Assembly: GCF_947568905.1 (NCBI RefSeq)
Contig: NC_079164.1
Coordinates: 9,238,001-9,302,000, forward strand
Direction of reading: 5' to 3'
Source of the DNA: Ostrea edulis
Lineage: Eukaryota
DNA length: 64,000 bases
Program-made: the position numbers and the translations under genes
Part shown: piece by piece, positions 1 through 64,000 of the stretch
Numbering within the stretch: position 1 is the first letter of the stretch
How the letters are laid out: each line of letters begins with the position of its first letter
The notes under the pieces: model-generated
Told to the model about the DNA's origin: nothing
Seen by the model: the letters and a program-made list of their open reading frames with translations, nothing else
Database searches by the model: none

Positions 1-24190: not shown

Positions 24191-27100
24191 AGTAGGAACA
24201 ATGTAACGATACATAACAAAGAAAAAACGATGTTTAAGGTGTTTCTTTGTCAGTGATCAGAACTCGATGATGATTTATTTGAATACATTATAGTATTACC
24301 ATGATTATAGAATATTTGCTCAAGTCGAAGGACATCTTTAAGGACTCGCACCTTAAAAAGATCCTGTGTCCCAAATCTTTAGATTATAAGGAACCTTTGA
24401 GGATTTTATCTTATATAATATCTGAACAATTTTTCTTTTGATAGATGTGAAAGATTATGGTCAAACTGGACTGCTTTAAGAACAAAGTAAAATTGTGAGG
24501 AGGTGATTGAAGTTGCAGTTCTTCTCAAATCCCAGAACCCACACTAAGGCCAGTCTGCTGGACTTCCAACTGATCTATGATAACACCTGCCCATTCAACC
24601 AAATTCGTTGATGACCAGTGTGGGCCAGCTAAGTGATTGGTCAGTCCCATATGCTGCGGGGGTATTTATTTTATTTGAATTATATGACAGCTTTAGTCTT
24701 CAATTATATCAGTTGACTTTGCTGTTTGCTGATTTGGTATGACCGCACTTTTTAAAGAAATCTCGGGTAGATTGTTGTTACACTGGTCCGTCTGTCTGTC
24801 TGTCACACTTTCTTCTTCGTCAAATTCCTCTTTCATATTAAACAGTTACCAACCAATCTTTGGGAACTTGATAGGCGGTGTTCTGTAAATGTGCAATATG
24901 GTTTTGGAACTTTTAATTTTACCCTGGAGCAAAATGGGGGTAAAAAATATTTTTTTTTATCAAAACAATATGTGTAAAGTGACATTGACCTTTATGAAAT
25001 GACCTCGAGTGACTCTTAGAGCCATTTGCCTCATATTTATTTGTGGTATACATGTATATCATACAATGTCATGTGATAAATACCTGTTCAAAAACTGTTG
25101 TAAAAATAAGGAACTTTTTCCAAGGTTGAATAATATACTAGCTGCAATAATGTAGCCCTCCCTGACTTTTTTTATTCTGATGTTTTTGGGAGAGGGCTAC
25201 AATTCCATAGGATCTTTGTAATGATGCAAAATACGTTTATGAATAACATGTGATTGATAAGTTTTATGTATTTGTCTCCAATGTTGTTTACACTAAAAAA
25301 AAAAAGTACCAACTTTGCACTGGGCATGTCTAATAAAGGTGTTTTTCATTAAATATCCTGTACAACATGCAACATTCTTCGTTGTCTCCACCATGCTTTT
25401 TATCGTGAAGTATCGTTGGTGAATCCACTGTAAAAATTGAACATTGACAATATAGTTACTCGAGTTTCTCCTACAAAGAAACGAAAATCCAATCTGATTA
25501 AAATCAGATCTTTGATCCGCTCCGTTATTGTTGTGTTGCTACACAAAGCGCTTTTTGTAGTGACATAACAATAATGGAGCGGATCGAAGATCTAATTTTT
25601 GTAGTGACATAACAATAATGGAGCGGATCGAAGATCTAATTTTAATCAGAATGAGGAAAATTATGTGGTGACAGAAAAAAAATTACACTCGATTTGCTAT
25701 TCATTTTTTAACTAGATATCAAATTCAAACCCTTTCTATACCAATGGAATTGCCTTCTCCTTCGTACTCACCTATTGATATAAACACTACCTTGTATGGG
25801 TATGTGCAAATAACTTCACCAACGGAAATTCCATTGAACATGGCGCACAATTTGTATTTAGAAATTGAAATACACGTATATCGAAATTGTTAAAAACGGT
25901 AGAATAGAGGCTCACAAATTGTAAGCTGCAGGTTGTACATATATGGACAAAGAAACATATAACTTTTGTTTTACATAAAGAAAGCCAGCAAATGTTTAGA
26001 ATGATCGAAAATGTCGTGGTAGTGAATCACTCCTGCATCTGCACCATTACAGAGATCCTAAGGAGTTGTATAGTCTTATTCAAAAATAAATCAGAGATGG
26101 TCACACTATTGCAGCTACATATAATAGTGTACCTGTTCTGAGTGACCTTTCCCTTTCCAAAATGACTTTGAGAGACCATGGTCCAATGATCAATATCTTG
26201 AAATATTGTGTTAATTTTCATAACTCGGGTATATATTGAGTGACCTTGACCTTTATGTAGTGACCTCGAATGACTTTTGTCACAAAACTATTTACCTATT
26301 ACTTATTTTTGGGATTGATGATAAAAATTGTTGAAATAAGGCATTTTTTCCTCGAATAAGGTACAAAGCGTATGTTCCGAGTGACCTTGAGCTTTCCAAA
26401 ATGACCTTGGTCTAAAACATGAAAAATTATTGAAATATTGTTGAAATGAAGGGTTATTATTTATATACTCAGTACATGTTGAGTTACCTTGACCTTCACA
26501 AAATGACCTTGAGTGACCTTTGTATAAAAGTAATTTGCCTATTACTTATTTGGGTGATATATGATCAATATCTGTTCAAAATTGTTGAAATAAGAAACTG
26601 ACCTTGATCCAAAAGTTCCTGTCCCAAAGAATATTTGATTCTATCAATTTCTGATGAAAGATTTAGGAGATATGAGCTCGGATGGACGGACAGACATGAC
26701 GGCGACTGTATGATTCCCCAATTTTTTGGGGGGAACATAAAATCCTGGTTCCCAAAACTCCTCTTACATTTTACACAGTATCCAAATTATCTTTTGGAAT
26801 ATAATCTTAATATGGTATCCAGTAGATGTGCTATAAGTTTTTGGATATTTCATTTTCATCTAGGGGCCAAATGATGGTAAAAAAAAAAGATGTATTTTCA
26901 ACAAAAACACCCCTGATTCCCAACAAAACTCCAATGTCATTTTACACAAATAATCTTTTAGAAGATAATTAATGATGTCCTATAAATGTGCAATAAAGTT
27001 TCGGAATTTTCATTTCCACCCTGAGGACCAAAAGGCATTAAATAATTGATAGAAAAAGCTGATTCTCAGAACTTACATTATATTCTGTAGCCAGTGTGCA

Positions 27101-27949
27101 ACAAGTTTTCAGAATTTTTTTCTTTTTCACCTCGAGGGGCAAATTGGTTGGAAATACCAAGAACAGTGCATTGTGTCATGTGCAGCAAAATATATTTGTA
27201 TTAAATGTTGTAGTCTCAACCATTTGAAAGATATTTGAACAGTCTAAAAATGACAGGGTAGGGATGACCCTGAGGCACTTACTAGCCCATCATAATACTC
27301 TAGGCATCTTGACATATGCAGCAAGAATAAATAGGGCATAGATTATATTTAAAGACAAACACTTGCAAGCAAGTATTTCTGTCTTATGACACAATTGTTT
27401 GCATTTAAATATACTCTGTACCCTATATTTCACAGCATCTAGTTATTCATGTATGCTGTAGATAATGTCCAAACTTATAGAGGTCTTGTGTTGTGGCAGG
27501 CTTTGGCACATTAAAGAACCCCCACTGCTACATTCTTGAACACTAGCATTGGTCTAACTTTGTTGTACTTCACCTACAGCAGGTGACGTCTCAATACAAG
27601 TAAAAACAAATTCAACGGGACGTAAAAACAAACAAAAAATGTCTGAACTTTGTTGAGGTTAATGATATAAGTCTTTTAAAAATGCAAACAATTCTTGATA
27701 TGACTCAGTTTGATACGATTTCTATTATCTGTGTTGATTTTGTAGGATTGTGATGTTATTGATGGTAAACAGAAGACTGGGGCCTTGTATCTGAAGATCT
27801 GTGACAAAGATCAGATGTTCAACAAATCTAAGTAAGTACTCAGTAATAATGTAAGACTGTACTCGAGATAATGTTTATGTAATAATACAGATATTGAAAT
27901 ACATAATAAACAAACAGAATAATGTTCTATCAGACACGAATAAACAACC

Positions 27950-28130
27950 TTGCTTGGTGACTAAATGGGGTGGTCCTTCGAAAACCGAGGCCCCGTGTCG
28001 CAGCAGGTGTGGCACGATAAAGATACCTCCCTGTTCAAAGACCATAAGTGCTGAGCATAGGCCTAAATTTGGCGGCCCTTCACCGGCAGTGGTGACATCT
28101 CCATATAAGTGAAATATTCTCAAGAGGGCT
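27950..28130 (+). mobile_element. tRNA-derived SINE body (related fragments near 27490-27630 and 50540-50850)
   Basis: Shared aaccgaggccccgtgtcgcagcaggtgtggcacg...taggcctaaattt...gtgaaatattct; the copy at 50540 has a tRNA-like head. Confidence 0.55.
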
Positions 28131-28249
28131 TATCTTCACCAGTCCAGGGTAACGAACCAATAACCCTTGACTTGTGAAAATGAAGAGAGCCTTTAAACAA
28201 TCAATATACATACAGTGTCAATACACAGGTTAGTTACACATCACACACA

Positions 28250-28545
28250 CTGCTGTAATTAACACACAGCTGTAATTAACACGCAGCTGTAATTAACACG
28301 CAGCTGTAATTAACATGCAGCTGTAATTAACACAGTGTTTGAAGATGTAATTAACATGGTTTAACACTGTAATCCACATACAGAGCTGTAATTAACACTG
28401 GGTTGGTAGATGTAATTAACACTGTGTTGGTAGATGTAATTAACACTGTGTTGGTAGATGTAATTAACACTGTGTTGGTAGATGTAATTAACACTGTGAT
28501 GGTAGATGTAATTAACACTGTAGAGATGTGTAATTAACACCGTGA
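28250..28545. repeat. 17-24-bp tandem repeats (gtaattaacac core) abutting the TRIM-like stop codon
   Basis: gctgtaattaacacgca and gtaattaacactgtgttggtagat units. Confidence 0.9.
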
Positions 28546-30207
28546 TTATAGATATTGGATTTTCTTCACTTTAGCAGTGCCTAACTCAGCCACAAAGAGG
28601 TTGTCTCTGATGTCCACACATAAACCCCATGGACTGAGTAAATCACAGTGAATGTAACGGAGGAACTGTCCGTCCTGATCTAGGATGTGGATACGGTGTT
28701 TGTAACAGTCTGCTGTCAGGATGTGACTCTGGCTGTCTGTAGTGATGCCGAATGGTTTAAATGATTGCTCGGTATTAGAGGGATGACCAGTGTATCTAAA
28801 TCGGAGTTTTCCTGACTGATTGACCACCACTACTGCACTAGCTCTATAGTCAGCCACACAGATATCCAGGTTCTTGTTCTCACTAAGGTGTTTATAGTAA
28901 CCACCAGATGAGTAGAGAGGACGACCCTGATCATCAAACTGAATGCTTTGTTTCTCTGTGGAGCCGGAGTAACGCACGACTTTGAATTGTTTTCCATCAT
29001 CACTGTACATGGTAACCAGGAGATCGTTATCCGCGGTACAGCAGACATAGAGAGGTCTCCACCCCTGTAGTGTGATCACAGTCTGTATCTGTTTATTCTT
29101 AATTAGGTTTATATTGTTACTATTGTCAGTATAAACAAGATCTCCGTCCCGTGTCACTGCTATGTCCCCTGGATAGTCCCCTGACTTGGTTTGTATTGAT
29201 GTCAGTAGTTTACTCTGGAGGTTGAGCAGCTTCATGGTTTCGTTATTCCCGCATGTCCAGACTTGATCTTCACTCAGACAGCTAACACTGTGTAGATATT
29301 GATACCCAGTGTCTATGGTGGCGGTGACGCGCGGGTCATCAAGCAGTGGTTTGACTGGAGGAGACGATACAGCTTCTGCTGACTTCATTGTGTCGCCTTG
29401 TTCTGTGTTAATGGATAATGGCGACAGAGAACCAAACATTTCACGGAGCTTTTCTGTGTTTATTTTCTGAGGAGATAAACTCGGTAATGTGACTCGGACT
29501 TTAGGAGGTAATTGTCGGAACTCGCCATTCCTAGATTTGTAAGTAGACGTTAAAGAGACGTCCTTGGTGTTCAGTATTTTCTTCAGGTCCTCAATGATCT
29601 TTCTAAGTTCTGTAATTCTCTGTGTAATTTCATCTGTGTTTTTATCTAAGGCAGCCATATGTTTATTTTTCATCTCCTGAATGTCGGATTTCCGCTGGTT
29701 GACAATGGCGGTGACCTCCCGGTGTAAGACTTCTCCTTGTTGGTCGGCAGCTGTTGTCAGTTTCCCGTAATTCGTTTCTAACTCGGATTTCTCTGTTTGG
29801 ACATCGGACGCCATTTCTTCATATCGAGGACAAATTCTGCTCTCTAGTTCCTCTAAATCTTTTTGTAAACTTTCTGTTTTAGCGCTGAATTTTTCCAGAA
29901 CATCACATAAATTGTGCCCTCTATGTTTTTTTGAGACACAGGTAGAACAGACAGGAACGTCACATTCCTCGCAGTAAAGTTCGCTTTGTTTGTCGGCGTG
30001 TGTCGGACATTTTGGGTAGACTTTGGGGGCAGAACTTTTCTCTATGAACGGTATGACTCGGTGTTTTCTAGACGAATCCAAGAGATGTTTACCTACACAG
30101 TTAGTACAGAGATTTATATTACAAAGTTCACAGTGACTCTGTAGCGGGGCAGTTTCACAGGAGTCGCACAGTAGGACTTCCTGCGCACTGCGCCGGGGGT
30201 GCAGCAT
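28546..30207 (-). CDS. RING-less TRIM-like protein: two B-boxes, coiled coil, C-terminal NHL-like beta-propeller (bivalve-expanded family)
   Basis: Single long ORF, likely ATG at 30207 (MLHPRRSAQ). CDSC...HCELCNINLCTNCVGKH and CPTH...YCEECDVPVCSTC...H B-boxes; heptad region; PFGITTD, PWGLCVD propeller repeats. Confidence 0.88.
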   Translation of the reverse strand: MLHPRRSAQEVLLCDSCETAPLQSHCELCNINLCTNCVGKHLLDSSRKHRVIPFIEKSSAPKVYPKCPTHADKQSELYCEECDVPVCSTCVSKKHRGHNLCDVLEKFSAKTESLQKDLEELESRICPRYEEMASDVQTEKSELETNYGKLTTAADQQGEVLHREVTAIVNQRKSDIQEMKNKHMAALDKNTDEITQRITELRKIIEDLKKILNTKDVSLTSTYKSRNGEFRQLPPKVRVTLPSLSPQKINTEKLREMFGSLSPLSINTEQGDTMKSAEAVSSPPVKPLLDDPRVTATIDTGYQYLHSVSCLSEDQVWTCGNNETMKLLNLQSKLLTSIQTKSGDYPGDIAVTRDGDLVYTDNSNNINLIKNKQIQTVITLQGWRPLYVCCTADNDLLVTMYSDDGKQFKVVRYSGSTEKQSIQFDDQGRPLYSSGGYYKHLSENKNLDICVADYRASAVVVVNQSGKLRFRYTGHPSNTEQSFKPFGITTDSQSHILTADCYKHRIHILDQDGQFLRYIHCDLLSPWGLCVDIRDNLFVAELGTAKVKKIQYL

Positions 30208-30969
30208 TTCTGGTGTCGGGTTCACATTAGTAGTTCACTGTCAATAAAAAGACGAATATTTAATTTTCAGTGTTAGTTTACCATTGCAGAATATAGATGT
30301 GGATTTCAATAAACATGTTACATGTAACCGGGGAAACAAACAATTTACAGTTAGAATTGTACGTCAGCTTTATCTTCTATTATATTCTATTCCAGTAAAA
30401 AAAAAAATAAGCAATTCAACAAAACTATCTTATCAATGTGTTCAATCGTTCAAACTTCATAGCTTGTACATTTATAACACTTCGGTGACACTGAAATGTG
30501 TATATAATTTTGTCTCGCCTCTAAATCCAAAATGGCCTCCGTGATATTTCGACCTTCAGTGTAGTCCCGTGCTTTACCTGTGTGTGGTGTGATCGGTTCT
30601 ATATATACATCATATCTACACCAGCTAGTAGACCTGTAGACGCTCCTGTTTGAATAGATTTAAAGTTCATATTGACCCAGTTTGTAATATAGCAGTGCTG
30701 TTCTCATTCAGATATAAATATACTTCGTATAAATCTCAATGTATACCTGAACAAATCATAACAGATCGTCCGAGAGACAAAACCATGGTAGGATTCAATG
30801 ATACGAAAAACAATCAAGAGATCCACTTCACAGTAAAGGCCAAAAGCATTCAAAACGAATAAGGACTGATGGGGCCGCGTACAGAAAAGTTCGTAATTCA
30901 GTGAACAATATAAAAAAAAAAAAAAACCAACATGCGATATCCAATTATGATGACAGTATTGAAACCTAC

Positions 30970-31250
30970 TTAATTGTAATTTTGTAATTGTAATTAAAAG
31001 ATTTATATAGCGCCCTATCAACATTAGTTCTCTAAAGCGCTTTACAAAATGTGTTCACCATCAAATGGAATATCAGAGCAAAAAGGATCTTTTGCGCCAT
31101 TGTTCGAGGCACTAGGTTCGCAAACTGATAAACGGATATTGCTTATTTTTCCGTGAAAATATTTAGCAAAGTTTTGCGATAATTCCTTTCCCTCAGAAGA
31201 TGAAGGTAAAATGGGTTCAGACGTGTTACCCATGAGCCGATTCGTCAGAC
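30970..31250 (-). mobile_element. Internally deleted/truncated L2-like LINE fragment
   Basis: ILPSSSEGKELSQNFAKYFHGKISNIR resembles the linker of the LINE at 2101-3249; L2-type 3' end aaagcgcttt...gggcgctatataaat and (attaca)n tail. Confidence 0.6.
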
Positions 31251-31379
31251 AATATAGTTTCTTAGAGTCTCTTAGACGATTCGAGTAAAGAAAATGCAGA
31301 TTAGAGTTATTTAAAAAAAAAAATTATTTGTACCTGACTCTGTAAAACATTGGAATTTATCAAATGTAGAAGCCAGAGA

Positions 31380-31970
31380 AGCCATCTCAATCAATTCATT
31401 CTCCAAAAATATAATAACAGACATTACAAGACCACCATCATATCACTCTTTTGGAAAACGATTCATCAACTTTATTCATACTAATCTAACGCTAAAATGT
31501 ATACTTCATTATGATCTTTATAGGCGTAATGTTACAAATTCTCCATTTTGTTCATGTGGAGTGGACATAACAAAGATGTATATCTTTTTTTTTTTTTTTT
31601 TTTCCTTGTAAAAATTACGCTAGGGCTAGAAATGGTCTTTTTAATCACTTGTATATTCCTAACTTAGTCAATATTGATACAAATCTATTACTGTACAGCG
31701 ATTTTAACATGCTGTTGCAGACTAATATAAATATTTTTTCAGCTGTTCATTTTATAGTTGAAATTAGTAGATTCGTTTAATTATTGTACATTTTACCCGT
31801 TAATTAGTAGATTCATTTAATTATTGTACATTTTACCGTTAATTATTATCTCGCATGACATGCATGTATTGTAAGACTTTTAGGAGAGGGACTAGTAATT
31901 AGATTAGTAATTAGATCTTGTTTCCAGTCCTTTTGATTTTATTAATAAAATATGTTCAAAACAAAACAAT
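31380..31970 (+). mobile_element. Decayed 3' fragment of a CR1/L2-group LINE
   Basis: Remnant of H...C.L.YDL.RRN...SP.CSCG C-terminal motif followed by aataaa and A-rich tail. Confidence 0.4.
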
Positions 31971-34492
31971 CTCGTTGACATCGGTAGATTAAGGGAGAGG
32001 CGTTAAAGTTTAACTAGAATAATTATATTATAACTTGTATGAAGATGTTTAGAAAATCTCCTTAGAATTAGTGACCATTCTGAAGAATATAGAAGGGTGT
32101 GTGTGTGGGGGGGGGGGGGTGCTGTTTAGCAACTCATGTGGGTTTCTTCTACATAGCCTCCGTGCAGGTGACGCTACTGTCGCGCGGCTAATTAGGCTGT
32201 TTAAATGTGTGTGATATGATTTCCAAACAAAATGGATGCTGCAAATCGGAGTCCTCCTAAAATGACTCTGTAGAGGAAAATGTTACGCAACAGTTTTCCG
32301 AAAACGAAAACGGGGGTATTTAGAGGGGAGATGTTTATTTTTATGTTTTTGTTTAACGGTTCTGTTTGTTGCATATGCATGCAAGCCGTTCCTTTCTGCA
32401 AGTGTTTGAGCTTTATTTGATAAATAATATTATTGTTGGTGAAGAAGGACATAAATATTTTTATAATTTTTTGTGTTAGGTAATAAGAATTTGAAGTTAT
32501 TCGAGGTAATAAAAATCTGAAGTTATTGGAGGATTCAATGCCCTTTCCTTTATGCTAGAGTTTCATTTGATAAATAATTCACGTTTGTTTAAACTGAAGA
32601 AGAACATAAATATATTCATATTTTTTTGTGTTAAGCAATAAGAATTTTAAGTCATTCGAGGTTTCGCTGCCTTTCGTGGTCCCCCCCCCCCCCCCCCCTC
32701 CCCTAGTATTTCAATGCTTTATGATTTTGTTGATATATACTACATTTTTATTTGTAGAATGTCGATGTTGATGAGGAGATCAGAAGAGTGTTTATTGTAT
32801 ATTTAACGTAATAAAGTTTGTTGCTCTCTCACATATGAGACTTTATATTGTTAAATTATTCCGGTACAGTTGTTAGCTAGAGTACTTTCATTGTATACTG
32901 TAATAGAAACAAAAGGGAAAATGCAACAGATCAGACAGGGATTCGAACCCGACCGGTGGTTGATCGCTCTGGCCGTCACATCCCCCCTTAAAGCAGAATG
33001 TTGCACCAGAGGAATTTGATGTGGATGAAAAAGTGGAGGATGTGTACAAGAATATCTTGAAATTGAAAACTTTTTGGTACTGGGTTGTTCCGCAAGGGCC
33101 ATGTGTTGATTAATATATGTCTATCAACTGGAACTTCACGGCAGACATGTATAAGATAATGCCCAAAAAATCAGAAACAAAAAAGTATTTCTTAATAAAA
33201 ATGACATTTTACCTAGCGCGATATAGTGATTTAGTCAAACAATGCCGTTTTAATAGAAAGGAATCTGAAAAAAAAAACAAAAAAAAAACAACCTCTGCTT
33301 GACTCCAAACCACATCTCCAGTTCAGTATGGCATACGACGTGCTAACCTCCTGAACTGCTCAGCTAGGTAATTAGATCTTAAAGGGTAAGGAAATATTGA
33401 TATCTTAAAAGGAAGTCAGCCATTCTTATACCTTCTTGTATCTCTTCTTGTATCTTTTCTCGACCACAGGCACCTAACGTGTGGATAGCTTGTATAGATC
33501 TTGTGTACATAACCACCAGTGGTTTTTCAGGCCACTGTGAAAGTTACCACACATAAATGAAATTCGCCCCCCCCCCCTTTTGATGTAATCTTTCGGGTTG
33601 ACTGATACATAATTTTAAACGTTGAAAAGCCCCCTCCCTCCCTTCCCTCTTTTGCAACATACGAGGGGGGGGGGGGGGGTCACCGGCGTTAATCCGCCTT
33701 TAGACAGATATACGTGTTTCAGTATTTTTTGCTCTAAAAACAAATATCTGATACATGTGAATATTGTTGGTATTACAAGATATAGACAAATAGATTGGTG
33801 CAAATGTTCATGAATATGTGGAAGTTGTTAAAACGCCGAACGGAAAACTGAACGGAAATTTAAGAATTCGAAGAATTGCAATGTAGCAAAGTTAACACCG
33901 AAAATCAGACATATATGCTTTATATTAATATAAAATAAATCTGTTAATTCCTCTTACTAGGTTAATAAACTTCTCCTTAGTCTACAGTTACTCTGTTTCG
34001 ATCAGCTGTATATCTCTTCGGGTTTAACACTAATCCGCAGGATACCGGTACGTGTACGAATTTTCACTTTACATAAATCGATCCCAAAATGAAGCAAACC
34101 TTATACACATCGGACTCGTTCGCATTAAAGATGTGATACATATAATGTCAGGTGTTGAACTAAAATCAAATTCTCAAGTCCAATATCATCTTTAAAATAC
34201 GAAGTTCGATTTAAGAAGGCTCTGTATGGGGAAACTATTGAAAAATTGGGAAAACTAGAGCAAAGCTCGTTGTAAAGCAACGAGAGGTCTTCCGTCGGAG
34301 CTGTGTGAACTTTAATAAAGGTGTACTATAAATTTTTATCGTAAGGTGTTTAATAAATGTATACTACTCAAGTACATGCGTGTATGATCTCATTCCACGA
34401 ATCAGTCTTTTGTGGCCCTCATGTATGTGGGATTAAATTCTTTCAGCATTTAACTTTTCAGTACCAATAATGAAGAAAAAATTACTATTTAA

Positions 34493-35432
34493 AGTAGGGG
34501 TCTAGTAGCGTGACGTCATGTCCGGATCGAACTCTGGTATTGGTTCACGTACTATTATTATCAAACATATTTTTACATTTACCTGTATGTTTTTTAATTT
34601 AGTAAAATGAATACAATAACACTCAATCACTTATATTTGAGTAGACTATGGCTCCAATCTTCTTTCCATTTTTTGTCATCTAATTCACACATAAAACCAG
34701 AGGTACATATTTGTTTAATTGATATACAGGGGTATTACATGTTAAAATTATCTGTAAATTAAAAAAAATTCATGATATGCGATAATGCACTTGTGGAATT
34801 AAATAAAACAATTCTGCACTTGTTATATATTTGTTATCTTGTTATATATTTGTTATCTTCTATTATGTGAAAATCATCTTCAAAATGACTATTTTGGCCA
34901 AAAAATGTAAATATAAATTGAGATGCTGTGAAAATATTATGCTGAGAAAGGGCAGATTTTTAAAATGTATTTTAACAAGCATTCATATATGAACATAATA
35001 TGTGAGTTTTAATGAAAAATCACAAGTCAAATTTTTTAAATATTCATATTAGTGGTGTTGCAGTGCCGTATTTTTGACTGCCGAGGGCCTGTATTGAGTT
35101 CAATTTTGTACCACCATTATTAAAAAACATGAAATTGTGTTAAAATTTCACTTTTAATTATTTAGTTAAACATATTTATTTCATATTTGAGGAAAAAAAT
35201 TGCAGCATCATACCTCCAACAAAATTTTATGGACATATTCTAGGACTTCTTCAATGAATTTTGATATTGCCGTTTGACAAATGGGGGTGCACGTAATAAA
35301 AATACCATAATTTACTCATTATACTGACAACCCCCCATTTTTTTGTTTTTATCATACCCTCAAATGAACAATCTAAGTATTTAAACTCAAATTTTTGAGA
35401 AATCACAAGTAGGTCCAGGACTAGGGACCTAC
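34493..35432. mobile_element. TTAA-flanked non-autonomous DNA transposon (Kolobok-like)
   Basis: ttaaagtaggggtctag ... ctagggacctaccttaa imperfect TIRs. Confidence 0.45.
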
Positions 35433-37184
35433 CTTAAATTTGTGAAATTTATGGCTCAGGACATACAATAAAGGTTTATTGCTGTTACCAATATTTCATC
35501 ATACAATAAAATTATGATAGCATAATATTCAGACTGAAGAGAATAATTCATCGAGTTCGAATTATTTATACATACGAATCAAATAAATTGCTCTCAAATC
35601 TTGAATATTTTATTAAACTTTAATATTTATCTGTGTAAATACATGTAGTTATATTATGTACACAGTGCGCACAGAAGTCGCGTATGAATTTCACGCCAGG
35701 GGCACGTGCCGAAGTTATATAATTTGGACCAGGAGTTCTGAATCAATGTTTAACCAAAGTCATTGTTTTTAAACAATAAAACAACAAATCATTTGAAATG
35801 AGACTGGTCAGCCATGAGTTTCTGAATATTCTATACGCATGTTTAGATTTGGTTTAATCATGATTATAAACTATTGATTTCAAAACATGTTCAGAAATAA
35901 TTCGTTATGTTTGTAAAATGTATCCATTTTCTTTTTCACAACGAAGAATTTGAGTAAAGCGTGTGTGTTCAATTAAAGTAGTGTGAAATCACAGATAGCT
36001 AGTCCAGCAGCGATGAATCTTCGATATTAAACACACATTCAATTAGACATGATTGAGAAACGAACTGTATATTAAATTGCAGATTTTAAAAATGATGCCT
36101 GACTCAGTGCTCTAGAGTTTTGAATTTAAAACAAATCAAACGCAAGACCAGGGACGTATAAACAAGTATATATTAATACATATTAATACATCCCCGGAAA
36201 GACTGAATTATTCGAAAAATCCAATATGATCAAAACATAACATTCTGTGTTATATTTAGGACGACAATGTTTACTTTGTGTACATGCCCTGGTTCACACG
36301 CGATAGTTCCTCGAGGCGGTTACGTAATTGTAAACAAAAACAAACCCCGCGGTGTATGTAAGATGCGTGTAGTTAATGACTGAGTTATTCTATGCTTGAA
36401 GGTTTGTTTCGTCAATTAAATATATCGTTGTTTTAATAACAAACGTAGAAGAGATAACCTTTTCCTCTTTTTTTTTCTTTGGAATGATCGTTTATATTAA
36501 AGCTACTAAATTGGTTAGCATCGAGCACAATCTAATTAAAATAAGATTTTTCTTATATTTCATATGTATATACATTATGTATTTTAAAATCAAAATAATT
36601 TATTATCAAAATATCAAGCAAGCTCTTGTGGGTACCGCCCATTTTCCCGGTTTTGTCATTATCTGACCCACCCATGGCTGAAATACTATTTTTATTATCA
36701 TGATTAAACAGTTAGGTTATACAATCTGTTTCGTTTTTTGGTAGGTTTTGTTTCGTTTCTGTTGGTTTCGTTTTGCATTTTACATGTACCCTAATATAAC
36801 ACCTAAACCCGAGAAAATTCTGCGCTACGAATTGCTTGTTTGTCCACCTCTGTTGTATTCCTTAAAGAGGTTATGCGATTGATCACGTGCACTGTTCGTT
36901 ATCTTCACCTTTCACTATATTTCCCCGCGTTTCGTTAGTAATTGCGAGGAAATGTTGCATTGATGGCACAGTGCATTGTAATATGGAATAATCCATTATC
37001 AGCCAATAGATTGCGAGTGTTAGAAAATGTAATTCAGGTATTCACTTCTAGCCCCAGCTCGTCACGAGATAGACGAAACTTTTATATAGAATAAAATCTT
37101 ATGTTTTTCATTCGTACCATGAAATGTAAAACATACAAATTAGTTGTGATTGAGGTTCGTTAACACCACCCTGCATCCAGCGGC

Positions 37185-38075
37185 ACCTGTGCTCAAGTGA
37201 GCTTTTCTGATAAAAACTTTACGTTGTCTGTCGTTGTCGTAAATTTTTCACATTTTTCTCCAGAACCACTGAGCTAATTTCAATCAAACTTGATACAATT
37301 CCACGATGGTTAACGGGGATTCAAGTTTGTTCAAATGAAGGGTCATGTTCTTTTCAAAGGGGAGATAATCATGAAAATAGGATGGGGTCATTAAAAAATT
37401 TTGACAAGAAGTTAATTTTAACAAAAACAAGCTCCTGACATACTGAAGATTCAAGATTGTTAAAACGATGGTCCGGGGGTAGAATGGGTCCACAAAAGGG
37501 GATCAAACTTTTACATGCGAATATATAAGGAACATCTTTAAAAAAAATTCTCAAGAAGCATTGAACCAATGAAAGTAGTACTACAGTTCAAATTTGCATG
37601 AAAGGTTTTTGACATACTGCAGATTCAGGTTTGTTCAAATCATGGTCCCCGGGGATAGGGTGGGTCCACAATATGGGGATCAAAGCTTTACTTGCGAGTA
37701 CATAAGGAAAATCTTTAAAAATCTTCTTAAGAATCACTTGGCCAGAAAAGTTGATATTTACATGAAAGCTTCCTGATATAGTGCAAATTCAAGTTTATTC
37801 AAATTATGGTCCCCAGGGGTAGAGTGGGGCAACAATAGGGGATCAAAGTTTTACATGTGAGTATTTAGGGAAAATCTTTAAACTTCTTTAAAAAAAACCA
37901 CTGGCCCAGAAAAGTTCAAATTTATATGTAAACTTCCTGATATATGTAGTGCGAATTCGAGTTAGTTCAAATCATATTCCCCGGGGGTAGGATGGGGCCA
38001 CACTAGGGGATCAAACTTTTTCAGGCGAGTATATAGGGAAGATCTTTGAAAACCTTCTCCTAAAACACCACTGGG
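37185..38075 (-). mobile_element. Helentron-type element with degenerate Cg170-like monomers
   Basis: Same monomer sequence as 21985-23210 (ggggatcaaagttttacat, gaaagcttcctga, ttcaaatcatggtcccc). Confidence 0.65.
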
Positions 38076-52565: not shown

Positions 52566-53437
52566 ACATGGTCGACGGAACTATAAGCCGCTAATCTAGA
52601 ACAGGGGACTGATAATCAACCAATCTTTTTTACTTGCTCAACTATTTACTTTTTTTTTAAATTTTGAATCATGACAATCATCAGTGATGCCAAATAGTCA
52701 TCAGGTTTTTCGAAACATTCTTCGGTGTTGCCGAACATTCATCAGATTTGCCAAACATCAATGTTGCCAAATAATCGCTAGTGTTGCCACGTAAGACAAA
52801 ACCTCTAGCACGTCACAATGTTACACCCTTTCCGAAACAGAACACAACTCTTGGAATTTTCTTCTGGATTCACGAAATTCATTTTAAATATCAGCTGGTG
52901 GTAAATAGGCAAAGACTCATTTCACCAAAATACACAGTCAGAGAACCTGTTCTTTTCCATGGAGTCTGTAGAACACCGGAGCATGCGCGCCCGCCTCGCG
53001 GAACCTAGACCAGTATGCAATTCAGATCTCACAAGTTTTGTTTTGTACACATTTTTGCTTTGACTGAACATTTTCTATTTAAAGATTGTTTAACCATTAC
53101 CATGGTATTAAAATGTGTTTAAACATATCTTTGTTTCTTTGTTTGTTTTAAGTCCTTTCGAGGATTTTTATTTCCTCTCATGTTGGGACATTAGCAGCTG
53201 TCATTGAAGTGTTACAAATCTAGACCTTTGCCATAAAAACGCATCTAATGCGGATGGTCGACTGTTTACAGGAAGCTACATGGTGTTCTATAACAGACAG
53301 GGCATGCACTTGCACACTTCTCGAAATGTCAATCCCTTTCTTCTGATATATTTAATGACTCCATTTGCATTCCTGTAGTGATCACGTTGTCATGTGATTG
53401 TGTAGACTGTGACACACTTTGCTATGTCAAGCGTTGC

Positions 53438-53610
53438 ACTGGTCTATCAGGGGAAGTATCAGAATAGAATATTTATGTATTCACTGGTCTATCAGGGGAA
53501 TTCACTGGTCTATCAAGGGAAGTATCAGAATAGAATATTTATGTATTCACTGGTCTATCAGGGGAATTCACTGGTCTATCAAGGGAAGTATCAGAATAGA
53601 ATATTTATGT
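53438..53610. repeat. 66-bp tandem repeat (~2.5 copies) with internal 21-bp subrepeat
   Basis: cactggtctatca(g/a)gggaagtatcagaatagaatatttatgtatt... Confidence 0.9.
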
Positions 53611-54801
53611 ATTTATTTCAAAGAAACAAAAACATGATTAAGTGTATATCATAAGAATGGTTGAGATTGAAAACAAGTGCATATGCACTTATACTAATTC
53701 CTTTCTCATTAATACATGCTAACAAAATAATGGCGATTACGTTTTGACAAGAAAAGAAAGTGAGCAAAAACAACAACTGAAGAACAGAAAAAAAAGAGGT
53801 TCAATTGTCCAGAATAATAACAATTATACATCACGGAATATTTACTAGTATTGTGCACGGAATCCTATAATCTGTTAGAGTTTCTGTAAATCGGGAAACC
53901 ATTACGTATACATACGCAGTTAATTTGTGCATCCAGTATATACGAGTACATGTGATTGAGAAGAGAGATCTATTTATTTTACTATTGTTCTTAATGATTG
54001 ATAGTTTGTTAATTATTTCCCAGTTGCTCTTCAATAAAGGTTTTTGTTGGGACGGGGGAAGGGGGGGGGGTTGTCCCTCTGAACACGGATGCTGTGATTG
54101 TGATGCACATAAGTAAAATACAGAATAAAATTCAAAGTAATGGGTTACTACCATGAATGAACTAGTTTTCTTCCTGTCGTATCTAAGATTACATGTTGAC
54201 AGTTCTACTGTTAGAGCGAGCATGCGCAGATCCACATTATTTTCCCAGGGAAGAGGTTTCACCTCATGTCATTTTAGGGGCCCAGTCGTTAGGGGCTTCA
54301 TGCCATTTTAGGGGCCCAGTCGTTAGGGGCTACCATTTAGTATTTTACATGTACAACTGAAAGTGCATAAAAATAGTTGAATATTCTTATTTTCTATCAA
54401 TTAAGCTCAGGGGGTGGTTATAAGGGGCCTGTATGCGCACCTGACAGAACCTCTACCAATGGAATTAATGTGGGTTTTTTTTTATAGCTGAAAACTAATC
54501 CGTCCGCGGACGTTAAACATAGAGAAAAAAAACTTGGAATGGCCTAATGTTGTGAGTACTAAGAGAAACTCCAATCGACAGAAATAAATGTACAGATCAT
54601 TTTCCTTTTTACATTCTTCCCATGGGTATACACCGGTATCAACTTACCTTTTGTGGGTTGTTTTAAGAATGAATTTAATTTTTGAAAATACATGAAGGTA
54701 TGAAGTGCAACTCCTCACGCCAGCCTACTTCATGAAGCGCGTTAGCAAGAGCACTGGAAATGTAAATATCCTGTAATGAACAGTTTTAGGACGAATCTTA
54801 A

Positions 54802-55124
54802 GGAGGTATGCTACACCATAGATATTTGATATGGATGAAAAGTGGAGGATACGTACAACGATAATTTAAATTAAAAACTTTCCATTTTACTTTAATTAGT
54901 CAAAAAATGCAGTTTTAGTAGAAAGTATTTTGAAAAATAAAAAATAAAACCCCTACTAGCTAGGCTCGAACCCGCGATCTACAATTCAGTAGTCCACGTG
55001 CTAAGCTACTGAGCTACTCAGCAAGGCGATAGTTAATTAAATGAATAGGCAAATATTGCTGATAGCTATATTTTCATCTATGTTTTAAAGGAAGTCAGCC
55101 ATTATGACGAAGTAGAGTACATCC
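54802..55124. mobile_element. TTAA-flanked MITE (Kolobok-like); related copies at ~32987-33490 and ~47817-48090
   Basis: ttaa|ggaggtatgctac...gtagagtacatcc|ttaa; shared gatatggatg(g)aaaa...gga and aggaagtcagccatt segments. Confidence 0.6.
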
Positions 55125-55189
55125 TTAAGTGCGATTTCCACAGTATCTTCGGGAAGATGGAGTGTTTAGAGACAGTTCCCGAAGCCCCG

Positions 55190-55426
55190 GCCTGGAGGTT
55201 ATAAAACGTTTTTGTGCACGTTTTCATACTCAAACTCTGTGCTCTAAATTGTACTCATACTCAAAAGCGAAGGTTATAAAACTTTTTATAAATCATTCTC
55301 ACACTCAAAGGAAGTACATGCTCAAGATTGTTCGAGTATGTTGAGAGCTTGATCAGAGTTGTACTCAAAACAAAAATAGCTGAGTTTGAGTACGAGTACG
55401 ATAAAAGTTTTGTAACCTCCGGGCCA
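55190..55426. mobile_element. Small TIR element
   Basis: ggcctggaggttataaaac ... agttttgtaacctccgggcc inverted ends. Confidence 0.55.
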
Positions 55427-55908
55427 GATCTCCTCTATGAACGTTAAGTTGTATATACTTCATACACAGTATATACCTCAAGATTTTTCAGCAGCAACTT
55501 TCGTATGGACATGTTTAAATAGTTATCTCCCTTTGAACAGATACTCGCCTTCAATATTGCGTGCATACTCGTTGGCAGTCAAAGGAAAATAGTCTGTTTG
55601 ATCCTTAAGGCACTACAGCTGTGAGAACAGCACTCCCTAATTTAACTTTACAAATGGAATGCTATTTTAGAATATTCAATCTTCCAGGACTACATAAATG
55701 TTAGAAAAGTAATTCGATGTAAATGTGCATATAAAAGAGTATGGTCTCTGAACCAGTCTCTGAAACGGTTAAAAATCAATCGAGAGGGAAAAAATAAACA
55801 CTTTTGAATTAAATGAAAAATTCCAAAACCTTTATTTCAGTAATTAGTTTGTTTGAAGATGTTGGCAAGATGAATTATGCATAGAGATTGAAGTCAGAAA
55901 AGCTCCTT

Positions 55909-56100
55909 AGTAGTATAACGCGTCCCGATAGGGAGGTCAACTGAGTGCACTTTTTATGCAAATGAGGTCAAGTAAGGGCGTTTTTGATTGGTCAAGCGGT
56001 GTTGGGGTCAACGGAGTGCACTAGGACGGGGTCAACCCCAGCAGGGGTTGTAGAGCGGGTGAATAGACTGGCCTATGGCCGCTGGTCTATGATGCGGTAC
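55909..56100 (+). promoter_or_regulatory. Putative terminal inverted repeat / replication origin of the Polinton
   Basis: Starts AGTAGT; contains ATGCAAAT (55956-55963), five GGTCAA and two GAGTGCACT. The right TIR is not in the window, so the extent is unknown. Confidence 0.6.
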
Positions 56101-56337
56101 TTTCGCTTTGAGTTCCTGGAATGAGTTCCTGCTATTTTTCTGAAAATCGGTATAAAATCCAGTGAAATCCTGTGTATTAAATCTAAAAGAATAACAGTGT
56201 ATTAAATCTAAAAGAATAACACAAGGTTTTAAGTTGACATGTTTATTAAAGAACAATGGTACAAGCATAGAACAATGCAAAACAATTCAATAAGCATAAA
56301 AACAGTTCAATAAGCATAACAGTTCAAGCACAGTCCA

Positions 56338-57255
56338 TTACTTTCTGCTGAGTTTCTTCTTCTTTTTTGGCCGTTCTTCAGTAGGTGCAGGTGGATTCCA
56401 CATCTCTAACGGTGTGTATTCTCTCTTCACAGGGGGTTTTGAGCCAGGTACGGGTCCAATCATCGCATCTATCTCCGCTTGTTCTTCTGGACACTCACTA
56501 ATCCAGTGTCCTATTTTTCCGCATTTGAAGCAAGGATCCTTTTGTTTGGTTTTCTTGCTGGTCTGTTGAGAATCTGCCGACCACGATTTCTTACTGGTCT
56601 GCGGATAATCTGTTTTCTGTGGGCAATCCGGCGACCAATGTCCTGTTTCTCCACACGTGTAGCACGGGTTAGCAGTGTAATCTGGAGTGTATTCCTTCCT
56701 AGGTTTTTTAGAAGTCAGGTCTTCCAGCTTCTTCAGTAGGATTGTGGTATGATTTCCAATCTCATTACTCAGCACATTAATGCGGTTAACGATCCCGTCG
56801 AGTGTCGTGGTAATGATGGCGAAATCGGTCCTGCTCATGGGGGAATCTTCTCCGCCGAAGGGGGGTTTATCGTATAAGCCCATCTCCAGTCCCGTAGCGT
56901 CCTGTGAATCGGGAAAATAGAAGCCTAATCCCGGGTCTGTCGGATTCTGGCTAGGGAGGTAATCCGAGGTCTGGGCCATCTTCACTTGTCGAGCAACGTG
57001 GTCTGAAGGCGTGAGATTGAAGCTCGTGGTCTGGTTCGAGGTCTGGGCCATCTTCTTCTCTTCTCTTCTTCTTTGAGCAACGTAGTCTGGAGACGTGAGC
57101 AAGAAGTTCGAGGTCTTCCCCAGTTCAGTCTTCTGATCGTCACTCTTAGCTTTCTTCAGTTCAATGTAGTCTTTCTGTGGCCCCATCTCCTTCTGTACCA
57201 GCTGATCTATTTTCTTCTGAGCTTTGTCCACAAATTCTAGTTGTTTCTGAGCCAT
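56338..57255 (-). CDS. Viral protein with two CCHC zinc knuckles, coiled coil and C-terminal basic NLS (305 aa)
   Basis: CYTCGETGHWSPDC and CFKCGKIGHWISEC; RPKKKKKLSRK; TATAAAA at 57314-57308 upstream and AATAAA (minus) near 56242-56247. Confidence 0.85.
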   Translation of the reverse strand: MAQKQLEFVDKAQKKIDQLVQKEMGPQKDYIELKKAKSDDQKTELGKTSNFLLTSPDYVAQRRREEKKMAQTSNQTTSFNLTPSDHVARQVKMAQTSDYLPSQNPTDPGLGFYFPDSQDATGLEMGLYDKPPFGGEDSPMSRTDFAIITTTLDGIVNRINVLSNEIGNHTTILLKKLEDLTSKKPRKEYTPDYTANPCYTCGETGHWSPDCPQKTDYPQTSKKSWSADSQQTSKKTKQKDPCFKCGKIGHWISECPEEQAEIDAMIGPVPGSKPPVKREYTPLEMWNPPAPTEERPKKKKKLSRK

Positions 57256-57540
57256 GTCTTCTGGAAGGTGATTGAAGATCGAATGAGGACTGACACTGGG
57301 GCTCCGCTTTTATAGCCAGCAAAATGTCTAGACTATTCTGTCTCGTGAGGGGCACGTGGGGAGCACGTGGTTGCATCATCTTTTTCTGGAAAAACCGGTT
57401 TCAGCTAGAACATCGCGCGACCAGCGCGTGCTAGTGCACTAATTGAACTTGAAAAGCCGGTTTCTCGCAACCAGCGCGTGCTAGTGCCCATTGGTACACA
57501 TTGACTTTAGTGGAATGGAACTTATATTGGTGTTTAAAGT

Positions 57541-57556
57541 AGCCCTAAAAAGGGCT
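57541..57556 (-). terminator. Histone-type 3' stem-loop (AGCCCT-TTTT-AGGGCT-AC) downstream of the Rep-like ORF
   Basis: Perfect 6-bp stem, 4-nt U loop, 19 nt after the TAA stop. Confidence 0.6.
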
Positions 57557-57575
57557 GTGCATGAAGTTTTTATTT

Positions 57576-58082
57576 TTAAAAATGGCCGGCTTCATACGCA
57601 GGTTCTTCTATATACACGTGTAAGTCATGATCTTCGGATATAATGTGTTGTACTAATTGTCGAGCTCTTCTCCCGGGGAAACGTATCTCTTCGACGGTTT
57701 CCCACATCCAGTGTGCATCCCAAAACAATACCCATACACTTCTCCGGTAACGTGGTTTCTCCAGTCGAATAAATCCCGATACTTTTTGAGTGCCGTTCAA
57801 TAACGTGTAAAACTGGTAAATCATGTACTGTATGAGGGGGGAATTTTTCAGGTACATGTCACTTAAACGCAGGTAAATATCCTCCACTGTTTCATGTGAC
57901 CGCAATACATAGTCAAAACACCAATTTTTAGATCGGCCCCAGCGTAATCGATGGCGACATCTCTGTACTAAATTGGCCCAGATCTCCATCTCGTCTACAT
58001 AATCTTCTACTATGGTTAAATTCTCCACTGGTTGTATTCCCTGGCCGCGGCGTCTCGCTCTTAAAATTCTCCGTGTATCCAT
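57576..58082 (-). CDS. Protein with degenerate CRESS-DNA virus Rep (HUH endonuclease)-like domain (168 aa)
   Basis: KNWCF (motif I-like) and IQYMIYQ...GTQKVSGFIRLEK......VWVLFWDAHW align by eye to nanovirus/circovirus Rep (IKYMVYQ...GTRHVQGYVEMK......MRGFFPGAHL). Confidence 0.6.
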   Translation of the reverse strand: MDTRRILRARRRGQGIQPVENLTIVEDYVDEMEIWANLVQRCRHRLRWGRSKNWCFDYVLRSHETVEDIYLRLSDMYLKNSPLIQYMIYQFYTLLNGTQKVSGFIRLEKPRYRRSVWVLFWDAHWMWETVEEIRFPGRRARQLVQHIISEDHDLHVYIEEPAYEAGHF

Positions 58083-58117
58083 GACTGAAGGTCAGACAAG
58101 AATGACTGTAGAAAAAC

Positions 58118-58197
58118 CAGCTGACGTACAGGTGCTTGATCACGTGGTGCAGGTGTTTGATCACGTGATGCATAACCTTTACCTATAAATACAGGTG
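58118..58197. promoter_or_regulatory. Bidirectional promoter between the Rep-like gene and the Bcl-2-like cluster
   Basis: E-boxes at 58118, 58129, 58141, 58150, 58162, 58192; TGACGT at 58122; TATAAATA at 58184-58191. Confidence 0.6.
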
Positions 58198-58221
58198 TTT
58201 TCTGAACGTTCGTTATTTACT

Positions 58222-58554
58222 ATGGGGGGCAGTGCTACTACGAGAATAAATGGATATAGTTATGTACTACAATGTATGAACGTGGCCTTACATAATCCTC
58301 ACATTCAAAATGCTCGTCAATTTGTACAACAGATGTCACCGGAGGTCAGAAATGTACATAGTTTTCAACGGATTGCTGATTCATTAGCGGAGAATACCAA
58401 TACGGGACGTTTACTCATGATTTATTTGTATGCTGAGGAATTGAAACAGAATCTTCCAGACCAGATGAGTGACATTGATCGGATCTTACGCGATTGTCTA
58501 CAAAAAGGATTCGTGGAACTGATTCGTATGAAAGGAATGGCTGCCCTGTTATAA
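58222..58554 (+). CDS. Viral Bcl-2-like protein, paralog 1 (110 aa)
   Basis: SFQRIADSLAENTNTGRLLMIYLYAEEL resembles BH1 (F..V..ELF....NWGRIV..F.FG..L); FVELIRMKGMAAL sits at the BH2 position. Confidence 0.65.
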   Translation: MGGSATTRINGYSYVLQCMNVALHNPHIQNARQFVQQMSPEVRNVHSFQRIADSLAENTNTGRLLMIYLYAEELKQNLPDQMSDIDRILRDCLQKGFVELIRMKGMAALL

Positions 58555-58591
58555 AACAAGAACGTTTTAGAATTTTTTCATTTTGATCATC

Positions 58592-58945
58592 ATGGCTGAA
58601 TTGACCAACAACGTTCTTACCGCTGTATTACAGCATTTCGAGGACTACAAAGAATCGGTGAACAACGCTCGTAGCGCTGCATTACGGTGTATCAAGGACT
58701 GGAAAGAAAAACAGCCGTTGAGATATAAATTCGCCATGAAGTTGTTGATCTTTTGGGAATTTCCTATGACCTTATATGAATATTCCAGCGTTTGCAAGCA
58801 TATAGCCGACAACCTGAACAGAGAGTCTGGATTGATCATGATTTATACCATGGACCAAGAATTTAGACGACGGGAACCTGAGAAGACTGGGGCGATTGTA
58901 GCGATTACCGATCACTGGCTGGAAAAGGTGTATAAAAAAACCTAA
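58592..58945 (+). CDS. Bcl-2-fold-like paralog 2 (117 aa)
   Basis: FPMTLYEY...GLIMIYTMDQEFRRREPEKTGAI..I...WLEKVYK is shared with paralogs 1, 3 and 4. Confidence 0.7.
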   Translation: MAELTNNVLTAVLQHFEDYKESVNNARSAALRCIKDWKEKQPLRYKFAMKLLIFWEFPMTLYEYSSVCKHIADNLNRESGLIMIYTMDQEFRRREPEKTGAIVAITDHWLEKVYKKT

Positions 58946-58973
58946 CCGTTTTCTTTTCCTTTATTCCTGGAGG

Positions 58974-59321
58974 ATGGCCAGCAGTGACAACATCGCAGAA
59001 AAAGCGCATAACCATGCATTAGAATGGGTGGAGAAAATGCAAGACGATACGGTGTTTCAAGCTGTTAAAAATTATCTGATAGCGGGGGTGTTTCCAATGA
59101 CTCTGGACGAATATACAGATCTACGGAACCATGTGTACATCAATCTCTATAACGATGCGGGGTTGATGTTAATTTATGTCGCGGGGGAGGAATTCAAGAA
59201 ACGCATGCCTGAAAAAACCGCCGAGATTGAAAGTATCACCAAGGACTGGCTTCGAGAAGTATACATAAAGTGTGAAGAACTTAATTCATTTCATTTATTC
59301 CCGGAGGATGGCCAGCAGTGA
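58974..59321 (+). CDS. Bcl-2-fold-like paralog 3 (115 aa)
   Basis: FPMTLDEY...GLMLIYVAGEEFKKRMPEKTAEIESITKDWLREVYIK. Confidence 0.7.
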   Translation: MASSDNIAEKAHNHALEWVEKMQDDTVFQAVKNYLIAGVFPMTLDEYTDLRNHVYINLYNDAGLMLIYVAGEEFKKRMPEKTAEIESITKDWLREVYIKCEELNSFHLFPEDGQQ

Positions 59322-59613
59322 CCACATCACAGAGAAAGCGATAGTTTATGTATTGGATTATCTCACAGACATTCATTCTGGGCAGTTTGAATTTGTGTTA
59401 CACTATATGCGAGAAGAATTATTTCCCATCAGCTTAAAGGACTATCCATGTCTCTGTCAGTATTTGATCGAGAACCGGATCACCCCGCAAGCCTTAGTAC
59501 TGATTCATTTAATGGGCCAGGAATTGAAACGAATTCGACCCACAGACAGAGCAGAAATCGAGAAAATCAGACTACGATGTCTTCGAGAGATGTACGTCAA
59601 GTTAAACGTGTGA
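59308..59613 (+). CDS. Bcl-2-fold-like paralog 4 (101 aa)
   Basis: Same MASSD N-terminus and 5' nucleotide context as paralog 3; FPISLKDY...ALVLIHLMGQELKRIRP...EIEKI...CLREMYVK. Confidence 0.7.
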   Translation: MASSDHITEKAIVYVLDYLTDIHSGQFEFVLHYMREELFPISLKDYPCLCQYLIENRITPQALVLIHLMGQELKRIRPTDRAEIEKIRLRCLREMYVKLNV

Positions 59614-59795
59614 CTTTTAATCTGGATCAAAATGAAGTGCATCTGTTACCCGAAGAAGACCGGACAAGTATCTGGATGACTGTAGCTGCTGATCGATATC
59701 GATTTCAACGCAGGATTCGAGAAATGGAAAAAATGTTGGACCCTATTTTAAAAAGACATGTGCATTGGTGTTGTGTGTGGGAGTTATGTATTTGA
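59577..59795 (+). CDS. DP71L/ICP34.5/GADD34-type PP1 regulatory subunit (eIF2-alpha dephosphorylation adaptor), 72 aa
   Basis: KRVTF (RVxF) followed by R..IW...AADRYRFQRRIREMEKMLDPIL, matching the PPP1R15 C-terminal motif (W...A.DR.RF.RRI...E..L...L). Confidence 0.88.
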   Translation: MSSRDVRQVKRVTFNLDQNEVHLLPEEDRTSIWMTVAADRYRFQRRIREMEKMLDPILKRHVHWCCVWELCI

Positions 59796-59808
59796 AATAT
59801 GTGACATG

Positions 59809-59814
59809 AATAAA
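59809..59814 (+). terminator. Poly(A) signal closing the five-gene plus-strand cluster
   Basis: AATAAA 13 nt after the DP71L-like stop, followed by GT-rich sequence. Confidence 0.65.
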
Positions 59815-60351
59815 ATTGTTTACACGAAAGCTGTGTTTGGTTGAGTCTCTCAGAGAAGGGTTTATTTGTTGAGGAATCCAGAAAATCCTAAAGGTAGAGT
59901 GAAAATCGAATCAAATAAGGTGTTTTCTATCGAATAGACCTTATGAGATGTTGTTAGGGATGTACATGGTCGAGAAATAAATTTTTAAAGAGGGGGTGAA
60001 GAAACATTGAACCTCGACTCGACCTCTTTAACCGCTGTTTCTTTGAAAACTATGCGACGTAGCAAAATAAAAATAAGTTTAACGCATTCGCCGTCTCAGA
60101 ATCTATCAGATTAAATCTACCTTGCACAGATATCGAATGTCTAGAAAAAGACAATGAGAAAAAACTCTCTACTCGAAAGCACAAATCCGCCATTTTGACG
60201 GCCACCATCTTGGCTTCGTCTCCGAAGCGAGGGATGTTTTCGAGGAGGTCCGCGCTTTCCTGATATATACCGGCGCACTCGCCAGTTCGCTTCACTGGTG
60301 ATCCAGCACAGTTGTAGAAGATTTTTGAAGATTATTTAAGAAGAAAGAAGA

Positions 60352-61140
60352 ATGTCTGCAAGAAGAGACCCGCTCTACAATTTCCAGACCTTGCCTGGAT
60401 TCCGGTACCGGCTCCTAGTGGTGGCTGAGGAACGGGTAGGGGAGAATTGGGTCGTGCGTTCTGAGAACGACCTGAGCACCTTCTCCCCTTTCGACCAGAG
60501 TGGGGTCCGTGAGATCATCTGCCGGGTGCGGGCCGAGTATGAAGGGAGGGCACCCCGCCGCCGCACCGCTCGAATCTCCACGGCCACGAGACCGCGCCGA
60601 CGGGCCCCACAGCCACCCTCACCACCACCACCTTACTCCCCGGTGACGCCTACAACACCACCACCAGCGATCCCATCGGCACCAGTGGAATACAGCCCGG
60701 TGCCGATGAGCGACTCACCAGCGTCACCGGTGGAGTATTCACCGCGGTCACCGTCCCCCGCACCACCTCCCAGTCCAGCCCAGAGTCCGTCGCTGTTGGT
60801 GGCAGCCACGTCATCACCACCGAGACCAGCAGCCCCTGCAAGACCCCCACCACCTACCATCCGGTTTGCAGGGAGGACTCCACCACCGAGACCAACCCAC
60901 GCACCGGTGGCAACTCATCCCCCGAGGAACCACCCTATGACTGTCCCTGGCTGGGCAGATAGGGCGGTTCCCATCTGGTTTAAGTGTCCTGTCTGCTGGC
61001 AAGACAGGGTACACTCTGGAATTACGTGTAGGGGATGTGGGCAGCGCCCAGCTTGCTGCTCGTGCGTGGAAGAGTTACAGGAGCGGCGACACACCCGGGG
61101 ACGGTGCCCGTTATGCCGGTTTACCGGAAGCAGGGAATGA
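60352..61140 (+). CDS. Proline-rich protein with C-terminal C4C4 RING-like finger (putative viral E3 ligase), 262 aa
   Basis: C-x2-C-x10-C-x2-C-x5-C-x2-C-x13-C-x2-C; PPPY motif; TATATA near 60264 upstream. Confidence 0.8.
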   Translation: MSARRDPLYNFQTLPGFRYRLLVVAEERVGENWVVRSENDLSTFSPFDQSGVREIICRVRAEYEGRAPRRRTARISTATRPRRRAPQPPSPPPPYSPVTPTTPPPAIPSAPVEYSPVPMSDSPASPVEYSPRSPSPAPPPSPAQSPSLLVAATSSPPRPAAPARPPPPTIRFAGRTPPPRPTHAPVATHPPRNHPMTVPGWADRAVPIWFKCPVCWQDRVHSGITCRGCGQRPACCSCVEELQERRHTRGRCPLCRFTGSRE

Positions 61141-61162
61141 AAGTCGGTCCTTAGGACCAAAC

Positions 61163-61182
61163 GGCCCTTTTCAGGGCCACCA
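61163..61182 (+). terminator. Histone mRNA-type 3' stem-loop (CCAAAC-GGCCCT-TTTC-AGGGCC-ACCA) with downstream GAAAAGA
   Basis: Exact match to the metazoan replication-dependent histone stem-loop consensus, 22 nt after the RING-gene stop. Confidence 0.85.
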
Positions 61183-61290
61183 ACTTTTTTGAAAAGACAC
61201 TTTTTATGGCAAAAATCAAGAAACACACAAGTTTGTTTTAAAAAAGTTTTTATTAACACAAGTAATAGCTAGAATAAAGCTATAATAAAG

Positions 61291-61473
61291 TTACATTTTC
61301 TTGACAATGTACACATGTTTATGATACTGATAAGCAAAGTCACAAATCCATTGTCTATAATGAGTCCAATTGCCTCCGGCTAATCCATGAGGTTTCACCG
61401 TTAAACATTGTTGTACAATAGCATCCACCCAAGGTAGAGATAATACATCTCCTCGTAGATCCGTCACCGCCAT
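61291..61473 (-). CDS. Small hypothetical viral protein (60 aa)
   Basis: CCACCATGG Kozak start overlapping the upstream gene's stop; ends just before the minus-strand AATAAA (61253-61248). Confidence 0.5.
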   Translation of the reverse strand: MAVTDLRGDVLSLPWVDAIVQQCLTVKPHGLAGGNWTHYRQWICDFAYQYHKHVYIVKKM

Positions 61474-61865
61474 GGTGGTTGACAGGTCTCACAGGTACAC
61501 GTTGACCAGGGTTCTTGACTGTAAGGACAATGTTGAAACACCCGGGGATCAAACTTTCTCTGAGTCCAGCGCTCTCTAAACTCCTGACAGATCTCACAGG
61601 TACAGTCCTTATGTGCTATTTCTTCTTCAGGGGTGATGGTACAATGCTGCGGACACTTACACTCTAGCCAGGGTTCTCTAGTGTGACCACAACATTTATA
61701 GACAAAGGGATAAAACGTCAGCTCTGCCAATCTCTCTATCCACTTCTGTTTGGCCAGGATGTTTTCTTTTTTATAATGAAAACAGCCACAAGTGCTCCAA
61801 GGTCCTCGGCAATACCCACACACTAGTACATCTTTCTCATCATCCGCGTACCGTTCAAACGACAT
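61464..61865 (-). CDS. Cys-rich viral protein with three C-x(3-5)-[GE]PW-x2-C-x-C repeats (133 aa), putative Zn-binding
   Basis: CGYCRGPWSTCGC, CCGHTREPWLECKC, CPYSQEPWSTCTC; TATATAAATA on the minus strand near 61893-61902. Confidence 0.7.
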   Translation of the reverse strand: MSFERYADDEKDVLVCGYCRGPWSTCGCFHYKKENILAKQKWIERLAELTFYPFVYKCCGHTREPWLECKCPQHCTITPEEEIAHKDCTCEICQEFRERWTQRKFDPRVFQHCPYSQEPWSTCTCETCQPPWR

Positions 61866-62040
61866 GATTGAGAAAAATGGTAACAAGTGACCTATTTATA
61901 TAGTGTTTTTTGATGAGTCATCAACATGACGTCAGCCATCTGAGGTAGGGGATGTTTTCGAGGACGTCCGCGCTCTCGCCTTTTTAAACGAGCGCAACGT
62001 CAAAAATTGGGCATTCCGATTTTTTAAAGGAACCAGAACC

Positions 62041-62337
62041 ATGAGCCGTAGAGTAGGACCAGACCCTACAGTGAATGATTATTGTATCAAATGGGAGGAG
62101 GATTGGGAGCAAGAGATTGCCCCGCCGGCCTCACGGGAGGCTCTTCCCCCACCGCCCATGAGCCAGGATCTGCCCCCGCCAGAGGAAAACTGGGACGCAG
62201 AGTTAGAAGTGGTGCAACGGCCTCCGGGGAGATTGTTTTTTAAACACGGCTGGTTGCCCGTTTTTGTGTTTGACCACGAGCAACCCCCGGAGGAGCAGAA
62301 AAAGAAGAGAAGAAAGAAGAAGAAGAACAGACAGTGA
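62041..62337 (+). CDS. Small acidic/Pro-rich viral protein with C-terminal basic NLS (98 aa)
   Basis: Good ACCATGA start, EEDWEQE and EENWDAE motifs, KKKRRKKKK; shares its upstream element and 3' stem-loop with the RING gene. Confidence 0.65.
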   Translation: MSRRVGPDPTVNDYCIKWEEDWEQEIAPPASREALPPPPMSQDLPPPEENWDAELEVVQRPPGRLFFKHGWLPVFVFDHEQPPEEQKKKRRKKKKNRQ

Positions 62338-62434
62338 GGGGGACCGAGAAGAAAAGAAGAAGAAGAGAAGGAGAAGAAGGAGAAGAGAGAAGAAGAAGAA
62401 GAGAAAAGACCAAGAACAGAGAGAGAAAGAAAAC

Positions 62435-62455
62435 AGCCCTTTTCAGGGCTACCCA
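62435..62455 (+). terminator. Histone mRNA-type 3' stem-loop (AAAC-AGCCCT-TTTC-AGGGCT-ACCCA) with downstream GAAAAGA
   Basis: 6-bp stem with A-U closing pair, TTTC loop, ACCCA tail. Confidence 0.8.
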
Positions 62456-62557
62456 TTCTTTTTGAAAAGACATGGTTGATTACAATGACAAGAAAATTTT
62501 TTTTTTTTTTCCAACGTTTTATTAAACTCCAACTATGAACAATAACAATAACATAGT

Positions 62558-63055
62558 TTACAATACATTCAGTCTTTGACATTGACAAGTTTGTCCTTGA
62601 TGGGTTCTCGGTTTACGGAAGGTCTCTTTAAACCAATCCGCCACAAAACGATCGCGTTGTAAGGCTGTGCCTTTCCAGGGAAGTAACCATTCTCGTACGG
62701 TGCTTCTATGGCGATGGCGTTGATGTAAAAAATACACACAGTATTGTCCACAGACATCCGTATTCAAATCTTGATAACAATGGGTGTTATGAATCCAAGT
62801 CTCTCCGTGGCGTTGAATAAAGTCTTGGATGTCTTTATGGCTGGGAGGTAATCCGTAAGAATCAAAATATTCGACGGTAGGGCTACTCAAATACAAACAG
62901 ACCCAATGCGCTCCAGGGCGATCGTGAGGGTCTGTATTCACCACGATGGCTTTGTGATGAGGTAACAGCTCAGGTATGACATCTCGAGGATACACACCTG
63001 CAAACGCCGGTCCTAAATCTCGTTGTAAAACATCTCTCAATTGCTGAGTATCCAT
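62558..63055 (-). CDS. Adenain-like (C5 family) cysteine protease, Polinton maturation protease
   Basis: GVYPRD, IVVNTDPHDRPGAHWVCLY (catalytic His), EYFDSYG (Asp), YQDLNTDVCGQYC (Gln/Cys). Confidence 0.92.
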   Translation of the reverse strand: MDTQQLRDVLQRDLGPAFAGVYPRDVIPELLPHHKAIVVNTDPHDRPGAHWVCLYLSSPTVEYFDSYGLPPSHKDIQDFIQRHGETWIHNTHCYQDLNTDVCGQYCVYFLHQRHRHRSTVREWLLPWKGTALQRDRFVADWFKETFRKPRTHQGQTCQCQRLNVL

Positions 63056-63062
63056 CTCTCTC

Positions 63063-64000
63063 TTAGTAATCGATACTGACTTCTCGTTGTTTGTTGATTT
63101 CTAGCAGATTGTCGAACACGGCATACACCACACAGTTTAAGGTCCTGGCTACGTTGGCGGCAAATTGCACTTCCACTCTCAAGTTCCCCGTCTGTATGAG
63201 ATGAAATTTATCCGTCTGGGCTTCTTGATCTTTCGTGAAATCCACACACCAGAGGGTGTAACCGTTTTTATACTCTTCCAGGGTAATGTCCGGAGCCCAG
63301 TCCTGACCTAATTTTCCCAAGCCTTTGTACAGACTCAAATACGATCTCAGGTACTGATCGTCGGTGAAATTAGGTTCCAAAGGTCGGGTTTCCATCATTT
63401 CTCCATTGATACTGATTTCTAATTTCTTGACTCTCTCATTTTGGAAATGAAAGGGGTTTCTGGTATTATCCCCATTAAAAGCCGCATTGTCCACAAAGCC
63501 CAACACGATCAGTTTAGGCATCTGTCCTTGAAACAGATGATCGGTGATTTTAGATTGGGTGCCACTAGGAATGGTGAAGGTTTTCACTTCCACTCGTCTC
63601 AATGGATATTTCGCCGTTTGAGTACTCAGTTGCTGATTGATGAGATTAATGATACTCGGCACAGGTTTGACTTTCCTCACCCACAAGATCATACTTTGAA
63701 TGGCCACTTTCCCACTACTCCCGGCAGCGGTCATCATGTAGAACTGGGGTCGAGCGCGATTGAATCGGAGACGGACATCCAAGCCATTAGGGAGACATTT
63801 CTCTTGCTCAAACAAATCCAGATGTAATCGATCCATCAACACGATCTCCTTACTGTCTGTAATCTTCTCGTGACGTTTTCTCAACCCTACATTCTTGGAA
63901 TCATCCGGATACTCGGGAGTCGGAATGACGGCCGCGATGCTGATTTTGTTATTCACTACTGGAAATTCCACAGGAGTTTGAGCCAGATCTTCTAATTTGA
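63063..64000 (-). CDS. Polinton/adintovirus major capsid protein (double jelly-roll), C-terminal part; frame open to the window edge
   Basis: [16 protein letters not shown]...[30 protein letters not shown]...[20 protein letters not shown] are Polinton MCP-type motifs; adjacent to the protease gene. Confidence 0.85.

What the first reader, a model, noticed from the sequence alone, without database searches (positions are those of the whole stretch)
55909..64000. Intact-looking endogenous Polinton/adintovirus with a terminal host-subversion island
Seen: an AGTAGT terminus, then about eleven uninterrupted ORFs with their own TATA boxes and 3' signals, then protease and capsid genes. The accessory set targets apoptosis (Bcl-2-like x4), translation shut-off (PP1 adaptor) and ubiquitination (RING), like the early regions of adenoviruses or large DNA viruses. 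Established: Polintons encode pPolB, integrase, ATPase, protease and capsids, with AG-starting TIRs and 6-bp TSDs. Inference: a recently active virus-like element rather than a passive transposon.
Basis: partly seen in the sequence, partly recalled or inferred. Interest (0 to 1): 0.78.

Follow-up and report, generated by a model that had tools for sequence, protein, structure and literature searches.

The report
Young oyster virus-transposon with palindromic passengers
This is one end of a recently inserted, virus-like jumping element in an oyster genome; it carries genes that probably keep an infected cell alive and making protein, and its many young copies and gene-less mirror-image passengers hint that it multiplies and recombines outside the chromosomes like a virus.

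Summary
Real. 55909-64000 is the left 8 kb of a 19,732-bp Polinton/Maverick (Eupolintoviridae-like) with ~350-bp TIRs and the predicted CTCCTT duplication. Host is Ostrea edulis by database names. Corrections: this copy is not intact (pPolB has 44- and 303-bp deletions, motif C lost; 22 of 23 siblings are whole). The PP1 adaptor is DP71L/PPP1R15-like, so it should reverse shut-off. Bcl-2 rests on weak sequence signal; no fold was obtained. Five ORFs share one polyA signal. Bcl2 and IAP in adintoviruses are published (PMC8502044). Best reading: repeated fresh insertions from a recombining, extrachromosomally replicating pool. Virions, free DNA and expression are not shown.

The parts
55903..55908 (+). 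6-bp target-site duplication CTCCTT (left copy)
55909..56264 (.). left TIR, 356 bp, begins AGTAGT; differs from this copy's right TIR by 7 mismatches and 11 gap columns, first difference at nt 159; holds the polyA signal of the first ORF (56242)
56338..57255 (-). 305-aa protein with two CCHC zinc knuckles; nucleic-acid binding inferred
   Evidence: E 3e-15; pN/pS 0.44
57576..58082 (-). 168-aa protein, weak likeness to the CRESS-virus Rep nuclease domain, apparently without catalytic residues (motif reading recalled)
   Evidence: Viral_Rep E 0.007-0.068, below cut-off; no PDB or Atlas support
58222..58554 (+). paralogue B1, 110 aa, BH1-like NTGR motif; possible minimal Bcl-2 fold
58592..58945 (+). 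paralogue B2, 117 aa; absent from 17 of 77 loci examined
   Evidence: deletion joint also in 3 of 4 runs
58974..59321 (+). paralogue B3, 115 aa; absent from 5 of 77 loci
   Evidence: hhalign 93% to B1 clade
59308..59613 (+). paralogue B4, 101 aa; two deeply diverged alleles (61 and 15 of 77 loci)
   Evidence: hhalign 88% to B1 clade
59448..59795 (+). DP71L/GADD34-like PP1 adaptor (KRVTF motif), 115-aa frame overlapping B4; fused in frame to a B-like domain in relative P0016
59809..59814 (+). single AATAAA shared by B1-B4 and the PP1 ORF
60352..61140 (+). 262-aa proline-rich protein with PPPY motif and C-terminal RING-like finger; annotated as dozens of 'uncharacterized' host genes
61464..61865 (-). 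133-aa cysteine-rich ORF, no family hit
62041..62337 (+). 98-aa acidic/basic ORF, strongly constrained, no family hit
   Evidence: pN/pS 0.07
62558..63055 (-). adenain-like maturation protease, 165 aa
63063..64000 (-). 3' part of putative major capsid protein (465 aa here, 466-467 in siblings; starts 460 nt past the window end). The element runs on 11,640 nt beyond the window: basic 230-aa ORF, putative minor capsid, integrase, ATPase, IAP, broken pPolB, right TIR, CTCCTT
   Evidence: pN/pS 0.16; capsid identity inferred from position and size

Best explanation
The stretch is the accessory end of a very recently inserted copy of an active Polinton family of the flat oyster. SHOWN: anatomy, 6-bp duplications, about 84 copies, open core frames in most siblings, purifying selection, near-free recombination, outer-end matching of TIRs, palindromic passengers. 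INFERRED MECHANISM: an integrated copy leaves the chromosome as linear DNA. pPolB copies it from both ends by protein priming and strand displacement. Displaced strands fold through their TIRs into panhandles, which evens out the two ends from the tip inward. Co-replicating genomes recombine, and the integrase inserts products at new sites. Broken copies such as this one, and the gene-less palindromes, need only the TIRs and are served in trans. The accessory genes buy time in the host cell: the PP1 adaptor should keep translation on by dephosphorylating eIF2-alpha (about 80%), IAP and the B paralogues should block apoptosis or bind immune adaptors (Bcl-2 fold about 65%; true anti-apoptotic groove binding about 35%), and the RING protein may be an E3 ligase (about 60%). 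Constraint on the capsid, protease and ATPase genes implies passage through particles in the recent ancestry of these copies.
For: TSD perfect in 23 of 24 full copies. 32 TIR pairs span 19.7-20.4 kb. 22 of 23 siblings have a 1319-1320-aa pPolB with motif C, and 18 of 23 have all six core frames full length. pN/pS 0.07-0.29 across the core block, capsid 0.16 and 0.14, protease 0.15, ATPase 0.10. Window copy has 3 private differences in 15,342 columns, while pairs differ by 0.5-0.8% on average. r2 falls from 0.58 (up to 20 bp) to 0.065 (3-10 kb), shuffled 0.044, CpG sites excluded. First 70 nt of both TIRs identical in 24 of 24 copies against 5.1 expected (0 of 10,000 shuffles), then 19 and 16 of 24 further in. 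Passengers with 99-100% identical interior probes carry six terminal types among eight copies.
Against: Raw reads of one other sample give 100-185x depth against about 1.5x single-copy, which integrated copies explain; no pile-up of molecule ends. RNA evidence is two contigs under 200 bp in one small run, of no weight. No relative of the capsid protein in IMG/VR. Gene conversion between integrated copies could give part of the mosaic. No structure was obtained, B2-B4 alone score no better than shuffles against host Bcl-2, and the family profile finds no Bcl-2 in PDB. Constraint is weak on B3, B4 and the PP1 domain (pN/pS 0.58, 0.74, 0.68).
Confidence: 0.72

Rival explanations
1. Purely intracellular self-synthesising transposon: copies spread in the germline without particles, and the mosaic arises by ectopic gene conversion between integrated copies.
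For: Read depth needs no free DNA. No viral-database hit. One copy lacks a matching TSD and lies 60-80 kb from two other family elements, which suggests rearrangement between integrated copies.
Against: Capsid, protease and ATPase are as constrained as pPolB and integrase. Conversion among dispersed copies does not explain why each copy's two outer ends always match while inner TIRs differ in 14 of 24. Lengths are tightly held near 20.1 kb.
Confidence: 0.18
2. Virophage-like defender: copies are switched on by a large DNA virus such as OsHV-1 and use its replication compartment; accessory genes prolong the co-infected cell.
For: Proposed for vertebrate Mavericks (PMC8097293, passage). High number of intact copies.
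Against: TATA boxes and AATAAA signals point to host RNA polymerase II. It carries its own host-control set, as an autonomous virus would. No data on co-infection were examined.
Confidence: 0.07
3. Assembly artefact: the palindromes and TIR mismatches are chimeric long reads or collapsed haplotypes.
For: Fold-back reads are a known long-read artefact (recalled). Only 1 of 9 palindromes was compared arm to arm in full.
Against: Eight of nine palindromes have direct 6-bp duplications with unlike flanks and similar lengths at separate loci; a fold-back artefact would mirror the flank. The element's variants recur in independent runs.
Confidence: 0.03

Closest known systems
Adintoviruses, now Eupolintoviridae (Starrett 2021, PMC8502044; renaming in PMC12451622)
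   Same: pPolB, rve integrase, FtsK/A32 ATPase, adenain, TIRs; Bcl2 and IAP homologues reported in some members, including an IAP label near bivalve entries in Fig. S2 text.
   Different: A tandem array of 3-4 diverged paralogues with swapped alleles, a DP71L-like PP1 adaptor and palindromic passengers were not found in what I could read. No LxCxE motif in any accessory ORF. GasderminX and PLA2X not detected by Pfam.
Vertebrate Mavericks (Barreat and Katzourakis 2021, PMC8097293)
   Same: (AGT)2//(ACT)2 ends, 6-bp TSD, module order integrase-minor capsid-PW-major capsid-protease and pPolB-ATPase, flanking accessory region, purifying selection.
   Different: Mollusc host; all core genes on one strand (as in Xenopus tropicalis); about 84 young copies, against a vertebrate maximum of 38 intact (intactness checked here in 23 only); IAP between pPolB and ATPase.
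ASFV DP71L / PPP1R15A-B / HSV ICP34.5
   Same: RVxF motif followed by the W..A.DR.RF.RRI helix.
   Different: Encoded in an overlapping frame of a Bcl-2-like gene, or fused to it in a relative; function untested.
Defective (snap-back) viral genomes and adenovirus ITR repair (recalled, not read)
   Same: Works like: gene-less palindrome keeping only the replication ends; polar matching of ends.
   Different: Here they are germline-integrated with TSDs and filled with host repeat DNA; interference and packaging are not shown.

Membership tests
Polinton/Maverick | TIRs of 100-1500 bp with (AGT)2//(ACT)2 ends | tested here: met
   345-356 bp
Polinton/Maverick | 6-bp target-site duplication | tested here: met
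   CTCCTT; 23 of 24 copies
Polinton/Maverick | protein-primed PolB | tested here: met
   PF03175 E 1e-57; broken in this copy, whole in 22 of 23 siblings
Polinton/Maverick | retroviral-like integrase | tested here: met
   rve E 1e-10 plus chromo
Polinton/Maverick | packaging ATPase and adenain protease | tested here: met
   Pox_A32 E 5e-7
Polinton/Maverick | double and single jelly-roll capsid proteins | tested here: inconclusive
   right size, order and constraint, but no profile or PDB hit and no fold
Beta adintovirus / group-I Maverick | Beta-class PolB and virion module with Cupiennin and GasderminX | tested here: inconclusive
   gene order fits PMC8097293; a basic glycine-rich ORF sits between the capsid genes; weak DUF559 (VSR-like) insert E 0.031; no PolB tree built
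Eupolintoviridae (virus) | virions or free linear genomes | tested here: inconclusive
   one raw-read run at 6% sampling showed no end pile-up or excess depth
Bcl-2 family | BH1 motif and Pfam PF00452 above cut-off | tested here: inconclusive
   NTGR aligns with NWGR; 17.4 bits against cut-off 31.4; family profile beats all 300 shuffles for 2 of 3 host Bcl-2 exons
Bcl-2 family | helical-bundle Bcl-2 fold | not tested
   structure job never returned a model
Bcl-2 family | C-terminal membrane anchor | tested here: not met
   no hydrophobic tail visible in B1-B4; some viral members also lack it (recalled)
PPP1R15/DP71L PP1 adaptors | RVxF motif plus downstream W/DR-RF-RR helix | tested here: met
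PPP1R15/DP71L PP1 adaptors | PP1 binding and eIF2-alpha dephosphorylation | not testable with these tools
   needs assay
RING E3 ligases | eight zinc ligands in RING spacing | tested here: inconclusive
   zf-RING_2 E 9.5e-4, below cut-off; usual His position reads Gln

The most novel reading that the evidence does not exclude
The flat oyster hosts a currently circulating, integrating polintovirus with its own defective satellite: a gene-less snap-back palindrome that swaps ends with helper genomes and is held near 86% of helper length (six of eight measured at 17.36-17.47 kb against 20.1 kb) because it must fill a capsid. This would be genomic evidence of a particle stage for an animal Polinton, with a poxvirus-like accordion of Bcl-2-like genes and an ICP34.5-like Bcl-2/PP1 module as counter-defence.
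Probability: 0.3. Interest if true: 0.85.

Novelty: new variant of a known kind. Interest (0 to 1): 0.6.

Why it matters
Whether animal Polintons are viruses with particles or only transposons is open (PMC8097293 states particles have not been observed). This family offers a tractable case in a farmed species: dozens of near-identical young copies, population-genetic traces of replication outside chromosomes, and a passenger whose size makes a packaging prediction. A DP71L-like adaptor would extend a strategy known from herpes- and asfarviruses to Polintons. Practically, dozens of its ORFs are annotated as oyster genes and can mislead expression studies.

Tried and rejected
Structure prediction of the B family: interrupted twice, then never finished; none for the 168-aa ORF. 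ESM Atlas: no usable hit for B1 or the 168-aa ORF. PDB sequence searches with B profiles: no Bcl-2. Programmed -1 frameshift from B4 into the PP1 frame: a slippery-like heptamer precedes the B4 stop in 54 loci, but it is absent in the other allele and the downstream RNA folds less well than shuffles (-8.5 vs -11.5 kcal/mol); rejected. IMG/VR search with the capsid: nothing. Metagenome search with B1: 2 weak hits, the one opened being bacterial. RNA run X20: share 0.05, two short contigs on the element; not counted as expression. Extrachromosomal excess in X24: not needed once 84 copies were counted. Sequencing error as cause of the pPolB break: rejected, the lesions are 44 and 303 bp with no homopolymer near the first. 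Three of the four TSD 'misses' were script offsets, corrected. One passenger terminus (C3) was not found in the 1 kb fetched. Earlier scan notes: none. Literature searches without a matching report: Polinton+Bcl-2, adintovirus+oyster (25), adintovirus+accessory+apoptosis (29), polinton+GADD34, 0 papers (61), polinton+non-autonomous+palindrom (95), Ostrea edulis+polinton (115). Kapitonov and Jurka 2006 and Koonin 2024 were not held.
Full report
1. Observation. The window is G000:C1:9238001-9302000. AGTAGT begins at 55909 after CTCCTT. A probe across the junction gave 348 candidates, 40 scored; the 39 other than the window itself start at or within 7 nt of the terminus. Neighbouring DNA ends the element with ACTACT then CTCCTT, giving 19,732 bp. 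Downstream frames are a putative major capsid (465 aa), a basic 230-aa ORF, a putative minor capsid (331), ORFs of 150 and 95 aa, integrase (rve + chromo), ORFs of 255, 109 and 302 aa, A32 ATPase, IAP and pPolB. The two capsid names are inferred from order and size; Pfam and PHROGs gave no usable hit, nor did PDB for the major one. Database names for the RING-like ORF are Ostrea edulis 'uncharacterized' proteins, 54 in one cluster. The stretch is held at half its words or more by 19 of 24 listed runs, some labelled oyster metagenome.

2. This copy is damaged; the family mostly is not. Its pPolB lies in two frames and lacks motif C, through deletions of 44 and 303 bp relative to four siblings. 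I fetched 25 further TIR-bounded elements: 23 siblings (gene matches mostly 97-100%, with a few swapped or diverged genes: B4, IAP, the first ORF), one degraded relative at about 80-86%, and one non-coding element. Of the 23, 22 have a 1319-1320-aa pPolB with motif C and 18 have all six core frames at full length. Two terminal patterns gave 41 and 37 hits. An exact 24-mer from B1 occurs 84 times; 53 of these, outside the pairs already known, were fetched and show bodies mostly 96-100% but TIRs 78-93% identical to the window. Raw reads from one other sample gave 100-185x over most of the element against 1.4x in a unique flank bin, and 116 loose ends with mixed flanks at 55909. That fits about 80 integrated copies; no pile-up of molecule ends was seen.

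3. Accessory block. Ten ORFs precede the protease. Six have TATAWA within 130 nt upstream, against about 1.4 expected; B1-B4 and the PP1 ORF share one AATAAA at 59809. B1-B4 are paralogues (hhalign 93% and 88% for B3 and B4), with 32 relatives among 1.84 billion representatives; the 9 looked up were ENA, JGI or Logan records without a useful name. Evidence for Bcl-2 is weak: E 0.0066 for B1, 3 of 33 members, NTGR aligned to NWGR at 10-17% probability, family profile above all 300 shuffles for 2 of 3 host Bcl-2 exons, B2-B4 alone no better than shuffles. No model was obtained. Among 77 loci the array is B1-B2-B3-B4 in 55, lacks B2 in 16, lacks B3 in 5, and is truncated in 1; B4 has two diverged alleles, the rarer one shared with the degraded relative. 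The PP1 ORF matches DP71L and PPP1R15B. DP71L recruits PP1 to avoid shut-off (PMC5346070, abstract start in the listing), so the expected effect is to keep translation on. In relative P0016 a B-like domain and this PP1 domain are one protein; here they overlap in different frames. The RING call is below cut-off. The 168-aa ORF has a weak Viral_Rep hit only.

4. Population signals. Distinct-variant pN/pS is 0.07-0.29 from the 98-aa ORF through pPolB, with IAP at 0.34, and 0.34-0.74 for the other accessory genes, most of which were sampled in more, more diverged copies. Pairwise divergence averages 0.5-0.8%, yet private differences are few: 3 in 15,342 columns for this copy, 4-34 for 22 siblings, 101 for one (B4 and IAP left out). 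Linkage decays from r2 0.58 to 0.065 at 3-10 kb, shuffled 0.044, with CpG sites removed. TSDs are perfect in 23 of 24. The two TIRs of a copy are identical over the first 70 nt in 24 of 24, although nine haplotypes segregate there (5.1 expected); concordance falls to 19 and 16 further in. I read this as fresh insertions sampled from a recombining pool whose ends are evened out from the tip, as panhandle replication would do. The adenovirus precedent is recalled; I read no paper on it (one search gave only a listing).

5. Passengers. The non-coding element is one 17,358-bp palindrome, arms 99.4% alike, with family TIRs, a direct 6-bp duplication, no Polinton protein match in the arm tested and host repeats inside. 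Two interior probes each hit nine loci at 99-100%, always as an inverted pair. Seven of the other eight had both termini and a TSD in the DNA fetched: 17,355, 17,357, 17,381, 17,472, 17,370, 16,578 and 14,631 bp. Six terminal types occur among the eight, matching helper types over at least 24 nt. Helper median is 20,098 bp over 32 pairs, so most passengers are 86% of it. End swapping implies co-replication with helpers. Size matching suggests packaging, but common descent from one recent founder explains equal lengths just as well.

6. What is known. Starrett 2021 (PMC8502044; passages, Results part 1, text of Fig. S2; slide files S1 and S3 unreadable and the archive cut, so details of their Bcl2 examples may bear on novelty) already reports Bcl2 and IAP homologues. 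Barreat and Katzourakis 2021 (PMC8097293; passages) give the same ends, TSD and gene order, and argue for virions from purifying selection and constrained size. Jeong 2023 (10.1101/2023.08.22.554363; passages, section 9) reports VSR inserts in mollusc pPolBs. PMC12451622 (passages) records the renaming to Eupolintoviridae. Passages of PMC6431247, PMC3014272, PMC10294476 and 10.1101/2024.01.15.575659 added nothing on these features. Searches found no report of a PP1 adaptor, a Bcl-2-like array or palindromic passengers in Polintons (most hits seen as listings only). The library is partial, two key papers were not held, and I recall that Repbase lists non-autonomous Polintons, so the passenger type may not be new.

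7. Verdict. A real, young Polinton family: a new variant of a known kind. 'Intact', 'shut-off' and 'own 3' signals' need correction, and 'Bcl-2' stays unproven. The value lies less in the gene list than in the family-level traces of extrachromosomal replication and in a passenger that makes the particle question testable. Interest 0.6; novel case 0.3 likely, 0.85 if true.

Noticed in passing
G000:C10:25422465-25439822 (L067/L068) and eight further loci: Family of gene-less 14.6-17.5-kb palindromes with Polinton TIRs and 6-bp TSDs; no unpaired 99% source copy of the interior was found.
   Followed up: partly
G000:C4:93147777-93171758 (L084-L086): Degraded 24-kb relative at about 80-86% identity with the same terminus, three B paralogues including the rarer B4 allele, and a macro-domain-like fragment (reading recalled).
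   Followed up: partly
G000:C4:68.18-68.23 Mb and C7:0.23-0.35 Mb: Family elements cluster: two copies 3.6 kb apart on C4; two copies and a palindrome within 120 kb on C7, one lacking a matching TSD.
   Followed up: no
protein P0016 (also P0030): B-like domain fused in frame to the PP1-binding domain in an unnamed ENA contig.
   Followed up: partly
window 57576-58082: Possible inactivated CRESS Rep nuclease domain, divergently oriented from B1 around a shared TATA region.
   Followed up: partly
L011:6046-6375: This ORF is polymorphic: 152 aa in 12 and 108-109 aa in 10 of 23 siblings.
   Followed up: no
window 28549-30234 (-): 562-codon open frame beginning with a B-box-like cysteine pattern, probably a host TRIM-like gene (family recalled).
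   Followed up: no
window 1387-3267 (-): Broken LINE-like endonuclease/reverse transcriptase frames (family recalled).
   Followed up: no
window 39046-42441 and 16121-17579: Strand-skewed tandem arrays of 20-nt (169 copies) and 16-nt (92 copies) units.
   Followed up: no
G000:C10:33.68 Mb (L140, L141) and C5:26.61 Mb (L142): Host Bcl-2 genes with the whole Pfam domain in one open frame, two of them 2.6 kb apart; used as controls.
   Followed up: partly

What the first reader, a model, noticed from the sequence alone, without database searches (positions are those of the whole stretch)
57536..57578. Third histone-type stem-loop, on the minus strand, behind the Rep-like gene
Seen: AGCCCT-TTTT-AGGGCT-AC begins 19 nt after the stop, in the transcribed orientation; an AATAAA overlaps the stop region just upstream. 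The loop differs (TTTT) and no clear GAAAAGA follows, so it is weaker than the other two. Independent placement behind an unrelated gene on the opposite strand argues for selection rather than one duplication.
Basis: partly seen in the sequence, partly recalled or inferred. Interest (0 to 1): 0.7.

Follow-up and report, generated by a model that had tools for sequence, protein, structure and literature searches.

The report
Histone H1 hairpin in Maverick virus
A virus-like Maverick element integrated in an animal genome carries, behind a non-histone gene, an exact copy of the hairpin that ends the host's histone H1 gene but not the second signal needed to cut the RNA there, so it is likely a protein-binding half-signal, whereas two neighbouring genes of the same element carry the complete histone-style start and end signals.

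Summary
The hairpin is real: AGCCCT-TTTT-AGGGCT, 57556-57541 (minus strand), 19 nt behind a 168-aa, weakly Rep-like gene of a 19.7-kb endogenous Maverick. Its TTTT loop is no weakness: the 16 nt plus AC are identical to the host histone H1 stem-loop. What is missing is the histone downstream element: host histone genes have GAAAAGA 13 nt behind the stem, this hairpin has a background-level match, and 94 genomic copies share that state. The gene also lacks the H1-type promoter element, and subfamily C has the gene without any hairpin. U7 cleavage here is therefore unlikely. Best reading: a half-cassette, likely an SLBP site on a polyadenylated mRNA (0.45), or a neutral relic (0.3). Independence is not shown: subfamily B's copy shares 22 nt with the sister hairpin at 62435. 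The stronger result lies beside it: both sister genes carry an H1-type promoter element (22-23 of 24 nt), a stem-loop and the downstream element in host register, across three subfamilies. No RNA data were available; I found no report of this in the library searched.

The parts
57541..57556 (-). The hairpin: 6-bp stem, TTTT loop; identical to the host histone H1 stem-loop (18 nt with the following AC)
57569..57574 (-). AATAAA, 12 nt upstream of the stem; candidate poly(A) signal (use not shown)
57521..57527 (-). Slot where host histone genes carry GAAAAGA; here other letters (best match within 5-40 nt: 6 of 11, the background mode)
57576..58082 (-). 168-aa ORF with weak likeness to CRESS-virus Rep endonuclease domains; catalytic positions carry other residues; no H1-type promoter element in 400 nt upstream
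57377..57386 (-). GAAAAAGATG 154 nt behind the stem; belongs to the next gene's promoter block and is not coupled to the hairpin
57307..57314 (-). TATA-like box of the downstream zinc-knuckle gene
56338..57255 (-). 305-aa gene with two CCHC zinc knuckles
55909..56264 (.). Left terminal inverted repeat of the Maverick (356 bp, 95% to the right end at G000:C1:9313640; 6-bp target duplication; element 19,732 bp)
60232..60255 (+). Promoter element matching the host H1 promoter in 23 of 24 nt
60352..61140 (+). 262-aa proline-rich gene with a cysteine-rich C-terminus (no Pfam match); first sister gene
61163..61197 (+). Sister cassette 1: stem-loop, 12 nt, GAAAAGA
61950..61973 (+). Promoter element matching the host H1 promoter in 22 of 24 nt
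62041..62337 (+). 98-aa gene with a basic C-terminus; second sister gene
62435..62470 (+). Sister cassette 2: stem-loop with A-T closing pair, 13 nt, GAAAAGA
62558..63055 (-). Adenovirus-type protease (Peptidase_C5, E 2.9e-4)
63063..64000 (-). 3' part of a 465-aa gene, taken to be the major capsid protein from position and recall (no Pfam match)

Best explanation
The hairpin is a letter-for-letter histone H1-type stem-loop behind a non-histone gene of an endogenous Maverick; it lacks the downstream element for U7, so it likely works as a binding site for stem-loop binding protein (SLBP) on an mRNA that is likely polyadenylated, and not as a histone-type cut site. Shown: identity to the host H1 hairpin, sense orientation 19 nt behind the stop, no downstream element, no histone promoter element, AATAAA just upstream, retention in subfamilies A, A', B and D, absence in C. 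Inferred: it came from a complete histone-type 3' cassette (host H1 or the element's own second cassette) whose downstream element was replaced by the promoter block of the next gene; the AATAAA would direct cleavage at or just past the hairpin; bound SLBP would give the mRNA some of the export, translation or S-phase turnover control of histone mRNAs.
For: Identity with host H1: of 99 genomic matches to the 18-mer, 15 lie in histone clusters, 1 behind a solitary H1 gene, and the other 83 at places listed as Rep-like loci (compared by eye). The stem keeps the second-position G and the 3' A that SLBP needs (PMC10388802, passages); the genome encodes an SLBP domain. No downstream element: offset 13 in 11 of 11 distinct host ends, 9 of 11 letters in both sisters, 6 of 11 here; none of the hairpin-bearing rows among 80 unfiltered loci has it; spacing is critical for processing (PMC1635294, passages). 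Some constraint: among 71 copies the only subfamily-wide change is loop position 4 (T 42, C 28, A 1), the position that also varies in host and sister cassettes; shared-variant columns 2 of 16 in the hairpin against 32 of 60 downstream, Fisher p 0.003. The hairpin is the piece common to A and B (different upstream) and to A and A' (different downstream). An A'-type contig of another run differs at 4 places between stop and stem and at no listed place in the hairpin.
Against: Without the six A' copies the contrast is 2 of 16 against 17 of 60, p 0.17; columns are not independent, so both p values are rough. No compensatory change among 71 copies. In A versus B the hairpin is only the first 16 nt of a long near-identical block. 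Subfamily C does without it (13 of 15 loci show stop-to-TATA 42-61 nt and no hairpin; one misregistered, one truncated). The window's 5' flank is TGCAC, with one A, where SLBP wants two flanking adenines and subfamily B has AAAAC. The AATAAA is not kept as such: ATTAAA overlapping the stop in B, at a variable distance because of a CA repeat. Cleavage 10-30 nt behind AATAAA (distance recalled) could fall inside the hairpin. In one search only 4 of 11 differing letters of the contig are listed.
Confidence: 0.45

Rival explanations
1. Neutral relic. A histone-type cassette was copied behind this gene, lost its downstream element, and the hairpin is carried along with the next gene's promoter block; as shared sequence it may only serve as a crossover point between subfamilies.
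For: Absent in subfamily C; 5' adenines lost in A; no compensatory change; p 0.17 without A'; part of a near-identical A/B block; old copies show tandem, decayed hairpins (L106, L162); 22-nt identity of B's copy with the sister cassette.
Against: Kept through A, A', B and D although both flanks were exchanged; the one subfamily-level change is at the free loop position; p 0.003 with A' included.
Confidence: 0.3
2. A true histone-type 3' end: U7 snRNP cuts behind the hairpin, using a weak local element or the GAAAAAGATG 154 nt downstream brought near by folding.
For: Hairpin identical to host H1. A GAAAA(A)GA motif lies 110-216 nt downstream in B and D copies and 154 nt in the window; the 241-nt region folds better than 200 of 200 shuffles (z -3.63). 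The same element uses complete cassettes twice.
Against: Local match is at background level. The distant motif persists in four copies without a hairpin (L176-L179) and is absent behind the hairpin in A'; its distance varies twofold; in the predicted fold it is itself paired, and the fold can come from palindromic promoter motifs. No histone promoter element upstream (12 of 24, background mode 12).
Confidence: 0.13
3. The hairpin only helps polyadenylation, by shortening the distance between AATAAA and a cleavage site near the downstream GT-rich stretch; the likeness to histone H1 reflects origin, not SLBP use.
For: AATAAA 12 nt upstream, CA dinucleotides and GTGT-rich sequence downstream. The principle is recalled, not tested.
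Against: Any stem would do, yet the histone sequence is kept; in B the hexamer-to-stem distance varies by about 50 nt.
Confidence: 0.09
4. A DNA hairpin serving as nicking origin for the Rep-like protein.
For: It lies next to a Rep-like gene.
Against: 4-nt loop without the nonanucleotide of CRESS origins (motif recalled); catalytic positions of the protein carry other residues; subfamily C keeps the gene without it; exact H1 identity and strand fit an RNA signal.
Confidence: 0.02

Closest known systems
Histone 3' UTR stem-loop (Rfam RF00032) with the histone downstream element (SLBP / U7 snRNP processing)
   Same: 16-nt stem-loop identical to host H1; G at stem position 2, TTT loop, T-A top pair, 3' A; sense strand shortly behind the stop.
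   Different: Non-histone gene of a mobile element; no downstream element; 5' flank with one A; upstream AATAAA; 22.3 bits, below the gathering score.
Histone genes with both a stem-loop and a poly(A) signal, e.g. human H2AC18 (PMC9756948, abstract and outline seen)
   Same: Stem-loop and AAUAAA in one 3' region.
   Different: In H2AC18 the AAUAAA overlaps the downstream element behind the stem-loop and both routes are used; here AATAAA lies upstream of the stem and the downstream element is absent.
Mavericks / Polintons / adintoviruses (PMC8502044, passages seen)
   Same: Terminal inverted repeats, 6-bp target duplication, protein-primed PolB, rve integrase, A32-like ATPase, adenovirus-type protease.
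   Different: Accessory genes with histone-type promoter and 3' elements; that paper has 0 occurrences of 'stem-loop' or 'polyadenylation'.
H4 box / H4 site II of H1.0-type promoters (PMC6027317, passages seen)
   Same: A GGTCCG-containing element upstream of host H1 and H2B and of the two sister genes.
   Different: Equating the element with the H4 box rests on a recalled core sequence; the passages give no letters. It is absent upstream of the Rep-like gene.
CRESS-DNA virus Rep endonuclease domain (PF02407)
   Same: Weak profile match (E 0.015) and several HUH-domain structures among the top fold matches.
   Different: Below cut-off; no helicase part in this ORF; catalytic positions not conserved.

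Membership tests
Replication-dependent histone 3' end | 6-bp stem, 4-nt loop with the consensus sequence | tested here: met
   Identical to host H1 over 16 nt
Replication-dependent histone 3' end | RF00032 gathering score (34 bits) | tested here: not met
   22.3 bits; B 26.9, A' 18.2; host H1 itself 33.3, host H3 36.5
Replication-dependent histone 3' end | A-rich 5' flank and A at the 3' side for SLBP | tested here: inconclusive
   3' A present; 5' flank TGCAC in A, AAAAC in B; requirement from PMC10388802 passages
Replication-dependent histone 3' end | Downstream element at fixed distance | tested here: not met
   Host offset 13 in 11 of 11 distinct ends; here 6 of 11 letters, background mode; met by both sister cassettes
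Replication-dependent histone 3' end | Pairing of the downstream element with the organism's U7 snRNA | tested here: inconclusive
   U7 gene not identified
Replication-dependent histone 3' end | Non-polyadenylated mRNA ending just behind the stem; SLBP binding; S-phase control | not testable with these tools
   Needs RNA reads or experiments
Maverick / Polinton | 15-25 kb, terminal inverted repeats, 6-bp target duplication | tested here: met
   19,732 bp, 356-bp repeats at 95%, 6-bp duplication
Maverick / Polinton | pPolB, rve integrase, packaging ATPase, protease | tested here: met
   DNA_pol_B_2 6.6e-32, rve 1.3e-10, Pox_A32 5.4e-7; Peptidase_C5 2.9e-4, 21.0 bits against a cut-off of 21.3
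Maverick / Polinton | Double jelly-roll major capsid protein | not tested
   465-aa candidate, no Pfam match for the 311 aa scanned; not folded
CRESS Rep endonuclease (HUH) | Profile or fold match | tested here: inconclusive
   PF02407 16 bits against cut-off 26; model pLDDT 47; 9pqf Z 6.2, rmsd 3.5, 102 aligned, tied with an unrelated ribosomal chain at Z 6.5
CRESS Rep endonuclease (HUH) | HUH motif and catalytic tyrosine | tested here: not met
   Not present at the expected positions in the window protein (motif positions assigned from recall)

The most novel reading that the evidence does not exclude
This Maverick family has taken over the host's replication-dependent histone expression system for non-histone viral genes: two genes are complete histone mimics (H1 promoter element, stem-loop, U7 element) that make non-polyadenylated, S-phase-coupled mRNAs, and the third hairpin is a selected SLBP site on a polyadenylated viral mRNA, a configuration that uses SLBP without U7.
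Probability: 0.35. Interest if true: 0.85.

Novelty: new variant of a known kind. Interest (0 to 1): 0.6.

Why it matters
[quoted passage not shown] A virus-like element whose non-histone genes carry the histone promoter element, stem-loop and downstream element would break that rule and give a DNA element a ready-made way to express genes in S phase. The hairpin examined here is the incomplete member. It matters as a natural control inside the same element (complete cassettes, half-cassette, and subfamily C with none), which makes the question 'what does SLBP do on an mRNA that U7 cannot cut' directly testable. Taken alone it is of moderate interest and may be a relic.

Tried and rejected
Expression: no RNA holder listed; this is no evidence either way, and the runs laid were contigs. 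U7 snRNA gene: RF00066 gave nothing over the cut-off, best E 0.93; a pattern built from the host downstream element plus a recalled Sm site gave 5 hits against 6 for the control and no convincing gene. Displaced downstream element: rejected because motif and hairpin occur without each other. My interim idea that the A-T closing pair is Maverick-specific and proves an internal duplication (note) fell when host H1 showed the same pair; the origin, host H1 or sister cassette, is open. Relatives outside this genome: 1 close protein, 6 representatives at E up to 0.001, without DNA context; no related loci in viral or metagenome contigs; of 25 IMG/VR matches to a half-stem plus GAAAAGA pattern only 1 had six stem pairs, two of them G-T, and it was not followed up. 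PDB sequence search and Atlas (best 0.77) gave nothing useful for the Rep-like protein. Earlier findings: 0 in three look-ups. Literature: searches listed no paper on histone-type 3' ends in Mavericks, viruses or transposons (judged from listings, at most 20 rows each; the library lacks most subscription papers; no supplements were read).

Full report
Observation. On the minus strand the 168-aa ORF 58082-57576 ends in TAA, followed by 19 nt and the hairpin AGCCCT TTTT AGGGCT at 57556-57541, then AC. AATAAA lies at 57574-57569. The pattern RGCYCTTTTNAGRGCY occurs 3 times in the window against 0.03 expected. RF00032 scores the three sites 40.2 (61158), 32.0 (62430) and 22.3 bits (this one, E 0.11) against a gathering score of 34.

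Setting. All three lie in the left arm of one endogenous Maverick of 19,732 bp, from window 55909 to G000:C1:9313640, with 356-bp terminal inverted repeats (95%) and a 6-bp target duplication. It encodes pPolB, an rve integrase, an A32-like ATPase, an IAP-like protein and an adenovirus-type protease. The region round the hairpin has 132 candidate places in the genome; the 40 scored are 99-100% identical. The host is an animal with clustered histone genes and an SLBP domain gene.

What the host's histone ends look like. H2A, H2B and H3 ends carry a stem-loop and GAAAAGA exactly 13 nt behind it in 11 of 11 distinct ends; H4 and H1 have the same offset. The H1 genes (Linker_histone E 3e-29 and 1.6e-27) end in AGCCCT TTTT AGGGCT AC, identical to the hairpin of the finding. 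Of 99 genomic matches to this 18-mer, 15 lie in histone clusters (three fetched, two with the H1 ORF read; the rest assigned by position), 1 behind a solitary H1 gene, and 83 at places listed as Rep-like loci (compared by eye). So neither the TTTT loop nor the A-T closing pair is a defect.

What is missing. Scored against the commonest 11-nt host downstream element, host ends match 9-11 letters, both sisters 9, and this hairpin 6, the mode of 5000 random stretches of the element. Genome-wide, 397 of 538 pattern matches have GAAAAGA 8-18 nt downstream (controls 0 and 5); 94 places have the hairpin followed by TAAACACCAATATA in that slot (control 0). The distance between hairpin and downstream element is critical for processing (PMC1635294, passages). 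A GAAAA(A)GATG motif further down (154 nt in the window, 110-216 nt in B and D copies) is part of the next gene's promoter block: four copies keep it without a hairpin and A' keeps the hairpin without it. SLBP needs the G at stem position 2, two 5' adenines and one 3' adenine (PMC10388802, passages); the window copy has the G and the 3' A but a TGCAC flank, subfamily B has AAAAC.

The promoter gives a second test. A 24-nt element upstream of host H1 matches 23 of 24 nt at 60232 and 22 of 24 at 61950, upstream of the two sister genes, and 21-23 of 24 at the same places in subfamilies A', B and C; host H2B has 18 of 24. The pattern occurs 314 times in the genome against 0 for the control. The best match in 400 nt upstream of the Rep-like gene is 12, 12 and 13 of 24 in A, B and C, the background mode being 12. 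The sisters thus have three histone-type parts, and their spacers differ in sequence between subfamilies while the offset stays 12-14 nt. The gene of the finding has one part of three.

History across subfamilies. The Rep-like gene occurs in forms 46-47% identical to the window's. Of 80 loci read without filter: A has the hairpin and the TAAACACC block; A' has nearly the same gene and hairpin but a different downstream region; B has a diverged gene, a CA repeat, the hairpin with a TTTC loop and A's downstream block, the A/B similarity starting two bases before the stem; C has no hairpin in 13 of 15 loci, the next gene's TATA box following 42-61 nt behind the stop (one locus misregistered, one truncated); one B copy has lost the hairpin by deletion and two are truncated. 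Two old copies show tandem decayed hairpins. In 71 hairpin-bearing copies (selected by at least 12 of 16 matches and absence of GAAAAGA, so not a test of that absence) the only subfamily-wide change is loop position 4; all other changes are single or double and none is compensatory; shared-variant columns are 2 of 16 against 32 of 60 downstream (p 0.003), or 17 of 60 without A' (p 0.17). Constraint is therefore suggested, not shown.

The gene. PF02407 matches weakly (E 0.015). A low-confidence model (pLDDT 47) finds a viral Rep endonuclease domain at Z 6.2 (rmsd 3.5, 102 aligned), tied with an unrelated chain at Z 6.5, and several other HUH domains at Z 5.2-5.8. The HUH and tyrosine positions (assigned from recall) carry other residues. 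It is likely a non-catalytic Rep-derived protein, which makes a DNA-origin role for the hairpin improbable.

Mechanism. Shown: an H1-identical hairpin, no downstream element, no histone promoter element, an upstream AATAAA. Inferred: the mRNA is polyadenylated, the hairpin stays near its end and binds SLBP without U7 cleavage (0.45). Rivals: neutral relic (0.3), true U7 end (0.13), structural aid to polyadenylation (0.09), DNA origin (0.02). It is built like an SLBP site; it is not filed as a histone 3'-processing signal, because the downstream element was tested and is not there.

Novelty. Seven library searches (listings only) showed no paper on histone-type 3' ends in Mavericks, viruses or transposons. 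Papers seen: PMC10388802, PMC1635294, PMC6027317, PMC8502044, PMC13525598, PMC3467077 (passages); PMC9756948 (abstract and outline). No supplements were read. The finding itself is a new variant of a known element and may be a relic; the complete histone-mimic units beside it are the more surprising part. Nothing here is backed by RNA data.

Noticed in passing
   Followed up: yes
whole genome G000: 397 stem-loop plus GAAAAGA sites, against about 20 histone repeat units (19 full H3 matches), of which only H2B and H1 fit the pattern; most sites are therefore behind non-histone sequences.
   Followed up: partly
L108:5989-6645 (+), L222, L224: Multi-copy 207-aa ORF with weak GDSL/SGNH likeness (E 2.3e-5, below cut-off) followed 17 nt behind the stop by a complete stem-loop plus downstream element; carrier element unknown.
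   Followed up: partly
L107, L110 (G000:C1:47.36-47.39 Mb and 11.78-11.81 Mb): Clustered family of 127-137-aa genes without Pfam match, each with stem-loop and downstream element about 100 nt behind the stop.
   Followed up: partly
L109:3867-5030 (-): Tc1-like DDE transposase remnant followed by a complete stem-loop plus downstream element.
   Followed up: partly
L063-L092, L218-L220: Host H3, H2A and H4 stem-loops have the stem GGCCGT/ACGGCC, a compensated change at pair 5, while H2B has GGCCCT/AGGGCC.
   Followed up: no
L105:8220-8552 (-), L103:2416-2748 (+): Subfamily C has a second short ORF, Rep-like by eye (no Pfam match), converging on the second cassette.
   Followed up: partly
window 58222-59613 (+): Four short tandem, partly paralogous ORFs, the first with a weak Bcl-2 match (E 0.0066), and an ORF at 59448-59795 with a PP1-binding region (E 1.9e-5); with the IAP-like gene they suggest a host-modulation block.
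   Followed up: no
L106:4798-4845, L162, L135: Tandem duplications of the hairpin region in three copies.
   Followed up: partly
L226, L227, L228: Maverick-type promoter element outside the usual gene order, in two near-identical loci with a stem-loop on the opposite strand.
   Followed up: no
window 11562-11884: Long imperfect inverted repeat, possibly a MITE (weak Rfam miRNA match).
   Followed up: no

What the first reader, a model, noticed from the sequence alone, without database searches (positions are those of the whole stretch)
58222..59613. Tandem array of four diverging Bcl-2-fold-like genes
Seen: four 101-117-aa paralogs share L..I(Y/H)....E(L/F)....P.....I..I....L. Paralogs 3 and 4 also share near-identical 5' DNA (tttattcc.ggaggatggccagcagtgac). 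Only paralog 1 keeps a BH1-like NTGRL and a BH2-position segment; none has a TM tail. Established: poxviruses expanded Bcl-2-fold proteins (A46, A52, B14, K7, N1) that lost BH motifs and inhibit NF-kB/IRF signalling. Inference: a convergent accordion-type expansion in a Polinton, against bivalve apoptosis and TLR signalling.
Basis: partly seen in the sequence, partly recalled or inferred. Interest (0 to 1): 0.8.

Follow-up and report, generated by a model that had tools for sequence, protein, structure and literature searches.

The report
Shrunken Bcl-2 gene array in Polinton
A virus-like jumping element with over a hundred copies in an animal genome carries three or four cut-down relatives of the cell-death regulator Bcl-2, swaps them between copies, and overlaps the last one with a gene that likely keeps protein synthesis running; only poxviruses were known to diversify this fold so widely.

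The parts
55909..56264 (.). Left terminal inverted repeat of the Polinton/adintovirus (starts AGTAGT; 6-bp target-site duplication CTCCTT on both sides; element about 19.7 kb, runs past the window end)
   Evidence: 356 bp, 95% identical to the right end in L014
56338..57255 (-). Accessory ORF, 305 aa, two CCHC zinc knuckles
   Evidence: PF00098 E 3e-15
58222..58554 (+). p1 (slot 1, type C1): five-helix Bcl-2-like protein with NTGRL (N60-L64) and an MGG start; predicted BH3-helix binder
58592..58945 (+). p2 (type C2): paralog without NxGR; present in some copies only; brought in from the p1-p2-p4 lineage
   Evidence: not folded itself
58951..59006 (+). First copy of the 56-nt start cassette: the slot-4 leader of the p1-p2-p4 lineage joined to the p3 body; crossover near 58983
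58974..59321 (+). p3 (slot 3, type C0): paralog without NxGR
   Evidence: not folded itself
59285..59340 (+). Second copy of the 56-nt start cassette (leader and start of p4)
59308..59613 (+). p4 (slot 4, type C3): five-helix Bcl-2-like protein without NxGR; replaced by the 40% identical allele C4 in many copies
59448..59795 (+). GADD34/ICP34.5/DP71L-like ORF in the -1 frame of p4; KRVTF PP1 motif at 59604-59618 spans the p4 stop; RTSIWMTVAADRYRFQRRI eIF2alpha-type motif follows
   Evidence: (PF10488 E 2e-5, 24.9-25.1 bits, cut-off 26.1)
60352..61140 (+). 262-aa proline-rich ORF ending in a RING-like cysteine pattern (seen by eye; no Pfam match)
62558..63055 (-). Adenovirus-type cysteine protease (adenain)
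   Evidence: PF00770 E 3e-4
63063..64000 (-). 3' part of the probable major capsid gene (label by position and recalled resemblance; no Pfam match); integrase, ATPase, IAP and PolB follow beyond the window

Best explanation
The array is a host-defence-blocking cassette of a recently amplified Polinton/adintovirus, built from one captured Bcl-2 gene cut down to about helices a2-a6 and then duplicated long ago. Shown: the element, the paralogy, purifying selection on slot 1, variable gene number and alleles, and the recombinant origin of the four-gene form. Predicted: the five-helix Bcl-2-like fold (p1, p4) and a BH3 groove in p1 in which R63 of NTGRL touches the BH3 Gly-Asp of a host Bak-like protein. 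Inferred: p1 sequesters Bak/Bax-type BH3 helices and so blocks mitochondrial apoptosis, perhaps held on membranes by N-myristoylation of its conserved MGG start in place of the lost tail; p2-p4, which lost NxGR and evolve faster, use the same scaffold for other host partners or as partners of p1; the overlapping ORF recruits PP1 to dephosphorylate eIF2alpha and keep translation on; the element's IAP covers the caspase step. Elements trade whole genes by crossing over in similar start cassettes.
Confidence: 0.6

Rival explanations
1. One reading: the paralogs, p2-p4 above all, are poxvirus-A46/A52/B14-style inhibitors of TLR/NF-kB/IRF signalling that no longer bind BH3 helices.
For: p2-p4 lack NxGR and a membrane tail and are less constrained, as expected of re-purposed scaffolds. 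A52 and B14 show the fold can lose its groove and inhibit NF-kB (PMC2494871 passages). Compatible with the best explanation for slots 2-4.
Against: No test here touches NF-kB. p1 is modelled with an open groove. M11L and F1L bind BH3 helices without Bcl-2 sequence likeness, so motif loss does not imply groove loss. The a1 helix used in A52/B14/N1 dimers seems absent. The 2020 review says this activity is not found outside Poxviridae.
Confidence: 0.25
2. The family is an unrelated five-helix bundle; the Bcl-2 likeness is convergence of a common arrangement, and NTGRL a coincidence.
Against: Non-Bcl-2 matches mostly cover 55-85 residues while Bcl-2 chains from many lineages cover 92-101; NxGRL sits at the start of the central helix in the right spacing and is conserved in distant relatives; the BH3 docking is canonical.
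Confidence: 0.1
3. The paralogs are subunits of one oligomer: without a1 one face of the central helix is bare and is covered by a neighbour's helix, as in domain-swapped F1L; p1 supplies the groove and the others are structural or regulatory partners.
For: F1L, a domain-swapped dimer, is the first or second match for both models; every intact array has one NxGR gene plus two or three others.
Against: p2 and p3 are each dispensable, alleles mix freely across slots, and a lone C6 gene sits in another Polinton family. Not modelled.
Confidence: 0.15
4. The groove's target is a Beclin-1-type BH3 helix and the cassette works like herpesvirus ICP34.5, blocking autophagy and translation shut-off together, rather than apoptosis.
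For: Tight overlap, and in two outside proteins in-frame fusion, of the domain with a PP1-recruiting module. M11, Ks-Bcl-2 and A179L bind Beclin-1 in the groove. ICP34.5 binding Beclin-1 is recalled, not from a call.
Against: The overlap is with p4, which lacks NxGR; a one-base shift in a decayed copy (L127) gives the same kind of fusion, so P0014/P0026 may be decay or assembly products. Beclin-1 was not modelled.
Confidence: 0.12

Closest known systems
Adintovirus/Polinton Bcl2 and IAP accessory genes (Starrett et al. 2021, PMC8502044; BFVD A0A5H3CWZ2, lancelet adintovirus Bcl2, 197 aa)
   Same: Same class of element, anti-apoptotic accessory genes, IAP in the same genome; that Bcl2 is rank 3 for p1 in the viral library (E 1.1, probability 0.82).
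   Different: Those are single, sequence-recognisable genes; this family is 100-117 aa, nearly invisible to Pfam, comes as 3-4 paralogs and overlaps a PP1-recruiting gene. GADD and PP1 had 0 occurrences in that paper's text and stored (cut) supplement.
Apoptosis-blocking viral Bcl-2 proteins F1L, M11L, A179L, ORFV125, CNP058, GIV66
   Same: Best full-length structural matches; low sequence likeness to cellular Bcl-2; predicted in-groove BH3 binding for p1.
   Different: Shorter; probably no a1, a7, a8; no membrane tail; arrayed paralogs; binding not measured.
Poxvirus Bcl-2-fold immunomodulators A46, A52, B14, K7, N1, A49
   Same: One scaffold radiated into several motif-less paralogs in a viral accessory region.
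   Different: A52 and B14 have seven helices and an occluded groove; here five helices, an open groove predicted in p1, and no evidence on NF-kB.
GADD34 / HSV ICP34.5 / ASFV DP71L
   Same: RVxF-type motif followed by a sequence fitting the published eIF2alpha-binding pattern at all but one position (pattern quoted in PMC5346070); 72-aa short form like short DP71L.
   Different: Encoded in a Polinton and overlapping a Bcl-2-like gene; in C4-type arrays its only start codon lies inside that gene.
Poxvirus genomic accordions (PMC9973261)
   Same: Gene number at a host-conflict locus varies among genomes of one population.
   Different: No fresh identical duplicates were seen; number changes by recombining old divergent paralogs from different element lineages.

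Membership tests
Polinton/Maverick (adintovirus) | Terminal inverted repeats with AGTAGT/ACTACT ends and a 6-bp target-site duplication | tested here: met
   end motif and TSD as described in PMC8097293 passages
Polinton/Maverick (adintovirus) | Protein-primed PolB, rve integrase with chromodomain, A32-type ATPase, adenain | tested here: met
Polinton/Maverick (adintovirus) | Major and minor capsid proteins recognisable against reference adintoviruses; PolB N-terminal OTU-like domain; Alpha/Beta class | not tested
   candidate ORFs seen but no Pfam match and not compared with references
Bcl-2 fold | Helical bundle packed round a central hydrophobic helix a5 | tested here: inconclusive
Bcl-2 fold | Full set of seven to eight helices including a1 (BH4) and a7-a8 | tested here: not met
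   five helices; p4 alignments end at Bcl-xL 184; which helix is missing at the front is inferred from spacing, structural ranges are mixed
Bcl-2 family (Pfam PF00452) | Score above the curated cut-off 31.4 bits | tested here: not met
   p1 17.4 bits; 1 of 13 members and 0 of 30 relatives match at all
Bcl-2 family | BH1 NWGR-type motif | tested here: met
   slot 1 only, with W replaced: NTGRL/NPGRL in 106 of 108 copies; 1 of 278 others; NWGR in host genes
Bcl-2 family | BH2 (W..GGW), BH3 (L...GD) motifs and C-terminal membrane anchor | tested here: not met
   absent from alignments; hydropathy at most 1.06
Pro-survival viral Bcl-2 | Binds BH3 helices in the canonical groove and blocks apoptosis | tested here: inconclusive
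   model supports binding for p1, may be from likeness to solved complexes; p2-p4 not modelled; activity not testable here
Poxvirus A46/A52/B14/K7/N1 group | Closest structural kinship to that group and an occluded groove | tested here: inconclusive
   groove predicted open in p1; p2-p4 grooves not examined
Poxvirus A46/A52/B14/K7/N1 group | Inhibits NF-kB/IRF signalling | not testable with these tools
   needs reporter assays
GADD34/ICP34.5/DP71L | RVxF PP1 motif followed by the eIF2alpha-binding motif | tested here: met
   KRVTF (C3 arrays) or RKCVTF (most C4 arrays), then RTSIWMTVAADRYRFQRRI; Pfam 24.9-25.1 bits, just under the 26.1 cut-off
GADD34/ICP34.5/DP71L | Recruits PP1 and dephosphorylates eIF2alpha | not testable with these tools
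   needs co-precipitation and phospho-eIF2alpha assay

The most novel reading that the evidence does not exclude
A second, independent radiation of the Bcl-2 fold outside poxviruses: a minimal a2-a6 domain, smaller than described Bcl-2 proteins, with division of labour (a myristoylated BH3 trap in slot 1, re-purposed innate-immune inhibitors in slots 2-4), kept as swappable cassettes in a live population of Polintons and physically coupled to an overprinted eIF2alpha-phosphatase recruiter. This would also be strong evidence that these elements face antiviral defences as true viruses.
Probability: 0.3. Interest if true: 0.82.

Novelty: new variant of a known kind. Interest (0 to 1): 0.62.

Why it matters
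Whether animal Polintons still live as viruses is open. A 20-kb element that spends about 2 kb on blocking Bak/Bax, caspases and translation shut-off, under purifying selection and with allele swapping, argues for real conflict with host defence, and gives over a hundred dated copies in one genome in which to watch accessory genes turn over. A five-helix Bcl-2 that still binds BH3 helices would define the smallest working version of the fold. p2-p4 are direct candidates for testing whether non-apoptotic use of the fold, so far reported only in poxviruses, arose twice.

Tried and rejected
Programmed -1 frameshift fusing p4 to the PP1 module: p4 ends in GTTAAAC (a slippery-like heptamer, recalled), but C4 alleles lack it and the downstream 96 nt fold worse than 187 of 200 shuffles (z 1.15); rejected. 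Fresh tandem duplication as the source of the p3/p4 repeat: rejected, bodies are 36% identical and the leader traces to another lineage. Simple deletion from four genes as the source of both three-gene forms: disfavoured, the p2-less junction has its own 16 letters and none of 38 further, mostly older loci held a p2-type gene; direction is still inferred. Conserved function of the 52-residue N-terminal extension of the overlapping ORF: not supported, dN/dS 0.96-2.7. A46, A52, B14, K7, N1 and A49 are not among the 50 rows listed for either model; that does not exclude them. Sequence searches of the PDB gave nothing. Atlas: no usable hit. No related loci in viral contigs or JGI metagenomes, so arrays in other hosts were not seen as DNA. 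Expression: two RNA runs covered only 60035-60276, not the array; no conclusion. P0024, P0031, P0038 (repeat proteins), P0029, P0030 (chimeras) and P0019, P0027, P0028, P0035, P0040 (partial or irregular) were left out of the 54-row folding alignments. The 'slot4' group statistic in the tree is uninformative; p4 and C4 do not form a supported pair there.

Full report
OBSERVATION. The four ORFs are at the stated place: p1 58222-58554 (110 aa), p2 58592-58945 (117), p3 58974-59321 (115), p4 59308-59613 (101), all on +. The shared motif is exact. Identities run from 17 to 38%, and the two subfamily profiles (p1-type; p2-p4-type) match at hhalign probability 98.6, E 1e-15, so they are true paralogs. 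The p3/p4 5' repeat is 56 nt at 89%. NTGRL is in p1 only, and no protein has a hydrophobic tail.

THE ELEMENT. The array lies in the left accessory region of a 19.7-kb Polinton: ends AGTAGT/ACTACT, 356-bp inverted repeats at 95%, target-site duplication CTCCTT; adenain, integrase with chromodomain, A32-type ATPase, PolB and an IAP. It amplified recently: 31 of 40 scored DNA matches cover the 1.5-kb array at 98-100%, and 68 of 150 scored matches to p2 are at least 93% identical (lower bounds). The host was not determined; two runs labelled mollusc metagenome hold DNA just downstream without a difference.

THE ARRAY VARIES. I fetched 110 loci chosen by likeness to the array or to p2 (a biased sample) and clustered their ORFs into seven types. 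Orders: C1-C2-C0-C3, the window type, 48; C5-C0-C4 22; C1-C2-C0-C4 12; C1-C0-C3 12; C1-C2-C3 6 (one of them only has a broken p3); C1-C0-C4 5; four with a broken or cut gene; one lone C6. C1/C5 (43-46% identical) and C3/C4 (40%) are alternative alleles of slots 1 and 4 between near-identical flanks. Both three-gene junctions also occur in independent runs. None of 38 further, mostly more diverged loci had a p2-type gene. Segment by segment, the window matches the C1-C0-C3 lineage in the p3 body (93-96%), p4 leader (97-100%) and PP1-binding core (96-98%, against 76%), but the C1-C2-C3 lineage in p2 (97-98%) and the p3 leader (97-100%, against 78-81%). The window's p3 is thus the slot-4 leader of one lineage joined, in the shared AGTGAC, to the slot-3 body of the other. 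That explains why p3 and p4 share 5' DNA while their bodies are 36% identical. The mosaic is shown; that three genes came first is inferred.

RELATIVES. A profile search of 1.84 billion representatives gave 34 proteins at E up to 0.001, 11 up to 1e-10, from short environmental contigs; the ten clusters looked up carry no informative name. p1-type proteins with NxGRL form one side of a 100/100 branch that includes outside sequences, so the split between p1 and the rest is old. No genomic context was recovered outside this genome.

FUNCTION OF p1. p1 was folded with residues 18-52 of a host Bak-like exon. Score 0.78, best of three controls 0.01; the runs agree in at least 91% of contacts; partner pLDDT at least 78; the mark was reached by 51 of 78 solved and 2 of 108 mismatched pairs. 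G62 and R63 touch BH3 G30 and D31, the arrangement I recall from Bcl-xL:BH3 complexes, and the interface uses helices 1-4. Many such complexes are solved, so the pass shows likeness, not binding, and cannot say which BH3 partner is real. Slot 1 is the most constrained (pN/pS 0.30-0.32; dN/dS 0.17-0.24) and starts MGG in 106 of 108 copies, which fits an N-myristoylation pattern (recalled); a lipid could replace the tail that nearly all anti-apoptotic viral Bcl-2 proteins carry (PMC5691641 passages). p2 and p3 are less constrained (0.60-0.74) and C3 shows pN/pS 1.55 on few sites, while the 3' half of p4 vs C4 gives 0.23. Their targets are unknown; NF-kB inhibition, other BH3 partners and oligomer formation are all open.

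THE OVERLAPPING GENE. ORF 59448-59795 runs in the -1 frame of p4 and matches PF10488 (E 2e-5, just under cut-off). KRVTF spans the p4 stop and is followed by a sequence fitting the eIF2alpha-binding pattern quoted in PMC5346070 at all but one position. The frame is open for 73 codons with a Met 54 codons before VTFN in 62 of 65 C3 copies; 37 of 40 C4 copies have an in-frame Met at 54-55, and there it is the only start. The other paralogs have 3-6 stops in the same span. Expected stops from codon use are 2.1-3.7 over the last 54 codons, observed 0 in four alleles (P 0.08, 0.009, 0.012, 0.021; not independent). The core is under purifying selection (0.22-0.41) while the extension is not (0.96-2.7): the overlap supplies a start codon rather than a domain. 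A frameshift fusion was rejected. Two outside proteins carry the domain fused to this module, which may be real or decay. No RNA covering the array was found.

COMPARISON AND NOVELTY. Starrett et al. (PMC8502044; passages and a term search of the stored, cut supplement) already report adintovirus Bcl2 and IAP homologs, and a 197-aa lancelet adintovirus Bcl2 is in the viral structure library. An earlier unchecked note in this scan describes a similar single-gene cassette. I found no report of a truncated multi-gene Bcl-2 family or a GADD34-like gene in a Polinton: searches (listings and abstract starts only), passages of PMC8097293 and PMC11071296 (its supplements were not seen). The library lacks most subscription papers. 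[quoted passage not shown] The family works most like F1L/A179L-type inhibitors (p1) but fails formal Bcl-2 family membership (cut-off, BH2, BH3, anchor, helix count), and is not shown to belong with A46/A52.

VERDICT. Observation confirmed; interpretation partly supported. A new variant of a known kind: a minimal Bcl-2-derived family in a recombining array, coupled to an overlapping PP1 recruiter, in an abundant Polinton. Best explanation 0.6; interest 0.62; boldest reading 0.3 likely and worth 0.82.

Noticed in passing
L013:7018-7545 (-), beyond the window: IAP gene (BIR E 1e-15 plus RING) between ATPase and PolB of the same element.
   Followed up: partly
L033:2862-4397 and L157: A different Polinton family in this genome carries a single family gene (C6, 41% to p2) next to a CARD-PC4 fusion ORF, a possible death-domain decoy.
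   Followed up: partly
L136-L139, L153, L154: Another repeat family holds a stand-alone GADD34-like ORF with its own Met four codons before the motif and no Bcl-2-like gene within the 4 kb fetched; element type not checked.
   Followed up: partly
P0014, P0026; L127: Outside proteins with the family domain fused in frame to an RVxF/GADD34-like tail; a decayed local copy shows a similar fusion by a frame shift.
   Followed up: partly
p2 N-terminus (58592-58708); 130-aa C0 variants such as L042:2779-3168: Partial duplications of the first ~22 codons inside p2 and inside some slot-3 alleles: scars of earlier crossovers in the start cassette.
   Followed up: partly
L014:189-1196 and L013:7581-9980 (-): In this copy the polymerase region lies in two ORFs (335 and 799 aa) rather than one.
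   Followed up: no
window 58126-58189 and 59809-59814: Two CACGTG boxes in a 21-nt repeat and a TATAAA ahead of p1; an AATAAA just after the overlapping ORF: the five ORFs may share one transcription unit (read, repeat D16).
   Followed up: no
window 57576-58082 (-): 168-aa ORF divergent from the array, open in all 30 copies checked, only a weak Viral_Rep hit (E 0.015).
   Followed up: no
L113-L119: Host Bcl-2-family exons, including a Bak-like BH3 (QVGRQLARIGDDINRRY); names are by recalled resemblance.
   Followed up: partly
window 39001-43000 and 6001-8000: Strong GC and AT skew blocks in host DNA, probably simple or tandem repeats.
   Followed up: no
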